DNA of 64,000 nt, taken from contig DASVWD010000057.1 in the NCBI GenBank assembly GCA_036389795.1, positions 22,681-86,680 on the forward strand. Reading direction: 5' to 3'. Source of the stretch: Longimicrobium sp. Its GTDB lineage: Bacteria > Gemmatimonadota > Gemmatimonadetes > Longimicrobiales > Longimicrobiaceae. This document shows, one piece after another, positions 1-64,000 of the stretch (its first letter is position 1; each line of letters begins with the position of its first letter). The position numbers were made by a program, and so were the translations under genes. Below the pieces are notes generated by a model. That model did not search any database. It was not told the DNA's origin and worked only from the letters and a program-made list of their open reading frames with translations.

Positions 1-1
1 C

Positions 2-706
2 GCCGTGCCGGTGCGCATGGAGGTGATCTGCGTCGACGACGCCTCCACCGACGGCACCCGCGCGGTGCTGGAGGCGCTGCACCGCGAGGGGCTCGTCCAC
101 CACCTCCTGCTGCACCCCGAGAACCGGGGGAAGGGCTCGGCGGTGCGCACGGGGATCCAGCACGCCACGGGCGACGTGGTGGTGGTGCACGACGCCGACC
201 TGGAGTACGACCCGTTCGACCTGCCGCGCCTGCTGGAGCCGATCGCCGACGGGCGCGCCGACGCGGTGTTCGGCAGCCGCTTCCTGGGCAGCCCCCGGCG
301 CGTGCTCTACTTCTGGCACCGGGTGGGCAACGGGGTGCTGACGCTCCTCTCCAACATGATGACCGACCTGAACCTCACCGACATGGAGACGTGCTACAAG
401 ATGGTCCGCGCGGACCTCCTGAAGCGCCTCCCCCTGAAGACGAAGCGGTTCGGGATCGAGCCCGAGCTCACCGCGCGCCTGGCCCAGGCGCAGGCGCGCG
501 TGTACGAGGTGCCGATCAGCTACGACGGCCGCACCTACGCCGAGGGGAAGAAGATCGGCTGGCGCGACGGGATCGCGGCGTTCTGGCACATCGCGCGGGC
601 CAACTTCTTCCGCCCCCGGAGCGTCCCCTCCGCCCGCGACCTGCCGGCGGTGGGCGACGGCCCCTCGGTGTTCCGCCCCGTCCCTTTCGTGAGGGCCGCC
701 GGCTGA
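2..706 (+). CDS. Family 2 glycosyltransferase (DPM1/GtrB-like GT-A fold), 5' end cut by the window edge
   Basis: ORF 5..706 is open back to base 2. Motifs ICVDDASTDGT, NRGKGSAV and DADLEYDP (DxD) are typical of GT2. High GC3. Confidence 0.85.
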   Translation, partial: AVPVRMEVICVDDASTDGTRAVLEALHREGLVHHLLLHPENRGKGSAVRTGIQHATGDVVVVHDADLEYDPFDLPRLLEPIADGRADAVFGSRFLGSPRRVLYFWHRVGNGVLTLLSNMMTDLNLTDMETCYKMVRADLLKRLPLKTKRFGIEPELTARLAQAQARVYEVPISYDGRTYAEGKKIGWRDGIAAFWHIARANFFRPRSVPSARDLPAVGDGPSVFRPVPFVRAAG

Positions 707-751
707 GCGGCGGCGACTGAATTTCGAGGCAGCGCGCCTCACCAGAATTGT

Positions 752-798
752 GCGGGCGGCGGAGCTCTCCCACGGGCTCCGCCGCCCGCCGCTTTTTC
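752..798 (+). terminator. Rho-independent terminator after the GT2 gene
   Basis: 14-bp perfect stem GCGGGCGGCGGAGC / GCTCCGCCGCCCGC, 10-nt loop, then CGCTTTTT. Confidence 0.7.
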
Positions 799-995
799 GT
801 CTCCCGCGGAAATCCGCCCCGCGCGCGGGTTCCCGGCCTTCCTGCAGCCAGGGCCGAGCCTCGCCCGCTCCCGGCACCCGTCCTGCTCCACCCCGCCGCA
901 GCCGTTTCCGGCCCGAACGCACGCAGCGAGGACGAGACCTGTCCCGCGGCGGGCGGAATCCGGGCACGCGCTTCCCCCCTGACCGGAGCAGGCGG

Positions 996-1199
996 ATGAA
1001 GAAGCTCAAGCTGGAGATCGACGACCTGGCCGTGGAGTCGTTCGCGCCGGGCGAGGGGTCCGGACCGGGCGGCGGGACGGTGCACGGGCTGGAGCTGGGG
1101 CCCACGATCCCGAGCTGCCCCTCGTTCAACCTCTGCCCCACCGACGACTGCCCGACGCCGGGATGTCCGACGAGCGACACCACCCTCTGCCGCTGCTGA
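996..1199 (+). CDS. Putative RiPP precursor peptide P1 (67 aa, 6 Cys)
   Basis: ATG at 996, in frame inside track ORF 750..1199. GGAG lies 8 nt upstream. Sequence MKKLKLEIDDLAVESF...GTVHGLE...SCPSFNLCPTDDCPTPGCPTSDTTLCRC. Very high GC3. Paralog of P2. Confidence 0.75.
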   Translation: MKKLKLEIDDLAVESFAPGEGSGPGGGTVHGLELGPTIPSCPSFNLCPTDDCPTPGCPTSDTTLCRC

Positions 1200-1212
1200 C
1201 GAGGAGGCCCCG

Positions 1213-1413
1213 ATGAAGAAGCTGAAGCTGGAGCTGGACGAGCTGGCCGTGGAGTCGTTCGCGCCCGGCACGGACGCCGAGGCGGAGGGCGGCACCGTCC
1301 ACGGGCGGGAGATGGCGCCGACGCGGAGCTGCCCCTCGCTCGACATCTGCCCCACCGACCTCTGCCTGACGCCGGCGTGCCCGACGAGCTCGACCACCCT
1401 CTGCCGCTGCTGA
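1213..1413 (+). CDS. Putative RiPP precursor peptide P2 (66 aa, 6 Cys)
   Basis: Track ORF. GAGGAGG Shine-Dalgarno. Sequence MKKLKLELDELAVESF...GTVHGRE...SCPSLDICPTDLCLTPACPTSSTTLCRC. Confidence 0.8.
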   Translation: MKKLKLELDELAVESFAPGTDAEAEGGTVHGREMAPTRSCPSLDICPTDLCLTPACPTSSTTLCRC

Positions 1414-1425
1414 CCGGGAGGTCGG

Positions 1426-1614
1426 ATGAAGAAGCTGAAGCTGGACCTGGACGGGCTGGCGGTCGACTCGTTCGCGACCCTGGCCGGGACCGCGCACCGG
1501 GGGACCGTGGACGGGCGCGAGCCGCGGCCGACGCTCGAGACCATCTGCGGCAGCACGTGGCTGGTGTCGAACCCCACCTGCCGCCCCTGCACCCCACGCT
1601 ACCAGGAGGGCTGA
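1426..1614 (+). CDS. Putative RiPP precursor peptide P3 (62 aa, 3 Cys)
   Basis: Track ORF. GGGAGG Shine-Dalgarno. Sequence MKKLKLDLDGLAVDSF...GTVDGRE...ICGSTWLVSNPTCRPCTPRYQEG. Confidence 0.8.
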   Translation: MKKLKLDLDGLAVDSFATLAGTAHRGTVDGREPRPTLETICGSTWLVSNPTCRPCTPRYQEG

Positions 1615-1617
1615 GCG

Positions 1618-1806
1618 ATGAAGAAGCTGAAGCTGGCGCTGGAAGACCTCGCCGTCGATTCCTTCTCGACCCTGTCCGAGACGGCCGGCCGCGGGACCGT
1701 GGACGGGCGCGAGGCGATCCCCACCATCCGCCCCGTCTGCGGCAGCACGCTCCTCGTGTCGGACCCGACGTGCTGCCCGTGCACGCCGCGCTACGAGGAG
1801 GGCTGA
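1618..1806 (+). CDS. Putative RiPP precursor peptide P4 (62 aa, 4 Cys)
   Basis: Track ORF. The AGGAGGG Shine-Dalgarno is embedded in the last codons of P3. Sequence MKKLKLALEDLAVDSF...GTVDGRE...VCGSTLLVSDPTCCPCTPRYEEG. Confidence 0.8.
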   Translation: MKKLKLALEDLAVDSFSTLSETAGRGTVDGREAIPTIRPVCGSTLLVSDPTCCPCTPRYEEG

Positions 1807-1809
1807 GCG

Positions 1810-1989
1810 ATGCGGAAGCTCAAGCTGGAGCTGGAGGAGCTGGCGGTCGACACCTTCGCCACCCTCCCCGAGACGGCCGGGCGCGGCACCGTCGGCGCCC
1901 GGGAGGAGGTGCCGACGCTGCGCACCGTGTGCAGCCCTTCGCTGCTCGACTCGAACCCGACCTGCTGTCCGTGGAGGTGTGAAGGATGA
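1810..1989 (+). CDS. Putative RiPP precursor peptide P5 (59 aa, 4 Cys); not in the supplied ORF track
   Basis: Hand translation from ATG 1810: MRKLKLELEELAVDTFATLPETAGRGTVGAREEVPTLRTVCSPSLLDSNPTCCPWRCEG, stop TGA at 1987-1989. The Shine-Dalgarno lies in the last codons of P4. Confidence 0.75.
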   Translation: MRKLKLELEELAVDTFATLPETAGRGTVGAREEVPTLRTVCSPSLLDSNPTCCPWRCEG

Positions 1990-2162
1990 AGAAGCTCACG
2001 CTGGAGATCGACGAGCTGGCGGTCGAGACCTTCGCGGCCGACGGGGACGCCGGGATGGACGCCGGCACCGTCGAGGGGCAGGAGCTCGCGCCGACCATTC
2101 TCAAGCTGTGCACCGCGATGACGGGCCTCTGCCCCTGCACCCCGCACGCGGCGGACTTCTGA
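1986..2162 (+). CDS. Putative RiPP precursor peptide P6 (58 aa, 3 Cys); not in the supplied ORF track
   Basis: Hand translation from ATG 1986, which overlaps the P5 stop as ATGA: MKKLTLEIDELAVETFAADGDAGMDAGTVEGQELAPTILKLCTAMTGLCPCTPHAADF, stop at 2160-2162. GGAGG Shine-Dalgarno upstream. Confidence 0.7.
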   Translation: MKKLTLEIDELAVETFAADGDAGMDAGTVEGQELAPTILKLCTAMTGLCPCTPHAADF

Positions 2163-2166
2163 TAAA

Positions 2167-2253
2167 CAGAGTCCGGCAAAGACTTGTCTCACGCAGAGTC
2201 AGCAGCGTCAGCGGAGGGTTTTCTCTGCTGACTCTGCTGACTCTGCGTGAGGC
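2167..2253. repeat. Repeat family D copy 1 (about 90 bp; long hairpin with 9-nt tandem units); probable terminator of the peptide array
   Basis: Sequence CAGAGTCCGGCAAAG...CTCACGCAGAGTCAGCAGCGTCAGCGGAG / CTCTGCTGACTCTGCTGACTCTGCGTGAG. Hairpin at 2188-2251, starting 5 nt after the P6 stop. A second copy in inverse orientation is at 60107-60204. Confidence 0.8.
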
Positions 2254-2282
2254 TATGTCTTGTTTTCTGTTTTCCGAACGAC

Positions 2283-2476
2283 GTCATCCCGAGCGGCGCC
2301 GGCGCCGACTTTCACCCCGCGAGGATGCTCGGCGGCGCCCGAGGGATCTACTCACCCTGACGCGAGGCCGGATCGGTGCTGCGAGCCGGCCACAGGCAGG
2401 GGGGGTAGATTCTTCAGTCGCCGCCGGGGATTCGGTGCGAGGGACGGTTCGGCGCAGCGGCTCCTTCAGAATGACA
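2283..2476. repeat. Repeat family F: two inverted REP-like units (GTCATyCyGAG...GArGrATCTAC)
   Basis: Unit 1 is 2283-2354. Unit 2 is 2405-2476 in reverse orientation. A short copy is at 40992-41032. Confidence 0.7.
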
Positions 2477-2499
2477 GATCGTTGGGAGATCGAGACCAG

Positions 2500-2937
2500 T
2501 CAGTGCCCGGTGGAGCCGAAGCCTCCGGTGCCGCGGCCGCTCTCGCTCAGCTCGGCGGCCTCGGCGATCGTGGGGACCTCGAAGCGCGCGAAGACGAGTT
2601 GGGCGATGCGGGTGCCGCGCGGGACCGGCACCGGCTCCGCGCCCGAGTTCCAGACGATCACGCGCAGCTCGCCGCGGTAGTCGGGGTCGATGGTGGCGGG
2701 CGAGTTGGGGAGCATGATCCCGTGCCGGAGCGCCAGCCCCGAGCGCGGGCGCACCTGGCACTCCACGTCGGGCGGCAGCTCCATCTCCAGCCCCGTGTGC
2801 ACCAGCCGCCGCTCGCCCGGCTGCAGCACGAAGTCAGGCTCGGCGCTGGCCACGTCGAAGCCCGCCGCGCCGGGCGTGGCGCGGGAGGGCAGCGGGAGGT
2901 CGGGGTTGCTCGGCAGGCGGCGGAAGCGGACTTCCAT
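2500..2937 (-). CDS. dut: dUTP diphosphatase
   Basis: 145 aa. Motifs AAGFDV, RSGLALRHGI, IDPDYRGEL and GTGGFGSTG. Confidence 0.95.
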   Translation of the reverse strand: MEVRFRRLPSNPDLPLPSRATPGAAGFDVASAEPDFVLQPGERRLVHTGLEMELPPDVECQVRPRSGLALRHGIMLPNSPATIDPDYRGELRVIVWNSGAEPVPVPRGTRIAQLVFARFEVPTIAEAAELSESGRGTGGFGSTGH

Positions 2938-2941
2938 GGAC

Positions 2942-3060
2942 GGCAGGGGACAGGGAACAGGGGACAGACGGCGACCGCAGGGATCGGGATGCGGGCAGGG
3001 GACAGCTCCGCACCGGGTGGTGCCTGCCGTCCCCTGTAACCTGTACCCTGTCCCCTTGCC
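2942..3060. repeat. Repeat family A copy 1: inverted arms of tandem GGG(G/A/T)ACA heptamers
   Basis: Left arm GGGGACAGGGAACAGGGGACAG. Right arm CCCCTGTAACCTGTACCCTGTCCCC. Fills the dut-ald spacer. Confidence 0.75.
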
Positions 3061-3063
3061 GTC

Positions 3064-4182
3064 CTAGCTGGCCGACAGCACCTCGTCCAGCGGCGTCAGC
3101 GGCAGCCCGAAGGCCTCGGCCACGCCCGGGTAGACCACCTTGCCGTGGACGATGTTCAGGCCCAGCGCCAGCGCGCGGTCCGCCCGGCACGCCTCCTCCC
3201 ACCCCACCCGGGACAGGTGGGCCGCGTAGGGGAAGGTGGCGTTGGTGAGCGCCAGCGTGGAGGTGCGCGGCACGCCGCCCGGCATGTTCGCCACGCCGTA
3301 GTGGATCACGCCGTCCACCTCGTAGATCGGGTTCTCGTGCGTGGTGGGGCGGATCGTTTCCACGCAGCCGCCCTGGTCCACCGCCACGTCCACGATCACC
3401 GAGCCCTTCTTCATCAGCCTGAGGTCCTCGCGCTTGACCAGCTTGGGCGCCTTGGCCCCGGGCAGGAGCACGGCGCCCACCAGCAGGTCGGCCCGCGCGA
3501 GGAGATCCAGCAGGTTGTGCCGGTTGGAGTAGATCACGTCCACGTTGGCCGGCATCACGTCCGACAGGTAGCGCAGCCGCTCCAGCGAGCGGTCCAGCAC
3601 GCGCACGTGCGCACCCATCCCGGCCGCCATCTTCGCCGCGTTGGTGCCCACCACGCCCCCGCCGATGATCACCACCTCGGCCGGCGCCACGCCGGGGACG
3701 CCGCCCAGCAGCATCCCGCGGCCGCCGTGGGTGCGCTCCAGGTACTTGGCGCCCGCCTGGATCGCCATGCGCCCCGCCACCTCGCTCATCGGCGTCAGCA
3801 GCGGCAGCTCGCCGCTGGGCAGCTCCACCGTCTCGTAGGCGAGCGCCACGCAGCGGCTGTCGATGATGGCGCGGGTGAGCGTCTCGTCGGCGGCGAAGTG
3901 GAAGTAGGTGAAGAGGAGCTGCCCCTCGCGGATGCGCGGGTACTCCACCGGGATCGGCTCCTTCACCTTCATGATCATCTCGGCGCGCTCCCACACCTCC
4001 TCCACGTCCAGGAGCTGGGCGCCCACCGCCTCGTACTGCGCGTCCTCGAAGCCGCTCCCCAGCCCGGCGCCGCGCTCCACCAGCACCGTGTGGCCGGCGG
4101 CCGCGAACGCCTCGGCCCCGGCGGGCACCAGGGCGATGCGGTTCTCGTTGGTCTTGATCTCCTTGGGGACCCCGATGATCAT
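3064..4182 (-). CDS. ald: Alanine dehydrogenase
   Basis: Start taken at the internal ATG (MIIGVPKEIKTNENRIALVP). Full-length similarity pattern to Ald, including GGGVVGTNAA (NAD site). Confidence 0.93.
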   Translation of the reverse strand: MIIGVPKEIKTNENRIALVPAGAEAFAAAGHTVLVERGAGLGSGFEDAQYEAVGAQLLDVEEVWERAEMIMKVKEPIPVEYPRIREGQLLFTYFHFAADETLTRAIIDSRCVALAYETVELPSGELPLLTPMSEVAGRMAIQAGAKYLERTHGGRGMLLGGVPGVAPAEVVIIGGGVVGTNAAKMAAGMGAHVRVLDRSLERLRYLSDVMPANVDVIYSNRHNLLDLLARADLLVGAVLLPGAKAPKLVKREDLRLMKKGSVIVDVAVDQGGCVETIRPTTHENPIYEVDGVIHYGVANMPGGVPRTSTLALTNATFPYAAHLSRVGWEEACRADRALALGLNIVHGKVVYPGVAEAFGLPLTPLDEVLSAS

Positions 4183-4315
4183 CGTCGTCGAGCGTTCGCG
4201 GTGAGGAAGGCCGGCCCGCGGCCCAGGCGCTGGCGGGCGAGGGCGCACAATATGGCACCCCCGTCCGCGTTTGGCGAGACTGAGCCGGAATCGGTCCGCC
4301 GCCGGCGGCCGCGCC

Positions 4316-5440
4316 CTACCTCCGGGGCGGGAAGCGGCGCAGGAAGGCGGCGGCGAACGGCGAGCGCTCGACCTCGGCGGCGTCCAGCGGGTTGCCCCAC
4401 CACAGCCCCTCGCCGTTGGCGAGCAGGATCAGCGTCAGCCGCTCGTCGGGGAGCTTGAGATACAGGGCCGAGTACGCCCGCTCCCACCACCCCGAGTGCC
4501 AGACGACGCGCCGCCCGTCCACCTCCTGGACGAACCAGCCGATCCCGTACGGCAGCGCCGCCCCGGACCGGGAGCGCCCCGGCCGCCACATCGCCGCCTT
4601 CGACGCGTCCGACAGCAGGCGCCCCTCGTCGAGCGCCAGGTCGAAGCGCGCCAGGTCGAGCACGGTGGAGACCACGCCGCCCGCGGCCCCGTCGCCCTGC
4701 GGCGGCGGGCCGGGCGAGCGGACGAAGGCGTCCGCGGAGTCCGCGTGGTACGGCTTCGCGAGCGCGGCCGCCAGGTCGGCGCGGAGCGGGAGCCCGCGGT
4801 GGACGCGGGCCGAGCGCGCCATCCCCGCGGGCGCGAAGACCTCCTCCGCCACCAGCTCCGAGAAGGGACGGCCGGTCGCCTCCATCATCGGCCGCGAGGC
4901 CCAGGAGTAGGCGACCGGGTTGTAGAAGAACCGCTCGCCCGCGGCGCCGTTCGCCGTCATCGACAGCAGGTGGCGCAGCGTCAGCGGCTCCGTGTCGCAG
5001 CGGAAGTCGGAGAAGAAGACGCGCGGCCCCTCGCGCCGGACGTCGGCGCAGAACCCGGTCCAGCCGCCGTACGACGTCAGCGGCCGGTCGAGGTCGAGCG
5101 CCCCCCGCTCCGCCAGCCGCAGCGCCACGACGGCGGAGACCGGCTTGGTGACCGACGCGATGTCGTACGGCGTGTCTTCCGTGGCGGGGACGCGCGCCTC
5201 CACGTCCGCCCAGCCGAAGCCGCGCGCCAGCACCACGCGCCCGTCGCGCACCACGGCCACGGAGAGCCCGGGGATGCGGTGCGCGCGCCGGAGCGAGTCG
5301 AGCTCGGCCGCGAAGGCGGCAAGGGGTGCGTCCGGCCGCGGTGCAGCCATGGGTGCCGTGCGGTGGAGGGACGGGCCGCACGCGGCGAGCAGCAGCGGAG
5401 CCGCGAGCCGGCAGGCGGAGGAGAAGCGGGGTCTGTTCAT
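4316..5440 (-). CDS. Serine hydrolase, beta-lactamase (class C)/PBP4-related, lipoprotein signal
   Basis: N-terminal LLLAAC lipobox. SxxK motif ASVTKP. 374 aa. Confidence 0.85.
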   Translation of the reverse strand: MNRPRFSSACRLAAPLLLAACGPSLHRTAPMAAPRPDAPLAAFAAELDSLRRAHRIPGLSVAVVRDGRVVLARGFGWADVEARVPATEDTPYDIASVTKPVSAVVALRLAERGALDLDRPLTSYGGWTGFCADVRREGPRVFFSDFRCDTEPLTLRHLLSMTANGAAGERFFYNPVAYSWASRPMMEATGRPFSELVAEEVFAPAGMARSARVHRGLPLRADLAAALAKPYHADSADAFVRSPGPPPQGDGAAGGVVSTVLDLARFDLALDEGRLLSDASKAAMWRPGRSRSGAALPYGIGWFVQEVDGRRVVWHSGWWERAYSALYLKLPDERLTLILLANGEGLWWGNPLDAAEVERSPFAAAFLRRFPPRR

Positions 5441-5558
5441 GGCCGCGGTCTACGCGGCCGGGGGAGGCGAGGTTGCAGGCCGCGCGGCTCCGCGACGAGC
5501 TGGGGAAGCCTCTCCCCGAGCCGGGAGAGGCTTCCCGTCGCCCTGATGCGGGACGGGC

Positions 5559-5867
5559 TCAGTCCGCGCACATGCACTGGCTGGACCCGCAGACGCGCCC
5601 CTGTCGATGCACGCCGGCGCTGTCGTGGTCGGCGGACGCGGCCGGAGCAGGCGCCGCGGCGGGCTCCGGCGCGCGGCCCATCGCCTTGAGCGTGGCGCCC
5701 GAGCCCAGCAGGACGCCGGAGAGCAGCGGCACCAGCCCGCGCCTGAGCCGCGCGAGCGCCTCGGCAGAGACGTGGACCCTGAGCCCGGCCACGGAGTCTC
5801 CCCGGATCTCGAAGCCGCCCTTGCGCGACGGCGCGGGCCGCCGCGGATCGCCGTTCGTCGCCACCAT
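5559..5867 (-). CDS. Hypothetical protein, 102 aa, with a C-terminal CGSSQCMC motif
   Basis: Very high GC3 in this frame. AAGGAGGG immediately upstream of the ATG. No family recognised. Confidence 0.45.
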   Translation of the reverse strand: MVATNGDPRRPAPSRKGGFEIRGDSVAGLRVHVSAEALARLRRGLVPLLSGVLLGSGATLKAMGRAPEPAAAPAPAASADHDSAGVHRQGRVCGSSQCMCAD

Positions 5868-6037
5868 GCCCTCCTTGAGCCGCGCTCAGCCAGGTGAACA
5901 CAGGCGCCGCGGACCTCCCGCGCGCCTCCGCCGGGGTCCGGGCGCCCGCACGACGCACGCCGCTTTCCTGGGAATCGATCGAGAAGACCTTTCGCGAGCT
6001 CATCCTATCCGCGCCGAAGCCGGTCTCCACGCCGAAC

Positions 6038-6091
6038 CAGCCTGCGCAGGCAGGCTTCTCGCCGTTGTTGCCGCGGCTTCAGCCGCCTTCG
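6038..6091. repeat. Repeat family G copy 1 (core GTTGTTGCCGCGGCTTCAGCCGCCTT)
   Basis: A near-identical 26-nt core recurs at 30569-30594. Both copies lie just 3' of a minus-strand stop codon (pnp, uvrD). Confidence 0.7.
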
Positions 6092-6181
6092 AGCCATACC
6101 GGCACCCACGCACGAAAGCCCCTCCCCCGGCGAACCGGGAGAGGGGCTTCGTCCGTCGAGCCGCCGCGGCGCCGGGCGCCG

Positions 6182-8290
6182 TCAGTCGGCCGCCTGGCCG
6201 CGCTCGGCGAGCTCCTTGAGCGCCGCCTTGCGGGAGAGGCGCAGCCGCCCCTTCTCGTCGATGTGCAGGAGCTTCACGGGGATCTGGTCGCCCTTCTTGA
6301 CCACGTCCTCGGTCTTGTCCACCCGGCCCTCCTGCAGCTCGGAGATGTGCACCAGCCCCTCGGTGCCGGGGGTGATCTCCACGAAGGCGCCGAACGCGGT
6401 GGTGCTCTTCACCGTGCCGTCGTAGATGCGGCCCACCTCGGGCTCCTCGGTGAGCCCCATGATCATCTTGCGCGCGCGCTCGCCGCCCTCGCCGCTCACG
6501 CTGGCGATGGTGACGGTGCCGTCGTCGTCGATGTTGATGGTGGCGCCCGTGGCGTCCTGGATGCCGCGGATCGTCTTCCCCTTGGGCCCGATCACCTCGC
6601 CGATCTTCGACGGGTTGATCTTGACGGTGATGATGCGCGGCGCGAACGGGGAGAGCTCCGCGCGCGGCTCGGGGAGCGCCTGCTCCATCAGCCCCAGGAT
6701 GTGCATCCGCGCGCGGTGCGCCTTCTCGAGCGCCTCGCGCATGATCTCCAGGGTGAGCCCCTCGATCTTGATGTCCATCTGGATCGAGGTGACGCCGCCG
6801 CGGGTGCCGGCCACCTTGAAGTCCATGTCGCCCAGCGCGTCCTCGGCGCCCAGGATGTCGGTGAGCACCGCCACCCGGTCACCCTCCTTGATGAGCCCCA
6901 TCGCCACGCCCGCCACGGCCGCGCGCATCGGCACGCCCGCGTCCATCAGCGCCAGCGACCCCGCGCACACCGAGGCCATCGACGAGCTGCCGTTCGACTC
7001 CAGGATGTCGCTCACCACGCGGATGGTGTAGGGGAACTCGTCCACCGGCGGCAGGAGCGGCTCCAGCGCCCGCTCGGCCAGCGCGCCGTGGCCGATCTCG
7101 CGGCGGCTGGTGCCGCGCATGGGGCGCACCTCGCCGGTGGCGTACGGCGGGAAGTTGTAGTGCAGCATGAAGCTCTTGTTCTGCTGCTGCGCGTAGTCGA
7201 TGGTGTCGTACGCCTGCGCGTCGTCCTGCGTGCCCAGCGTGGCCGTGCCCAGCGCCTGCGTCTGGCCGCGGGTGAAGAGCGCCGAGCCGTGCGTGCGCGG
7301 CAGCACCCCCACCTCGATGTGGATCGGGCGCACCTCGTCGGGGCCGCGCCCGTCGGAGCGGACACCCTCGACCAGGATCATCTCGCGCATCTCGCGCTTC
7401 TCGATGTCCTTGACCACGCTGCCGGCGTCCTTCTCCGCGTTCTCGAACTCCTCCGCCAGCGCGGCCACCACGTCGGCCTTGAGCTCGGCGATGGCGTTGT
7501 TGCGCTCGCTCTTGTCGGCGATGCGCAGCGCCTGCCGGACGCGCTCCTCGGCCAGGGCGTCCACGCGCGCCCGGAAGGCGGGGTCGATCTCGCGCGGCGT
7601 CCACTCCATCGTGGGCGGGATCTCCACCTGCGCCATCAGCTCGCGCTGGATCCCGATCAGCTCCTTGATCCCGGCGTGCGCCACCACCAGCCCCTCGGCG
7701 ATGTCCTCCTCGGGCACCTCCAGCGCGCCGCCCTCCACCATCATGATCGCGTCTTCCGAGCCGGCCACGATCACGTCGACGTCGCTGTACTCGAGCTGCT
7801 GGAAGGTGGGGTTCAGGACCCACTGCCCCTGGATGCGCCCCACGCGCACCGCGGCGATCGGCCCCGCGAAGGGGATGCGCGAGAGGGAGAGGGCCAGCGA
7901 CGCGCCGGTGATCCCCAGCACGTCGGCGTCGTTCTCCTGGTCGGCCGACACCACGGTGACGAAGATCTGCGTCTCGTTGGCGAAGCCGTCGGGGAAGAGC
8001 GGCCTGAGCGGCCGGTCCACCAGGCGGGCGGAGAGGATCTCCTTGTCGGAGGGGCGCCCCTCGCGCTTGATGAAGCCGCCGGGGAACTTCCCCGCGGCGT
8101 AGGTCCGCTCGCGGTACTCGACCGTGAGGGGGAAGAAGGGAAGGTGCGTCGGCGTCTCCTGAGCCGTCGCGGTGCACAGCACCATGGTCTCCCCGTACAT
8201 GATGGTGCACGACCCGTCCGCCAGACGGGCCATCTTCCCCGTCTCGAGGGTGAGGTTCCGCCCCGCGAACTGCCTCTCCAGCTTTGCCAT
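6182..8290 (-). CDS. pnp: Polyribonucleotide nucleotidyltransferase (PNPase)
   Basis: Start at the internal ATG ([21 protein letters not shown]). Two RNase PH domains plus KH and S1 tail. Confidence 0.97.
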
Positions 8291-8409
8291 TTTCCGGTTT
8301 CCGTTCTCTTGGTTGCCTGGGGAAGGCCGCGAAGACGGCCCGCGCTCCCCAGCGACGCGGACCGGTAGCTTTTCTGTCTCCGCTTTTGGTCTGCACAAGA
8401 ACGCGCGAA

Positions 8410-8436
8410 GGCCGCACGGAGCATGCCCGTGCGGCC
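8410..8436 (-). terminator. rpsO-pnp intergenic hairpin (attenuator/processing-type)
   Basis: 10-bp stem GGCCGCACGG / CCGTGCGGCC with a 7-nt loop. Its position matches the rpsO terminator/pnp leader of other bacteria. No strong T tract. Confidence 0.4.
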
Positions 8437-8557
8437 CTCGCGAGAGCCCTCTAGCCGTCGTCGATCCGACGCGGTCGCTGGCCGGCGCGCGAAAGCGCCA
8501 TGCCCGCCGTCCGCACCGCCGAAGAGCCGGCTTCCATCCGTCGTCCGCCCCTGCCGC

Positions 8558-8827
8558 TCAGTGGCGCAGCCCCAGCTCGGTGATCAGCGCGCGGTACCCC
8601 TCGAGGTCGTTGCGGCGCAGGTAGTCGAGCAGGCGGCGGCGCTTGCCCACCATCTTGAGCAGGCCGCGGCGCGAGTGATGGTCCTTCTTGTGGGTGCGGA
8701 AGTGGTCGGTCAGGTCGTTGATGCGCGCCGTGAGCAGCGCGATCTGCACCTTGGTGGACCCCCGGTCGTTCTCGCCGAGCTGGTACTTCTTGATGATCTC
8801 GTCGCGGTTCTCGCGCGTCAGGGCCAT
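8558..8827 (-). CDS. rpsO: 30S ribosomal protein S15
   Basis: Internal ATG. Sequence [43 protein letters not shown]...; 89 aa. AGGAGG Shine-Dalgarno. Confidence 0.97.
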
Positions 8828-8924
8828 CGATCGGACCTCCTGAAGAGTCTGATGCTGGTCAGGGAGTTGCCGATCCACGATGCTTCGTTTCGGAAACTTC
8901 GCCGGATCAACTTGCAAGCCGTGG

Positions 8925-8953
8925 ATTCTAACACATCGTCCTCTTTCGCACAA
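8925..8953 (-). promoter_or_regulatory. Sigma-70-type promoter for rpsO (TTGTGC-N17-TAGAAT, with TGT extended -10)
   Basis: Read on the minus strand: TTGTGCgaaagaggacgatgtgtTAGAAT, about 95 nt upstream of the rpsO ATG. Confidence 0.55.
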
Positions 8954-9108
8954 CCGCTGGAGCTCGCCCGGTAGCGGGGGAGGTTGAAATGGCCTTGTCG
9001 TACGCTACTCTTCTTCGCCCGCTTCCGGTCCGGCGGGTGTCGATTCGACCGCTCTTCGTTCGACGCACGGGTGCAGAGGCGTGAACAACCCATCCAGAGG
9101 AGACCTCC

Positions 9109-9519
9109 ATGCAGATCACCGTCGAGACCCTCGTGAACGCCGATCTGAACCAGGTCTGGGATGCCTGGAACACCCCCGCCGACATCGAGCGGTGGAATGC
9201 CGCCCACGACGACTGGCACACCACCCGGAGCACCGTGGACCTCCGGGAGGGCGGGAAGTTCCTGGCGCGCATGGAGGCGAAGGACGGCAGTGAAGGCTTC
9301 GACTTCGAGGGCACCTATACTCGCGTGGTGCCGCGCGAGGCCATCGAGTACCGGATGAGCGACGGCCGCGAGGTCAGGGTCGAGTTCCTCGAAGCCGCCG
9401 GCGGCGTGAGGGTGAGGGAAACGTTCGACGCGGAGACGGAGAACTCACCCGAGCTCCAGCGCGCGGGCTGGCAGGCCATCCTGGACAACTTCGCCCGGTA
9501 CGTAGAGGCGAAGGGCTGA
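9109..9519 (+). CDS. SRPBCC/AHSA1 (Aha1-domain) family protein
   Basis: 136 aa. Pattern VWDAWT.P..I..W... and GG.F...M.A.DGS.GFDF.G.Y is typical of this family. Confidence 0.8.
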   Translation: MQITVETLVNADLNQVWDAWNTPADIERWNAAHDDWHTTRSTVDLREGGKFLARMEAKDGSEGFDFEGTYTRVVPREAIEYRMSDGREVRVEFLEAAGGVRVRETFDAETENSPELQRAGWQAILDNFARYVEAKG

Positions 9520-9604
9520 GCGAACGCACGGCGGCAGCGATCCGGGAGATCGAGGGGAGACGAGGGGGAGCGTTCAGCCTGGAAGACAGCTCCGCCGCAG
9601 GCAT

Positions 9605-10000
9605 CTACCACGGCTCGAAGCAGTCGTAGTTGCGCTGCGCCACGATCCTGCCGCCCTGGAGCTCGATGAACATCGCGGAATGGGCGCGCATGGTGGCGCC
9701 GGCCGGGAGCGAGCCGACGTCCACGGCCAGGACGCCGGTCCACAGCACCTCCACCGCCACCCGGTCGCCGCTCGCCACCTCGCCGCGCAGCTCGTAGCGC
9801 TGGCTGGCCACCACCTGCCTGCCGCGCGCGTTCGCCTCCAGCAGGGCGGCCAGGTCGCGGCGGGCACCGTGGGGGACGATGCGGTTCGGGAACTCCTCCT
9901 GCACCACGTCGGGCGCGAAGAACCCGGTGACGTCGGCGTTCTGCTCCAGCGCCTCGAAGTAGCGCCGCACGGTGGCGAGGTTCTCGTTCTCGGCCGACAT
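9605..10000 (-). CDS. NTF2-like/SnoaL-like (ketosteroid isomerase fold) protein
   Basis: 131 aa. Sequence N..TVRRYFEALE...F.PDVV..E and RIV..R.Y.D. Confidence 0.7.
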   Translation of the reverse strand: MSAENENLATVRRYFEALEQNADVTGFFAPDVVQEEFPNRIVPHGARRDLAALLEANARGRQVVASQRYELRGEVASGDRVAVEVLWTGVLAVDVGSLPAGATMRAHSAMFIELQGGRIVAQRNYDCFEPW

Positions 10001-10042
10001 GGTCCGTGACGTTGAAGGAGGATGCGCCGCGGGTGCCCTCGT

Positions 10043-11011
10043 CTACAGCCCGAGCATCCCGCGGCCGATACGCTCGTCCTCGCGCATGGCCTCGACCAGC
10101 GACTCGACGGAGTGGAAGGGGCGGATGTCGCGGATGCGCGCGGCGAAGTCCACCCGCACGCGGTCGCCGTACAGGTCGCCGCTCCAGTCGAGCAGGTACA
10201 GCTCCACCGTGGGCGCGAAGCCGGCGAAGGTGGGGCGCGGCCCCAGGTGCAGCAGCCCGGGGAGCCGCTCGCCCCGCACCCAGCCGTGCACGGCGTAGAT
10301 CCCCTCCTTCGGCAGCATCTTGTCGGGGGCGCCCACGTCGATGTTGGCGGTGGGGAAGCCCAGCTCGCGCCCCTTGCGCTCGCCGCGCACCACGATCCCC
10401 TCCAGCGAGTACTGCCGCCCCAGCAGCGGCGCGGCGCCCGCCACGTCGCCCTCCGCCAGCAGCCTGCGGATGCGGCTGGACGAGACGGCGCCGCCCTCGA
10501 TCTCGATCGCCTCCACCACGTCCACCCCGAAGCCCAGCTCCCGGCCGATCTCGACGAGCGTGTCCACCGTCCCTTCCCGCCCCTTCCCGAAGCCGTGGTC
10601 GTAGCCGATCACCAGCTCGTCCATCCCCACCCGGCCGATCAGGATCTCCTCGACGAAGCGGCGCGCCGGGTACTGCTGGAGGGTGCGGGTGAAGGGGACG
10701 AACACCACGTACTCCAGCCCCGACTCGGCCAGGATCTCCCGCTTCTCGCGCTGCGTGGTCAGCAGCGGCGGCGCGTCTTCCGGACGGACGATGCGCAGGG
10801 GATGCGGGTGGAAGGTGACCAGGATGCTCCGCCCGCCGGTGCGCCCGGCGCGCCGCCCGATCTCGGCGAGCACCTCGCGGTGGCCGCGGTGCACGCCGTC
10901 GAAGGTGCCCACGGTCACCACCGCCGGCCGCCCGTCGCGCGGGAGGGCGGGCGGGAGCGCGGGGTCGATGGCGTACGGCGCCGGCCAGAGGTAGCGGGGG
11001 TCGATCGGCAT
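10043..11011 (-). CDS. ribF: Bifunctional riboflavin kinase/FAD synthetase
   Basis: Start ATG at 11009-11011 (MPIDPRY) overlaps the truB stop as TGATG. Motifs GTFDGVHRGH, SSSRIR and GFPTAN. Confidence 0.93.
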   Translation of the reverse strand: MPIDPRYLWPAPYAIDPALPPALPRDGRPAVVTVGTFDGVHRGHREVLAEIGRRAGRTGGRSILVTFHPHPLRIVRPEDAPPLLTTQREKREILAESGLEYVVFVPFTRTLQQYPARRFVEEILIGRVGMDELVIGYDHGFGKGREGTVDTLVEIGRELGFGVDVVEAIEIEGGAVSSSRIRRLLAEGDVAGAAPLLGRQYSLEGIVVRGERKGRELGFPTANIDVGAPDKMLPKEGIYAVHGWVRGERLPGLLHLGPRPTFAGFAPTVELYLLDWSGDLYGDRVRVDFAARIRDIRPFHSVESLVEAMREDERIGRGMLGL

Positions 11012-11889
11012 CAGGAAGGAGTCATGAAGACCTTGCGCGGGCGCACCACCCCGCCCGCCGCCTCGCCCACGGCCAGCAGCTCGCCGGCGGGGGAGGCGAG
11101 CGCGACGGTGCCCTCCGCCGCGTCCGCCTCGCCCGCGCGGACGGCGCGCCCGTGGCGGACGTCTTCCGCGGCGAGTTCGTCGATCGTGATGCGCGGCAGG
11201 TGCGCCACGGCTTCCAGCGGGGGGATCAGCGCCGCCCGGACGCGCTCCGCGTCGGCCAGCGCGTCCAGCGGCACCGCGCGCTCGACCGCGTGCGCGCCCA
11301 CGCGGGTGCGGCGCAGCGCGCGCAGGTGGCCGCCCACGCCCAGCGTCTCGCCCACGTCGCGCGCGATGGCGCGGATGTAGGTCCCCGCGCCGCACTCCAC
11401 CTCGAGCTCCGCGTCGGGCGGGTCGAAGGAGAGCAGCCGGATGGCGTAGACCGTCACCGTGGCGGGCCTGCGCTCCACGGCCTCGCCGCGGCGGGCGGCG
11501 GCGTACATCCGCTCCCCGCCCACCTTCTTGGCCGAGAAGAGCGGAGGAAGCTGCCGGATCGTCCCCACCTGCCCCTGGAGCGCCGTCTCGACCTGCCCGC
11601 GCGTCACCTCCCGCCACGCGTCGGACGACGAGATGGTCTCGCCGGTGAGGTCGTCGGTGTCGGTCGCCTCGCCCAGCCGCATCGCGGCGACGTACGTCTT
11701 CGGCAGGCCGGTGAGGTACTCCGCCAGCCGCGTGGCCGCGCCCACGCAGACCAGCAGCAGGCCCGAGGCGAAGGGGTCGAGCGTTCCCGTGTGCCCCACC
11801 TGCCGGATCTTGAGCGCCCGCCGCACCGCCGCCACCGCGTCGTGCGAGGTGGGCCCCACGGGCTTGTCCACGGGAAGGACGCCGTTCAC
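11011..11889 (-). CDS. truB: tRNA pseudouridine(55) synthase
   Basis: Sequence GVLPVDKPVGPTSHD...GHTGTLDPFASGLL. 292 aa. Confidence 0.95.
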   Translation of the reverse strand: MNGVLPVDKPVGPTSHDAVAAVRRALKIRQVGHTGTLDPFASGLLLVCVGAATRLAEYLTGLPKTYVAAMRLGEATDTDDLTGETISSSDAWREVTRGQVETALQGQVGTIRQLPPLFSAKKVGGERMYAAARRGEAVERRPATVTVYAIRLLSFDPPDAELEVECGAGTYIRAIARDVGETLGVGGHLRALRRTRVGAHAVERAVPLDALADAERVRAALIPPLEAVAHLPRITIDELAAEDVRHGRAVRAGEADAAEGTVALASPAGELLAVGEAAGGVVRPRKVFMTPS

Positions 11890-12196
11890 GGGAGGACGCC
11901 TCCGAGCCCCCCTCCCCGGCCCTCCCCCCGCTGCGCGGCGGGAGGGGGAACGGCGGCGTGGCGACAGGTTCCGATGCCGGACGCGAGACAGGCGGCGGGG
12001 GCGAGCAGATTCCTCGGGCGCCGCCGGGCATCGTCACCAGGCCGGCGGCGGCGATGCGGCGCCCTCGGAATGGCAGACCTCGTGGGGAGAGAGATCAAGA
12101 CGTTTCCGCCGTCGACGAGGTCCGAATGCAGGCTCCCCCTCGCCCGCGCGGCGGGAGAGGGGGACGGGAGAAGGCGGGCCGGGGCGGGCGCGGCGG

Positions 12197-12580
12197 TCAC
12201 TCCTTCTCCGCGTCCGCGTCCCCGTCGCCGCCGTCCTGCGGGAGCGCCTCGCGCAGGAGCTGCTCGATGCGCTGGGCCTCCTCGAGCACGCGGTCCAGCT
12301 CGAAGTGCAGCTCGGGGACGCGGCGGATGTGCAGCCGCCGGCTGAGCTGGCCGCGGATGAAGGGCGCGGCGCTCCGGAGGCCGGCCAGGATCTCGGCCCG
12401 CTCCTTCTCGTCGCCCAGCGCGGTGAAGTAGACCTTGGCGTGGTCCAGCTCCGGCGAGGTCTGCACCGCCGTGATGGTGGCGAGGCCCACGCGCGGGTCG
12501 CGCACCTCGTCGCGCACCAGGAGCGAGATCTCCTGCTTGAGCTGCTCGTTGAGCCGGTCGGTCCGTCGGAACTGCGCCAT
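12197..12580 (-). CDS. rbfA: Ribosome-binding factor A
   Basis: Internal ATG. Sequence MAQFRRTDRLNEQLKQEISLLVRDEVRDPRVG... Confidence 0.92.
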   Translation of the reverse strand: MAQFRRTDRLNEQLKQEISLLVRDEVRDPRVGLATITAVQTSPELDHAKVYFTALGDEKERAEILAGLRSAAPFIRGQLSRRLHIRRVPELHFELDRVLEEAQRIEQLLREALPQDGGDGDADAEKE

Positions 12581-12590
12581 CTTCAACCCC

Positions 12591-12751
12591 GGGGTACAGG
12601 GGACAGGGTACAGGGGACAGCCGGCAACGGCAACCGCACCCCTTCCCCGCCCCGCCATCGGCAAAAAGGAGGGGACGGGAGACGGAGATCGGGAGACGGC
12701 CGGCCACCAGAGCAGCTGCGGGCTGTCCCCTGTCCCCTGTTCCCCGTCCCC
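12591..12751. repeat. Repeat family A copy 2: heptamer-arm inverted repeat flanking about 100 nt
   Basis: Left arm G-GGGTACA-GGGGACA-GGGTACA-GGGGACA-GCC. Right arm GGCTGTCCCCTGTCCCCTGTTCCCCGTCCCC. Lies between rbfA and DUF503. Confidence 0.8.
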
Positions 12752-12760
12752 TCCGTCGGT

Positions 12761-13042
12761 TCAGTAGAACGTCGTGTACGAGTCGACGATCCGCGCCCGG
12801 CCCTCCTCCTCCACCAGCCGGTCGCACGAGGAGAGCACCGACTGCGCGTGCTTCCGGTCGCCCGAGACCACGCAGACCGCGATCTCGGCGCGCTGCAGCA
12901 GGTCCTGGTGCGCCGTCTCGGCCGCCGACACGTTGAAGCGCGCGTGCAGCCGGTCCTTGAGGCTCTTCACCACCTGGCGCTTGTCCTTGAGGGACTGGCA
13001 CCCGGGGACGTGGAGCTCCCAGACGACGACGCCGACCACCAC
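12761..13042 (-). CDS. DUF503 (YlxP-like) protein
   Basis: 93 aa. Sequence L.VPG..SLKDKR...KSL..RL...FNVS.AE. Conserved position between infB and rbfA. Confidence 0.85.
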   Translation of the reverse strand: MVVGVVVWELHVPGCQSLKDKRQVVKSLKDRLHARFNVSAAETAHQDLLQRAEIAVCVVSGDRKHAQSVLSSCDRLVEEEGRARIVDSYTTFY

Positions 13043-13067
13043 GCCCGGATCTCCGTCAGCCGGCGCT

Positions 13068-15953
<2,886 letters not shown>

Positions 15954-15978
15954 CAGTAAAGCAATCCTCCGTGTGCGT

Positions 15979-16356
15979 TCAGTGCTGCGGGGTCTCTTCC
16001 GCGAGCGCGGCCGCCAGCTCCAGGGCGCGCCGCGCGAAGCTCTCGTGGGTGATGCCGACGGCCGAGACGCCGGCCCTGCCGAGCGCCGCGCCCAGCCCCT
16101 CGCGCGTCAGGCAGGTGGCATGGGGCACGCCGCGCGCCTCCAGCAGCGGGACCAGCTTGTCTCTCTGCGTGGGGGAGGTGTCGGCCGCCAGGAGCGCGGC
16201 GGCCACTTCGCCGTCGCGGACCGCGCGCCGGGTGCCGTCGGTCCCGTAGACCAGCCCCCGCGCGCGGGCGGCCAGCCCCAGGAGGTCCAGGAGCGCGCGC
16301 TCCGGCGCGGGCGCCGGACGCGCGGGCTTCTCGCCGGATCGGTGCGAACCAGCCAA
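15979..16356 (-). CDS. L7Ae/YlxQ-family RNA-binding protein
   Basis: Sits between nusA and infB. Sequence LLGLAARARGLVYG... TTG start, so the exact start is uncertain. Confidence 0.6.
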   Translation of the reverse strand: MAGSHRSGEKPARPAPAPERALLDLLGLAARARGLVYGTDGTRRAVRDGEVAAALLAADTSPTQRDKLVPLLEARGVPHATCLTREGLGAALGRAGVSAVGITHESFARRALELAAALAEETPQH

Positions 16357-16369
16357 GCTCGGTCGCCCC

Positions 16370-17779
16370 TTACCCCTCTGTCAACCCCTCCGCCGGCCCG
16401 GCGCCGTCGGTCTGGGCGCTGGTATCCTCCGACGCCTCGCTGGCGCCGGCCATCGCCTGCGACGCCACCGGCTCGGCGGCGCCCTCCTCCTCCTCGACCG
16501 TCATCTCCTCGATCAGCGCCAGGATGCGGTCGGCCTCGGCGGGGCCGATGGCCGGGATGCGCAGCAGGTCCTCGCGGTCCAGGTCGATGATGTCGAAGAA
16601 GGTGTCGTACCCCGCCGCCTCCAGCGCCGCCAGCGTGGCCGGCGCCAGGTCCAGCTCCTTGAGCGGGAAGTCGGTGTTGTCGTACTCGGTCTCGCCGCCG
16701 CCGCCGAAGAGGGCGCGCTCGGCGCCGTGCTCCAGCCACTCGCGCGAGCCGTACAGGTCCAGCTGCCAGCCGATCAGCTGGCTGGCCAGGCGCACGTTCT
16801 GCCCGTTGCGGCCGATGGCCAGCGACAGCTGGTCCTCGTCGACGATGGCCGTCATGGTGCGCGCCTCGTAGTCGGAGATCACCTTGGCCACCCGCGCCGG
16901 GGCCAGCGCGCGCTTGGCGAAGATCTCCGGGTCGGGGTGCCAGGGGACGATGTCGATCCTTTCTCCGCCCAGCTCCTGCACCACCGCGCGCACGCGGCTC
17001 CCCTTGAGCCCCACGCAGGCGCCCACCGGGTCGATCGACTCGTCGCGCGAACTGACGGCCAGCTTGCTGCGGCCGCCCACCTCGCGGCTGACGGCGCGGA
17101 TCTCCACGATCCCCTGCTGGATCTCGGGGACCTCCAGCTTGAAGAGCGCGGCCACGAAGAGCGGGTCGGCGCGAGAGAGGATCAGGCGCGGGCCCTTGGG
17201 CGTCTCCTCCACCTTCTTGAGCACGGCGCGGATCGTCTCGCCCTGGCGGAAGCGCTCGCGCGGGTTCTGCTCCTTCCAGGGGATGATGGCGTCGGCCTCG
17301 CGGGCGCGGTTGAGCAGCACCACCAGCTTGCCGCGCTCCACCTGCTGCACCTCGCCCGAGAGCAACTCGCCCACGCGGTGCTCGTACTCGTCGCGGATCT
17401 TCTGGCGCTCGCCCTCGCGCACGCGCTGCAGGATGCGCTGCTTGGCGGCCATCACCGCGTTGCGGCCGAACTGGGCGAACTCGACCGGCACCTCCATCAC
17501 GTCGCCGACCTCGAAGTCGGGGTCGTCCCAGCGGGCCTCCTCCAGCGAGATCTCGCGCGAGGGGTCCTCGACCTCGGCGACGACTTCCTTGAGCACGGTG
17601 ATGTCGATCTTCCCCGTGGCCTCGTCGATCTCGATCTCGGCCTCCACGTTGGGGCCGTAGCGCTTGGCGAGGGCCGCCAGGATGCCGTCCTTGATCAGGT
17701 CGTTGAGCTCGTCGCGAGAGATGGCCTTGTTGGCCGTCATCTCGCGGAAGGCCGCGAGAACCTGCGTCGCGTTGTTCAT
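16370..17779 (-). CDS. nusA: Transcription termination/antitermination factor NusA
   Basis: Start at the internal ATG 17779 (MNNATQVLAAFREM) with a GGAAGAGGA Shine-Dalgarno. S1, two KH domains and an acidic C-terminal HhH region. Confidence 0.96.
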   Translation of the reverse strand: MNNATQVLAAFREMTANKAISRDELNDLIKDGILAALAKRYGPNVEAEIEIDEATGKIDITVLKEVVAEVEDPSREISLEEARWDDPDFEVGDVMEVPVEFAQFGRNAVMAAKQRILQRVREGERQKIRDEYEHRVGELLSGEVQQVERGKLVVLLNRAREADAIIPWKEQNPRERFRQGETIRAVLKKVEETPKGPRLILSRADPLFVAALFKLEVPEIQQGIVEIRAVSREVGGRSKLAVSSRDESIDPVGACVGLKGSRVRAVVQELGGERIDIVPWHPDPEIFAKRALAPARVAKVISDYEARTMTAIVDEDQLSLAIGRNGQNVRLASQLIGWQLDLYGSREWLEHGAERALFGGGGETEYDNTDFPLKELDLAPATLAALEAAGYDTFFDIIDLDREDLLRIPAIGPAEADRILALIEEMTVEEEEGAAEPVASQAMAGASEASEDTSAQTDGAGPAEGLTEG

Positions 17780-17822
17780 GTCCTCTTCCTGTGATGATCT
17801 GCGGGGAAGCGGCGCGCCGCGC

Positions 17823-18332
17823 TCACTTCCGGTCCCACCGGTACACCAGGTGCGCCTTCTCGACCTCGGCCAGCGGGAACTCGACCTCGTCGCCGCCGGC
17901 CAGGCGCAGCCGCACCCGCTCCTCGCCGTCGCCGCCGTCCACCCCCACCAGCTCGCCCTCCAGCCGCTTGGCCCGCCCGCCGAGCGCGCCCTTGCCGCGC
18001 ACGGCCACCTCCTGCCCGGCGAAGCGCCTCCAGTCGCGCGTCCGGGTGAGCGGCCGCTCCACGCCGGGCGAGGAGACCTCGAGCACGTAGTTCTCGGAGA
18101 GGTCCTCGCGCCCGTCGAGCCCGGGCTGCAGGCGGCGGCTGACCGTGGTGCAGTCGTCCAGCGAGACCGACGCCTGGCCGGGGACCGAGTCGGGGCGGTC
18201 GATGTAGACGCGCAGGATCGGCCGGGCGCGGTTGCCGGCCACCTCCAGCTCCACCAGCTCGAAGCCCATCTCCTCGACGGCGCGCTCGATGTCGCGCGCC
18301 AGGCCGCCGCCCTCTGCGCCGCTCTCCGCCAT
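17823..18332 (-). CDS. rimP: Ribosome maturation factor RimP
   Basis: Internal ATG. Sequence MAESGAEGGGLARDIERAVEEMGFELVELEV...LEVSSPGVERPL. Confidence 0.9.
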   Translation of the reverse strand: MAESGAEGGGLARDIERAVEEMGFELVELEVAGNRARPILRVYIDRPDSVPGQASVSLDDCTTVSRRLQPGLDGREDLSENYVLEVSSPGVERPLTRTRDWRRFAGQEVAVRGKGALGGRAKRLEGELVGVDGGDGEERVRLRLAGGDEVEFPLAEVEKAHLVYRWDRK

Positions 18333-18344
18333 CCCGGCCTCCCG

Positions 18345-18392
18345 TGCGTTCGGAGAAAAACAAAAAAAAGCGGGGGCACCGGCTCCCCACTT
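18345..18392 (-). terminator. Probable terminator of the RES-Xre unit, upstream of rimP
   Basis: Minus strand reads GGGGAGCCGGTGCCCCCGC followed by TTTTTTTTGTTTTT. The stem is short and imperfect; the T tract is strong. Confidence 0.45.
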
Positions 18393-18550
18393 CCGAAACA
18401 GACGATCCGCCCGCGAGGCGCCCGTCGATCTCCGAACGGAAGCAAAATATAGGCCCTGGCTCGCGGAAGAGCAACCCTGAGAGGGACGAAGCCCACCGGC
18501 GCCGCCAGATCGGCGTGGACGAGGGGGGAGGAACCGTTCGGATGCACCCG

Positions 18551-19180
18551 CTAGACCAGCCCGATGCCGTAGCGGTCCAGCCATTCCGCGAGCTCCTCCG
18601 CTCCCTCCGGCGCCAGCAGCCCGCGCGTACCCACCTCCGCGGCGGCGTCCGCCGCACGGTCGAACAGCGCGACCGCGAAGCCGTCGTCGTCGTGGCGCGC
18701 GCGGTAGCGGATCCCGTCGGGCCGGTCGGGATGCTCGTGGAGCGCGAGCGCCCACCTCCGCGACACGTCGTACGGGCCCATGCAGACCGACGCCGTCGCC
18801 CCGAGGCGCGCCAGCCCCGCGCCGTGCAGCGCGACAAGGCGGAGGTCGCGCTCGACGCGGACGCGGGCGATGGCGCGGTCCGCGACGTCGACCGCTTCCA
18901 CCAGCGGGCGGCCGGGCTCCCGGAGCAGCGTCTCGGCGAAGGCGACGAACGACGCCTCGCCCAGGTAGCAGACGCGGAACTCCCCGCCGGGCGCGTCCCA
19001 CCGCCCGCGGGGCGGCCTGCCCGGCGGCGGGCCGAAGAAGACGGCTTCCCGCCCGACCCGGTGGATCCGGAACAGCTCCGTCCCCGCCGGTGAGACGTGC
19101 AGCGGGAGCGGGCGCCGGTCCAGGTCGCCCGGTGGCGGCGGAGGCGGTCCGGGCTCGCCGGCGCCGCGGGCCGCGGTCAA
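18551..19180 (-). CDS. RES-domain toxin (MbcT/ParT-like NAD+-targeting family)
   Basis: Sequence ELFRIHR...GRWDAPGGEFRVCYLGEASFVAFAETL. Start proposed at a TTG overlapping the antitoxin stop (TTGA). The track ORF runs to 19309 through an Arg/Pro-rich overlap. The position comes from ORF-track frame arithmetic; my hand count of the printed bases was ambiguous by 1 nt. Confidence 0.8.
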   Translation of the reverse strand: MTAARGAGEPGPPPPPPGDLDRRPLPLHVSPAGTELFRIHRVGREAVFFGPPPGRPPRGRWDAPGGEFRVCYLGEASFVAFAETLLREPGRPLVEAVDVADRAIARVRVERDLRLVALHGAGLARLGATASVCMGPYDVSRRWALALHEHPDRPDGIRYRARHDDDGFAVALFDRAADAAAEVGTRGLLAPEGAEELAEWLDRYGIGLV

Positions 19181-19869
19181 GCCAGGTGCTCTCCGTAGGT
19201 GGAGGCGGCCAGGACGGCGCCGTCGGCGTCGCCCTCGCGCAGCGCGTCGAGCGGGGTGCGGCCGCCCAGGACGTCGGCGGGGGCGAGCAGGACGGAGAGG
19301 CGGGTCCACGGCCCCCGCACCCCGAACGCCTGGAGCACGCGGGAGAGCCCGGCCAGGGTGCCGTCTTCGGTGAACTGGAAGGCGGGATACACGAACTCGC
19401 CGTTCGCCCTGGGCACCGCCAGCAGGGTGCCGCGCTGGCGGCGGGCGTGGACGGCGGCCGGGGTCACCCCGAGCTTCTCCGCCACCTGGCCCGCGGAAAG
19501 GCCTCCACCCGCGCGCTCGAGGAGCTCCACCTTCGCGCGCGCACCCCGCGCCCGGGCCGCGGCGAGCGGGTCCCGCGCCGGCGGGGCGATCGGTCCCACT
19601 TCGGCCAGGAGCCCGGCGAGCCCGCCCACGTCGTCGGCGGCCGCCAGCGCGTGCTTGATCGACTCGGCGGGAGCGGCTTCCACCAGGCGTTCGAGCAGCT
19701 GATGGTAGCGGCGCACGAAGGCGTCCGCCAGGTCGCTCCGCCCGGCCCGGGCTTCCCCCGCACGCGGGCTGCTTCGCAGGACGAGGTGCAGCCGTCCGCG
19801 GCGCGCCTTTCCCCGGGCCTTGCGGGTTTTTGCCGTCTCGGCGGCGGGCGTGTGCTTCGATTTCGGCAT
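19177..19869 (-). CDS. Xre/MbcA/ParS-type antitoxin (HTH plus DUF2384 toxin-binding domain)
   Basis: Sequence LSAGQVAEKLGVTPAAVHARRQRGTLL (HTH). C-terminal region ...APADVLGGRTPLDALREGDADGAV. Start at ATG 19869 (GGAG upstream); the alternative start is 19908. Confidence 0.8.
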   Translation of the reverse strand: MPKSKHTPAAETAKTRKARGKARRGRLHLVLRSSPRAGEARAGRSDLADAFVRRYHQLLERLVEAAPAESIKHALAAADDVGGLAGLLAEVGPIAPPARDPLAAARARGARAKVELLERAGGGLSAGQVAEKLGVTPAAVHARRQRGTLLAVPRANGEFVYPAFQFTEDGTLAGLSRVLQAFGVRGPWTRLSVLLAPADVLGGRTPLDALREGDADGAVLAASTYGEHLA

Positions 19870-19961
19870 GGCGGCTCCGCGCAGGCGGTCGTTTGACACC
19901 ATCAACATACCACTGCCTGACTCACGGAGTCAACGTCAGGGAGATGATGGTGGACCTGTAA

Positions 19962-20840
19962 TCAATCCGCTGCGCGCTCCCGCCCGGCGTCCGCGCGCCC
20001 GGCGTCGGGCTCCTCGTCGCCCGAGGGCCAGTAGTAGCGCCGCATCTGCGCGGCGACGCCGTCGAGGTCGGGGAAGAGCTTGCGCTCGTCGATGGCGCAG
20101 AGGTCGAGCTGGTCGCGCACGTAGTTCACGCGGCCCGCCGGGATGATGTAGCGGGTGAGCGCGTCCACCAGCCCCTCCTGCCGCAGGATCTCGTCGAACG
20201 CGTGCGTCTTGTCGGTCGAGAAGGTGAAGGTGGCGGCCTGCGCGATGATGCGGTCGTCCAGCGCCGGCGGGTCGAGCATGCAGACGAAGCGGGCCGCGCG
20301 CGGCACCTCGTCGCCCAGGAGCTGGCGCAGGTCGCGGATGCCGCGCTCGCGGAGCATGGCGTCCAGGTCTTCCACCAGGAACGCCAGCGGCGGCAGGCCG
20401 AAGTGCTCGTGCACCTTCCGCCAGTTGAGCCGCCACACCACCCGGTCGCCCTCGCACTCGCCGCCCAGCGTGGCGAAGTGCGCGGCGATGAGCGGCGAGT
20501 AGCTCCAGTCCAGCAGCCGCGTGGGCAGCCCGTGGTGCTGCGCGGTCACCAGCAGCTCCCACTCGTTGGCGGGCTGGTGCTCCAGGAACGGGCGCGAGTA
20601 GCGGATGAAGTTGCGGAGGATGTGCTCCTCCAGGTGGCGCTTGCTGTGTGGCGGACGGGTCCCCCCCAGCCGGTCCAGGCTGGTGAGCAGCGGATAGCGC
20701 GCGTCGCCGGCGCCGCGGTACACCGAGGTGTCGCGGATGCGCCCGCTCACCGGGTCGTGCTCGTCGGGCGTCACCCGGTCCAGCAGCTCGCCCAGGCTCT
20801 CGATGCGGACTTCCTCGATGTCGTCGAAACGCGTCTCCAT
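19962..20840 (-). CDS. FRG-domain protein
   Basis: Start at the internal ATG (METRFDDIEEV). Motifs VYRGAGDARYPLLTSLDR and QHHGLPTRLLDWSYSPLIAAHFA are the FRG signature as I remember it. Confidence 0.75.
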   Translation of the reverse strand: METRFDDIEEVRIESLGELLDRVTPDEHDPVSGRIRDTSVYRGAGDARYPLLTSLDRLGGTRPPHSKRHLEEHILRNFIRYSRPFLEHQPANEWELLVTAQHHGLPTRLLDWSYSPLIAAHFATLGGECEGDRVVWRLNWRKVHEHFGLPPLAFLVEDLDAMLRERGIRDLRQLLGDEVPRAARFVCMLDPPALDDRIIAQAATFTFSTDKTHAFDEILRQEGLVDALTRYIIPAGRVNYVRDQLDLCAIDERKLFPDLDGVAAQMRRYYWPSGDEEPDAGRADAGRERAAD

Positions 20841-21074
20841 GCGCCCATCCGCGGCCGGTCCACGGCGCGGAGGATGGAAGAAGCGTTCCGGACGCTCCAG
20901 GTAGAGTACAGGAGAGAAGGTGCTCGATCCCGCCTGCTTCCAGGAAGATGCAAATCCTTTCACGGCGTGGAAGAAAATCTTCCACGCGATGGAAGGTGTC
21001 GGTCGGGCTAGAGATTGGTGACGGAGAACGCCGTGATTTTACCGGTTAAAATCACAGGCGGGCGGTATCCAGGA

Positions 21075-21302
21075 TCATGCGGCATCCCGATGAGCGCGGA
21101 TGACCGCAGCCATCGCCCGGAGGGCACGGTTCACCGACTCCGCGTCGGGGAATACATCGGCCACTTCGGGGTCGATCGGCACCAGGTTCACCCCTTCGGC
21201 GTAGCGGGCGGCGAACCTGCCCCGCACTCCGGCCCGAAGCTCCTCGGCGGTGAAGCCGTACTCCTCCCGCAGATCGTCCTCAGAGATCGATGCTTTGCTC
21301 AT
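21075..21302 (-). CDS. brnA: BrnA-like antitoxin
   Basis: 75 aa. Sequence EYGFT..ELRAGVRGRFAARYAEGVNLVPIDPEVADVFPDAESVNRALRAM. Overlaps brnT by 23 nt. Confidence 0.75.
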   Translation of the reverse strand: MSKASISEDDLREEYGFTAEELRAGVRGRFAARYAEGVNLVPIDPEVADVFPDAESVNRALRAMAAVIRAHRDAA

Positions 21303-21567
21303 AGCTCCTCCTCTCGCGCGGCGTCATCAGTCTCGCGCTGATCAAGCGTACCGTATCACCACGGTATGTCAAGCTGACGATCAAGAACCGGCCCGCAGAG
21401 GACCGGCCGAAAAGCAGGAGACGCTCCTCGGTCTCCGAGTGATCCGGATCGGGCCGGTCGGTCGAGAGCGGATCGCCCAAAACCGTAGCGGCTTCTCCGA
21501 ACGATACGCCGTGCTTCCGCAGGTTCTGCTCTGCTTTCTCCGAATCCCACTCGACGCGTAGTCCCAT
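21280..21567 (-). CDS. brnT: BrnT (DUF497) toxin
   Basis: Sequence VEWDSEKAEQNLRKHGVSFGEAATVLGDP...DPDHSETEERLLLFG...RLISARLMTPRERRSY. Confidence 0.88.
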   Translation of the reverse strand: MGLRVEWDSEKAEQNLRKHGVSFGEAATVLGDPLSTDRPDPDHSETEERLLLFGRSSAGRFLIVSLTYRGDTVRLISARLMTPRERRSYEQSIDL

Positions 21568-21732
21568 TTCGCCAATGTGAAAGCGGATCCATCTCCAAGC
21601 AAGAACAGCCCCACAAACCAGTTCGTTCAGTCAGCGCTCAGAAAAGAAAAGCCGGGAGCATCACACACTCAAAACCGACGTGTGATGATCCCGGACTCTG
21701 CTCGCCGCGCCGCCTCCTGCCGCTGGATGAGG

Positions 21733-22479
21733 CTACGCGGGAACGACGAAGGGTGTCGAATCGCGGATGCCGAGCACGCCCATCTGCCGCGCGGAGGAGC
21801 CGCCGCGGTGCGAGAAGAAGTCCGGCGGACCGCAGCGCGTGCAGTGCGCGGAGACGCTCACCTGCGCGGCGGACAGGCCCAGCGCCAGCGCGCGCTCCAC
21901 GACGGCCGCGCGCAGGTCGATCGGCGTCTTCGACGGCGGGGGCTCGCGGTCGGGGTGGACGGCGGCGTGGACCTCGGGGCCGACCTCGTAGCACCGGCCG
22001 CAGATCGCGGGGCCGCAGTGCAGCCACAGGCGCTCCGGGGCCGACTGCCAGCTCTCCGCCACGCGGTTGACCCCGCGCTCCACGATCCCCGCCGCCACGC
22101 CGCGCCACCCCGCGTGCAGCAGCGCGACGACGGTGTGGTCGGGGTCGACCACGGAGACGGGGATGCAGTCCGCCACGCTGACGGCGAGCAGGACGCCGGG
22201 GCGGTCGGTGACGTGCCCGTCGAAGCCGTCCATCACCACGATCCCGGGCGCGCCGCGCTCGCGGTGGATCCACAGGTCGGCCGCGTGCACCTGCCGGGCG
22301 TGGGCCGCCACCTCCATCCCCGTCGCGGCGAGGAGGCTACGCCAGCGGCCGAGGACCTTCCCCACCGGCTGGGCGCCCGAGAGCCCCAGGTCGAACTCCC
22401 CGTCCTCCCCGCGCCCGGTGGTCCCCTGCACCAGCCAGGGGAAGCGCTCCTCCCACTCCGGGTGCACCCAGAGCGGCAC
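21733..22479 (-). CDS. pgeF: Peptidoglycan editing factor PgeF/YfiH (DUF152 laccase-domain protein)
   Basis: Motifs VSVADCIPV, LHAGWRG, CGRCYEVG and FFSHRG. GTG start. Confidence 0.9.
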   Translation of the reverse strand: MPLWVHPEWEERFPWLVQGTTGRGEDGEFDLGLSGAQPVGKVLGRWRSLLAATGMEVAAHARQVHAADLWIHRERGAPGIVVMDGFDGHVTDRPGVLLAVSVADCIPVSVVDPDHTVVALLHAGWRGVAAGIVERGVNRVAESWQSAPERLWLHCGPAICGRCYEVGPEVHAAVHPDREPPPSKTPIDLRAAVVERALALGLSAAQVSVSAHCTRCGPPDFFSHRGGSSARQMGVLGIRDSTPFVVPA

Positions 22480-22538
22480 GTCCCCCGCCGGCGGCCGCTC
22501 CGCGACCTCGCGGAACTCCGACGCGTCGGCGGCCGTGC

Positions 22539-22925
22539 TCAGACGCCCTCCGTTCCGGCCGCCGGCCCGCCGCCGCCGAAGACCCCCGGCGAGCCGACGT
22601 CGCCCGGCAGCACCTTCGGGCCCGCGGTGCCGCCCGCCAGCTCGTCCAGGCGGCGGCGCAGCTCCTCGACCTCGGCGCGGAGCGCGTCGAACTCCCGGCG
22701 GGGGACCACGTCCACGCGGTCGCGCACCTCCTCGAACGCCGCGGTCATGCGGTCCACGGCGGTGTTCACCACGTCGCGCGCCCGCTCGGGGCGCGCGTCG
22801 CTGCGGCTCATCGCCTCCTGGATCGTCTCCTCGATCGCCTCGCGGAACGCCGCCAGGATCCCGATCCCCGACCGGATCCCCTCGCCGATGCTCGGCGGCC
22901 GCGCCCGCGGCTGCTCTTCGGACAT
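22539..22925 (-). CDS. Coiled-coil protein, UbiK/BMFP-like or phasin-like
   Basis: Internal ATG (MSEEQPRARPP). Sequence ...VDVVPRREFDALRAEVEELRRRLDEL. The functional call is weak. Confidence 0.55.
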   Translation of the reverse strand: MSEEQPRARPPSIGEGIRSGIGILAAFREAIEETIQEAMSRSDARPERARDVVNTAVDRMTAAFEEVRDRVDVVPRREFDALRAEVEELRRRLDELAGGTAGPKVLPGDVGSPGVFGGGGPAAGTEGV

Positions 22926-23112
22926 GGATGTCGTATCTCCGCGTATCTCCGAATCACCCGACACCGCAGGGGCGAGGCCTGCCTCGCCCCTGCGGAGGCC
23001 GGCCCCTGCGCTGGAGGCGAAGCCTCGCGCCGACGCCGGCTCTGCTCGGACTCGCGGGCCCGCCCCTGCGGGCTGCAAACGGTTCGCGAGGTGAATGCGG
23101 ACCCCGCCGCGT

Positions 23113-24417
23113 CTACCCGCGCGAGTCCAGCCTCTCGATCTCGGCGCCCAGCGCGCGCAGGCGCTCGTCGATGCGCTCGTAGCCGCGCTCGATCTGGCCC
23201 ACGTTGTAGATCTCGCTCTGCCCCTCGGCCCCCAGCGCGGCGATCAGCAGCGCCATCCCGGCGCGGATGTCGGGGCTCTCCACGATCCCGCCGCGCAGCC
23301 GCGAGGGGCCGATCACCAGCACGCGGTGCGGGTCGCAGAGCACCAGGCGCGCCCCCATCGCCACCAGCTTGTCGGCGAAGAACATCCGCGACTCGAACAT
23401 CTTCTCGTGGATCAGGATCGTGCCCTGGCACTGCGTGGCAGTCACCAGCGCGATCGAGGTGAGGTCGGCCGGGAAGGCGGGCCAGGGGCCGTCGTCGACC
23501 TTGGGGATGTGCCCGCCCAGGTCGGCGTGGATCTGCATCTCCTGGTCGCCGGGGATGAAGAGGTCCTGCCCGCGCACCTCGACGCGCACCCCCAGCCGCT
23601 CGAAGCCGATCAGCGTGGAGTCCAGGTGCTCGGGAGCGGCGTCCTCGATGGTGATCTCGCCGCGGGTGACGGCCGCCAGCCCGATGAACGAGCCCACCTC
23701 GATGTGGTCGGAGGTGATGCGGAAGCGCTCGCCGCGCAGCTTCTCGCGCCCCTCGATCACCAGCGTCCCCGTGCCGATCCCGTCGATCGGGCACCCCATC
23801 CCCACCAGCATCCGGCAGAGGTCCTGCACGTGCGGCTCGGCGGCCGCGTTGCGGATCACCGTGGTCCCGCGCGCCAGCGCCGCCGCCATCACCGCGTTCT
23901 CGGTGGCGGTCACGCTGGGCTCGTCCAGGAACATGTTGGCGCCGGTGAGCCCGTCGCCCTTGATGCGGAAGCCGTTCGCGTCGTGCTCGAAGCGGGCGCC
24001 CAGCTTCTGGAAGGCCAGGAAGTGCGTGTCCACCCGCCGCCGCCCGATCACGTCGCCGCCCGGCGGGGGGAGCTCCATCCCCCCGGCGCGCCCCAGCATC
24101 GGCCCGGCCAGCAGGATGGAGGCGCGGATGCGGGCCGCGTGCGCGGCGTCGAGCTGCCGGTGCCCCACCTCCTTCGCGTGCACCCGCACCACGTGCCCCT
24201 TCCCACCCCGCCCGTCCTCGAAGTCGGCCTCGGCCCCCAGCGCCTGCAGGAGGTCCAGCAGGGTGTAGACGTCCTTGATGCGGGGGACGTTCTCGAGGAA
24301 GACCTCCTCGTCGGTCAGCAGCGTGGCGGCCAGCATGGGCAGGGCCGCGTTCTTGTTCCCGGCGGGGCGGATGCGCCCCTCGAGGCGCTTTCCGCCCGTG
24401 ACGGCGAACGTGGGCAA
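23113..24417 (-). CDS. murA: UDP-N-acetylglucosamine 1-carboxyvinyltransferase
   Basis: Sequence GNKNAALPMLAATLL...; full-length MurA pattern. Start proposed at TTG 24417 (GGAGA 6 nt upstream); the track ORF extends to 24510. Confidence 0.93.
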   Translation of the reverse strand: MPTFAVTGGKRLEGRIRPAGNKNAALPMLAATLLTDEEVFLENVPRIKDVYTLLDLLQALGAEADFEDGRGGKGHVVRVHAKEVGHRQLDAAHAARIRASILLAGPMLGRAGGMELPPPGGDVIGRRRVDTHFLAFQKLGARFEHDANGFRIKGDGLTGANMFLDEPSVTATENAVMAAALARGTTVIRNAAAEPHVQDLCRMLVGMGCPIDGIGTGTLVIEGREKLRGERFRITSDHIEVGSFIGLAAVTRGEITIEDAAPEHLDSTLIGFERLGVRVEVRGQDLFIPGDQEMQIHADLGGHIPKVDDGPWPAFPADLTSIALVTATQCQGTILIHEKMFESRMFFADKLVAMGARLVLCDPHRVLVIGPSRLRGGIVESPDIRAGMALLIAALGAEGQSEIYNVGQIERGYERIDERLRALGAEIERLDSRG

Positions 24418-24637
24418 CTCGGGTCTCCGGACTGGGAAGTAAAGACGCGCGGCCTCGCTGGTGGGGAGGCCGTGCGCCGGTTCTGGGAGGCGGCCGCGGG
24501 AGCGCAACATTCATGCGCGGCTCCGCCGGCCCGTCCCGCGCCGGCGCAGCGGGGCGTGCAACCTGGCAGGCCGCGGGGCCGCCGTCAAACGCGCCCCGCG
24601 CCGGCCGCGGCGAACGCAGGCGACGCCTTGCCTTTGC

Positions 24638-24667
24638 TTGACATGTTTTCCGGGGCGGGCGTACCTT
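24638..24667 (+). promoter_or_regulatory. Candidate sigma-70-type promoter (TTGACA-N18-TACCTT) for the P-II-like operon
   Basis: Lies in the 330-nt divergent spacer, about 80 nt upstream of GTG 24747. Confidence 0.4.
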
Positions 24668-24746
24668 GCGCCCCGCGCCCCGTCCACCCCCGGGACGGGC
24701 CGGCCCCGAGGCCCTTCCGCGGCCTCCTTCGCCCGAGGCGCCCCCA

Positions 24747-25094
24747 GTGCAGCTCCTGATCGCCGTCATCAACCAGGAAGAGAAGCTGGAGGAGGTGCTG
24801 GCCGGCTTCCTGGAGCTGGGCGTCACCGGCGCCACGGTGGTCGCCAGCGAGGGGATGGGCCGCCTCCTGCGCGACGAGGTGCCGATCTTCGCCGCGCTCG
24901 AGGCGATCGGCGGAGACCGGAGCCGGCCGCGCAACCAGACGCTCTTCAGCGTGATCGACGACGACGAGAAGGTGGAGCGGGCGGTGGCGCTCCTCACCGA
25001 GGTCTGCGACTTCGGCCGCCCCGGGCGGGGGATCGTCTTCACCGTCCCCGTGAACCGCGCCGTGGGCCTCTCGCGCGAGATCGGGGACGGGTGA
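24747..25094 (+). CDS. P-II-like (GlnB/DarA-fold) small signalling protein
   Basis: GTG start. Sequence MQLLIAVINQEEKLEEVLAGFLELGVTGATVVASEGMG... has a beta-alpha-beta pattern like the P-II family. 115 aa. Confidence 0.6.
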   Translation: MQLLIAVINQEEKLEEVLAGFLELGVTGATVVASEGMGRLLRDEVPIFAALEAIGGDRSRPRNQTLFSVIDDDEKVERAVALLTEVCDFGRPGRGIVFTVPVNRAVGLSREIGDG

Positions 25095-25963
25095 GCGGGG
25101 AGTGGAGCGCGCGGCTCCGGCTGCGCGTCGAGCAGTTCGCCCCCGCGCTGGGCGACGTCGAGGCCAACCTCGCCCGCGTCGCCGCCGCGCAGGCCGACGC
25201 CGGGCGCGACGGCGTGGGCCTGCTCGTCACTCCCGAGCTGTCGCTGACCGGCTACGACGTGCGCGACCGGGTGCACGCGCTGGCGGTCCCCGAGGCGCCG
25301 CGCCCCTTCCCCGCCCTGGCGGAGGGGCCCGACGTCGTGGTCGGGGCGATCGAGCAGGACGCGGCGTTCGTCCCGTACAACGCGGCGCTGCACCTGCGCG
25401 GCGGGGGCGTGCTGCACCGGCACCGCAAGGTCTATCTCCCGACGTACGGGATGTTCGACGAGGGGCGGTACTTCGGGCGCGGCGGCCGGGCGCGGGCCTA
25501 CCCCGCGGGGGGCGGCTGGACCGTGGGGCTCCTGGTCTGCGAGGACCTCTGGCACCCCGCGCTCGCCTACCTGCTGGCCGCCGCGGGGGCGCACCTGATC
25601 GTCGTGCAGGCCGCCGCGGCGGGGCGCGGGGCGCTGGCGGGCGGGGAGACGGGCGGGCGCTTCGCCTCGTGGGGCTCGTGGGAGCACCTGGCGCGGGCCG
25701 CGGCGGCCGCGTACGGCGTCTACGTCGCCCTCGCCAACCGCGTGGGCGTGGAGGGCCCCTGCGTCTTCGCCGGCGGCTCGCTGATCGTCGCCCCCGGCGG
25801 CGCCGTGCTGGCGCGGGGCGACGACCTGGCCGAGGACCGGCCCACGGCGGACCTCTCGCTCGACACCGTCGCCGCCGCCCGCCGCCCGTACTCGCACGCG
25901 CGCGACGACGACCCGCGGCTGGTGCTGCGCGAGCTGGAGCGCCTGGTGGCGGAGGGCGCGTGA
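25091..25963 (+). CDS. Carbon-nitrogen hydrolase (nitrilase superfamily; NadE glutaminase-domain-like)
   Basis: GTG start overlaps the previous stop (GTGA). Motifs LLVTPELSLTGY, HRKVYLPTYGMFDE and GLLVCEDLWHP (E-K-C triad context). Confidence 0.85.
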   Translation: MSGEWSARLRLRVEQFAPALGDVEANLARVAAAQADAGRDGVGLLVTPELSLTGYDVRDRVHALAVPEAPRPFPALAEGPDVVVGAIEQDAAFVPYNAALHLRGGGVLHRHRKVYLPTYGMFDEGRYFGRGGRARAYPAGGGWTVGLLVCEDLWHPALAYLLAAAGAHLIVVQAAAAGRGALAGGETGGRFASWGSWEHLARAAAAAYGVYVALANRVGVEGPCVFAGGSLIVAPGGAVLARGDDLAEDRPTADLSLDTVAAARRPYSHARDDDPRLVLRELERLVAEGA

Positions 25964-26607
25964 GCGGCGCCGACCAGGCCCGGGAGACGCGGATCGCCGA
26001 GGTGGTCGGCGCCGTCGCCCGGCAGGCGCTGGCGGACCGGGGCGCGGCGCGGATCGCCCTGCTGGACGACGGGAGCCCCGAAGCCGGGCTCGCCGCGCGG
26101 CTGCTGGAGGGCGCGCTCGGCGCGGGCGCCGTCGCGCGCGTCGCCGTTCCGTCCGAGGACGTGGAACCCGTCTTGCACGCGCTGGGCGCGGTTTCCCCGC
26201 CCCGCGTGGAAGAGGAGCTGCGGCGGATGCGGGCGCGGCTGCTGGACGGCGCGCTCCCCGCGCACCCGGCGAACAAGACCGCGCTCCTCCTGGGCGGCGC
26301 CCTCCCCCCGGAGCCGCTCTTCCCGCTGGGCGACCTGTGGGCCGGCGAGGTGGCCGCGCTGGCCGGCGGGTGGTCCGCCCCGGAGCCGGTGCGGCGGATC
26401 GCCAAAGCCGCGGGCGGGGTCGAGGCGCTGGACGCGGCGCTCGCGCGGCTGGTGGACGGGCGCGACCCGGCGGCGCTGGACGCGCTCCCCGCGGCCGCGG
26501 CCGACGAAGTGCGCCGGGCGCTGGCGGCGGGGCGCGCCTCGCGCCTCTTCCCGCGGCTGGTGCCCAAGCTGGGGGCGCGGACGCTCGGCGTGGACCTGTT
26601 CGAATGA
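25960..26607 (+). CDS. NAD+ synthetase-like domain protein with a degenerate PP-loop
   Basis: GTGA overlap with the CN-hydrolase stop. Has ALLDDGSPEAGLAARL where NadE has SGGxDS. Retains NKT...PLGDLWAGEV. Confidence 0.6.
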   Translation: MSGADQARETRIAEVVGAVARQALADRGAARIALLDDGSPEAGLAARLLEGALGAGAVARVAVPSEDVEPVLHALGAVSPPRVEEELRRMRARLLDGALPAHPANKTALLLGGALPPEPLFPLGDLWAGEVAALAGGWSAPEPVRRIAKAAGGVEALDAALARLVDGRDPAALDALPAAAADEVRRALAAGRASRLFPRLVPKLGARTLGVDLFE

Positions 26608-26635
26608 CCGTCACCTCACCCGCGAGGATCGCCGC

Positions 26636-27289
26636 TTGATCTCGGCCCTTCCCGCCGCCGTCCGGCCCGGCCTGGCCGCCCTGCTCGCGCAGGCCCGGCA
26701 GGACACGGTCTTCGTCGTGCAGCAGAAGCCCGACTGGCAGACCTGGATCGAGGCGCTGGCGGCCGTCGCGACCATCGTGGTCGCCATCGGCCTGCTGACG
26801 GTCGGCGTCGGCGTGATCTTCGCGGCGCTCAAGCTCAGGCAGCTGACCAGGAAGGTCGAGGAGCAGGCGAAGAAGCTCAGGGTGGACCTGGCGCCCGCCA
26901 TCCAGAACGTGACGGCCGTCAGCGAGAACGTGAACCACCTGAGCCGGACCGTGCGCGCCGACGCCGACCGGCTGAGCGCCACGGTGGCCTCGGCCAACGA
27001 CGCGCTCCGCCGCGCCGCCGTCGAGGCCGAGCGGCGGGTGGGCGAGTTCAACGCGCTGATCGGCGTGGTGCAGGAGGAGGCCGAAGACCTCTTCATCGGC
27101 GGCGCCGCGGCGGTGCGCGGGCTCAAGGCCGGCGCGGAGGCGTTCCGCCGCTACCAGGCCGGCGAGCTCCCCCCGGGCGAGGAGTACGAGGAGGACCTCG
27201 GGGAGGAGGACGAGTTCGAGGAAGACGACGAGGACGCGGACGAGCTGGAGATCCGCGTCACGCGCCGCGACGGAGGGCGCGACGACTGA
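26636..27289 (+). CDS. DUF948-like membrane-anchored coiled-coil protein with an acidic tail
   Basis: One TM segment (ALAAVATIVVAIGLLTVGVGVIFAAL), then a helical repeat region and an EEDEFEEDDEDADE tail. TTG start. Confidence 0.6.
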   Translation: MISALPAAVRPGLAALLAQARQDTVFVVQQKPDWQTWIEALAAVATIVVAIGLLTVGVGVIFAALKLRQLTRKVEEQAKKLRVDLAPAIQNVTAVSENVNHLSRTVRADADRLSATVASANDALRRAAVEAERRVGEFNALIGVVQEEAEDLFIGGAAAVRGLKAGAEAFRRYQAGELPPGEEYEEDLGEEDEFEEDDEDADELEIRVTRRDGGRDD

Positions 27290-27307
27290 CCGCGCGAAGC
27301 GCGAGAG

Positions 27308-27754
27308 ATGGAGCCACGCATGCCACGACAGGACACCACCGACTTCCTCACCGCCTTCGCCGTGGGCACGGCGCTGGGCATCGGCGCCACGCTGCTGCTG
27401 CGCCCCCAGCCCCGGTCGGCCAAGGAGCGGCTGCTGCGCGAGCTGAAGCCCCACCGCAAGAAGGTGAAGAAGAGCGCCGCCCGGGCGCGCGGCGAGCTGC
27501 GCGAGGCCGCCGGGGCGGGCGCCGACGTCACCGGCGAGGTGATCGAGGCGGGGCGCGAGCTGCTGGCCGAGTTCCGCGAGGAGGTGCGCCGCATCATGGA
27601 CGAGGCGCGCGAGGAGATGCGCGAGGCGAAGGAGCGCGAGCGGCAGGAGCGCGCGGGGCGGAGGAAGACGCGGGCCGCGGCCGGGCGCGAGGACGGCGAG
27701 AAGGCGGGCAACGGCCGGTCCGGGACGCGGGCGAAGGAGCGCGGCGGGCAGTGA
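27308..27754 (+). CDS. YtxH-like protein
   Basis: N-terminal hydrophobic helix FLTAFAVGTALGIGATLLL, then a charged helical region. Confidence 0.6.
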   Translation: MEPRMPRQDTTDFLTAFAVGTALGIGATLLLRPQPRSAKERLLRELKPHRKKVKKSAARARGELREAAGAGADVTGEVIEAGRELLAEFREEVRRIMDEAREEMREAKERERQERAGRRKTRAAAGREDGEKAGNGRSGTRAKERGGQ

Positions 27755-28674
27755 CGCGGGTGCTGCTGGGGCTGGCGCTGGCGCTGCTGGCGGTGGCGCT
27801 CCTCCCGGACCCGGCGTGGGCCTGGGGTCCGGGGACGCACGCGTACCTGAGCTCGCAGGTGCTCCAGTCGCTGCACCTCCTCCCCGAGGCGGTGCGCGCG
27901 GTGCTGGCCGCGCACCCGTTCGACTACATCTACGGCTCGCTGGCGGCCGACATCTCCCTGGCCAAGAAGTACGTCCCCGAGGGCCGCCACTGCCACCACT
28001 GGCACATCGGCGAGGAGATCCACGCGGCGGCCGACTCGCGGCGGCTGCAGGCCGTGGGGCTGGGCTACCTCAGCCACCTGGCCGCCGACACCATCGCGCA
28101 CAACTTCTTCGTCCCCCGCCAGCTCCTGCTCACCTCGTCCACCAAGGGGCTCGGGCACTCGTACTGGGAGGCCCGCATGGACATGGCGGTGGGCGAAGAG
28201 TACATGCGGCTCGCCCGCCGCGCCGTCACCGACCACGACCACTCGCAGGCCGACGCGCTCTTCGACCGGGTGCTCTCGGCCACGCTTTTCTCGTTCCGCA
28301 CCAATCGGCGGATATTCCGGGGGATGATCCGCTTCCAGGACAACGAGCGCTGGCACTCCATCTTCGGGACCATCGTCACCCGCTCGCGCTGGGAGCTGGA
28401 GGACGGCGCGGTCGAGACGTACGCGGTGCGCTCGTTCGACTACATCGTCGACTACCTCATCCGCCGCGGCGAGGGCATCGCGGCCGCGCTGGACCCGATC
28501 GGCGAGCGCAACCTGGACCTCTCCAAGAAGGTGCGCCGCATGGCCCTGCGCGACGGCGCCTCCGAGCGCCCCGAGCTCCTGGCCGAGATGGCCGACGAGT
28601 TCTTCCCCCTCCCCGACGTCCCCTTCGGCTACCTGAACCTCCAGCAGAGCGGCAACGGCAAGGGCGCCGCCTGA
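27751..28674 (+). CDS. Zinc-dependent phospholipase C-family protein (secreted)
   Basis: Signal peptide ...PDPAWA. Motifs WGPGTH and SHLAADTIAHN. GTGA overlap with the ytxH-like stop. Confidence 0.75.
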   Translation: MTRVLLGLALALLAVALLPDPAWAWGPGTHAYLSSQVLQSLHLLPEAVRAVLAAHPFDYIYGSLAADISLAKKYVPEGRHCHHWHIGEEIHAAADSRRLQAVGLGYLSHLAADTIAHNFFVPRQLLLTSSTKGLGHSYWEARMDMAVGEEYMRLARRAVTDHDHSQADALFDRVLSATLFSFRTNRRIFRGMIRFQDNERWHSIFGTIVTRSRWELEDGAVETYAVRSFDYIVDYLIRRGEGIAAALDPIGERNLDLSKKVRRMALRDGASERPELLAEMADEFFPLPDVPFGYLNLQQSGNGKGAA

Positions 28675-28860
28675 ATCCGCCCCGCACCAACCTTAGCTGT
28701 CACGATGCGTCCACAAATTGGACACTTCTTGACTCCCGGGCGCCGCGCGCTTATTCTGGGCCTTCGCACGCCGCTCACCTTCTACCTGGACCGAGAATTG
28801 ACACCCATCGCCGCCGCGGAGAGCTTTCGGGGAGACCCCGGCCCCAACCAGGAGCGCGAC

Positions 28861-29334
28861 ATGCCCCTGCCGATCCCCCCCGAGTTCGAGCGCGCCGTGC
28901 TGGAGCGCGTCCGCTCCGGCCGCTACGCCTCCACCGAGGAAGTGCTGCAGGCGTGCCTGGAAGGTCTGGAGATGCTGGAGGAGGCGGATGAAGATCTCCG
29001 GCGCGAGCTCCAGGCCGGCAAGGAGGAACTGGAGCGTGGAGAGCGGCTGTCGCGAGAAGAGGTGCTGGCGCGGCTGCGTGAGGCCCGAACGCGCCCAGAG
29101 CTTCGCCGCTTTGTCGAAGAGCAGGTAGAGTCGGGCCGGTTCAACTCCACCCGCGACGTGGTGGAAGCCGGACTGGTTCTGCTGCAGCAGGAGCAGCCAC
29201 GGTTTGATGAAGAACTCGAGGCGCTCCGACGCGAGATCGATCTGGGAATCGAGAGCGCTGAACGCGACGAGCTCATCCCGGGAGACGAGGTCGTCGCCCG
29301 CATTCGTGCCAGGTTCGGAGGGGCGGCCCGCTGA
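28861..29334 (+). CDS. parD: ParD-type antitoxin, tandem duplication of the ParD module
   Basis: AGGAG Shine-Dalgarno. Module 1 is ...VLERVRSGRYASTEEVLQACLEGL...; module 2 is ...FVEEQVESGRFNSTRDVVEAGLVLL... 157 aa. Confidence 0.8.
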   Translation: MPLPIPPEFERAVLERVRSGRYASTEEVLQACLEGLEMLEEADEDLRRELQAGKEELERGERLSREEVLARLREARTRPELRRFVEEQVESGRFNSTRDVVEAGLVLLQQEQPRFDEELEALRREIDLGIESAERDELIPGDEVVARIRARFGGAAR

Positions 29335-29636
29335 GAAACTGGCACTTCACCGCCAAGGCGTTCCGGGATTTCGAATCCGCTGCCACTTACCTCGAACAGC
29401 ATGCGGTCAGTGCAACCGGAGCCGCGCACCTCGCGGATTCCATCATTGCCGCGTGCGACCTCCTCGGAGAGTCGCCGCTGATCGGCACGCCTCGCCCCGA
29501 GCTCCGCCGCGGCTTACGAAGCTTTGCGGTGAACCCGTATACCTTGTTTTATCGTGTGATTCGAGGTGAGGTGGAGATCGTGCGAGTCCTCCACCAGCGG
29601 CAGGATATCGCGAGGGAGTTCGGGAAGAAGCGCTAA
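29331..29636 (+). CDS. parE: ParE/RelE-family toxin with no ATG/GTG/TTG start (CTG overlapping the parD stop); not in the ORF track
   Basis: Hand translation: LRNWHFTAKAFRDFESAATYLEQHAVSATGAAHLADSIIAACDLLGESPLIGTPRPELRRGLRSFAVNPYTLFYRVIRGEVEIVRVLHQRQDIAREFGKKR, stop TAA at 29634-29636. The frame is closed by a TGA at 29259. Confidence 0.75.
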   Translation: MRNWHFTAKAFRDFESAATYLEQHAVSATGAAHLADSIIAACDLLGESPLIGTPRPELRRGLRSFAVNPYTLFYRVIRGEVEIVRVLHQRQDIAREFGKKR

Positions 29637-29646
29637 TCCGCCAGGC

Positions 29647-30405
29647 TCATCCGCCCGCCCCGAACCGTCCCGTGCGCAGGAAGCGCAGGGTGAGGTCGCG
29701 CACGTCGCGGCGGTTCATGATGAAGGAGTGGGCGGCGGGGACCACCACGTGGTCGCGCTCGCCGGCGAGGTGCGTCTCGTCGACGCTCACCTTACCGTCG
29801 TGCGCGCCGGCGATCACGCCCACGTCGACGCCGCGGGGCGCGGGGAGGGTGCGGACGGTGCTCCCCGGCGCCGTGCGCAGCTCCTCGATCGGCGGCATCA
29901 GCCAGGCGGCGTAGCGGGCGTAGCGGTCCGCGGCGGCGGCGCCCTGGTTGGGCGGGGCCAGCATGACCACGCGGCCGGCGCGCGCGGGCGGCTCGTGCGC
30001 CAGCGCCCAGCGGACGATCACGTTCCCCAGGCTGTGGCCCACGAAGTGGACCTTCGGCGCGCGGCCGAGCTCCCCGGACACGTCGCGGGCGAGCCGGGCG
30101 CCCAGCGCGGGCACCGGGTCCGAGTAGCTGGAGTAGCCCCAGTTGAGCACGCGGTAGCCCTCCGCCTCCAGCGAGCGCCCCAGCAGCCACATCGACGCGC
30201 GCGAGCGTCCCATCCCGTGCACCAGCACCACCAGCTCGCGCCGGTCGTCCGGCCCCGCCGGCTCGCCCGTCAGGTCCGACGCGACGTACCCCGCCGTGGC
30301 GCCCGTCACCCCCAGCGCCACGCAGGCGCCGACGGCGAGCCGGCGCAGCAGCGGCCGGATCGTCGTTACGTCAGAGTCTCTCCCGCCGACGGGTTTCTTC
30401 ATCAT
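29647..30405 (-). CDS. Alpha/beta-fold hydrolase (lipase/esterase-like), membrane-anchored or secreted
   Basis: Motifs VVLVHGMG and GHSLG (nucleophile elbow). The start among clustered Met codons (30402-30456) is uncertain. Confidence 0.8.
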   Translation of the reverse strand: MMKKPVGGRDSDVTTIRPLLRRLAVGACVALGVTGATAGYVASDLTGEPAGPDDRRELVVLVHGMGRSRASMWLLGRSLEAEGYRVLNWGYSSYSDPVPALGARLARDVSGELGRAPKVHFVGHSLGNVIVRWALAHEPPARAGRVVMLAPPNQGAAAADRYARYAAWLMPPIEELRTAPGSTVRTLPAPRGVDVGVIAGAHDGKVSVDETHLAGERDHVVVPAAHSFIMNRRDVRDLTLRFLRTGRFGAGG

Positions 30406-30508
30406 CCAACGAAGCATCTGCGCACTCCAGGGGCGAAAACGCCTCGCCCCAAACACCCACCCGCGCGGATGGTTCCCCGATCACCCGGAGTCGCCCCCGC
30501 GAGCGGTT

Positions 30509-30597
30509 GAAGCCTCGCCCGCGTTGAGCCTGCACCTGCGTGGAAGCTGGTCGGCGAGGCTTTCCGCAGTTGTTGCCGCAGCTTCAGCCGCCTTTCG
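30509..30597. repeat. Repeat family G copy 2 plus GCCTCGCC/GGCGAGGC arms
   Basis: Core GTTGTTGCCGCAGCTTCAGCCGCCTT. Ends 6 nt from the uvrD stop. Confidence 0.7.
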
Positions 30598-30602
30598 CCC
30601 CC

Positions 30603-32909
30603 TCAGTCGTACTCCGGCTGCAGGTTGGCGTACTTGAGCACCACCGTCTTCCGCCCCACCCCGTCGAAGTCGATCGCCGCCTTCACGTCCGTCCCGAAGC
30701 CGCTGAGCTCCGCCACCGTCCCCGCCCCGAACTGCGGGTGCCGCACCCGCGCGCCCTTCCGCAGCGAGGGCGTCTCCTGCGAGTCGGAGTAGTCCACCTG
30801 GTAGGTCGGGTCCTCCGGCTCCGGCCTGGGCGCCGCGAAGCCCAGCCGCTGGCGCCGGGTGCCGAACGCGCCGGCGGGCGACTTCCACGGCTGCGCGTAG
30901 CTCGGCGCGCGCTCGTAGGTGCGCTCCGTGTGCCGCACGTCCAGCAGGTCCTTCGGCACCGATTCCAGGAACGACGACGGCACCGAGTCCATCCACTGCC
31001 CCCCGCGGCGGCGGCGCCGCGCGTACGCCAGGTACAGCTTCCGCTCCGCCCGCGTCACCCCCACGTAGAAGAGCCGCCGCTCCTCTTCCAGCTGCTCGCG
31101 CTCGTCCATCGCCCGGATGAGCGGGAAGAGCCCCTCCTCCAGCCCGGTGATGTAGACCACCGGGAACTCCAGCCCCTTCGCGTTGTGCAGCGTCATCAGC
31201 GACACCGCGTCGGCGTTCGGGTCGTGCTGGTCGATGTCCGCAATCAGCGCCACGTGCGCCAGGAACAGGTCGATGGCGCGCGGCGCCGCCTGCCCCGCCT
31301 CCTCCAGCTCCCGCATCAGCTCCGGGTCCTCCTCCACCAGGCGCGCCTCCAGCTCCGCCGCGCCCGCGATCAGCTCCTCCACGTTGTCGATGCGGTCCTT
31401 CCCCTCGGGCCCCTCCTGCTTGAGCGACTCGATCAGCCCCGATTCGACGACGATCGACCGCAGCACCTCCGCCAGCGGCAGCCGGTCCGCCACCGCCGCG
31501 TGCTTGGCGACCAGCCCGGCAAGCTCCGCCAGCGCCAGCGACGCCCGCCCGCGGATCTCCTCGATCTCCCCGGTGCGCTCGGCCGCCGCCAGCAGCGGCA
31601 GGCCGCGCTTCGACGCCCACTCCGCCAGGCGGGCCACCGACGTGTCGCCGATCCCGCGCTTGGGCACGTTCACGATGCGCAGGAACGCCTCGTCCGACGC
31701 CGGGTTCGCCACCAGGCGCAGGTAGGCCAGCGCGTCCTTGATCTCGCGCCGCTCGTAGAAGCGCGTCCCCCCGATCACCCGGTACGCCAGCCGCTCGCGC
31801 CTGAGACCTTCCTCGAGGGCCCGCGACTGCGCGTTGGTGCGGTAGAGCACCACGAAGTCGCGGAGCTTCAGCCGGCGGTCGTCGCCGCGACGCAGCTGGA
31901 TCTCCTCCGCCACCCAGCGCGCCTCGTCCAGCTCGTCGGCCGCCTCCACCAGCGTGAGCGGCTCGCCCGCCGGGTTGTCGGTGCGCAGAGTCTTCCCCTT
32001 GCGCTTGACGTTCTCCGCGATCACCCGGTTGGCCGCGTCAAGGATGCGCTGCGTGGAGCGGTAGTTCTGCTCCAGCCGCACCACCCGCGCGGCCGGGAAG
32101 TCCTTCTCGAAGTCCAGGATGTTGCGGATGTCCGCCCCCCGCCACCCGTAGATCGACTGGTCGTCGTCGCCCACCACGAAGAGGTTGGCGTGCTCCTCCG
32201 CCAGGAGCTTGAGGAACACGTACTGCGCGCGGTTGGTGTCCTGGTACTCGTCCACCAGGATGAACTGGAAGCGCTCGCGGTAGCGCCCGAGCACCCGCTC
32301 GTCGCCGCGCAGCAGCTCCACCGGCTTGACCAGGAGGTCGTCGAAGTCGAAGGCGTTCGCGTCGCGCAGCGCCTTCTGGTAGAGCGGGTAGACCTCCGCC
32401 ACCCGCTGCTGGAAGATGTCGAACGCCGTCCGCGCGTACTCGTCGGGCGAGACCAGCTCGTTCTTGGCCGACGAGATGGCGTGGTGAATCGCCTTGGGGG
32501 CCCAGCGCTTCACGTCCAGCCGCAGCTCGTCCCGCACGATGCGGCGGGTGAGGCTCTCCGTGTCCTCCGCGTCGTACACCTGGAAGCCGGGCGTCCACCC
32601 CAGGCGGGTGGCGTCGCGCCGGAGCATCCGCGCGCCGATGGCGTGGAAGGTCCCGATCCACATCCCCGCCGGCTCCTTCCCCAGGAGGTGGCGCACCCGC
32701 TCGCGCATCTCCCCGGCCGCCTTGTTGGTGAAGGTGAGCGCCAGGATCGCCTGCGGGTCCACCCCCATCTCGTCGATCAGCCAGGAGATGCGGTGGGTGA
32801 GCACGCGCGTCTTGCCGGAACCGGCGCCGGCCAGCACCAGCAGCGGCCCCTCGAAGTGCGTGGCCGCCTCGCGCTGCTCGGGGTTCAGGTGGGAGAGGTC
32901 TACGGGCAT
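30603..32909 (-). CDS. uvrD: ATP-dependent DNA helicase UvrD/PcrA
   Basis: 768 aa. Motifs LNPEQREA, AGAGSGKT, DEYQDTN and the other superfamily 1 motifs. Confidence 0.95.
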   Translation of the reverse strand: MPVDLSHLNPEQREAATHFEGPLLVLAGAGSGKTRVLTHRISWLIDEMGVDPQAILALTFTNKAAGEMRERVRHLLGKEPAGMWIGTFHAIGARMLRRDATRLGWTPGFQVYDAEDTESLTRRIVRDELRLDVKRWAPKAIHHAISSAKNELVSPDEYARTAFDIFQQRVAEVYPLYQKALRDANAFDFDDLLVKPVELLRGDERVLGRYRERFQFILVDEYQDTNRAQYVFLKLLAEEHANLFVVGDDDQSIYGWRGADIRNILDFEKDFPAARVVRLEQNYRSTQRILDAANRVIAENVKRKGKTLRTDNPAGEPLTLVEAADELDEARWVAEEIQLRRGDDRRLKLRDFVVLYRTNAQSRALEEGLRRERLAYRVIGGTRFYERREIKDALAYLRLVANPASDEAFLRIVNVPKRGIGDTSVARLAEWASKRGLPLLAAAERTGEIEEIRGRASLALAELAGLVAKHAAVADRLPLAEVLRSIVVESGLIESLKQEGPEGKDRIDNVEELIAGAAELEARLVEEDPELMRELEEAGQAAPRAIDLFLAHVALIADIDQHDPNADAVSLMTLHNAKGLEFPVVYITGLEEGLFPLIRAMDEREQLEEERRLFYVGVTRAERKLYLAYARRRRRGGQWMDSVPSSFLESVPKDLLDVRHTERTYERAPSYAQPWKSPAGAFGTRRQRLGFAAPRPEPEDPTYQVDYSDSQETPSLRKGARVRHPQFGAGTVAELSGFGTDVKAAIDFDGVGRKTVVLKYANLQPEYD

Positions 32910-32957
32910 CTATGGATTTTATCGAGATCGATCGCGCTCAGGATCGGCACCGACCCC

Positions 32958-32996
32958 GAGTACTTTCGCACTTTCGCACTCACGCACTTCCGCACC
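32958..32996. repeat. Repeat family C copy (tandem octamers, reverse orientation)
   Basis: Sequence TACTTTCG-CACTTTCG-CACTCACG-CACTTCCG-CACC. Confidence 0.7.
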
Positions 32997-33005
32997 GCGG
33001 TTCTG

Positions 33006-33180
33006 GGCGTGTCCCTCCGCTGCGCTCCGGGCCGGGCTGCGCCCTCCGGGCGCGCATCCCTCACGCAAACTGCGGGTGACAGGGAACAGCCACCCGATCC
33101 CGCCCTTCCACCGAAGGCGTAAAGTCCACCCTCTCCCAAGCTTGGGAGAGGGTTGCCGCTCTAAGGCGGCGGGTGAGGGC
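33006..33180. repeat. Composite REP-like element E copy 1
   Basis: Shares GGCGTGTCCC..GGGCCGGGCTGCGC, CCCTCCGGGCGCGCATCCCTCACGC and AAAGT..CCCTCTCCC-N6-GGGAGAGGGT...GGGTGAGGGC with 62527-62823. Confidence 0.75.
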
Positions 33181-33274
33181 TGCGCGGGGGCTGCCTCCCC
33201 GCACCATCCTCGTCCCGCCCGTCGCGCGCAGCGCCGAAGTCCCTCTCCCGCGCGGCGGGGGAGGGACAGGCGCC

Positions 33275-34585
33275 TCAGGCGCCAGGGAGGGGGCCCCCCG
33301 CGGACGCCCCGTCCGCCGCCCCCCCGTCCGCCCCCGCCTCCTGCGGCTGCGGGCGGAAGCGGAACGGCCGGCGCAGCGAGCGTGGATCGCTGTCCGGCTG
33401 CGGCGCGGCGGGGAGCACCATCACGAAGGTGGCGCCCTTCTCCGTCGGCGCCAGGTACAGCCGCCCCCCGTGCACGTCCTCCACGATCCGCCGCGCCAGC
33501 GAGAGCCCTACCCCCCACCCCCCCTTCTTGGTGCTCACCCCGGGGTCGAAGAGCGTCTTGCGCACCGCCGGCGCCACCCCCGGCCCGTCGTCCACCACCC
33601 GCACCTCCACGCGCCGGTCCGACTGCGCCTGCGCCTCCACGGTGATGGTGCCCCCCGATCCCGCCAGCGCGTCCAGCGCGTTCTTGATCAGGTTCTCCAG
33701 CGCCCACTCCAGCAGGATGGCGTTCCCCAGCGCCGGCGGCGTCCCGTCGGCCACGTCCACCCGCAGCTCCACGCTGCGGCGGAGCTGCGGCAGGCGCACC
33801 CGCACGTAGCGCTCCAGCACCCTGAGCAGCGGCCGCACCTCCACGGCCTCCGTCTGCACCGGCCGGCCGATCCACTCGAAGCGCCGCGCCACCTTCTCCA
33901 GCCGGTCCAGGTCCGCCTCCATCTCCGCCGCCACCGCGGGGAGGCTCGCCATGTCCTCGCGCTCCTCCTCCGGCAGCCGCAGGATCTCCACCCACCCGGC
34001 CAGCGACGAGAGCGGCGTGGCCATCTGGTGCGCCGACTCGCGCGCCATCGCCGCCCAGATCCGCTCGCGCTCGGTGCGGAAGTTGTGGCGCACCATCCAG
34101 GCGGCCGCCACCAGCAGGCACACCATCGCCCCCACCTGCAGCCAGGGGATCACCCGCAGCCGGCGCACCGTGGGGGCGTCGCCGTAGTAGAGCGTCCCCA
34201 GCCCCGGCTCGGTGACCGGCGGGTGCCCCTGGGCCAGCCGGCGGGCGTGCTCCAGCACCCGCACCACGTCGGCCGAGTCGCCCAGGTCCGGCTCGTACCC
34301 CAGGTTCAGCGCCGTGACCGGGTACCCCTCGTTGTCGGTGAGGATGATCGGGAAGTCCAGGCTCACCACCTCGCCCGAGAGCTCCAGGAGCGTCTCGTTC
34401 GGGTTCTTGGCCGGGTCGGTGAGGCCCGTGTACAGCGTGGCCACGATCCGCGAGTGCACCGCCGCCTCGCGCCGCATCTCGCGCACCAGGATCTGGCTGT
34501 ACACCAGGTACCAGGCCAGCACCAGCGCCGCCAGCAGCCCGAAGGCCGTGGGGAGGTGGCGGCGGGGGAAGCGCGGCAAGGGCAC
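33275..34585 (-). CDS. Sensor histidine kinase
   Basis: Two TM segments. H-box SAHQMATPLSSL. N, G1 and G2 boxes (NALDAL, DDGPGV, GWGVGLSLA). Confidence 0.9.
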   Translation of the reverse strand: MPLPRFPRRHLPTAFGLLAALVLAWYLVYSQILVREMRREAAVHSRIVATLYTGLTDPAKNPNETLLELSGEVVSLDFPIILTDNEGYPVTALNLGYEPDLGDSADVVRVLEHARRLAQGHPPVTEPGLGTLYYGDAPTVRRLRVIPWLQVGAMVCLLVAAAWMVRHNFRTERERIWAAMARESAHQMATPLSSLAGWVEILRLPEEEREDMASLPAVAAEMEADLDRLEKVARRFEWIGRPVQTEAVEVRPLLRVLERYVRVRLPQLRRSVELRVDVADGTPPALGNAILLEWALENLIKNALDALAGSGGTITVEAQAQSDRRVEVRVVDDGPGVAPAVRKTLFDPGVSTKKGGWGVGLSLARRIVEDVHGGRLYLAPTEKGATFVMVLPAAPQPDSDPRSLRRPFRFRPQPQEAGADGGAADGASAGGPLPGA

Positions 34586-34680
34586 TCAGGCGCTCCGGGA
34601 GGAGGACGGCCGGCGCGGAGCGGGGCTGCGCATGGGCAGGGCCGGGAGCGGCGCGCCGGGGAGGCGCGCCGCCCGGGGGC

Positions 34681-35970
34681 TCAGGGGGCGGCGATGCGGT
34701 CGGTGCACAGGTACGGCACGAGCGCCGCCGGCACGCGCACCGAGCCGTCCGCCTGCTGGTGGTTCTCCAGCAGGGCCGCCACCGTGCGCGGCAGCGCCAC
34801 CCCCGAGGCGTTCAGCGTGTGCACCGGCTCGGGCTTCGCCCCCGGCTGCGGCCGGTGGCGGATCTGGGCGCGGCGCGCCTGGAAGTCGCGGCAGTTGCTG
34901 GCGCTGGAGACCTCCAGCCACTTCTCCACCCCCGGCGCCCACACCTCCAGGTCGTACGTCTTGCTCGCCGAGAACCCCACGTCGCCCGCCGCCAGCACGA
35001 TCACCCGGTACGGCAGCTCCAGCAGCTGCAGCACGCGCTCGGCGTGGGCCGTGAGCCGCTCCAGCGCGGCTTCCGAGTCCTCCGGCCGCTCGAAGCGCAC
35101 CATCTCCACCTTGTCGAACTGGTGCACCCGGAGCAGCCCGCGCGTGTCCTTCCCCGCCGCCCCCGCCTCGCGCCGGAAGCACGGCGAGTACGCCGCGTAG
35201 GCGATCGGGAGCCGCTCGCCGTCCAGAATCTCGTCGCGGTGGAAGTTGGTGACCGGCACCTCCGCCGTGGGGATCAGGTACAGCCCGTCCTCCTCCACGA
35301 AGTAGGCGTCGCCGTCCTCCACGAACTTGGGGTACTGCCCGGTCCCCTGCATCGAGTCGCGCGTGACCACGAAGGGCGGCTCCACCTCGGTGTAGCCGTG
35401 CTCGCGCGTGTGCAGGTCCAGCATGAAGTTGACGAGCGCCCGCTGCAGCCGCGCGCCCAGCCCCCTGTAGACCGGGAAGCCGCTCCCCGCCACCTTGGCC
35501 CCGACTGGCAGGTCCAGCATCCCCAGCGCCGCGCCCAGCTCCCAGTGCGGCCTCGGCGCGAAGTCGAAGCGGCGCGGCTCGCCCCAGGCGCGCACCACGG
35601 CGTTCGCCTCCTCGCCGCCGTCCGGGAGCGAGGGGTCGGGGAGGTTGGGGAGCCGGAGCAGGATCCGCTCGATCTCCCCCTCCACCTCGCGGAGCCGCGC
35701 GTCGATCTCCCGGATGCGCTCGTTCACCCCGCGCATCTCGGCGATCAGGTCGTCGGCCCCCCCGCCGCGGCGCTTGCGCTCGGCCACCTCCTGGGAGACG
35801 GCGTTGCGGCGGGCCTTCTTCTCGTCGCCCTCGGCGATCAGCGCGCGCCGCTCCGCGTCGAGCGCCAGCACGCGCTCCACGGCGGGGCCGGTCTCGGCGT
35901 CGGCGCCGCGGCGGGCCAGCGCGGCGCGGACCGCCGACGGGTCCTGGCGGATCAGGCGCAGGTCCAGCAT
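34681..35970 (-). CDS. serS: Serine--tRNA ligase
   Basis: 429 aa. Sequence MLDLRLIR...; class II motifs. Confidence 0.97.
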
Positions 35971-35971
35971 G

Positions 35972-36526
35972 TCAGAACGTGAGCCGCTCGTCGTCGCAGT
36001 TCTGGTTGCTGCGCACCGCCACCGTGGCCGTCCCCGCGGCGGCGTCCACCGACAGCACCTTGATCACCGCGTACTTCGGCGTCAGGCAGTTCGAGGTCTC
36101 GCGCGTCTGCACGAAGTACGTCTGCCCCACCGTGATCGCGACCCGGGTGCGCGTGTAGTCCTCGCGGCCGCGCGGGGCCGAGTCGGCGTCGTCGAAGCCC
36201 TCGCTGGTGGGGGCGAGCCCCGCGCCGCGCCGGCTCCCCACCTGCGGGAAGGGGGCGAACGAGAACGCCGCGCCCTCCTGGCGCAGCTGGAGGTCCCACG
36301 ACTGCGCGTCCACCGGCAGCTCGGGGCGGCGCAGGGCGTTGAGGACGGCCAGGTCGATGGCGCTCGGCAGCGTGCTGGCCGAAGTCGGCGCGGCCAGCGT
36401 CACGGTGTCGGGGAGGAGCTGCGGGTCGAAGCCCAGCGGGTCGTCGCAGCCGGCGAGCGCGGCCGAGGCGGCGAAAAGCGAGAAGACCGCGAGGAAGGCG
36501 GCGCTGAAGCGGCGGGTCTTGGTCAT
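35972..36526 (-). CDS. Hypothetical lipoprotein
   Basis: Internal ATG. Sequence [27 protein letters not shown] (lipobox). High GC3. Confidence 0.65.
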
Positions 36527-36693
36527 CGGGTTGCGGCTTGGAAAAAGTGAAGCGTCCGGCGGGCCGAACGCGAGGGTTAACCTTATCCGGCCCAACACGC
36601 TCGCGTCAAGGCCGCGGGGTTGACGGGGAAGGGCGGCGCGGGTACGTTGCTGCCCGCGGCCCGCCCCCTTCGACCCCGTTTGAGGAAACCGGC

Positions 36694-37047
36694 ATGTCCC
36701 AGCTCGACGCCGCGCTCGACGCGGTGCGCGCCCACCCGGGAGTGGAGCACGTCCTGGTGCTGGGGCGCGACGGCCTGCTCATCCAGCACGCGGGCGACGG
36801 CGCCCTCGACGCCGAGACCGTCTCGGCCATGGTGCCGGGGCTCGCCGCGGCCGCCTCCGCGCTGGGCGCGGCCGGGGGCGTCGGGAGCGCGGAGACGGTG
36901 GTGGTGCGGCTGGAGCGCGGCGTGGCCGTGGTCACGGTGCTGAGCGAGGACGTGCTCCTGGCCGTGCTGCTGGTCGCCGGCGTGGGCTTCGCGCCGCTCC
37001 TGCGCGAGCTCTCCGCGCGCCGCGGCGCGCTGGCCGCGCTGGTCTAG
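36694..37047 (+). CDS. Roadblock/LC7 (MglB-like) domain protein
   Basis: GAGGAA Shine-Dalgarno. Sequence LD..L..VRAHPGVEHVLVLGRDGLLI... 117 aa. Confidence 0.75.
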   Translation: MSQLDAALDAVRAHPGVEHVLVLGRDGLLIQHAGDGALDAETVSAMVPGLAAAASALGAAGGVGSAETVVVRLERGVAVVTVLSEDVLLAVLLVAGVGFAPLLRELSARRGALAALV

Positions 37048-37061
37048 CCCCGCCCGGGCCG

Positions 37062-37475
37062 ATGAGCGACGCCGCCGGGACCCCCGTGCGCCGCGTGCTG
37101 GTGGCCGACGACGAGCCGCACATCGGCCACATCATCCGGCTCAAGCTGGAGCAGGGCCCCTACCAGGTGGTGCTGGTCTCCGACGGGCGCGAGGCGCTGG
37201 AGCACCTGCGCGGAGGCGAGCCGATCGACCTGGTGCTGCTCGACATCATGATGCCGCACGCGTCGGGGCTCGAGGTGCTGGCCGAGGCCAGGCAGCTCGC
37301 CCACCGCCGCGACACGCCCGTCATCATCCTCACCGCCAAGGGGCAGGCCGCCGACCGCAAGCAGGCGCTGGAGCTGGGCGCCGTCGACTTCTTCACCAAG
37401 CCGTTCAGCCCCAAGAAGCTCCTGGCGCGCGTCGACGAGCTGTTCGGCGCGCCGGCGCCGGACGCCGGCGCCTAG
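37062..37475 (+). CDS. Response regulator, receiver domain only (CheY-like)
   Basis: Motifs VLVADDE, LVLLDIMMP, ILTAKG and FFTKPF. Confidence 0.9.
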   Translation: MSDAAGTPVRRVLVADDEPHIGHIIRLKLEQGPYQVVLVSDGREALEHLRGGEPIDLVLLDIMMPHASGLEVLAEARQLAHRRDTPVIILTAKGQAADRKQALELGAVDFFTKPFSPKKLLARVDELFGAPAPDAGA

Positions 37476-37508
37476 CCGGCTTCCCCGAGAGAACGCGCGG
37501 CCCCCGTT

Positions 37509-38609
37509 TTGAGCGACGCACGTACCCCGCCCGCCCCGGCTTCGGTCCCCCGCCTGTGGACGGTGATCCTGGCCGGCGGCGTGGGCTCGCGCTTCTGGCC
37601 CGCCAGCACCCCGGCGCGCCCCAAGCAGCTCCTCCCGCTCGCCTCCGCGCAGCCGCTCATCCGCGACACCGTCGACCGCATCACCCCGCTCGTCCCCCCG
37701 GAGCGGCTGCGCATCCTCACCGGCGCTCACCTGGCCGACCCGATCCTCGCCGCGCTCCCCGAGCTGGGCCCCGGCAACCTGCTGCTGGAGCCGAGCGCCA
37801 GGGGCACCGCCCCCGTGCTGGCCTGGGCGGCGGCCGAGATCGAGCGGCGCGACCCAGACGCGGTGATGGTCTCGCTGCACGCCGACCACGTCATCCACCC
37901 CCCCGAGGCGTTCCGCGCCCTGGTCGCGCGCGCCGCCGAGCTGGCGGACGGCCACCGGCGGCTCTTCACCATCGGCGCGGTCCCCGACCGGCCCGAGACC
38001 GGCTACGGCTACGTGCGCCTCGGCCGTCCGCTCCCGCCGGCCGAAGGGGTGGCGCCGGAGGGCGAGCCGGGGTTCGAGGTGGCCGAGTTCGTGGAGAAGC
38101 CCGATCGAGAGAGGGCGGAAGGGTATCTCGCCTCCGGCGGCTACCTGTGGAACACCGGCCTCTTCGTCTGGCGCGTCTCCGACCTGCTGGACGAGATGGA
38201 GCGCGTGAGCCCCGAGCTGGCCGAGCTGGTCCCGGTGGTCCGCGCGGGGGGCACGGAGGAGTTCTTCGCGCGCGCGCCCACCATCGCCGTCGACCACGCC
38301 GTGCTGGAGCGCTCGCGGCGGGTGGGCGTGGTGCGCGCCACCTTCGCCTGGGACGACGTGGGCGCCTGGGACGCGCTGGCCCGCACCCGCGCGCGGCTCC
38401 CCCCCGACAACTGCGTGGTCGGCGAGGGATACGCCGTCGACTCGCGGGGGACCACCATCTACGCCGACGCCGGCCCGGTGGTCGCCTTCGGCGTCGACGA
38501 CCTGGTGATCGTGCGCACCTCCGCCGTCACCTTCGTCGTCCGCCGCGACCGCACGCCCGACCTCAAGCGGCTGTTGGCGGAGCTGCCGGAGGAGCTGAGG
38601 AATCTCTGA
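37509..38609 (+). CDS. Mannose-1-phosphate guanylyltransferase
   Basis: Sequence ILAGGVGSRFWPAS...; nucleotidyltransferase fold without a PMI domain. TTG start is uncertain. Confidence 0.85.
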   Translation: MSDARTPPAPASVPRLWTVILAGGVGSRFWPASTPARPKQLLPLASAQPLIRDTVDRITPLVPPERLRILTGAHLADPILAALPELGPGNLLLEPSARGTAPVLAWAAAEIERRDPDAVMVSLHADHVIHPPEAFRALVARAAELADGHRRLFTIGAVPDRPETGYGYVRLGRPLPPAEGVAPEGEPGFEVAEFVEKPDRERAEGYLASGGYLWNTGLFVWRVSDLLDEMERVSPELAELVPVVRAGGTEEFFARAPTIAVDHAVLERSRRVGVVRATFAWDDVGAWDALARTRARLPPDNCVVGEGYAVDSRGTTIYADAGPVVAFGVDDLVIVRTSAVTFVVRRDRTPDLKRLLAELPEELRNL

Positions 38610-38611
38610 CG

Positions 38612-38830
38612 GAAGTGCCCAGTCCCCAGTGCCCGGTGCCCAGGAGACAGTGCCGAGTGCAAAGCGCTAAGTGCTGGGTGCGCAGGATGTTGGATCACTG
38701 TACCTCACCTGGGGTCGCGTCGATCCCGACAGCCCCGCACGAACCCTGCGTGATGACCGCCCGCCGTTTCCTGGGCACTGGGCACTGGGCACTGGGCACT
38801 TCGCACTTCGCACTGAGAACTTCGCACTCG
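38612..38830. repeat. Repeat family B copy 1: inverted arms of tandem AGTGCCC/AGTGCGA heptamers
   Basis: Left arm GAAGTGCCC-AGTCCCC-AGTGCCC-GGTGCCC-AGG... Right arm is 8 tandem heptamers (GGGCACT x4, TCGCACT x2, GAGAACT, TCGCACT) ending 1 nt before the next ATG. Confidence 0.85.
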
Positions 38831-40060
38831 ATGCCCGACCTCCAGATCGTCCTCTTCGACGACGCCGTCTCCCGCAAGTGGGAGCCGTTTGCGCTCACCC
38901 GCCCCGGCGGCGAGCTGCTGTTCGGGGCGCTGACGCTGCGCGCGCGGACCGAGCGCGTCTTCGGCGGCCGGGCGGTGGCGCACCTGGCGGAAGACCACCT
39001 GCAGGGCTTCGAGGAAGAGGGCGCCCCGCCGGTGCGGCGCTTCGCCGACGCGCCCGCGGACGGCGACCGGCTCTTCGTCTCCGCCCGCGCCGTCTTCGCC
39101 TGGGGGAGCCGCGGGCTGCTGGAGAGGCACCGGGGCGCGGGGCCGGTCCTGATCGGCGGCGAGGTGGTCGGCTGGCTCGCGCCCGGGGGGACGCCCGCGC
39201 CCTCGCCCGACTTCTTCCGCGAGCCCGGCCGGCTGGCCGAGCGCAAGGGCGGCGTCTCCTTCTACGGCCGCGCGCTGGGCCCCGTCTGGGAGCTGATGTC
39301 CGGCAACGCGGAGCAGGTCGCCGCGGACGTCGCCGCCCTCTGCGCCGGCGCCGCGCGGCCCGAGCTCCCCCCGGGCGTCCACCGCTTCGGCGACCACCCG
39401 CTCGTCCTGGGCGAGGGGGTGCGGATCGAGCCCGGCGTCGTCTTCGACCTGCGCGCGGGGCCCGTCTGGCTGGACGATCGTGTGGAGGTGAAGGCGTTCA
39501 CCCGGATGGCCGGGCCGGCGTACGTGGGGCGGAAGACGATCGTGCTGGGAGGCTCGCTGGAGGCGTTCACCATCGGCCCCGTGTGCCGCATCCGCGGCGA
39601 GTTCGCCGAGAGCGTCTGCCTGGGGTGGGTGAACAAGGCGCACGACGGGCACATCGGCCACGCCTACCTGGGCGCCTGGGTGAACCTGGGCGCCGGGACC
39701 ACCAACAGCGACCTCAAGAACAACTACGGCAGCGTCCGCCTCTGGACCCCCGACGGCGAGACCGGCACCGGCATGGTCAAGGTCGGCTGCTTCCTGGGCG
39801 ACCACGTGAAGACCGGGATCGGGCTGCTGCTCAACACCGGCACCGTGGTCGGCGCGGGGAGCAACCTCTACGGCGCCGCCATGCCGCCCAGGTACGTCCC
39901 CCCCTTCAGCTGGGGCACCGGCGAAGACCTCGCCGCCTACCGCGTCGACAAGTTCCTGGAGGTCGCCGGGCGCGCCATGTCGCGGCGCGACGTCACGCTC
40001 ACCGGCGGGATGCGCCGGCAGCTCGAGGCGGCGTGGACGCGGGGGCGCGCGGCGGGTTAG
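38831..40060 (+). CDS. Putative sugar nucleotidyltransferase with a left-handed beta-helix domain (GlmU-like)
   Basis: Internal ATG (MPDLQIVLFDD). C-terminal hexapeptide repeats (GAWVNLGAGTTNSDLKNNYG...). Confidence 0.75.
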   Translation: MPDLQIVLFDDAVSRKWEPFALTRPGGELLFGALTLRARTERVFGGRAVAHLAEDHLQGFEEEGAPPVRRFADAPADGDRLFVSARAVFAWGSRGLLERHRGAGPVLIGGEVVGWLAPGGTPAPSPDFFREPGRLAERKGGVSFYGRALGPVWELMSGNAEQVAADVAALCAGAARPELPPGVHRFGDHPLVLGEGVRIEPGVVFDLRAGPVWLDDRVEVKAFTRMAGPAYVGRKTIVLGGSLEAFTIGPVCRIRGEFAESVCLGWVNKAHDGHIGHAYLGAWVNLGAGTTNSDLKNNYGSVRLWTPDGETGTGMVKVGCFLGDHVKTGIGLLLNTGTVVGAGSNLYGAAMPPRYVPPFSWGTGEDLAAYRVDKFLEVAGRAMSRRDVTLTGGMRRQLEAAWTRGRAAG

Positions 40061-40128
40061 ATTCTTTCGTCACCGTCCGCCCTCGCGCGGACGGCCCTTC
40101 CCCTTCAGCGGCACGAGAGCAGGGGCGC

Positions 40129-40950
40129 TTGCGGGTCACCATCCTGGGCAGCGGCAGCCGCGGCAACGCCGTCCTCGTCGAGGGCGGCGGCGTGCGGCTG
40201 CTGGTGGACGCCGGCTTCAGCGGGCGCGACCTGGAGCGCCGCCTGGCCGAGGCCGAGGTCGACCCCGCCTCGCTCGCCGCGCTCCTCGTCACCCACGACC
40301 ACAGCGACCACACGCGCGGGATGGGCGTGGCCGCGCGCCGCTGGAAGGTCCCCCTCCACCTCACCGACCGCACGCGCCGCGTCTGCCGCGAGCTGCTGGA
40401 CGGCAGCGAAGACGTGCGCCCCTACACCAGCGCCGAGCCGGTGGAGGTGGGCGGGCTCACGGTGACGCCGTTCCTCACCGTGCACGACGCCGCCGACCCC
40501 GTGGCCGTGACGGTGACCGAGCGGGAGACGGGCGAGAAGCTGGGGATCGCCACCGACCTGGGGCGCGCCACCGCCCCCGTGCGCCACGCCCTCCAGCGCT
40601 GCCACCTGCTGGTGCTGGAGAGCAACCACGACGAGCTGATGCTGCGCGAGAGCCACTACCCGTGGTCGGTGAAGGCGCGCATCGGGGGCAGCCACGGCCA
40701 CCTCTCCAACCGCGCCGCCGCCGAGCTGGCCCGCGAGCTCCACCACGAGGAGCTCTGCGCCGTGGTCCTGGCGCACCTGAGCGAGAACGCCAACGCCCCC
40801 GTGCTCGCGTACGACGTGGTCGGCGAGGCGCTCGAGCGCCTGCGCTACGCCGGCACCCTCGCCGTCGCCCCCCAGGAGCGCCCCCTGGAGCCCGTCGACG
40901 TCACCCGCCTCCGCCAGCTCCGCCTCCCCGCGCAGATGACGCTGTTCTGA
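40129..40950 (+). CDS. MBL-fold metallo-hydrolase
   Basis: TTG start (LRVTILGSGS). THDHSDH motif. 273 aa. Confidence 0.85.
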   Translation: MRVTILGSGSRGNAVLVEGGGVRLLVDAGFSGRDLERRLAEAEVDPASLAALLVTHDHSDHTRGMGVAARRWKVPLHLTDRTRRVCRELLDGSEDVRPYTSAEPVEVGGLTVTPFLTVHDAADPVAVTVTERETGEKLGIATDLGRATAPVRHALQRCHLLVLESNHDELMLRESHYPWSVKARIGGSHGHLSNRAAAELARELHHEELCAVVLAHLSENANAPVLAYDVVGEALERLRYAGTLAVAPQERPLEPVDVTRLRQLRLPAQMTLF

Positions 40951-40991
40951 CGGGCACGAAGACCTCCATCGGTCTATCCCACCACACGAAT

Positions 40992-41032
40992 GTCATCCCG
41001 AGGGGCGCGGTAGCGACCCGAGGGATCTACTC
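40992..41032. repeat. Repeat family F short copy
   Basis: Sequence GTCATCCCGAGgggcgcggtagcgaccCGAGGGATCTAC. Confidence 0.7.
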
Positions 41033-41298
41033 GACGGTTCCGGTGGACGGCGCGTCGCCGAGATGCCTGTCGCCGCCTCCGATTACCCGCTGTTCATCCG
41101 CACCTGAGCGACCTGCAGAAAGCCTCGCCCGACCGTCCTCCGCACCGACGCGAGGGCGGCGCGGGCGAGGCTTCGCCGCACGTGGCACGAATGGTCGACG
41201 TCCGTCTGGTGGAACGCGGCCCACGCGTTTAAGGTTGAACGGAGGGCCGCGACGGGAGCCGCGGCGCGGGCGGACACTCGCGAAGGGAGGCAGCCCCG

Positions 41299-41733
41299 AT
41301 GAGCGCGACGAACGTCCTGCGGGAGACCGCGGCGGACCACGGCTCCATCTGGAAGGCGGGCCTGGCGGCGGCGGTGCTGGCCATCGCCGCGAACGTGGCC
41401 CTCTACGCGGCGGCGGTGTCGCTGGAGGTCTTCCCCACCCTGACGCTCGCGCCGGACGCGTGGGGGATGGGCCTGGGGCCGGTGATCCTGGTCTCCACCC
41501 TGGGCGCGCTGGGCGGCACCCTCGTCTACGCCGCCGTCCGCCGCCGCGTCGAGCAGCCGATCCGCGCCTTCCTGGCCATCGCCGCGGTGGTGCTGGTGAT
41601 CTCCTTCGGCGGCCCGTTGATGATCCCCGGCCTCACGGCGGCGATGATCGGCGTGCTGGAGGTGATGCACGTGGTGGTCGCCGTCTGCACCGTCGGCTCG
41701 ATCTGGCGCTGGGAGACCGCGGCGCGGCCGTGA
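41299..41733 (+). CDS. Four-TM membrane protein (DUF6069-like)
   Basis: 144 aa with four hydrophobic helices. The family name is from memory. Confidence 0.6.
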   Translation: MSATNVLRETAADHGSIWKAGLAAAVLAIAANVALYAAAVSLEVFPTLTLAPDAWGMGLGPVILVSTLGALGGTLVYAAVRRRVEQPIRAFLAIAAVVLVISFGGPLMIPGLTAAMIGVLEVMHVVVAVCTVGSIWRWETAARP

Positions 41734-41770
41734 CGGACCCGTGGCCGCGCGGAAGGTGACGGGAGGAGGC

Positions 41771-41840
41771 GGGGAATCTCTCGGAGGAATCCGAGCTGTC
41801 TGAGCGCAGCGAGTTCTCGGATTCCGGAGAGAGATTCCCC
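41771..41840. repeat. 70-nt near-perfect palindrome (REP-like)
   Basis: Sequence GGGGAATCTCTCGGAGGAATCCGAG...CTCGGATTCCGGAGAGAGATTCCCC. Confidence 0.75.
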
Positions 41841-41890
41841 GCCGACGACCTCCGCGCGGAGAGCCGGCTCGGGGTCGTCGGACGAAAAGG

Positions 41891-41928
41891 CGAAGGGGCG
41901 GCTCCCCGCATCGGGAGCCGCCCCTTCG
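41891..41928 (-). terminator. Bidirectional terminator hairpin between convergent genes
   Basis: 16-bp stem CGAAGGGGCGGCTCCC / GGGAGCCGCCCCTTCG with a 6-nt loop. The minus strand continues CCTTTTCG, 20 nt after the dksA-like stop. Confidence 0.65.
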
Positions 41929-41948
41929 TTCGCCCTCGTCGAAACCGC

Positions 41949-42359
41949 TCAGGCCGCCTCGGCCTCTTCGCGGAGCTTGCAGTCCAGGCAGTAGCGAGCG
42001 TGCGGGAGCGCCTCCAGCCGCGCGAAGGGGATCTCCCGGTGGCACGAGTGGCACTTCCCGAACTCCTCGGGATCGTTGTACAGCCTGCGCAGCGCCTCTT
42101 CCACGCGGTAGAGGTAGCGCCCCTCCTTGCTGGCGAAGAGGAAGGTCTTCTCGCGCTCCATGGCGTCGGTGCCCTGGTCCGCCATGTGGAACGAGTAGCT
42201 GGAGAGGTCGTTGTCGGCGGACTCGCGCGTGAGCTTCGACTGCTCCTGGAACCGTCCGAGCGACCGCAGGGTCTTGTCGCGCTCCCGCAGGAGCAGACGC
42301 TCGATGGTCTCGAGCTGGGTCCGATCCATTCGTTCGTCTCGCGGCTGTCGTTGTGGCAT
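41949..42359 (-). CDS. DksA/TraR-family C4 zinc-finger protein
   Basis: Internal ATG. Sequence ...CHSCHREIPFARLEALPHARYCLDC. The coiled-coil region has acidic tip residues. Confidence 0.85.
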   Translation of the reverse strand: MPQRQPRDERMDRTQLETIERLLLRERDKTLRSLGRFQEQSKLTRESADNDLSSYSFHMADQGTDAMEREKTFLFASKEGRYLYRVEEALRRLYNDPEEFGKCHSCHREIPFARLEALPHARYCLDCKLREEAEAA

Positions 42360-42561
42360 CGTCGTGGACGGTAGGGCGTGGAGCAGGCGCGGTGGGGGGG
42401 TGGGTCGCGCCGGCCGCAACCGGAACAATCCCGTAAGATAACGGAATCCGCCTCTTCCGTACACCCCGCGGCGCCGGAAGTGCCGCCGGGAAGCGGAGTT
42501 CCGCACCGGCCGCGGCGGGAAGATACACCTGTGACGAAAAGCGGGAGCAGCCCGGCCCCCG

Positions 42562-42591
42562 CTTCACGCACTCACGCGCTCACGCGCTTCC
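42562..42591. repeat. Repeat family C-like copy (CACGC octamers)
   Basis: Sequence CTTCACGCACTCACGCGCTCACGCGCTTCC, abutting the rseP stop. Confidence 0.5.
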
Positions 42592-42596
42592 CCGGC

Positions 42597-43958
42597 TCAC
42601 CCGAAGTAGCGCTCCAGCAGCCGCACCACGTCGTTGCCGTTGGCCCACAGCATCAGCCCCACCACGATCACCAGGCCGAGCTGCGAGAGGCGGATGCGCG
42701 TCTCGATCGAGAGCGGCCGGCCGCGCAGCGCCTCGACGGCCAGGAACATCAGGTGCCCGCCGTCCAGGATCGGGATCGGCAGCAGGTTGAGCACCGCCAG
42801 GTTCACCGAGAAGAGCGCCAGGAAGGCCAGGAACGACTCCAGCCCGGCCCGCGCGCTCTCGCCCGACGCCTCGCCGATGGTGAGCAGCCCGCCCATGTTG
42901 CGCGCCGACAGCTCGCCGGTGACCAGCTGCTTGAGCGTGACCAGGATGAAGCGCGTGGTGGCCGCCGTCTCGCGGACCCCGATCCCGACCGCCTCGCCGA
43001 GCCCCACCCGCCGCCGCTCCACCTCCACCGCCCGGTACCCCGCCCCGATGCGCCCCACCTCCACCTTCTTCCGGTCGGCGTCGCGCCTCTCCACCCGCTC
43101 CACCGCCACGGTGAGGGGCACGCGCCGGCCGCCGCGCTCCACCACCAGCGGCAACGGCCGCCCGGGGCTCTTCTGGATCGTCGCCACCAGCTGCGTCCAG
43201 TCCTGCACCGGCGTCCCCCCCGCCTCCACCACGCGGTCGCCCTTCTCGAGCCCCGCGCGCTCGGCGGGCGAGCCGGCCTCCACCTGGTCGATCACCGGCG
43301 GGATCGGCTGGGTGAGCGAGGCCGCCAGCTGCATGCGCTTCTCCGCGTCGGCAGGCATCGGGAGCACCACCGGCGGGCCGTTCGCCAGCCGGAGCTCCAG
43401 GGGCCCGGCCGGGGCGGCGGCCAGCGCGGCCGTCAGCTCGCGCCACTCCGACACCGGCTTGGCGCCCACGGCCGTCACCCGCGCGCCCGTGGGGATGCGC
43501 GCGCCCACGGCCACCACGTCGGCCGGCGCGCCGGGGGCCACCCCGCCCACCGTGCTGGGCACCACCGGCTCGCCCCAGCCGAGCGCGAGCACCGCGAAGG
43601 TGAGCACGGCGAAGAGGAGGTTCATGATCACCCCCGCCGAGATCACCAGCGCGCGCGCCCAGATCGGCTTGGCGTCGAAGGTCCGCTCCGGGTCCACCTC
43701 CTCGGCGGGGCCGCCCCCCTCCAGCACCTCGGCGGCCTCGTCGTCCTCCATCCCCGCCATCTTCACGTAGCCGCCCAGCGGGATGGCCGAGACCACGAAG
43801 TCCGTCTCGCCCCAGCGGAAGCCCCACAGCCGCTTGCCGAAGCCCAGCGAGAAGCGCGGCACCGCGATCCCCACCGCCTTGGCCGCCAGCAGGTGCCCCA
43901 GCTCGTGGACCGTGATCAGGATCGAGAGGACGACCAGCAGCGAGAATATGAAGATCAC
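42597..43958 (-). CDS. rseP: RIP metalloprotease RseP (site-2 protease)
   Basis: GTG start overlaps the dxr stop (GTGA); GGGAGG Shine-Dalgarno. HELGH motif, PDZ region and LNLLPIPILDGG. Confidence 0.93.
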   Translation of the reverse strand: MIFIFSLLVVLSILITVHELGHLLAAKAVGIAVPRFSLGFGKRLWGFRWGETDFVVSAIPLGGYVKMAGMEDDEAAEVLEGGGPAEEVDPERTFDAKPIWARALVISAGVIMNLLFAVLTFAVLALGWGEPVVPSTVGGVAPGAPADVVAVGARIPTGARVTAVGAKPVSEWRELTAALAAAPAGPLELRLANGPPVVLPMPADAEKRMQLAASLTQPIPPVIDQVEAGSPAERAGLEKGDRVVEAGGTPVQDWTQLVATIQKSPGRPLPLVVERGGRRVPLTVAVERVERRDADRKKVEVGRIGAGYRAVEVERRRVGLGEAVGIGVRETAATTRFILVTLKQLVTGELSARNMGGLLTIGEASGESARAGLESFLAFLALFSVNLAVLNLLPIPILDGGHLMFLAVEALRGRPLSIETRIRLSQLGLVIVVGLMLWANGNDVVRLLERYFG

Positions 43959-45100
43959 GAGAGCGCCTCCCGTACGAACGTTTCCGTGGCCCGGCGCGCC
44001 CAGGCGTCGGCCTCCAGCACCTCCTGCAGCGAGGATGCCCGCCCGCCCGGCCACGCCTCGAGCGCGGCCTGGATGGCGCGGGCGATCCCCGGGAACGGCA
44101 GGCGCCCGGCCAGGAACGCCGCCACCGCCACCTCGTTGGCGGCGTTGAACACCGCCGGCGCCGTGCCCCCGACGCGCCCCGCCTCCACCCCCAGCCCGAA
44201 CGCCGGGAAGCACTCGCGGCGCACCGGCTCGAAGGTGAGCGGACCCGCCGCCACCGGGTCGAAGCGCCGGGCGGCGTACGGGAGCCGCTCCGGGTGGGTG
44301 AGCGCGTAGAGCACCGGCAGCTCCATGGTGGGAAATCCCAGCTGCGCCAGCACCGAGCCGTCCACCATCTCGACGAACGAGTGGATGATCGACTGCGGGT
44401 GCACCACCGCCTCGATCGCCGCGTAGGGCACCCCGAAGAGGAAGTGCGCCTCGATCACCTCCAGCGCCTTGTTGGCCAGGGTGGCCGAGTCGATGGTGAC
44501 CTTGGCCCCCATGTCCCACGTCGGGTGCCGGAGCGCGTCCGCCGGCGTCACCGCCTCCAGCCGCTCGGGCGGCACCCCCCGGAACGGCCCGCCCGACGCC
44601 GTCAGCACCAGGCGGGCGACGTCTTCCGGCGCCGAGCCGTGCAGGCACTGCAGGATGGCGCTGTGCTCGCTGTCCACCGGCACCAGCTCGCCCCCGCCCG
44701 CCCGCGCGGCCGCGAGCACCAGCGGCCCGCCGCACACCAGCGACTCCTTGTTGGCCAGCGCCACGCGCTTCCCCGCCGCGAGCGCCGCCAGCGTGGGCTC
44801 CAGCCCCGCCGCGCCCACCAGCGCGTTCAGCACCACGTCGGCCTCGGGGTGGGTGGCCGCCTCCAGCAGCGCCTCGCGCCCGGTCCGCCAGACGGTCGGC
44901 CCGTCCGTCCCCGCGGGGACCGGCCCGTCGGCGACCACGGCGAGCGAGGGCCGGTAGCGCCCGGCGAGACTACGCAGCAGGTCGCCGCTGCGATTCGCCG
45001 TCAGCGCCACTGCGCGGAAGCGCTCCGGGTGCTGGTCGAGCACCCGGAGCGCGCTCTTGCCGATGGAGCCGGTGGCGCCCAGGATCGCCACGCCCTTCAC
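43955..45100 (-). CDS. dxr: 1-deoxy-D-xylulose 5-phosphate reductoisomerase
   Basis: Motifs ILGATGSIG, LANKESLV and DSEHSAI. 381 aa. Confidence 0.97.
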   Translation of the reverse strand: MKGVAILGATGSIGKSALRVLDQHPERFRAVALTANRSGDLLRSLAGRYRPSLAVVADGPVPAGTDGPTVWRTGREALLEAATHPEADVVLNALVGAAGLEPTLAALAAGKRVALANKESLVCGGPLVLAAARAGGGELVPVDSEHSAILQCLHGSAPEDVARLVLTASGGPFRGVPPERLEAVTPADALRHPTWDMGAKVTIDSATLANKALEVIEAHFLFGVPYAAIEAVVHPQSIIHSFVEMVDGSVLAQLGFPTMELPVLYALTHPERLPYAARRFDPVAAGPLTFEPVRRECFPAFGLGVEAGRVGGTAPAVFNAANEVAVAAFLAGRLPFPGIARAIQAALEAWPGGRASSLQEVLEADAWARRATETFVREALS

Positions 45101-45101
45101 G

Positions 45102-45956
45102 TCACGCGCCCACCACCAGGCGGAAGAAGAAGTAGCCCACGGGGAGCGTGAAGAAGAGCGAGTCGAAGCGGTCCAGCGCCCCCCCGTGCCCGGGGAGGAG
45201 CCGCCCGGAGTCCTTCACGCCCGCGTCGCGCTTGAGCAGCGACTCCGCCAGGTCGCCCACCTGCGCCGCCACCGAGACCAGGACGCCCAGCGCCGCCGCC
45301 TCGGCGATCCCCATCCGCCAGGCCGGGAAGCGCGCGAGGAAGAGGGAATACCCCACCGCCGCGAGCGGGGTGCCGACGACCGCCCCCAGCGCCCCCGCCA
45401 CCGTCTTCCCCGGGCTCACCTTGGGGATCAGCTTGCGCTTCCCCCACAGCCGCCCCGCGAAGTAGGCGAAGGTGTCGCTGAGCCAGGTGAGCACCACGGG
45501 GAAGAGGAGGATCGCCGTCCCGTGCAGCGGACCCTCCACGCCGGGGAGGTGGCGGAGGAAGAGCGCGAAGAGGAGGAGCGCCGGGTAGACCGCGCCCAGG
45601 AAGGTGACGGAGATGGAGAGCAGGGGCTCGCCCGCCACCCCGCGCATCCAGATCGCCGCCGCCAGCGTGGCCAGGAGGACCACGACGACGGCCGCGCCCA
45701 CCAGCGGGTTGTCGAGCCCCGCAGAGGGATCGACGGCGGCGGCGGCGATCAGGAGCGCGGCCCCGGCGAGGCCGACGGGAGCGAGCGCGAACGCCCGCTT
45801 CAGCTCGGCCATGCGGAACAGCTCGCGGGCGGCGAGCACGGCCGAGAGCGCCAGCAGCGCCGCCAGCGCCCAGCCGCCCAGGTACATGGAGCCGACGGCA
45901 ACGGGGATCCCCACCGCGGCGACGGCCGTCCGCGTCGCAGTCTCGGAGCGCGCCAC
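45102..45956 (-). CDS. cdsA: Phosphatidate cytidylyltransferase
   Basis: Multi-TM. Sequence SPGKTVAG...KRDAGVKDSG.LLPGHGG.LDRFDS. Confidence 0.93.
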   Translation of the reverse strand: MARSETATRTAVAAVGIPVAVGSMYLGGWALAALLALSAVLAARELFRMAELKRAFALAPVGLAGAALLIAAAAVDPSAGLDNPLVGAAVVVVLLATLAAAIWMRGVAGEPLLSISVTFLGAVYPALLLFALFLRHLPGVEGPLHGTAILLFPVVLTWLSDTFAYFAGRLWGKRKLIPKVSPGKTVAGALGAVVGTPLAAVGYSLFLARFPAWRMGIAEAAALGVLVSVAAQVGDLAESLLKRDAGVKDSGRLLPGHGGALDRFDSLFFTLPVGYFFFRLVVGA

Positions 45957-45971
45957 GGTCAGTTTCCGGGG

Positions 45972-46715
45972 TCAGGTCGCCAGGACGCGGCCGAAGCGCC
46001 GCTCGCGCCGCTGGTACTCGAGGAGGGCCGCGAAGAAGTGCTCGCGCGTGAAGTCGGGCCAGAGCACGGGGGTGACGTACAGCTCGGTGTAGGCCAGCTG
46101 CCAGAGCATGAAGTTGGAGATGCGCAGCTCGCCCGAGGTGCGGATCAGCAGGTCCGGCTCCGGGTCGGCGGCCGTGTAGAGCTCCCCGGCGAAGAGCTCC
46201 TCGTCGATCTCCCCCGGCATCAGCGTCCCCTCGCGCACCCGCTCGGCCAGGCTGCGGGCGGCCTGCACGATCTCGGCGCGCGAGCCGTAGCTGATCGCCA
46301 GGTTCAGCTTGAGCCGCCGGCCGCCGCGGGTGAAGTCGACCACGCCCTGGATCGCCGCGCGCGTCCGGGGGGAGAGCCGGTCCAGGTCGCCGATGCAGTG
46401 CACCTCGACCCCCTTCTCCTTGAGCTCGCGCCGCTCGCGCCGCACGTACAGCTCCAGGAGAGCCATCAGCGCCGCCACCTCGCGCGCCGGGCGCCCCCAG
46501 TTCTCCTGCGAGAAGGCGAAGAGGGTGAGCACCTCCACCCCGGCGTCGGCCGCCGCCTCGACCGCCTCGCGCACGGCGCGCATCCCGGCGCGGTGGCCGA
46601 ACTCGCGGGGGCGGCCGCGCTCGCGCGCCCAGCGCCCGTTGCCGTCCATGATGACGGCCACGTGGCGCGGGACGGCGCCGTTCAGGCGGATCTGCTGGAG
46701 GAGGTCGGAAGGCAT
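45972..46715 (-). CDS. uppS: Isoprenyl transferase (undecaprenyl diphosphate synthase)
   Basis: Internal ATG. Sequence HVAVIMDGNGRWA...RTSGE.RISNF.LWQ.AY.EL. Confidence 0.95.
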   Translation of the reverse strand: MPSDLLQQIRLNGAVPRHVAVIMDGNGRWARERGRPREFGHRAGMRAVREAVEAAADAGVEVLTLFAFSQENWGRPAREVAALMALLELYVRRERRELKEKGVEVHCIGDLDRLSPRTRAAIQGVVDFTRGGRRLKLNLAISYGSRAEIVQAARSLAERVREGTLMPGEIDEELFAGELYTAADPEPDLLIRTSGELRISNFMLWQLAYTELYVTPVLWPDFTREHFFAALLEYQRRERRFGRVLAT

Positions 46716-46770
46716 CGCGAAAAGATGGACCGCGCCGGGCGGTTTGTCAAAGCAAGTGGTTGATGAAAAA

Positions 46771-46845
46771 GAAGTGCGTGAGTGCGAAAGTGCGTAACGG
46801 CGGGGCCGGGAAACGCACTCACGCACTTCCGCACTCACGCACTGC
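46771..46845. repeat. Repeat family C copy with both arms (octamer hairpin)
   Basis: Sequence AAGTGCGT-GAGTGCGA-AAGTGCGT ... ACGCACTC-ACGCACTT-CCGCACTC-ACGCACT, between uppS and frr. Confidence 0.8.
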
Positions 46846-46848
46846 GGC

Positions 46849-47400
46849 TCAGACCTCCATCACCTCGGCTTCCTTGTGCTTGAGCATCTCGTCGACTTTG
46901 GCGATGTACTGGTCGGTGAGCTTCTGCACCTCGGCCTGCTCGCGCCGCACGTCGTCTTCGGACAGACCCTCGTCCTTCTGGCGGTGCTTGATCTCGTCGT
47001 TGGCGTCCTTGCGCGCCAGGCGCACGGCCACGCGCCCCTCCTCGGCCAGCTTGTGCAGGAGCCGCACGTACTCCCTGCGCCGCTCCTCGGTGAGCGCCGG
47101 GATCGGGATGCGGATGATCTGCCCGTCGTTGGAGGGGTTGAGTCCCAGGTCCGACTCGCGGATCGCCTTCTCGATCTCCTTCATCAGGCCGCGGTCCCAC
47201 GGCTGCACGGTGAGCATGCGCGGCTCGGGAGCGGACACCGTCCCCACCTGGTTGAGCGGCAGCTTCGAGCCGTAGGCGTCCACGCGCACGGTGTCCAGCA
47301 GCTGGGGAGAGGCCTTCCCCGTGCGCACCCCGGCGAACTCGCGGCGCAGCGACTCGAGCGCGCCTTCCATCCGCTGCTTGGCTTTCTGTAGGCTGGGCAT
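46849..47400 (-). CDS. frr: Ribosome recycling factor
   Basis: Internal ATG 47400. Sequence ...GVRTGKASPQLLD.V.V.AYG...PL.Q. Confidence 0.96.
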   Translation of the reverse strand: MPSLQKAKQRMEGALESLRREFAGVRTGKASPQLLDTVRVDAYGSKLPLNQVGTVSAPEPRMLTVQPWDRGLMKEIEKAIRESDLGLNPSNDGQIIRIPIPALTEERRREYVRLLHKLAEEGRVAVRLARKDANDEIKHRQKDEGLSEDDVRREQAEVQKLTDQYIAKVDEMLKHKEAEVMEV

Positions 47401-47446
47401 GGTCGGTCTTGAAGGAGAGGTGGGAGCGGGTCCGCGCAGGACCGGG

Positions 47447-47554
47447 CGAAGTAAAGTCCTGAGTGCCAAGTGCTGAGTCCTGGTGCGGAGCGCGATACGA
47501 TCCGTGCGGTCCAGCACCTCGCACTCAGCACTTCGCACTTCGCACTTCGCACTC
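47447..47554. repeat. Repeat family B copy 2 (six tandem GCACYYN heptamers in the right arm)
   Basis: Sequence ...GAGTGCCAAGTGCTGAGTCC... / GCACCTC-GCACTCA-GCACTTC-GCACTTC-GCACTTC-GCACTC. Abuts the pyrH stop codon. Confidence 0.8.
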
Positions 47555-48294
47555 TACGGGCGCACCAGGGTGCCGACCCGCTCGCCTTGGACCACGCGCG
47601 GCACCGCGCCCGGCTCGTCGAGGTTCAGCACCACCACGGGAGTGTCGTTCTCCTTGCACAGCGAGAGCGCCGCCGCGTCCATCACCCCCAGCTCGCGCGA
47701 GATCGCCTCCAGCATGGTGATCTCGGGGATGAACTGGGCCGTGGGGTCCTTGACGGGGTCGGCCGTGAACACCCCCTCCACCTTGGTGGCCTTGATGATG
47801 ACGTCGGCCTCCATCTCGATCCCGCGCAGCACCGCGGCGCTGTCGGTGGAAAAGTACGGGTTGCCGGTGCCGCCCGCAAAGATCACCACCCGCCCCTTGT
47901 CCAGGTGGCGCAGCGCCCGGCGCCGGATGTACGGCTCGGCCAGCTGCTCCATGCGGATGGCGGTGAGCACGCGCGTGTCGACGCCCTTGCGCTCCAGCCA
48001 GTCCTGGAGCGCGAGGGCGTTGATCACGGTAGCCAGCATCCCCATGTAGTCCGCGTTCACCCGGTCCATCCCCTGCTGAGAGGCCAGGGTGCCGCGCACG
48101 ATGTTCCCCCCGCCGATCACCAGCCCCAGCGCCACGCCCATGTCGTGGACGCGGCGGACCTCGTCGGTGAGCCGGTCCACCACCGGCGGGGAGATCCCGA
48201 ACTTCTGCTCTCCGGCCAGCGCCTCGCCGGAGATCTTGAGCAGGACGCGGCGGTACTTCAGCTCCGCGGCTCGAGCGTCGCCGCCCCCCGTCAC
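47554..48294 (-). CDS. pyrH: UMP kinase
   Basis: GTG start overlaps the tsf stop (GTGA). Sequence [13 protein letters not shown]...GGGN..RG. Confidence 0.95.
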
Positions 48295-48896
48295 TGCTCG
48301 CCGAGCGCGTAGCGGGTGAAGCGGCGCACCTCGATCTTCTCGCCGGTGCGGCCCGACACCTCGGTGACCAGCTGGCCCACGGTGATGTCGGGGTTCTTCA
48401 CGAACGGCTGCTCCAGGAGCGCGCTCTCGGCGTAGAACTTCTCCAGCTTGCCGTCGACGATCTTGTCCCAGATGTGCTCGGGCTTCCCCGACTCCTTCAC
48501 CTGCTCGCGGTACACGCCGCGCTCGCGCTCCACCAGCTCCGCGGGGAAGTCCTCGCGGCGCACCGCCACGGGGCTGGCCGCGGCGACGTGCATGGCGATG
48601 TCGCGCACCAGCTGCTGGAACTGCTCGGTGCGGGCCACGAAGTCGGTCTCGCAGCCCACCTCCACCAGCACGCCGATGCGCCCGCCCATGTGGATGTAGC
48701 TGCCGATCGCGCCCTCCCTGGTCTCGCGCTCGGCGCGCTTGGCCGCCTTGGCCGCGCCCTTCGCGCGCAGGATGTCGATCGCGCGCTCCATGTCGCCGCC
48801 CGACTCGCCCAGGGCGGCCTTGCACTCCATCATCCCCGCGCCGGTGCGGTCGCGGAGCTCCTTCACGGCCTTGGCCGAGATCTCCGTGGTGCTCAT
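48291..48896 (-). CDS. tsf: Elongation factor Ts (short form)
   Basis: Sequence [24 protein letters not shown]-like N-terminus. 201 aa. Confidence 0.95.
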
Positions 48897-48957
48897 CGTC
48901 TTCCAGGCTCCAGTCGGTCCGTTCGTAAGTCCGTCGGAAAGCGCCCCGGGGGCGCTG

Positions 48958-48994
48958 AAAAAACGGGGCCACGAGCGCGCCGCGCCGTGGCCCC
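48958..48994 (-). terminator. Hairpin plus T6 between rpsB and tsf (attenuator/terminator)
   Basis: Minus strand: GGGGCCACG-loop-CGTGGCCCC followed by GTTTTTTC. Confidence 0.6.
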
Positions 48995-49028
48995 GGTACT
49001 CGAAGTCAGCCGTTGGCGCTTCTCGGGC

Positions 49029-49910
49029 TCACGCCTCGTCGCCCCCCTCCTCGCCCGCGCCGCCGATCGCGTTGGCGATGGCGTCGGGACGCGGGCGGCG
49101 CTTGCGGCGGGGCCGGCGGCGGGCGCCGCCGCGGTCCTCGCGGTCGGCCGGCGCGGCGGTGCCGGTCTCGGTGGAGTACACCGTCACCTCGGCCTCGTCG
49201 GCCTGGCGGCGCACCTCGGCCGGCATGGCCGCGCGCGCCTCGATGATGGCGTCGGCCAGCGCCGCCGAGATCACGCTCACCGAGCGGATCGCGTCGTCGT
49301 TGCCGGCGATCGGCACCGTGAGCACGTCGGGGTCGGCGTTGGTGTCGGCGATGGCGATCACCGGGATCCCCAGCTTGTTGGCCTCGGAGATGGCGATCTT
49401 CTCCTTCTTGGCGTCGACCACGAAGAGCGCGCCGGGGAGCCGGGCCATGTCCTTCACCCCCGCCAGGTACTTCTCCAGCCGCTCGCGCTCGCGGCTCAGC
49501 ATCAGGCGCTCCTTCTTGGTGTAGAAGTCGAAGGCGCCCTCCTCCTCGCCACGCTCCAGCTCGCGCAGCCGGCGGATCTGCTTCTTGATGGTGGCGAAGT
49601 TGGTGAGCATCCCGCCCAGCCAGCGCTCCGTCACGTGGAACGAGCTGCTGCGCTCGGCCTCGCCCTGGATCACCTGGCGGAGCTGCTTCTTGGTGCACAC
49701 GAAGAGCACGCGGTCGCCCCGCATGACCACGTTCTTCACCAGCTCCTGCGCCAGCTCGATCTGCCGGAGCGTCTTCTTGAGGTCGATGATGTAGATGCCG
49801 TTCCGCTCCGCGAAGATGAACTTGCGCATCTTCGGGTTCCAGCGGGACGTCTGGTGTCCGAAGTGGACACCGGCTTCCAGGAGGTCCTGGATGGTGGGCT
49901 GCGTCGCCAT
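49029..49910 (-). CDS. rpsB: 30S ribosomal protein S2
   Basis: Sequence LLEAGVHFGHQTSRWNPKM... Basic/acidic C-terminal extension. Confidence 0.97.
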   Translation of the reverse strand: MATQPTIQDLLEAGVHFGHQTSRWNPKMRKFIFAERNGIYIIDLKKTLRQIELAQELVKNVVMRGDRVLFVCTKKQLRQVIQGEAERSSSFHVTERWLGGMLTNFATIKKQIRRLRELERGEEEGAFDFYTKKERLMLSRERERLEKYLAGVKDMARLPGALFVVDAKKEKIAISEANKLGIPVIAIADTNADPDVLTVPIAGNDDAIRSVSVISAALADAIIEARAAMPAEVRRQADEAEVTVYSTETGTAAPADREDRGGARRRPRRKRRPRPDAIANAIGGAGEEGGDEA

Positions 49911-50056
49911 GCTTCAAGCCTGGTGGATTCGGGTTTGCCCGGGAGCGCCGTCTCGCGCCCCCGGCCTCCACCGCCGTCATCCGCCGGGCCCCGACCGCGT
50001 GGAGCGGCACCCGGGGCGGCGTCGGGCGGTGTGTGGGATGAGTGTGCCCGCGGATT

Positions 50057-50096
50057 CGGCAAACGCGCGGCGCGGACGAAAGCCCGCGCCGCGCGA
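50057..50096 (-). terminator. Terminator hairpin after rpsI
   Basis: 12-bp GC stem CGCGCGGCGCGG / CCGCGCCGCGCG. The minus strand continues TTTGCCG, 20 nt after the stop. Confidence 0.55.
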
Positions 50097-50115
50097 CCTG
50101 CCAGCGCCCCGCGGC

Positions 50116-50508
50116 TTAGCGCTTGGAGAACTGGAAGCGCTTGCGCGCGCCCGGCCGGCCGGGCTTCTTGCGCTCCACCTCGCGCGGGTCGCGCGTGAGC
50201 AGCGCCTCGGAGCGCAGCTTGCCGCGGAACTCCTCGTTGACCTTGAGGAGCGCACGGGCCAGGCCCAGGCGGATGGCGTCGGCCTGGCCGCGCAGGCCAC
50301 CGCCGTTCACCGTCACCTTCACGTCGTACTGCCCCTCGGTCTCGGTGGCCGCCAGCGGCCGGGTGGCCGACTGCTGGAGCACCTGCCGCGGCAGGTAGTC
50401 CTTGAGGTCGCGCCCGTTGACCTCCCACTTCCCCGAGCCGGGGCGGAGGTAGACGCGGGCGACCGAGGTCTTGCGGCGGCCGATGGCGTGGAACTGTTCA
50501 GTGGCCAT
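50116..50508 (-). CDS. rpsI: 30S ribosomal protein S9
   Basis: 130 aa, ending ...RKKPGRPGARKRFQFSKR. Confidence 0.97.
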   Translation of the reverse strand: MATEQFHAIGRRKTSVARVYLRPGSGKWEVNGRDLKDYLPRQVLQQSATRPLAATETEGQYDVKVTVNGGGLRGQADAIRLGLARALLKVNEEFRGKLRSEALLTRDPREVERKKPGRPGARKRFQFSKR

Positions 50509-50511
50509 GCT

Positions 50512-50949
50512 CTAGCGGGATCCGATGTTGAGGGGTTCCGGGCTCTGCGCCTGGTGCGGGTGCTCGGACCCCGCGTACACCTTGAGCTTCTGGCGCATCT
50601 GCCGGCCCAGGGCGCCCTTGGGGAGCATCCCCTTGACCGCCAGCTCCACCACGCGCTCGGGGTGCTTGGCCAGCATCTCCTTGAAGGGGATGAACTTCTC
50701 GTGGCCCATGTACCCCGTGTGGCGGAAGTAGGTCTTCTGGTCGGCCTTGCTCCCGGTGAGCTGCACCTTGTCGGCGTTGACCACCACCACGTAGTCGCCG
50801 GTGTCCAGGTGCGGGGTGTAGGTCGGCTTGTGCTTGCCGCGGAGGATGCGCGCAACTTCCGTCGCCACGCGGCCCAGGACCTTCCCGGCGGCGTCGACGA
50901 CGTACCACTTGCGCTCGATCTCTCCGGCCTTGACGGAATACGTCTTCAT
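50512..50949 (-). CDS. rplM: 50S ribosomal protein L13
   Basis: Internal ATG. Sequence [27 protein letters not shown]... Confidence 0.97.
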
Positions 50950-51079
50950 GAGGCTTTCCGCGTTCGGCGCACCCCACCGGGCGCGCCTGCCGCCGGCCAC
51001 GCGCCGGCGCTGGAAGTAATGAAAAAATCACCGCCCCGGCGGGCCCGAGGCGGACGAGGCGTGGTCGGGACAGACGGGT

Positions 51080-51108
51080 AGAATAGCGGAACGGCCGCCG
51101 CGTGTCAA
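51080..51108 (-). promoter_or_regulatory. Sigma-70-type promoter for rplM-rpsI (TTGACA-N17-TATTCT)
   Basis: Minus strand reads TTGACAcgcggcggccgttccgcTATTCT. The -35 hexamer lies in the loop of the upstream terminator hairpin. Confidence 0.55.
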
Positions 51109-51120
51109 CCCGCGGCGGCC
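51093..51120 (-). terminator. Terminator hairpin of the low-GC cassette
   Basis: Perfect 10-bp stem GGCCGCCGCG / CGCGGCGGCC with an 8-nt loop, 14 nt after the 203-aa gene stop. Confidence 0.5.
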
Positions 51121-51133
51121 GTCCCGGTCCACG

Positions 51134-51745
51134 TCACGCGGGGTTCGCGGAGAGCCACTGCGTGACGAGGCCCACCAGGTCCTGGAAGGTCAGTTCTTCC
51201 GCCCGGAGCCCGACCCTTCTCGCCAGACGAGGGAGCCGCTCCATGAAGCGCAGGTACCTCTCGTACATGACGCTCCCGCCCGGCAACGTCCGGGGCGGGC
51301 TCCAGGTCACCAGCACGTCCCGCACGCAACGGATCAGTTCCGCCTCGTCGCCGCCGTGGGCGCGGATGTCCTGTCCCGCGATATCGCTGCAGAAAGCCTG
51401 ATAGCGGTAGCGCTCCCGGTCGAAGATGATGCAGGCTTTCACGCGCTGCTTCGAGTCGCCGAAGTGCTTCGCACCAAGAAAGAGACCGAGTTCCAGCGGC
51501 ATGTTGAATCTGGGAAGACGCGAGCCTTCATCCAGTTCCGTGCGCGAGATGTCGTGCACGCCGTACCTCGACTCCTCGACGATTCGAACGATCTTGTGAA
51601 TGCGAACTTCACTCCCGTCTTCGACCTCGAGCGCGCACCGCGGTATGAAGCCGCAGTCCTGAACCGCAAACACGAGGGCCCGAAACAGCCGGTGGTACTC
51701 GTGGTCGAACGGACAGTTGATGAAGACGTTTCGTTCGTAGGGCAT
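51134..51745 (-). CDS. Uncharacterised protein with a TIR-like/nucleoside 2-deoxyribosyltransferase-like N-terminal pattern
   Basis: 203 aa. Motifs VFINCPFD, IVRIVEESRYGVHDISR, FNMPLELGLFLGAK and ACIIFD. Local GC is about 57% (two 60-nt lines counted). Fold assignment is inference only. Confidence 0.7.
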   Translation of the reverse strand: MPYERNVFINCPFDHEYHRLFRALVFAVQDCGFIPRCALEVEDGSEVRIHKIVRIVEESRYGVHDISRTELDEGSRLPRFNMPLELGLFLGAKHFGDSKQRVKACIIFDRERYRYQAFCSDIAGQDIRAHGGDEAELIRCVRDVLVTWSPPRTLPGGSVMYERYLRFMERLPRLARRVGLRAEELTFQDLVGLVTQWLSANPA

Positions 51746-51748
51746 GCG

Positions 51749-51937
51749 CTAGGCGGCACTCCGGTCGCGGCCACCCTTGCGCCGGTCTCGTGCCGCAGCA
51801 CGCGCGGCGGCCTCCTCGGCCAGGCGATCTTCTTCCATCACCTCCAGAACCGCCCGGCGAGCCTCTTCAGGGGTGAAGTGCGTGGGCGGAAACGGCGGCG
51901 GCAGGATCTCGCGCAGGGGCTTCTTCTTCGTGGCCAT
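51749..51937 (-). CDS. Small protein (62 aa) coupled to the 203-aa gene
   Basis: GGAG lies 8 nt upstream of the ATG. The stop is 3 nt before the downstream ATG. Sequence MATKKKPLREILPPPFPPTHFTPEEARRAVLEVMEEDRL... Confidence 0.55.
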   Translation of the reverse strand: MATKKKPLREILPPPFPPTHFTPEEARRAVLEVMEEDRLAEEAAARAAARDRRKGGRDRSAA

Positions 51938-52051
51938 GGAGGTCTCCGGGTGCCGGGGTCGAACGCACGACCCGGAACTTACACTCCGGACGACCGTCGC
52001 GGAAGGCTCCGCGACGAAGCGGCCAGCGGCCGGACGGAAGGCGCGAAAACG

Positions 52052-52909
52052 CTACTGGAGGAAGGTCTCGAGGAAGCGGGCGCGGGACTGGTGGCGGAGC
52101 CGGAGCAGCGCCTTCTCCTTGATCTGCCGGACGCGCTCGCGGGTGATGCCGAAGCTCTCGCCGATCTGCTCCAGCGTCATCGGCTCGGTGTCGCCCAGGC
52201 CGAAGTACAGGCGCAGCACCTTGGCCTCGCGCTCGGTGAGCGTGGAGAGGGCGTCGTCGATGCTGCGCTTGAGCGCGTGCTCGTAGACTTCGTCGTCGGG
52301 GCCGGGGGAGAACTGGTCGGAGAGGTAGTCGAGGAGCTGGCCGTCTTCGCCGGGGACCAGGGGTGCGTCGAGGGAGAGGTAGACCTGCGACATCGCCAGG
52401 GCGTGGCTGATCTCGTCCTCGGGGACGTCCAGCTCTTCGGCGATCTCCTGCAGCGTGGGCTCGCGCCCCAGCTCCTGCGTCATGGCCGAGGAGCGCCGCC
52501 CGATGCGGTGCACGGCGCCGGCGCGCGAGAGGGGGACGCGCACGATGCGCGACTGCTCGGCCAGGGCCTGCAGGATCGCCTGGCGGATCCACCACACGGC
52601 GTAGGAGATGAACTTGATCCCCTTGGTCTCGTCGAACTTCCGGGCGGCGCGGATCAGCCCGATGTTCCCCTCGTTGATGAGGTCGGCCAGCGACACGCCC
52701 TGGTTCTGGTACTTCTTGGCCACCGCCACCACGAAGCGCAGGTTGGAGCGGACCAGGTTCTCCAGCGCGTCGCCGTCGCCGTCGCGGATGCGCCGGGCGA
52801 GGTTCCCCTCCTCGTCGCGGTCGATGAGCGGGTAGGCGCTGATCTCGCGGAGGTACTGGTCCAGCGATTCCGACTCGGCTGCGATCTTCTTGGGCGGGCT
52901 GAACGTCAT
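52052..52909 (-). CDS. RNA polymerase sigma factor, RpoD/sigma-70 family (short, 285 aa)
   Basis: Internal ATG 52909. Regions 2-4: NLRFVVAVAKKY, GNIGLIRAARKFD, YAVWWIRQAI and TLEQIGESFGITRERVRQI. Confidence 0.93.
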   Translation of the reverse strand: MTFSPPKKIAAESESLDQYLREISAYPLIDRDEEGNLARRIRDGDGDALENLVRSNLRFVVAVAKKYQNQGVSLADLINEGNIGLIRAARKFDETKGIKFISYAVWWIRQAILQALAEQSRIVRVPLSRAGAVHRIGRRSSAMTQELGREPTLQEIAEELDVPEDEISHALAMSQVYLSLDAPLVPGEDGQLLDYLSDQFSPGPDDEVYEHALKRSIDDALSTLTEREAKVLRLYFGLGDTEPMTLEQIGESFGITRERVRQIKEKALLRLRHQSRARFLETFLQ

Positions 52910-53205
52910 GGGGTGCTCCGGCTCACGGAACAGGGACGGCAGCTTCGATGGAGATCCGGGAGGAAACTGCGCGGGGTTGGCGCTGGCGACCGGACGGGAC
53001 CGAAAGACGGGCTCCGGGTGAGACGCACGGCCGCCGGAGCGAGGCGGGGACTTCCCCCGGGGCCGGATCACCGGCTGGAACATCGCAGGCCCGCCCCCAT
53101 GGTGTCAAGCCCTCCCCCCGGGAATTCCCCCGGGGAGCGCGGCGGGTGCAAAAACCCGCGTTGCCATTGCACCGCCTTGACCGCTCCGGCGGGGCGGGAG
53201 GAGCC

Positions 53206-54003
53206 TCAGTGGATGAGCTCGCCGATGCGGCTCCAGCGCACGTCGGTGATCCACGACAGGGGGTTGGAGATGTCCTTCTCGAACGAGTAGTAGACGAACA
53301 TCGGCCGGCCCTTGACGGCGTCGGCGGAGAGGAAGCCCCAGAAGCGGGAGTCCTCGGAGTTGTCGCGGTTGTCGCCCAGGGCGAAGAACTTCCCCGTCGG
53401 CACCACGAGGGGGCCCCAGTTGTCGCGGGTGGGGCGGTAGTCGGACCAGTGCCGGGGGCGCTCGACCAGGTACTCCACCTGCCAGAACATCTCCTCGTGC
53501 GGCGGGTCGGTGAGCGGGTCGGTGTGGCGGACGTACGGCTCCACCTGACGCACGCCGTTCAGGTAGAGCACCTTGTCCTTCATCTCCAGCGTGTCGCCGC
53601 CGACGCCCACGATGCGCTTGACGTAGTTGCGGTGCGGGTCGTGGGGCGGCAGGAACACCACCACGTCGCCGCGCCGGGGGTGCGAGAAGGCGGGGAGGCG
53701 CGTGTGGGTGATGGGGAGCTCGGCCCCGTAGACGGCCTTGTTGACCAGCAGGAAGTCGCCCACCAGCAGGGTGCCCTCCATGCTCCCGGTGGGGATCTTG
53801 AACGCCTCGAAGAGGAAGGTGCGGATCACCAGGAAGAGCACGATGGCCGTGCTGATGGCCTTGGTCCACTCCCACATCCACCGCCCGGTGGACATGGACC
53901 CGCGGGTCTCGTCGGCGGTCTTGCGGCGCTCCATGTCCGCCCTCTCGGCCGAGAGGCGGGACGGGCGGGGCTCGGAGCCCGGGGCGGGGATGGGCTGGTC
54001 CAT
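53206..54003 (-). CDS. lepB: Signal peptidase I
   Basis: Motifs IPTGSMEGTL, YVKRIVGVGGD and GDNRDNSEDSRFWG. Start at ATG 54003. Confidence 0.93.
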   Translation of the reverse strand: MDQPIPAPGSEPRPSRLSAERADMERRKTADETRGSMSTGRWMWEWTKAISTAIVLFLVIRTFLFEAFKIPTGSMEGTLLVGDFLLVNKAVYGAELPITHTRLPAFSHPRRGDVVVFLPPHDPHRNYVKRIVGVGGDTLEMKDKVLYLNGVRQVEPYVRHTDPLTDPPHEEMFWQVEYLVERPRHWSDYRPTRDNWGPLVVPTGKFFALGDNRDNSEDSRFWGFLSADAVKGRPMFVYYSFEKDISNPLSWITDVRWSRIGELIH

Positions 54004-54097
54004 GCTCGTAGGGGCTGGGGCACTGCGGACGGGCGCCTCCGGGCGGAGGCGCCCCGGCGGGTCGGTACACGCAAGGCAGGGACCCGTTCCGGAACTG

Positions 54098-54194
54098 CCA
54101 GTGCGAAGTGCGAAGTGCTCGGGAAACCCAGCCGCCCGACGCTTCGTACCCGCACCGGGCCGTTGAAGCACTTCGCACTCAGCACTTCGCACTT
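54098..54194. repeat. Repeat family B copy 3
   Basis: Sequence CCAGTGCGAAGTGCGAAGTGCTCGGG ... GAAGCACTTCGCACTCAGCACTTCGCACTT, between lepB and the aldehyde dehydrogenase gene. Confidence 0.8.
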
Positions 54195-54199
54195 TTCGG

Positions 54200-55702
54200 T
54201 CAGTACGGCGCCGCGTCGTAGTTGTCGATCTGGGCGCGCTGCAGCTTCCCGGAGTAGTCAAGATAACACACCTTGGTCTCCGAGTAGAACTCGTACACCT
54301 CCCAGCCGCCCTCGCGGTGGCCGTTGCCGGTCTGCTTGACGCCCCCGAACGGCAGGTGCGCCTCGGCGCCGATGGTGGGGGCGTTCACGTAGGTGATGCC
54401 GTTGTCCAGCTCGCGCATGGCCCGGAAGGAGAGGTTCACGTCGCGGGTGTACACGGAGCTGGAGAGGCCGTACTTCACCTCGTTGTTGATGCGGAACGCC
54501 TCGTCGGCCTCGCGGAAGCGCAGCACCGAGAGCACGGGGCCGAAGATCTCCTCGGTGGCCAGCCGCGAGCCGGGCCTGACCCCGGTGAAGATGGTGGGGC
54601 GGAAGAAGAAGCCGCGGTCCACCCCGTCGCCCGCGGGGCGCTCGCCGCCCAGCTCCAGCGAGGCGCCCTCCTCGCGCCCGATGCAGACGTAGCGCTCCAC
54701 CTTGTCGCGCGCGGGCTCGTTGATGAGCGGGCCCACGTCCACGCCGTCCTCCAGCCCGTAGCCGAGCTTGAGCCCCTTCGCGCGATCCACCAGCCGGCCG
54801 ATGAACTCGTCGTGGATCTCGTCCTGGAGGAGGAGGCGGCTGGTGGCGGTGCAGCGCTGCCCCGTGGTGCCGAAGGCGCCCCAGAGCACGCCGTCGAGCG
54901 CCAGGTCCAGGTCGGCGTCGGCCATCACGATCTGCGCGTTCTTGCCGCCCATCTCCAGCGACAGCCGCTTGTGCATCTCGCCGCAGACGCGGCCGATCAC
55001 CTTCCCCGTCTCGGTGGAGCCGGTGAAGGAGATCACGGGCACGCGCGGGTGCTCGACGATGGCCGCGCCCACCTCCTCGCCGTAGCCGTGGACGAGGTTC
55101 ACCACGCCCGGCGGCAGCCCCGCCTCCTCCAGCACCTCCACCAGCAGGCTGACGGTGTGGGGGACGTCTTCGGCGGGCTTGATCACCACCGTGTTCCCGC
55201 ACACCAGCGCGGGGAACATCTTCCAGGTGGGAATGGCCAGCGGGAAGTTGAAGGGGGTGATGAGCCCGCAGACGCCGATCGGGCGGCGGTAGCTCATCGC
55301 CCACTTGTTGCGCAGCTCCGACGGCACGGTGTGGCCGAAGAGGCGGCGCCCCTCGGTGGCCGCGTAGTAGGCGGTGTCGATCCCCTCCTGCACGTCGCCG
55401 CGCGTCTCGGTGAGCACCTTGCCCATCTCGCGGGTGGCGGCGCGCGCGATCTCGTCCTTGCGCTCGGTGAGCAGGTCGCCCACGCGCTTGAGCAGGCTCC
55501 CCCGCTCGGGCGCTGGCGTCGTCCGCCAGCCGTCGAACGCCTTCCAGGCGGCCTCGACGGCGCGGTCCACGTCCTCGCGCCCCGAGCGCGGCCAGAGCCC
55601 GATCAGGTCCTGCTGGTCGGCCGGGTTGCGGTTCTCGAAATAGTCGCCCGTCGACGGCTCGACCCAGCGGCCGCCGATGTAGTTCTTGAAGGTTTCCGAC
55701 AT
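54200..55702 (-). CDS. NAD(P)-dependent aldehyde dehydrogenase family protein
   Basis: 500 aa. Motifs FTGSTETGK, LEMGGKNA and GQRCTA (catalytic Cys). Confidence 0.93.
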   Translation of the reverse strand: MSETFKNYIGGRWVEPSTGDYFENRNPADQQDLIGLWPRSGREDVDRAVEAAWKAFDGWRTTPAPERGSLLKRVGDLLTERKDEIARAATREMGKVLTETRGDVQEGIDTAYYAATEGRRLFGHTVPSELRNKWAMSYRRPIGVCGLITPFNFPLAIPTWKMFPALVCGNTVVIKPAEDVPHTVSLLVEVLEEAGLPPGVVNLVHGYGEEVGAAIVEHPRVPVISFTGSTETGKVIGRVCGEMHKRLSLEMGGKNAQIVMADADLDLALDGVLWGAFGTTGQRCTATSRLLLQDEIHDEFIGRLVDRAKGLKLGYGLEDGVDVGPLINEPARDKVERYVCIGREEGASLELGGERPAGDGVDRGFFFRPTIFTGVRPGSRLATEEIFGPVLSVLRFREADEAFRINNEVKYGLSSSVYTRDVNLSFRAMRELDNGITYVNAPTIGAEAHLPFGGVKQTGNGHREGGWEVYEFYSETKVCYLDYSGKLQRAQIDNYDAAPY

Positions 55703-55746
55703 GGGGAGTGCGCGAGTGCGTGGGTGCGGAAGTGCGGGAGGCGGGA
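55703..55746. repeat. Repeat family C copy (five tandem octamers)
   Basis: Sequence GAGTGCGC-GAGTGCGT-GGGTGCGG-AAGTGCGG-GAGGCGGG, directly upstream of the aldehyde dehydrogenase ATG. Confidence 0.65.
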
Positions 55747-55997
55747 CGCGGCAGCCGCCCGGCTCTCGGATCGAGGCGGCGGGAATCTAACCCGCTCCCC
55801 CGCCCCGCGCCAACCCACTCCGCGCGGACTCCGCGCTCCGCCCGTCTGCGGAGATGGGCCCGTTGCGCTCTCTTGGGCTCAGCGCATGGACATTCAGGTT
55901 GACAGAGCGTCGGATAAAGTGTGATGATGAATGGCGCTCACCGGGCGGCCGCCGGACTCCACCGCCGCCCCAAGTCCACGCGTTCGGAGGAGGACCC

Positions 55998-56327
55998 ATG
56001 CAGTTCCACGCCCGCCCCACGCTGCTCTGCTTCGGCGCGCTCGCCGCGCTCTCGGTCGCCGCCGCCTGCTCCGGCTCGGCCACGAGCGCCGACGAGGCGC
56101 TGGCGCCGGGCGGCCCCGCGTTCCTCACCGCCCCGGCGCCACCTCCTCCTCCGCCTCCGCCTCCTCCCCCGCCTCCGCCGATTACGCCCGAGGACTCGGT
56201 GCAGTCCGGGTACGGGAGCGGGTCCACCGGCGGGCTCGAGTACGAGACCTTCGAGTACGAGCCGGAGACGGGAACCGAGTACGTGGCCACGCCCGACACG
56301 CAGTCGACGCCGGATCCGGAGCCGTAA
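55998..56327 (+). CDS. Small lipoprotein with a 14-residue polyproline run
   Basis: GGAGGAGGA Shine-Dalgarno. Lipobox LSVAAAC. Sequence APAPPPPPPPPPPPPPPITP. Confidence 0.65.
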   Translation: MQFHARPTLLCFGALAALSVAAACSGSATSADEALAPGGPAFLTAPAPPPPPPPPPPPPPPITPEDSVQSGYGSGSTGGLEYETFEYEPETGTEYVATPDTQSTPDPEP

Positions 56328-56536
56328 GCCGCGATCGACGCCGGAGCCCGCCCGGCGGCCCCTCGCGGCCCGCTTCCCGACGTCGGCAGCAGCATCCAGC
56401 CGCCCTCCGCGCGCCAGGCGCGGAGGGCGGCTCTCGTTTCGGGAACGCCGCACGGCGGAAGAAAACGCGGGTTGCTGCACGCGAATTGCCCGTGCCATCC
56501 GCGGTTCGACGTCGGACGAAAGGACGGGGCGAGGGA

Positions 56537-58645
56537 ATGGACGGGAAGACGGGCGGAGGGAGCGCGGGCGCGGCGGGCGAGACCAGCGTGCGGACGGTGT
56601 TCGCCGGGCTGATGCTGGGGATGCTGCTGGCGGCGGTGGCGCAGACGATCATCGCCCCGGCGATGCCGCGCATCGTGGCCGAGCTGGGCGGGATGGAGCA
56701 CTACTCCTGGATCGCGGTGTCGGCGCTGCTGGCGTCCACGGTGATCGTCCCCGTGGTGGGGAAGCTCTCGGACCTGTACGGGCGCAAGGCGTTCTACGTG
56801 GCCGGGATCGGCGTCTTCATGGCGTCGTCGCTGGTGGCGGGGCTGGCGGGGAGCTTCGGCACGTTCATGGTCGCGCGGGTGCTGGAGGGGCTGGGGATGG
56901 GCACGATGATGCCCCTGTCGCAGGCCATCATCGGCGACCTGGTGCCGCCGAGGGAGCGCGGGAAGTACCAGGGGCTCATGGGCGGCGTCTTCGGCCTGGC
57001 GTCGATCGTGGGGCCGTTCGTGGGCGGGGCGATCACCGACCACCTGGGGTGGCGCTGGCTCTTCTTCGTGAACATCCCCGTGGGGCTGGTGGCGCTCGGC
57101 TTCATCGTCCCCTTCATGCGGCTCGGGCACGAGCGGCGCCCGCACCGCATCGACTACGCGGGCTTCGTCACCCTCTCGGTGGGGCTCACCTGCGCGCTCC
57201 TGGCCACGGTGTGGGGCGGCACCGAGCATCCGTGGGGCTCGCCGACGATCGTCGGGCTGTACGCCGTCGGCGCGGCGTCGCTCGCGCTCTTCGTGTGGGT
57301 GGAGACCAGGGCCCCGGAGCCGGTGCTGCCGCTCAGGCTATGGAGGAACGGGATCTTCACCGCGGCCAACGTGGCGAACATGGCGGTGGCGATGGCCATG
57401 TTCGGCGCCATCTACTTCATCCCCGTCTACGTGCAGGGGGTGATGGGCAGGAGCGTGACCGGCTCGGGCGCGGTGCTCACGCCGATGATGCTCTCGATGG
57501 TGGCGATGAGCGCGCTCTCGGGACAGGTGATCTCGCGCACGGGGCGCTACAAGGCGCCGGTGCTGCTGGGGATCGCGCTGATGGCGGCGGGGCTCTTCCT
57601 GCTGGCGCGCATGGACCGCTCCACCTCGTACGGCGCGCTGGTGCGCAACATGGCGTTCGTGGGGCTGGGGCTGGGCACCGCGATGCCGACGTTCGTGCTG
57701 GTCGTGCAGAACGCGGTGGCGCGCGAGGACCTGGGGGTGGCCACGGCAGCCACGCAGCTCTTTCGCTCCATCGGCTCCAGCGTGGGGATCGCGGTGCTGG
57801 GGACGATCATGTCCACGCGGCTGGCCGCCGAGCTGGAGCGGCTGGCGGCGGGCGGCGCGGGGGCGGCGCTCCCCGCCGGGGCGGCGGGCGAGGGCGCGGG
57901 GGCGGTGCTGAACCCGGAGCTGATGCGGCACCTGCCGCCCGCGGTGCTGGAGGCGTTCCGCGAGGCGCTGGCGGCGGCGCTGCACCCGGTGTTCGTGGCC
58001 ACGGTGCCGATCGCGGGGGTGGCGTTCGCGGCCGCGCTCCTGCTGCGCGAGATCCCGCTGCGGCGCACCACGGGCGCCGAGGCCGCCGAGGCGGGGAAGG
58101 AGATCCTGGCGGGGCTGAACCAGGCGGGCGAGGGCGACGAGGAGCCGGTGCTGGGGCGGCCGAACCCCGCCTACGAGTCGCGCGCGGCGTTCCTGGGGCT
58201 GGTGTTCGGCCTGCTGGCGCACGAGGCGGATCGGGGCGGCCGGGCGCGGCTGGGCGAGCTGCTGGCGCGCATGGGCGAGGGCGACCGTGAGCTCGGGCGC
58301 AGGCGGCTGGACGCGGTGGCGGGCGCGCTCCTGCGCGAGTGCGCGGGCGACGGGGAGGAGGGCGCCTCCCCCGTCCAGGCGGCGCTCAGCGGCGGGAGCG
58401 TGCGCCCCGCCTCGCTGGAGCCGCGCTCGGAGTTCGAGCGCGCGCTGGCCGACTCGCCGGGCGAGCTGCGCGAGCGGCTGCGCGCGCTGGTGACGGGCGG
58501 GGCCGGCCGGTCCCCCGCCGCGGTGCTCACCCCCGCCGACCTGGAGACGCTGGAGCGCATCGGCGTGGCGGCGAGCGCGGCGCTCCTGCTCGACCTGCGC
58601 GGGGAGAACGGGGGCCGGGGGAACGGGAGCGGGGACGCGGCGTGA
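56537..58645 (+). CDS. MFS transporter (DHA2/EmrB-like, 14 TM) with a C-terminal soluble extension of about 200 aa
   Basis: Start at ATG 56537 (GAGGGA Shine-Dalgarno). Motifs GKLSDLYGRK and WRWLFFVNIP. Long Ala/Gly/Arg/Glu-rich tail after the last TM. Confidence 0.88.
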   Translation: MDGKTGGGSAGAAGETSVRTVFAGLMLGMLLAAVAQTIIAPAMPRIVAELGGMEHYSWIAVSALLASTVIVPVVGKLSDLYGRKAFYVAGIGVFMASSLVAGLAGSFGTFMVARVLEGLGMGTMMPLSQAIIGDLVPPRERGKYQGLMGGVFGLASIVGPFVGGAITDHLGWRWLFFVNIPVGLVALGFIVPFMRLGHERRPHRIDYAGFVTLSVGLTCALLATVWGGTEHPWGSPTIVGLYAVGAASLALFVWVETRAPEPVLPLRLWRNGIFTAANVANMAVAMAMFGAIYFIPVYVQGVMGRSVTGSGAVLTPMMLSMVAMSALSGQVISRTGRYKAPVLLGIALMAAGLFLLARMDRSTSYGALVRNMAFVGLGLGTAMPTFVLVVQNAVAREDLGVATAATQLFRSIGSSVGIAVLGTIMSTRLAAELERLAAGGAGAALPAGAAGEGAGAVLNPELMRHLPPAVLEAFREALAAALHPVFVATVPIAGVAFAAALLLREIPLRRTTGAEAAEAGKEILAGLNQAGEGDEEPVLGRPNPAYESRAAFLGLVFGLLAHEADRGGRARLGELLARMGEGDRELGRRRLDAVAGALLRECAGDGEEGASPVQAALSGGSVRPASLEPRSEFERALADSPGELRERLRALVTGGAGRSPAAVLTPADLETLERIGVAASAALLLDLRGENGGRGNGSGDAA

Positions 58646-58788
58646 GGCGCGGCGGGGACGGCCCAAATCCTCTTGCCACTCTTCGAGCCCGCCCCTTAAC
58701 GGACCTTGCCTTCATTCACCAAACCCGTCCAAAGACCTGCTCTGCATCCCATCTACGTCAGAATCCACAGGAGAAATGATCCGCACCA

Positions 58789-58817
58789 TTGGGAGACAAC
58801 GAAGATCCTGTTAGAAA
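58789..58817 (+). promoter_or_regulatory. Candidate sigma-70-type promoter (TTGGGA-N17-TAGAAA, TGT extended)
   Basis: Lies in a low-GC spacer, about 95 nt upstream of ATG 58913. Confidence 0.45.
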
Positions 58818-58912
58818 TCTGCACGTAAACAAATGGGGTGGCGCAACCGGCACGTTCTGATTACCATTATCCGCGCACTAACTTTTCCAATCATTTTTTA
58901 GGAGGTGGTCCG

Positions 58913-60007
58913 ATGGGTCCGTCTGCGATGACCAGGAAGATCCGGCCGGTGTGGCGTCTCGCCCTGCTCGCGGGGCTGGTGCTCGGCGGAGCGGCCGCGT
59001 GCGAGCGGGAGCTCACCTCGGTTCCCGGCGGGGCGGTGATGGCGGAGACGGTCGGAAGCGGGGCGATCGCCGGGCGCGTGCTGGACGTGTCGGGCGTCCC
59101 GGTGCCCGGCGCCCGCGTGAGCACCCCCGAGGGGGCCTCGGCGGTCACCGGCGCGGGCGGGGAGTTCGTCCTCGCGGGGCTGCCGGCCGCCGAGCGGCTG
59201 GCGGCCACGGTGACGGCGGAGGGCTACGCCTCCACGACGGCGATCTACCGGGTGGTCCCGGGGGCCACGCTCTCCCGCGAGATCCGGGTGCTGCGCCGCG
59301 GGCCGCGCGTGCGCATCGACGCAGCGGCGGGCGGGGTGGTGGCGTTCGCGGGCGGCGGGCGCGTGACGATTCCGCCCAACGCGTTCGCGGGGGTGAAGCC
59401 GGGCGAGTCGGTCACCGTGCAGGTCACCTACTACGACCCGGCGGCCGAGGGGCAGCTGGCCGCCGCGCCGGGCGACTTCAGCGCCACCGAGGCGGACGGG
59501 ACGGCGTCGCAGCTGGAGACGGCGGGGATGGTGGACGTGTTCGTGACCAACGCGCAGAACGCGCAGGTCAGCGTGGCGCCGGGGCAGCAGGTGCAGATCA
59601 GCTTCCCCGACCGCGACGGGGGCGCCGTGGCCACGTGGGGGCTGTACCGCTTCGACACCAGCACGGGCACGTGGGTGCGCACGGGCGACGCCCCGCCCGC
59701 TCCCGACGGCACGCAGCAGGCGAGGGTCCCGTCGGTGGACCGGCCCTGGAACGCCGACCAGCCGCTCATCACCACCTGCATCACGGTGAAGGTGGAGGAC
59801 CTGGGCGGCGCCCCGCGCGCCAACGAGCTGGTGGAGGTGGAGGGGACGAACTGGCGCGCCAGCGGGTGGACGGACTCCAGCGGGAGCGTGGACATCCGGG
59901 TGAAGTCGTCGTCGCAGGCCGACGTCTCGGCGGGGCCGGCGGCGCAGACGATCACCACGCCGTCCGCCAGCCAGAACTGCACCCCGTCGGTGACGCTCGC
60001 CTACTGA
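58913..60007 (+). CDS. Lipoprotein with a carboxypeptidase-regulatory-like (CarboxypepD_reg) domain
   Basis: Strong AGGAGG Shine-Dalgarno. Lipobox LGGAAAC. Sequence IAGRVLDVSGVPVPGARVS...GEFVLAGLP. Confidence 0.8.
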   Translation: MGPSAMTRKIRPVWRLALLAGLVLGGAAACERELTSVPGGAVMAETVGSGAIAGRVLDVSGVPVPGARVSTPEGASAVTGAGGEFVLAGLPAAERLAATVTAEGYASTTAIYRVVPGATLSREIRVLRRGPRVRIDAAAGGVVAFAGGGRVTIPPNAFAGVKPGESVTVQVTYYDPAAEGQLAAAPGDFSATEADGTASQLETAGMVDVFVTNAQNAQVSVAPGQQVQISFPDRDGGAVATWGLYRFDTSTGTWVRTGDAPPAPDGTQQARVPSVDRPWNADQPLITTCITVKVEDLGGAPRANELVEVEGTNWRASGWTDSSGSVDIRVKSSSQADVSAGPAAQTITTPSASQNCTPSVTLAY

Positions 60008-60032
60008 GCCGACACGCCGCGGTGCACGACGA

Positions 60033-60078
60033 AGAGGCCGGCTCCGGGATCGATCCGGGGCCGGCCTCGTCGTCTTTT
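60033..60078 (+). terminator. Rho-independent terminator after the lipoprotein gene
   Basis: Sequence GAGGCCGGCTCCGGGATCGATCCGGGGCCGGCCTC, then GTCGTCTTTTCC. Confidence 0.6.
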
Positions 60079-60106
60079 CCGACGCTCGAACTGATAAAAA
60101 ACTTCT

Positions 60107-60204
60107 GGCCTCACACAGAGTCAGCAGAGTCAGCGGAGTTTCTCTGCTAACTCTGCTGGCTCTGCGTGAAGACCAGTCTTTTGCCGTTCTTTTGCCGGAC
60201 TCTG
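60107..60204. repeat. Repeat family D copy 2 (inverse orientation relative to 2167-2253)
   Basis: Sequence GGCCTCACACAGAGTCAGCAGAGTCAGCGGAG...CTCTGCTAACTCTGCTGGCTCTGCGTGAAG...TTTGCCGGACTCTG. Confidence 0.8.
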
Positions 60205-60205
60205 A

Positions 60206-60403
60206 TCAGAGGTCGACGGCGCCGAAGGCGAGGAGGAGCGCCACCACGCCGCCGAGGACGGCGGTCCAGAACGCCCACAGCTTGTAGAAGGCGAGGCCCG
60301 GGTACAGGCGTTTGTACAGCCACGCCAGCGCCGCCCCGCCGCCGAACGCCCCCACCATCCACGCCGCGGCCACCGCCGCCCACGCCGCCCAGCCGCCGTC
60401 CAC
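60206..60403 (-). CDS. Small Trp-rich two-TM membrane protein (65 aa)
   Basis: High GC3. GTG start without a clear Shine-Dalgarno. Immediately downstream of the NtrC-type regulator. Confidence 0.4.
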
Positions 60404-60417
60404 GGAAGGCCCGGCGC

Positions 60418-61779
<1,362 letters not shown>

Positions 61780-61788
61780 CTATCGGTC

Positions 61789-61844
61789 GGTGCGGGAGTG
61801 CGTGAGTGCGAAAGTGCGTGAGTACGAAAGTACGAGAGTACGGG
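61789..61844. repeat. Repeat family C copy (seven tandem octamers, single arm)
   Basis: Sequence GGTGCGGG-AGTGCGTG-AGTGCGAA-AGTGCGTG-AGTACGAA-AGTACGAG-AGTACGGG. Confidence 0.75.
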
Positions 61845-61855
61845 CTCGCCTGGTA

Positions 61856-62464
61856 TCAACGCCCGGCGGGGGGCGACAGGACCAGCTCGCCGCGCTCCAC
61901 GCGGGCGGAGCCGACGCCGGGCGGGAGCGGGACGGCGTACTCGTTGGGCGCCAGCCCCGGCTCGTCGCGGCGGCCGGCGCTCTTCAGCACGTCCGGATAC
62001 ACGTCCGCCGGGACGGGCACCCTGGCGAACGACGCGTTGTCCACGCGCAGGGCGGCGCGGCCCGGCCCCAGCGTGCGCAGGCCGCCGCTCACCTTCACGT
62101 CGGCCGTGTCGGGGAGGAACTCGCGGATCGCGCGCGTCTGCCGCGTGTCGGGAAGCCGGTCGGTGGGGAAGCGGCCCGTCACGGTCACCCGGTCGCCCTC
62201 GAAGTCCACCGCGGGGTCGGAGACCTGCCCGCTGAAGGCGTCCTGGTAGCGGTAGCGCACGTAGCTGGTGAACTCCACGTCCGACAGGCGCACCGTCTCG
62301 CCGTCGCTGCGCAGCCGCTCCAGCTTCTCCTCGGCCGAGCGCGCCGCCTCGGGCGAGACCGCGACGGGCTCCTTCTTCCGCCATGGCCCGGGGATGTGCT
62401 CGCGGAAGTACCACCCGCCCGCCAGCAAGGCCGCGAGCCCGATCAGTGCCAGTAGGAATCGCAT
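61856..62464 (-). CDS. Hypothetical membrane-anchored protein
   Basis: Internal ATG. Sequence MRFLLALIGLAALLAGGWYF (signal anchor). High GC3. No family recognised. Confidence 0.6.
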   Translation of the reverse strand: MRFLLALIGLAALLAGGWYFREHIPGPWRKKEPVAVSPEAARSAEEKLERLRSDGETVRLSDVEFTSYVRYRYQDAFSGQVSDPAVDFEGDRVTVTGRFPTDRLPDTRQTRAIREFLPDTADVKVSGGLRTLGPGRAALRVDNASFARVPVPADVYPDVLKSAGRRDEPGLAPNEYAVPLPPGVGSARVERGELVLSPPAGR

Positions 62465-62526
62465 CGGCTTCGCCTGCTTCGTCTCGGTTTCGATGGATCG
62501 GAACGGCGAACGGCAACTGCGTCTCT

Positions 62527-62823
62527 GGGCGTGTCCCCGCTCTCGCGGGCCGGGCTGCGCGCGCCGTAGGGCAGCAAACGACGCTGCCCAACGGCGCCGG
62601 GCCACGGTCGCGCCAGACCCCACGGCGCGCCCGTGTCCCGGCCCTCCGGGCGCGCATCCCTCACGCTCGTGCCGCTCCGCCCGGTCCCGATGCGGCGGCC
62701 ACCCTCGGCCGGGCGAGGCATGCCTCGCCCCTGCGGGAACCCCGTTCCAACACCGGTCCCGCAAAGTACCCTCTCCCGAAGCCGGGAGAGGGTGGCGGCG
62801 CGGTAGCGGCGCCGGGTGAGGGC
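62527..62823. repeat. Composite REP-like element E copy 2
   Basis: Same modules as 33006-33180, plus a GGGCGAGGCATGCCTCGCCCCTGCGG hairpin also seen at about 22968-22995. Confidence 0.75.
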
Positions 62824-62832
62824 CCGCCCGGG

Positions 62833-64000
62833 TTAGCTACCCGCCGCCGCCCCCATGGTTTCGCGGGCGGCTTCCGCGGCCAGGGCGCGCACGGCAGCCG
62901 CGGCGCGGTCCACCTCGTCGTCCGTGGTCGCCCAGCCCACGGAGAAGCGCACGGCGCCGGTCTCCGCCGTCCCGAGCGCGGCGTGCGCCTCGGGGGCGCA
63001 GTGCAGGCCGGCGCGCGTCATCACCCCGTGCTCGCGGTCCAGCCGCGCGGCCACGTCGCCGGGGTGCATCCCGTCCACCGTCGCCGTCACGATCCCCACC
63101 CCCGCGGGCGCCGCCGGGGAGCGGACGCGCACCCCCGGCGTCGCCCCGAGCGCGTCGAAGAGCCGCGCCTTGAGTGTGCTCTCCCGCGCGTGGACGGACT
63201 CGACGCCGCGCTCCAGCAGCCACTCCACCCCCGCCAGCAGCCCCGCGATCCCGGGGCCGTTCAGCGACCCCGCCTCCAGCCGGTCCGGCATCGCCACGGG
63301 CATGTCGAAGGGGAGCGAGTCGCCCCCCGTGCCGCCGGAGAAGACCGGGTCGATCTCGACGCCCTCGCGCACGTAGAGCCCGCCCGTCCCCTGCGGCCCC
63401 AGCAGCCCCTTGTGCCCGGTGAAGGCGAGCACGTCGACCCCCATCGCCTCCACGTCGATCGCCAGGTGGCCGGCGGCCTGGGCGGCGTCGACCACCACCA
63501 GCGCGCCGGCCGCGTGCGCGCGCCCGGCCATCTCGCGCGCCGGGAGCGCGGCGCCGGTCACGTTGCAGGCGAGCGGGAACGTCACCAGGCGCGGGCGTCG
63601 GCCCGGCGCCGCCAGCGCGCGCTCCAGCTCGTCCAGGTCGACGCCGCCGTCCGCGGTACCCGCCAGCACCGTCACCTCCACGCCGCGGCGGGAGAGCGCG
63701 GCCAGGGGGCGGCGGGCGGCGTTGTGGTCCCACGCGGTGCGCACCACGCGGTCGCCCGGCGCCAGCAGCCCCAGGAGCGCGGCGTTCAGCGCGTAGGTGG
63801 CGTTCGGCTGGAAGGCGATGCGGCCGGGATCGCCGCGCGCGCCGAAGAGCGCCGCCAGCGCGCGCCGGCAGCGGAAGGCGATGCGACCCGCCTCGATGGC
63901 GCGGCGGTGCCCCGACCTCCCCGGCGTGGCGCCCACCTCGCGCAGGTAGCGCGCGACGGCCTCGAGCACCGCGTCGGGGCGGACGGCCGAGGTCGCCGCG
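62833..64000 (-). CDS. Class V aminotransferase-fold PLP enzyme (cysteine desulfurase/SufS-CsdA-like), 5' end beyond the window
   Basis: Sequence FTGHKGLLGPQGTGGLYV (PLP Lys) and HCAPEAH. The frame stays open from 63969 to the window end. Confidence 0.85.
   Translation of the reverse strand, partial: AATSAVRPDAVLEAVARYLREVGATPGRSGHRRAIEAGRIAFRCRRALAALFGARGDPGRIAFQPNATYALNAALLGLLAPGDRVVRTAWDHNAARRPLAALSRRGVEVTVLAGTADGGVDLDELERALAAPGRRPRLVTFPLACNVTGAALPAREMAGRAHAAGALVVVDAAQAAGHLAIDVEAMGVDVLAFTGHKGLLGPQGTGGLYVREGVEIDPVFSGGTGGDSLPFDMPVAMPDRLEAGSLNGPGIAGLLAGVEWLLERGVESVHARESTLKARLFDALGATPGVRVRSPAAPAGVGIVTATVDGMHPGDVAARLDREHGVMTRAGLHCAPEAHAALGTAETGAVRFSVGWATTDDEVDRAAAAVRALAAEAARETMGAAAGS

What the first reader, a model, noticed from the sequence alone, without database searches (positions are those of the whole stretch)
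996..2162. Six tandem leader-plus-Cys-rich-core mini-ORFs: candidate RiPP precursor array with no maturase in view
Directly seen:
- Six same-strand ORFs of 58-67 codons are packed with gaps of 13, 12, 3 and 3 nt and a 4-nt ATGA overlap.
- Each has its own GGAGG-type Shine-Dalgarno. For P4, P5 and P6 it is embedded in the last codons of the preceding ORF.
- GC3 is very high in all six.
- The first 16 residues are almost invariant: M-[KR]-K-L-[KT]-L-x-[LI]-[DE]-x-L-A-V-[ED]-[ST]-F. A variable acidic/Gly linker follows, ending in G-T-V-x-[GA]-x-E.
- The C-termini are hypervariable and rich in Cys/Ser/Thr/Pro, with 3-6 Cys and recurring CPT/CPx motifs. They fall into pairs: P1/P2 (...CPTDxCxTPxCPTSxTTLCRC), P3/P4 (...CGSTxLVSxPTCxPCTPRYxEG), and the looser P5 and P6.
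- None has a signal peptide.
- P5 and P6 are below the ORF-track length cut-off, and P1 is hidden inside a longer ORF.

Inference: a conserved leader, a hypervariable core and multiple paralogs is the standard architecture of ribosomally synthesised, post-translationally modified peptide precursors. The Ser/Thr plus Cys composition would suit lanthionine/thiopeptide-type or radical-SAM thioether chemistry. The L-x-V-E-S-F leader loosely recalls LanB-type (class I lanthipeptide/thiopeptide) leaders as I remember them.

I recognise no LanB/C/M, radical SAM, YcaO, protease or exporter anywhere in the 64 kb, so the tailoring genes are upstream of base 1, unlinked, or of a new type.
Basis: partly seen in the sequence, partly recalled or inferred. 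Interest (0 to 1): 0.85.

Follow-up and report, generated by a model that had tools for sequence, protein, structure and literature searches.

The report
Orphan array of lanthipeptide precursor genes
Six tightly packed small genes in a soil Longimicrobium genome encode precursors of ring-forming (lanthipeptide) natural products of the known pinensin type, but they sit among housekeeping genes, far from the enzymes that would modify them.

Summary
There are six same-strand ORFs (58-67 aa, GC3 0.92-1.00) with their own SD sites. The first 16 residues of the ~32-aa leader are near-invariant, and the cores are Cys/Ser/Thr/Pro-rich. A terminator upstream and a very strong hairpin downstream bracket them. 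No maturase lies from about -9 kb to +62 kb.

The leader is not new. It is a divergent branch of the pinensin-type class I lanthipeptide leader (NCBIfam NF038180). The window peptides score 15-23 bits against a cutoff of 24. Cassette-linked relatives with the same LKLxLDDLxVESF...GTVxG leader score 27-40 bits.

In L. terrae and many metagenomic contigs, peptides with this leader lie inside a cassette: split LanB (Lant_dehydr_N + Lant_dehydr_C), LanC, LanA(s), ABC exporter, HlyD, S8 protease. P2 aligns with the L. terrae cassette LanA through leader and core (E = 9e-10).

The array itself is syntenic. In four other Longimicrobium contigs it lies convergent with dut-ald. One relative (MAG GCA_036377595.1) carries such an orphan array on one contig and the cassette, with 10 more precursors, on another.

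Best reading: trans-served class I lanthipeptide precursors, analogous to prochlorosins. A cassette in this particular MAG was not found. Moderately interesting; a known kind with an unusual architecture.

The parts
752..789 (+). Intrinsic terminator of the upstream GT2 operon; marks the 5' boundary of the array's transcription unit
   Evidence: 16-bp GC-rich stem followed by a T-run. The GT2 gene ends at 706.
790..995 (+). 5' non-coding region, presumed promoter and 5' UTR of the array; the promoter was not identified
   Evidence: No sigma-70 consensus found. Only the SD-proximal CCCCTGACCGGAG is shared with the syntenic arrays. No Rfam family.
996..1199 (+). P1, LanA-like precursor, 67 aa. 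Putative leader is residues 1-32 (996-1091). Core is ELGPTIPSCPSFNLCPTDDCPTPGCPTSDTTLCRC (6 Cys, 9 Ser/Thr).
   Evidence: Leader HMM 55.7 bits. NF038180 19.8 bits.
1213..1413 (+). P2, LanA-like precursor, 66 aa, same core type as P1 (6 Cys, 10 Ser/Thr)
   Evidence: NF038180 23.2 bits against a cutoff of 24. Aligns with the L. terrae cassette LanA across leader and core, E = 9e-10, with Cys in register.
1426..1614 (+). P3, LanA-like precursor, 62 aa, core ...CGSTWLVSNPTCRPCTPRYQEG (the 'TCxPCTP' type)
   Evidence: Identical to NCBI HEX8692104.1 / VF746_06785.
1618..1806 (+). P4, LanA-like precursor, 62 aa, core ...NPTCCPCTPRY type; translationally coupled (3-nt gap)
   Evidence: The C[CRD]PCTP motif occurs in 61 of 173 family peptides.
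1810..1989 (+). P5, LanA-like precursor, 59 aa, core ...SNPTCCPWRCEG
   Evidence: Leader HMM 55.9 bits.
1986..2162 (+). P6, LanA-like precursor, 58 aa, core ELAPTILKLCTAMTGLCPCTPHAADF; its start overlaps the P5 stop (ATGA)
   Evidence: Leader HMM 50.4 bits.
2186..2277 (+). Long hairpin (2186-2253) plus U-rich tail (2254-2277); the array's terminator, lying between the convergent array and dut
   Evidence: MFE -74.9 kcal/mol, z = -9.8, and 0 of 200 shuffles fold as well. dut is at 2500-2937 (-).

Best explanation
The six ORFs form one small operon of class I lanthipeptide precursor (LanA) genes of the pinensin type. Shown: the coding status, the conserved ~32-aa leader (M-[KR]-K-L-[KT]-L-x-[LI]-[DE]-x-L-A-V-[ED]-[ST]-F...G-T-V-x-[GA]-x), the Cys/Ser/Thr-rich cores, the family's repeated physical linkage elsewhere to a split-LanB/LanC cassette, and the absence of that cassette here. 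Inferred: the mechanism. The N-terminal L-x-V-E-S-F part of the leader docks the peptide on the Lant_dehydr_N subunit, which glutamylates core Ser/Thr using Glu-tRNA. The separate Lant_dehydr_C subunit eliminates glutamate to give Dha/Dhb. A LanM-like LanC then adds core Cys thiols to form (methyl)lanthionine rings. An ABC exporter with a HlyD adaptor exports the product, and a subtilisin (S8) removes the leader, probably just after the G-T-V-x-[GA]-x motif. All these enzymes would be encoded at an unlinked locus and would serve this array and other arrays in trans, as ProcM serves the prochlorosin precursors in class II.
For: (1) Leader homology. NF038180 'pinensin family lanthipeptide' is the only NCBIfam hit for P1-P4 (15-23 bits; P5 has one weak thiazolyl_B hit, P6 none; Pfam none), and 34 of 119 family members match it at E <= 0.01. 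Cassette-linked peptides with the same leader pass its cutoff at 26.7-40.1 bits. (2) Physical linkage of the leader to the cassette. L006 has Lant_dehydr_N, Lant_dehydr_C, LanC and 4 peptides. L. terrae (L030) has LanB-N, LanB-C, LanC, a 51-aa LanA, ABC, HlyD and S8. 22 of 45 LanB loci carry leader-HMM hits, mostly between LanC and the ABC exporter, with up to 14 per cluster. (3) Core homology. P2 against the L. terrae cassette LanA gives E = 9e-10 with Cys aligned. A related 'TxCCPxT' motif occurs in cassette LanAs. (4) Composition. Cys is 16% of cores against 0.3% of leaders, and Ser+Thr >= Cys in 153 of 167 cores. (5) Same-genome, unlinked co-occurrence. In MAG GCA_036377595.1 a dut-linked orphan array of 7 peptides is on contig 54 (L079), while the cassette with 10 peptides is on contig 103 (L080). 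Six further MAGs hold both a family peptide and a LanB-N on different contigs, judged by accession proximity. (6) The array is a conserved, selected feature. It occupies the same position next to dut-ald in L022, L024/25 and L079, and dN/dS is below 1.
Against: No LanB or LanC was found for this MAG (VF746). None of the 20 NCBI LanB-N hits whose accessions were looked up lies in its accession range; the other ~190 of the 211 hits were not checked this way. No contig of its source metagenome appeared in the LanB scan. All six window peptides fall below the curated pinensin-leader cutoff. No TCCPCTP-type core (P3-P6) was seen inside a cassette, only a looser TxCCPxT relative. There are no expression or mass-spectrometry data. 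Even for pinensin, modification of PinA by PinB1/B2/PinC is reported as not yet confirmed experimentally (PMC9680876).
Confidence: 0.72

Rival explanations
1. The leader serves only for export and cleavage. The peptides would be secreted through the ABC/HlyD/S8 system as unmodified or disulfide-bonded Cys-rich peptides, such as bacteriocin-like or metal-binding peptides, without lanthionine formation.
For: Some family cores are extremely Cys-rich (up to 28 Cys, runs such as CCYCCCCCCCCTC), and 14 of 167 have more Cys than Ser+Thr, which lanthionine chemistry alone cannot use up. Pinensins are reported to bind zinc with nanomolar affinity (PMC13532221).
Against: The same leader sits on peptides placed directly between LanC and the exporter in many cassettes. 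In the window's six cores Ser+Thr exceeds Cys in every case. Metal binding and thioether rings are not mutually exclusive.
Confidence: 0.1
2. The peptides are substrates of a different, unlinked maturase that shares this leader, such as a radical SAM/SPASM thioether enzyme, a YcaO, or an unknown enzyme. Nif11/NHLP leaders are shared between enzyme classes in this way.
For: A SPASM-type RiPP maturase lies 0.6 kb from two leader peptides in L012. One family member weakly matches the CefA model. P5 weakly matches a thiazolyl peptide model.
Against: The L012 rSAM has its own precursor on its own strand with an unrelated GG-type leader and NNGCTV repeats, and no homologue occurs in any other locus or in the window. 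The L016 rSAM is a DNA-repair type. No YcaO or pyridine synthase was seen in the cassettes; LanB-C scores 66 bits against a cutoff of 325 for TbtD. About 20 peptide-centred loci showed no other recurrent enzyme.
Confidence: 0.08
3. The array is an orphaned relic in this genome. The cassette has been lost, and the genes are silent or make unprocessed peptides.
For: No cassette was detected for MAG VF746.
Against: All six ORFs are intact, with SDs, GC3 0.92-1.00 and dN/dS below 1. The array is retained at the same locus in four divergent relatives. 7 of 9 other peptide-bearing MAGs checked do have LanB-N. MAGs are incomplete, and only 120 of the 211 LanB hits were listed.
Confidence: 0.08
4. The ORFs are chance open frames in GC-rich DNA and are not genes.
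For: High-GC DNA has many long spurious ORFs.
Against: There are thousands of homologues with the same leader (5,179 representative clusters at E <= 1e-3). Also against it: the SD sites, GC3 near 1.0, dN/dS below 1 and the syntenic conservation.
Confidence: 0.01

Closest known systems
Pinensin system of Chitinophaga pinensis (PinA precursor, split dehydratase PinB1/PinB2, cyclase PinC; NCBIfam NF038180 leader_pinensin)
   Same: The leader is homologous over the whole 28-position model, including the VESF and GTV parts. The dehydratase is split into Lant_dehydr_N and Lant_dehydr_C proteins. The LanC resembles the LanM cyclase domain, as Walker et al. 2020 describe for the pinensin family I_17 (PMC7268733, PMC9680876).
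   Different: The six window peptides score below the curated cutoff (max 23.2 against 24). The phylum is Gemmatimonadota, not Bacteroidota. The precursors here are unlinked to the enzymes, occur as multi-gene arrays, and have unrelated cores.
Prochlorosins (class II; ProcM with many Nif11-leader ProcA genes scattered in Prochlorococcus/Synechococcus genomes)
   Same: How it seems to work: one enzyme set, many precursor genes with a conserved leader and hypervariable cores, many of them encoded away from the enzyme (established knowledge; here).
   Different: The enzyme class differs (LanM, not split LanB + LanC), the leader family is unrelated (Nif11), and the phylum differs. Trans processing is demonstrated for prochlorosins and only inferred here.
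Nisin-type class I lanthipeptides (NisA/NisB/NisC/NisT/NisP)
   Same: The same enzyme logic is inferred: tRNA-Glu-dependent dehydration, Zn-dependent cyclisation, ABC export and a subtilisin leader protease. LanT- and LanP-like genes are present in the cassette.
   Different: NisB is a single polypeptide. The leader motif is FNLD, not L-x-V-E-S-F. The precursor is encoded in the cluster. The Longimicrobium cassette adds a HlyD adaptor (a Gram-negative envelope feature).
Thiopeptide biosynthesis (split LanB TbtB/TbtC-like, with YcaO and pyridine synthase)
   Same: A split dehydratase. LanB-C matches TIGR03891 'thiopeptide-type bacteriocin biosynthesis protein' (97 bits, cutoff 48). Cores are Cys/Ser/Thr-rich. 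P5 gives a weak thiazolyl_B hit.
   Different: No YcaO or cyclodehydratase, and no pyridine synthase (TbtD model 66 against 325), in any cassette. A LanC is present instead.

Membership tests
Class I lanthipeptide precursor (LanA) | Short peptide with an N-terminal leader and a C-terminal core containing both Ser/Thr and Cys | tested here: met
   Leader of ~31-32 aa. Cores of 26-35 aa have 3-6 Cys and 4-10 Ser/Thr.
Class I lanthipeptide precursor (LanA) | Encoded next to LanB and LanC | tested here: not met
   None from about -9 kb to +62 kb of the array. This is met at family level: L006, L030, L080 and 22 of 45 LanB loci.
Class I lanthipeptide precursor (LanA) | LanB and LanC present in the same genome | tested here: inconclusive
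   Not found for MAG VF746 among the 20 NCBI LanB-N hits checked by accession. Found in 7 of 9 other peptide-bearing Longimicrobium MAGs, and explicitly in GCA_036377595.1.
Class I lanthipeptide precursor (LanA) | Dehydrated Ser/Thr and thioether rings in the mature product | not testable with these tools
   Needs mass spectrometry of native or co-expressed peptides.
Pinensin family lanthipeptide leader (NCBIfam NF038180) | Score at or above the curated cutoff of 24 bits | tested here: not met
   P1 19.8, P2 23.2, P3 15.1, P4 15.1, P5 and P6 no hit. None of 119 family members passes. Cassette-linked relatives L048, L049, L057 and L075 pass at 26.7-40.1.
Pinensin-type system | Split LanB (separate Lant_dehydr_N and Lant_dehydr_C proteins) with a LanM-like LanC | tested here: met
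   Met for the family's cassettes. Not present in the window itself.
Thiopeptide precursor | Co-occurrence with a YcaO/cyclodehydratase and a [4+2] pyridine synthase | tested here: not met
   The cassettes contain neither. LanB-C is far below the TbtD cutoff.
Radical SAM/SPASM-modified peptide (ranthipeptide, sactipeptide or Cef-like) | Recurrent adjacency to an rSAM/SPASM maturase that lacks another precursor | tested here: not met
   Only L012 has one, and it has its own unrelated precursor. There are no homologues elsewhere.
Glycocin (SunS-type S-glycosylated peptide) | Functional linkage to a peptide glycosyltransferase | tested here: not met
   The upstream GT2 is a polyprenyl-phosphate glycosyltransferase type (AglJ/PpgS/ArnC-like). 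It is separated from the array by a terminator and is absent from the syntenic arrays in other genomes.

The most novel reading that the evidence does not exclude
Longimicrobiaceae may run a class I (split-LanB) counterpart of the prochlorosin system. One lanB-N/lanB-C/lanC/ABC/HlyD/S8 cassette per genome would mature a large, fast-diversifying library of precursors spread over several loci (at least 16-17 per genome). The library would include an array fixed beside dut in the core genome, and cores ranging from 3 Cys to poly-Cys or Cys-free repeats. This would be the first combinatorial, trans-acting class I lanthipeptide system, and the extreme Cys-rich members could be metal-binding rather than antibiotic.
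Probability: 0.45. Interest if true: 0.65.

Novelty: new variant of a known kind. Interest (0 to 1): 0.45.

Why it matters
If the trans model holds, cluster-centred mining tools such as antiSMASH and RODEO would miss most lanthipeptide precursors in this widespread soil lineage, because the precursors lie among housekeeping genes. The split LanB/LanC pair would also have to be very substrate-tolerant, which is useful for peptide engineering. At present the best-known promiscuous lanthipeptide enzyme is the class II ProcM. The family is large (5,179 representative clusters match the profile), is named 'hypothetical' in every source seen, and is not captured by Pfam or by the NCBIfam cutoff. A curated leader model would therefore annotate thousands of ORFs. 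It does not reveal a new chemistry or a new kind of system.

Tried and rejected
1. A maturase just upstream of base 1: rejected. The 10 kb upstream (L001/L002) holds PBP1, an SDR, a flavoprotein, two pilins, PMT_2, a methyltransferase and GT2.
2. The upstream GT2/PMT_2/methyltransferase as peptide-tailoring genes (glycocin-like): rejected. A terminator separates them, they are a lipid-linked glycosylation type, and they are absent from the syntenic arrays.
3. Radical SAM chemistry: two nearby rSAMs were examined. One has its own precursor and the other is a DNA-repair type.
4. Thiopeptide reading: no YcaO or pyridine synthase.
5. A regulatory RNA in the 5' region: Rfam gives only spurious miRNA hairpin hits, and the upstream alignment shows conservation only near the SD.
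6. A sigma-70 promoter: none found.
7. Finding the cassette in the window's own MAG: accessions of 20 NCBI LanB-N hits were compared and none falls in the HEX869xxxx range. The metagenome scan returned no Ga0334945 contig. This remains unresolved.
8. My first dUTPase look-up failed because I mis-set the coordinates.
9. Literature searches for a description of this Longimicrobiaceae precursor family, or of dispersed class I arrays, found nothing beyond an antiSMASH table for L. terrae.
Full report
OBSERVATION. The six ORFs exist exactly as described: 996-1199, 1213-1413, 1426-1614, 1618-1806, 1810-1989 and 1986-2162 on the + strand, of 67, 66, 62, 62, 59 and 58 aa. The gaps are 13, 12, 3 and 3 nt, plus a 4-nt ATGA overlap. 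All use ATG and TGA. GC3 is 0.92-1.00 in a window of 72.5% GC, and each has a GGAG/GGAGG motif 6-13 nt upstream. P1 is nested in a 149-aa ORF, and P5 and P6 are below 60 aa. The alignment shows an almost invariant N-terminus, an invariant G-T-V, and then Cys/Ser/Thr/Pro-rich cores that pair as P1/P2 and P3/P4. A strong terminator (752-789) follows the upstream GT2 gene. A 68-nt hairpin (2186-2253; -74.9 kcal/mol, z = -9.8) with a U-rich tail follows P6. The six genes therefore look like one self-contained transcription unit, convergent with dut. Paralogue dN/dS is 0.2-0.7, with the leader more constrained than the core in P1/P2 (0.47 against 1.10, on small counts). Gene callers in three independent assemblies of the same organism called all six.

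NO MATURASE NEARBY. Contigs carrying exactly the same peptides gave 10 kb upstream of base 1. It holds PBP1a, an SDR, a flavoprotein, two prepilins, a PMT_2 membrane glycosyltransferase, a methyltransferase and GT2. Pfam-annotated gene maps for the rest of the window show only housekeeping genes. These include dut, ald, a beta-lactamase-fold protein, pnp, rpsO, ribF, truB, rbfA, infB, nusA, rimP, uvrD, serS, rseP, dxr, cdsA, uppS, frr, pyrH, tsf, rpsB, rpsI and rplM, plus a few toxin-antitoxin genes. tblastn with a Longimicrobiaceae LanB-N, LanB-C and LanC finds nothing in the window. The upstream GT2 is a polyprenyl-phosphate glycosyltransferase type, not a peptide glycosyltransferase.

WHAT THE FAMILY IS. 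For P1-P4 the only curated-model hit is NCBIfam NF038180, 'pinensin family lanthipeptide' leader, at 15-23 bits against a cutoff of 24. P5 has only a weak thiazolyl_B hit, P6 has none, and Pfam finds nothing. A profile search found 136 relatives, all 'hypothetical' and all named Longimicrobium or Longimicrobiaceae; the window's P3 is NCBI HEX8692104.1 / VF746_06785. Across 173 distinct peptides the leader M-[KR]-K-L-[KTR]-L-x-[LIV]-[DE]-x-L-A-V-[ED]-[ST]-F-x-T...G-T-V carries more than 4 bits at seven positions, while core positions carry under 1.5 bits. Cys is 16% of core residues against 0.3% of leader residues, and Ser+Thr >= Cys in 153 of 167 cores. A profile search of 1.84 billion representatives gives 5,179 clusters at E <= 1e-3, nearly all of 53-107 aa and matched from residue 1. 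Their taxonomy is not given, and this total may include Bacteroidota pinensin-type peptides.

LINK TO ENZYMES. Working from the peptide side, locus L006 has Lant_dehydr_N (1022 aa), Lant_dehydr_C (320 aa) and a LanC with WCHG/CHG motifs, followed by four peptides with this leader. Homologues of that LanB-N number 211 and are nearly all from Longimicrobium, including the type strain. In L. terrae the cassette is LanB-N, LanB-C, LanC (686 aa), a 51-aa peptide, an ABC exporter, HlyD and an S8 protease. The peptide reads MKMRTMRLDVDQLSVESF...CSAIDACPTRLCETSTC. P2 aligns with it through leader and core, with Cys in register, at E = 9e-10. The LanC scores best against the cyclase domain of LanM, and LanB-C matches TIGR03891. 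Walker et al. report both traits for pinensin-type clusters (PMC7268733).

Working from the enzyme side, a metagenome scan with a LanB-N alignment gave 45 loci. A leader HMM hits 22 of them, typically between LanC and the ABC gene, with up to 14 peptides (L046). The same HMM hits only the six ORFs in the window. Loci with 28-35% GC and LanB only 33-35% identical carry the same leader (MKKLKLNLDDLKVESFET...GTVxG). Three of those peptides (L048, L049, L075) and the one from the 61%-GC locus L057 pass the NF038180 cutoff, at 26.7-40.1 bits. So the window's leader is a divergent branch of the known pinensin-type class I leader. The association between this leader and the split LanB is old and robust.

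THE ARRAY IS AN ORPHAN AT A CONSERVED LOCUS. In L022, L024/25 and L079, arrays of 4-7 leader peptides lie in the same place as in the window, convergent with dut-ald. In those genomes the other flank is mreBCD-rodA rather than the GT2 module. None has a cassette within 10 kb. Other arrays (L005, L008, L010 and L011, all from one MAG, at least 16 peptides) also lie among housekeeping genes. Conversely, three complete cassettes (L031/35, L063, L071) have no precursor inside them.

The best same-genome case is MAG GCA_036377595.1. Contig 54 has the dut-linked array of 7 peptides, including P3-like TCCPCTP cores. Contig 103 has LanB-N, LanB-C and LanC, ten leader peptides and the ABC exporter. By accession proximity, six more MAGs hold both a family peptide and a LanB-N on different contigs. 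The window's own MAG has a seventh leader peptide elsewhere (VF746_15595). No LanB from that MAG was identified: none of the 20 NCBI LanB-N hits checked by accession falls in its range.

MECHANISM. This part is inferred from established class I lanthipeptide enzymology. The leader docks the peptide on LanB-N, which glutamylates Ser/Thr using Glu-tRNA. LanB-C eliminates glutamate to give Dha/Dhb. LanC catalyses Cys addition to form the rings. The ABC exporter with HlyD exports the product, and the S8 protease removes the leader, probably just after G-T-V-x-[GA]-x, because Cys-rich sequence begins 2-4 residues after that motif in many members. Here all of these enzymes would act in trans.

RIVALS. 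(a) Export-only, unmodified or disulfide or metal-binding peptides. This is plausible mainly for the poly-Cys members, and pinensins are reported to bind zinc (PMC13532221), but it does not fit the placement of these peptides inside LanBC cassettes. (b) Another maturase. The only RiPP-type rSAM seen nearby (L012) has its own unrelated precursor, and no YcaO was seen. (c) A relic in a genome that has lost the cassette. This cannot be excluded for this MAG, but the intact, selected and syntenic genes argue against it. (d) Chance ORFs: refuted.

COMPARISON AND NOVELTY. The closest known system is pinensin (PinA, split PinB1/B2, PinC). The window peptides fail its curated cutoff by a small margin and differ in phylum, core sequence and genomic arrangement. 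In the way it appears to work, the system resembles the prochlorosins (class II), with many dispersed precursors, a conserved leader and hypervariable cores. The searchable literature contains only an antiSMASH table listing three uncharacterised lanthipeptide regions in L. terrae (PMC7291104). I found no description of this precursor family or of dispersed class I arrays.

VERDICT. This is a real, well-supported set of lanthipeptide precursor genes of a known kind, in an unusual unlinked and syntenic arrangement. Interest is moderate, at 0.45.

Noticed in passing
window 2-706 (+), continuing upstream in L001 5342-9494: The upstream same-strand module has two type IV pilin-like genes, a 575-aa PMT_2/ArnT-like membrane protein, a methyltransferase and a polyprenyl-phosphate GT2. 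It looks like a lipid-linked (possibly pilin) glycosylation module. It is specific to this genome; relatives have mreBCD-rodA at this position instead.
   Followed up: partly
L030 14247-16307; L006 4387-6285; L080 14305-16362: The Longimicrobium LanC is ~685 aa. The cyclase domain (best match: the LanM C-terminal domain) covers about the first 435 residues and is followed by a ~250-aa C-terminal extension for which no separate family match was listed. Its function is unknown; it could be a leader-binding or partner-docking domain.
   Followed up: no
L008 8481-13083: An array of at least 10 leader peptides with extreme cores, such as AYCCYCCCCCCCCTCG..., up to 28 Cys per core and more Cys than Ser/Thr. 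This is hard to reconcile with lanthionine formation alone and may point to metal binding or disulfides.
   Followed up: no
L007 9405-9650: A peptide with the same leader but a Cys-free core made of (DADTTI)n repeats. It cannot form thioethers, so it may be a dehydration-only product or have a different fate.
   Followed up: no
L012 1636-3471 (-): A separate RiPP locus abuts two leader peptides. It has a SPASM-type radical SAM maturase (best match TIGR04463, 182 bits, below its cutoff) with its own precursor, ...ENVSGG-NGVDDVNNGCTVNNGCTV....
   Followed up: partly
window 2186-2253: The terminator hairpin is unusually long (two stems of 20 and 11 bp) and contains internal direct repeats (CTGCTGACTCTG). 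It lies between the convergent array and dut and could terminate both. Rfam's miRNA hits here are artefacts.
   Followed up: partly
window ~18550-21570 (-): A patch of accessory genes sits among the translation genes: a RES-domain protein with an upstream partner, an FRG-domain protein and a BrnT-like toxin. This comes from the Pfam gene map of L027, converted to window coordinates.
   Followed up: no
NCBI HEX8693845.1 / VF746_15595 (not in window): The same MAG encodes a seventh leader-bearing peptide of the P0105 type (...CNNFSCQAGCTFQESCYNPCATG) on another contig. In a relative this peptide is a singleton next to AAA-ATPase and TY-Chap1 genes (L019).
   Followed up: partly
L005 4711-7818; L015 564-4130: Single leader peptides lie next to a 1035-aa BTAD/TPR (SARP-like) regulator (L005), and next to a MarR regulator plus a 1028-aa M14 carboxypeptidase-domain protein (L015). 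These could be regulatory or processing partners.
   Followed up: no

Follow-up and report, generated by a model that had tools for sequence, protein, structure and literature searches.

Organization of the locus

The window (the whole stretch of 64,000 nucleotides of Longimicrobium sp. DNA that was analysed) carries on its minus strand two closely spaced genes, which encode a protein of 62 residues, hereafter the partner, and a TIR-like protein of 203 residues. Both open reading frames were confirmed as first described, with a gap of 3 nt between them, and the peptides that had been quoted from the larger protein (VFINCPFD, RYGVHDISR, FNMPLELGLFLGAK and ACIIFD) are all found in its translation. 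The features are as follows.

51134..51745, minus strand: gene of the 203-residue protein with a predicted TIR fold (open reading frame and translation)
51746..51748, minus strand: 3-nt spacer from the partner stop codon to the ATG of the TIR-like gene (TAG, cgc, ATG)
51749..51937, minus strand: gene of the 62-residue partner (open reading frame)
51815..51937, minus strand: conserved strand-loop-helix motif, codons 1-41 of the partner (motif HMM, alignment)
51091..51122, minus strand: perfect 12-bp hairpin (sequence, promoter scan)

A GGAG sequence is located 9-12 nt ahead of the ATG of the partner gene. The 3-nt spacer suggests translational coupling of the two genes, which overlap or are separated by 0-1 nt in the relatives L086, L087, L088, L089 and L090. 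As had been claimed, the pair sits between two housekeeping loci: rplM-rpsI, the genes of L13 and S9, lies downstream, and a sigma-70-family gene (regions 1.2, 2, 3 and 4) together with the signal peptidase gene lepB lies upstream. An Rfam scan of positions 50800-52200 returned only a sub-threshold match to the sodF sRNA (26.5 bits vs a cut-off of 46), and the sequence was found in none of the RNA runs searched. The DNA of the locus is present in soil and biocrust metagenomes.

The hairpin starts 12 nt after the stop codon of the TIR-like gene. It is indeed perfect; however, its stem is 12 bp long and not 10 bp as initially reported, with 51111-51122 paired with 51091-51102 around an 8-nt loop. 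A promoter scan revealed that the loop and the 3' arm coincide with the -35 box (TTGACA) and the spacer of the strong rplM promoter, TTGACA-17-TATTCT. Sequence inspection found no T-run after the hairpin, and the 3' arm is not kept in five related genomes. On these grounds neither the boundary that the original prediction saw in the hairpin nor a terminator is established for the cassette, and both readings were rejected.

The gene of the 203-residue protein has a GC content of 62.7%, compared to a window mean of 72.5%, and falls in the lowest 1.2% of the 600-nt windows of the 64,000-nt stretch; the lowest 300-nt window reaches 59.3%. The low composition noted earlier thus stands for this gene, but the figure of about 57% does not. 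The partner gene has an overall GC content of 70.4%, which is not low, and only its GC3 is. At the third codon position both genes are set apart from their neighbours, with 81% for the larger and 78% for the smaller gene vs 96-98% for rplM, rpsI, rpsB, tsf and the sigma gene. Across the family, the TIR-like gene falls short of the flanking DNA by about 8 GC points in 82 of 85 loci, the hosts ranging from 37% to 72% GC; low GC is therefore a trait of the family and not a sign of recent arrival in this genome.

The same pair immediately precedes rplM in at least five other Longimicrobium genomes, where RplM is 90-94% identical and the TIR-like protein 64-71%. The gene on its other side varies: a phosphate-type two-component system in the other Longimicrobium genomes and the sigma gene in the window. 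Because the same pair occupies the same place in these genomes, a recent acquisition into the rplM interval is not supported; the pair is old and inherited in the Longimicrobium lineage, where it has become permanently established just ahead of the rplM operon. The proposal of a horizontally acquired cassette accordingly suits the deep history of the family but not the rplM interval in this lineage. Stable inheritance beside ribosomal-protein genes is unusual for a defence cassette, and we count it against the conflict-module reading given below.

Predicted structure and active site of the 203-residue protein

The AlphaFold2 model of the 203-residue protein, based on a 39-member alignment, has a pLDDT of 92.8 and a pTM of 0.90. 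It consists of an α/β core (strands at residues 6-10, 34-36, 61-65, 104-109 and 127-129, with helices between) and a two-helix C-terminal subdomain (residues 157-200). The core, which covers approximately residues 1-150, is modelled as flavodoxin-like with five parallel strands, as expected of the TIR superfamily. Structural similarity search of the PDB using Foldseek revealed that the top 30 matches are nearly all TIR domains, with a probability of 1.00 and a TM score of about 0.5, among them those of SPARTA TIR-APAZ, SfSTING, the plant proteins RPP1, RPS4 and RUN1, AbTir and TIR-SAVED. Nucleoside 2-deoxyribosyltransferases (NDTs) come lower in the list, at an E-value of about 2e-2 vs 3e-4 for TIR domains, and CMP hydrolases are also among the matches. 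Against a viral structure library, the best match is a Cap12/Pycsar-TIR protein. The TIR/NDT-like fold that had been guessed from the spacing of strands and helices thus agrees with the model, which matches TIR domains first and NDTs further down.

Comparison of the family profile with the sequences of the PDB gave the TIR domain of SfSTING (PDB 7un8) as the best match. The family segment PRFNMPxELG is aligned with PRDNVVFEFG of SfSTING, and over a longer stretch PRFNMPxELGxFLGA is aligned with PRDNVVFEFGLFLGA, which places R79, N81 and E85 of the 203-residue protein on R78, N80 and E84 of SfSTING. In SfSTING, R78 and N80 hold the phosphodiester and the ribose of NAD+, and E84 is catalytic (PMC9402430). 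The residues F8, N10, R48, D65, S67, N81, E85, G87, S120, D121 and G124 are invariant in the 39-sequence alignment, and R79 is conserved in at least 90% of it. From this pattern, F8, N10, R79, N81 and E85 are predicted as active-site residues; an invariant Glu at the catalytic position, where helix αC starts, and the ligands of ribose and phosphate are the features expected of an enzymatic TIR domain. The model, the Foldseek matches, the profile and the residue match to SfSTING therefore support the original prediction on both the fold and the conserved Glu after a hydrophobic strand, now E85. As modelled and aligned, the 203-residue protein shows a TIR fold with the R-x-N-x3-E constellation of the SfSTING/Cap12 NAD+ pocket.

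These residues also bear on whether the protein would be an enzyme at all. Among Rossmannoid relatives, SLOG and many animal TIR domains serve as binders or scaffolds, and fusions to a canonical TIR_2 domain, which occur in the family, could pair a signal producer with a sensor; a catalytically inert TIR/SLOG-like sensor or scaffold might thus bind a nucleotide signal in its pocket without cleavage. However, the Glu is invariant and stands at the catalytic position alongside the residues by which an active NADase binds ribose and phosphate, and the standard form of about 200 residues has no attached output domain, which makes an inert protein highly improbable.

Neither protein is covered by a curated family or a PADLOC defence model, in line with the undescribed type that was first suggested. 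The 203-residue protein of the window has no match at E<=1 to the Pfam TIR models PF01582, PF13676, PF10137, PF08937, PF18567 and PF08357, and Pfam, NCBIfam, PADLOC and a PDB sequence search returned nothing for it. Sub-threshold matches to PF10137 occur in 16 of the 39 relatives, with a best E-value of 4e-4 and a best score of about 19 bits across scans vs a cut-off of 24.7 bits; by the gathering thresholds, the 203-residue protein does not enter a Pfam TIR family. The protein is likewise placed outside the NDT family, with no Pfam match to PF05014 and its relatives and with NDT structures ranking below TIR domains.

A widespread and mobile family

Clustering of the TIR-like family at 90% identity yields at least 7,809 clusters; at 50% identity there are 2,749, of which 1,792 have E<=1e-10. 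Its members are unnamed and typically 200-215 residues long. Relatives with 50-59% identity are found in more than 15 phyla or classes, including Poribacteria, Acidobacteriota, Planctomycetota, Verrucomicrobiota, Latescibacterota, Nitrospirota, Desulfobacterota, Ignavibacteria, Alpha- and Gammaproteobacteria and others, and at least 600 matches fall in GTDB representatives. The distribution across phyla is patchy, the carriers being soil, sponge-symbiont and sediment bacteria as well as rhizobial and sphingomonad plasmids. Several genomes hold two TIR-like copies, and the family is present on 17 plasmids; on a Sphingomonas plasmid, the pair is located among the cargo genes beside the transposition genes TniA/B/Q. 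The family thus behaves as mobile accessory DNA, as supported by its plasmids, transposon cargo, multiple copies and low GC. A phage origin was considered and rejected, as no match was found in 50,697 phage genomes and only 13 contigs of IMG/VR carry the family.

Outside Longimicrobium, the contexts of the gene are unrelated to one another. Some loci are near ABC-type ATPases (AAA_15/AAA_21), a restriction-like gene or IS elements, and defence-type ATPases occur in about 4 of roughly 17 sampled loci. In a crude census of 148 neighbours, AAA_15/AAA_21 were seen in few loci, and the rest were of mixed metabolism. Because these ATPases appear in only a few of the sampled loci, we make no claim of enrichment in defence islands, for which the census is too weak. 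Most neighbours are ordinary metabolic or housekeeping genes, a further point against a conflict module. Some family members carry an N-terminal TIR_2 domain fused to the TIR-like domain. Fused family members (P0125, P0130, P0190 and others) have a C-terminal extension of about 110 residues. For P0190, an AlphaFold2 model searched with Foldseek gave TIR-type matches only and no identification for the extra domain.

The metabolic neighbours at many loci, together with the place upstream of rplM that is conserved in six Longimicrobium genomes and the Foldseek matches to NDTs and CMP hydrolases, would suit a housekeeping N-glycosidase of the NDT/Rcl/LOG type. Such an enzyme, helped by a small accessory protein, would act on nucleosides or nucleotides, and would be kept by the ribosomal-protein operon for growth-linked salvage. 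We consider this very unlikely. The structural matches to NDTs are the weaker ones, and the R-x-N-x3-E pocket matches a TIR NADase. In addition, the family is patchy, multi-copy, carried by plasmids and a transposon, and poor in GC nearly everywhere, in contexts that share nothing outside Longimicrobium, and its links to CD-NTases and TIR_2 domains point to immunity.

A conserved motif in the small partner

The 62-residue partner has a conserved N-terminal motif followed by a 21-residue tail rich in Ala, Arg and Glu. The motif spans about 40 residues in a strand-loop-helix arrangement, with the consensus R-x-[IV]-x-x-P-x-K-x-G-x-h-x4-h-R-x-A-[VI]-x-x-V; the version in the window reads KKKPLREILPPPFPPTHFTPEEARRAVLEVMEE and scores 49.8 bits with the motif HMM. 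In other Longimicrobium loci, orthologues of the partner precede the TIR-like gene, and a 93%-identical protein of 61 residues (P0293) is found in another metagenome.

The partner was taken as associated when a same-strand match of 14 bits or more to the motif HMM lay no further than 450 nt from the TIR-like gene. By this measure the motif adjoins the TIR-like gene in 73 of 93 loci, upstream in 51 and downstream in 22. Aside from five strong extra copies, no other sequence in the roughly 1.1 Mb of flanking DNA scored above 9.5 bits. Among 80 metagenome loci outside the HMM training, 59 had both flanks available, and 30 of these have the motif (background maximum 10.8 bits). The identities of the partner and of the TIR-like protein co-vary, with a Spearman coefficient of 0.40 that was reached by 0 of 500 permutations, and the pN/pS ratio over the motif codons is 0.3-0.84. 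Chance open reading frames were ruled out, because both genes are conserved, as seen in the clusters of the family, the motif beside the TIR-like gene and the pN/pS values. The reading of the two genes as a pair therefore extends across phyla, although the small gene does not accompany every homolog: about a quarter to half of the loci are without a recognisable partner motif. These data support the small gene as a genuine cognate partner of the TIR-like gene. Together, the two genes form a real TIR-based module, more than a chance arrangement, with an undescribed partner motif.

Used by itself, the motif profile retrieved only proteins of 41-71 residues with no Pfam domain. Of three whose neighbourhoods were inspected, one adjoins an intact TIR-like gene and another a TIR-like gene truncated at its N-terminus; the third has no TIR-like neighbour. 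Pfam, NCBIfam and PDB searches found no recognisable DNA-binding or antitoxin domain in the partner, and comparison of the motif with solved structures gave only insignificant matches to a helix of the proteasome subunit Rpt6. The motif is not found in the TIR-like protein. By eye, it had seemed to recur at the start of the extension of about 110 residues of the fused members, but the HMM gave no significant match there, and the idea was dropped.

What follows the motif varies among 71 partners, grouped here by the number of residues after the motif.

15 or fewer residues, 21 loci: none
16-45 residues, 27 loci: short charged tail (21 residues in the window)
46-110 residues, 17 loci: DUF2188, a weak URI/GIY-YIG-like module, or a second degenerate repeat
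more than 110 residues, 6 loci: three CD-NTases, one TPR protein, two of unknown domain

In 48 of the 71, the partner is thus the motif with at most 45 further residues, and the tails of these minimal partners are often rich in Lys and Arg. DUF2188 is recognised in some partners at E-values of 1e-8 to 2e-21, and the unknown domains of two long partners span 370-560 residues. The three motif-CD-NTase fusions (L033, L037 and L049) lie directly downstream of the TIR-like gene; PADLOC assigns them to its Cyclase model at 1e-127. The match to this model starts at residue 48, so these CD-NTases carry the motif as an extra peptide at their N-terminus. Of the 185 loci retrieved by homology to the TIR-like protein, only 3 include a cyclase, and the other 182, the window among them, are without one.

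Comparison with known systems

Immunity in bacteria, plants and animals depends centrally on TIR enzymes, and in bacterial defence enzymes of this fold degrade or rewire NAD+. Among the bacterial systems, the CBASS Cap12/Pycsar TIR proteins (PF10137; SfSTING, PDB 7un8) are the best sequence-profile relatives of the TIR-like protein and have the same fold, with the same R-x-N-x3-E pocket and the same spacing to the catalytic Glu. Moreover, a few members of the family adjoin a CD-NTase, as CBASS effectors do. In contrast to Cap12 and Pycsar, the TIR-like protein is without a STING, SAVED or cNMP-binding sensor domain and has only a two-helix tail of about 50 residues, and a small motif-bearing partner stands in place of the cyclase. 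No CD-NTase lies beside the pair of the window, and Pfam, PADLOC and the AlphaFold2 model reveal no cyclic-nucleotide sensor domain in the putative effector.

The top structural matches, the SPARTA TIR-APAZ proteins (PDB 8oz6 and 8i87), superpose over about 170 residues that include the TIR core and the following helices. However, the sequence identity is 12-17%, and the TIR-like protein has neither an APAZ domain nor an Argonaute partner.

Compared to Thoeris, the pair shares a standalone TIR protein of about 200 residues, similar in size to bacterial ThsB, in a two-gene operon. In addition, DUF2188, which occurs in some partners here, was proposed as a putative Thoeris effector in a 2025 census of TIR signalling (10.64898/2025.12.03.692087). 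These likenesses, along with the TIR_2 fusions, would allow a Thoeris-like route in which the TIR-like protein makes an ADPR-derived signal on infection and does not deplete NAD+. The responsive effector would then be the small partner, its larger DUF2188, URI or TPR versions, or an unlinked protein. Several points speak against this route. The TIR proteins that the census links to DUF2188 are of the canonical TIR_2 type, and motifs of the TIR-like family were not found in those of its tables that were available (10.64898/2025.12.03.692087). In sequence and profile comparisons, effector TIRs of the Cap12/Pycsar type come closest, and not ThsB, and PADLOC returned zero Thoeris matches. Thoeris places the TIR gene next to a signal-binding effector (SLOG, Macro), whereas the 62-residue partner has no domain in Pfam or NCBIfam and partners are usually too small for an effector; the 48 minimal partners have no ligand-binding or killing domain. 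Taken together, these points make signalling of the Thoeris type quite unlikely.

The arrangement also resembles that of type II toxin-antitoxin systems, including the NAD+-targeting RES-Xre/NatT-NatR, in that a small upstream gene is coupled to a larger enzyme gene, with the tight spacing typical of such systems (a 3-nt gap in the window, overlaps or 1-nt gaps in relatives). Both are multi-copy, mobile, plasmid-borne and GC-poor, the reverse gene order also occurs, and the partner evolves with the enzyme. They differ in the fold of the enzyme, TIR and not RES/ART, and in the partner, which is without an HTH, RHH or AbrB domain.

A further parallel is found in the effector-associated adaptor domains of NTP-dependent conflict systems, a concept of the Aravind laboratory, in which a short constant module joins many alternative fusion domains and is genomically coupled to a fixed effector. 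The motif described here is likewise a short constant module that is fused to varied domains and coupled to a fixed effector. Unlike those adaptors, the pairing is heterotypic, as the motif is not in the TIR-like protein, and the module is a strand-loop-helix of about 40 residues rather than a helical bundle.

Proposed role of the pair

The pair most likely comprises an NAD+-consuming TIR effector and a docking or regulatory partner. Based on the model and the sequence comparisons, we propose, with a probability of roughly 55%, that the two genes form a conflict module, of an anti-phage, abortive-infection or toxin-antitoxin-like type. In this module a Cap12-like, NAD+-directed N-glycosidase would be held inactive by a docking partner, and larger partners would couple it to sensors. 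The TIR-like protein would cleave the nicotinamide-ribose bond of NAD+ or of a close analogue via E85. The motif would dock the partner on the TIR-like protein, and the minimal partner, with its short charged tail, would keep the enzyme inactive, much as an antitoxin does, until a trigger displaces or destroys it. Besides the points raised above, the TM score of about 0.5, the lack of a Pfam TIR or PADLOC match, the quarter to half of loci that are motif-less and the one motif protein without a TIR-like neighbour count against a conflict module.

The toxin/immunity role that was first suggested would be one form of this module. Because the motif is fused to sensor-type modules (CD-NTase, TPR) in some relatives, a docking or regulatory subunit fits no less well than a simple immunity protein does. 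The same fusions bear on whether the partner inhibits or activates, and the minimal partner might instead have an activating or sensing role. The motif might tether the TIR-like effector to a sensing module, with the 62-residue version sensing a trigger itself, for instance nucleic acid via a basic tail, and switching the TIR protein on. Such a role would agree with the placement of the motif ahead of a CD-NTase, a TPR array, DUF2188, a URI-like module or one of two large unknown domains, with the Lys/Arg-rich tails, and with the general need of TIR enzymes for induced oligomerisation (PMC9402430). Nevertheless, an activating partner seems unlikely: tails of 0-21 residues, including the 21 loci with at most 15 residues after the motif, offer little material for sensing, and a small upstream gene with start/stop coupling is the classic antitoxin arrangement.

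Within the proposed conflict module, we tentatively put forward a more specific and rather speculative view of the motif, as an undescribed docking adaptor of about 40 residues that might wire the TIR effector, by protein-protein contact, to interchangeable partners. These could be a tail alone, DUF2188, a URI-like nuclease module, TPR arrays or a CBASS cyclase, in thousands of genomes and many phyla. If so, immune systems would be assembled from modules through the adaptor, alongside the second-messenger coupling of CBASS and Thoeris and in part instead of it.

Whatever the direction of regulation, the pair is a widespread mobile two-gene module that is absent from Pfam, NCBIfam and PADLOC. 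Current TIR censuses rely on Pfam TIR models and known partners, and since the TIR-like family falls outside these resources, it is probably missing from them. The family has a partner logic of its own, in which variable modules follow a short constant motif. Experiments on it could establish a new class of TIR-based system, reveal how control of a TIR effector works when no nucleotide-sensor domain is present, and account for the extra N-terminal peptide on a CBASS cyclase. Such experiments are feasible because the family occurs in cultivated genera, namely Geomonas, Microbulbifer, Bradyrhizobium, Rhizobium, Sphingomonas and Microvirga.

Genomic neighborhood of the TIR-like pair

Upstream of the gene pair encoding the 203-aa TIR-fold protein and its 62-aa partner, the window carries a sigma-70-family gene and lepB (51938-53083), whereas the corresponding loci of three relatives (L001, L090 and L092) have a PhoR/PhoB-like two-component system, joined in L090 by a phosphate porin. 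The linkage of the pair to rplM is kept while the upstream neighbor changes, which implies that a rearrangement breakpoint lies directly upstream of the small gene. Two further loci of relatives, L091 and L004, share flanks that comprise CoaE and a short-chain dehydrogenase, and GFO_IDH_MocA and cation efflux genes. Around the TIR-like pair, L091 carries insertions that are absent from L004, namely an AAA_35 ATPase, an Eco57I-like gene and an IS200/IS605 element, a difference in gene content that indicates a variable hotspot.

A larger cassette recurs in the Poribacteria-type loci L003 (5534-10579), L186 and L187, in the order of a motif protein (a small protein bearing the ~40-aa strand-loop-helix motif of the partner), HTH_37, the TIR-like protein, a second motif protein, a Gp49/HigB-like protein, a TPR protein (~650 aa) and an AAA_15/AAA_21 ATPase. 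Since L187 has genes for the motif protein, Gp49 and TPR but no TIR-like gene, the motif protein may act with other partners as well.

The rplM 5' leader

On the rplM side of the pair lies the leader of the ribosomal protein operon:

50950-51110, minus strand, rplM 5' leader (equivalents in L001, L006, L007, L090 and L092)
51053-51031, minus strand, terminator-like hairpin with a T-run, within the leader

The leader is very highly conserved among the six Longimicrobium genomes, in all of which the segment GTCTGTCCCGACCACGCCT is invariant. It has a promoter of the form TTGACA-17-TATTCT and, besides the terminator-like hairpin, two more GC hairpins upstream of the ATG. A search against Rfam gave no match for the leader, which could act in L13/S9 autoregulation as a leader or attenuator of undescribed type.

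Domain fusions, a truncated ORF and a weak match

Among the relatives of the TIR-like protein are natural fusions (P0134, P0171, P0204, P0228 and P0247) in which a canonical TIR_2 (and SEFIR-like) domain precedes the TIR-like domain on its N-terminal side, forming tandem TIR-TIR-like proteins of 356-419 aa. Six other relatives (P0125, P0130, P0174, P0190, P0197 and P0199) possess a conserved C-terminal domain of ~110 aa with the signature FVIL...YxQ...LEYQxGxLDxHY, which has no match in Pfam and is confidently predicted to adopt a small β/α fold (pLDDT >90, residues 200-309 of P0190).

A truncated ORF and a weak match were also found:

L188 2600-2995, N-terminally truncated TIR-like ORF
Window 17561-17680, plus strand, weak tblastn match to residues 62-100 of the TIR-like protein

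The ORF in L188, another locus of a relative, starts at MPLEFG and thus lacks the first ~80 residues, yet keeps the Glu; its neighbors are a motif protein that is intact and a DUF433/DUF5615 pair, and it may be a decaying copy. The tblastn match, with an E-value of 0.057 and 40% identity across 40 aa, is probably due to chance.

Other low-GC regions of the window

Low GC also marks the stretches 20750-21850 (GC 0.61-0.63) and 8550-9450, with these genes in or beside them:

21280-21567, minus strand, BrnT ribonuclease toxin (PF04365, 4e-25)
19962-20963, minus strand, FRG-domain protein, adjoining the BrnT gene (PF08867, 2.5e-26)
8558-8953, minus strand, putative ribosomal protein S15 (rpsO), read by eye only

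The BrnT/FRG locus (19962-21567, minus strand) appears to be a further locus of accessory or toxin-antitoxin type. The putative rpsO suggests that low GC in the window is not confined to accessory genes.
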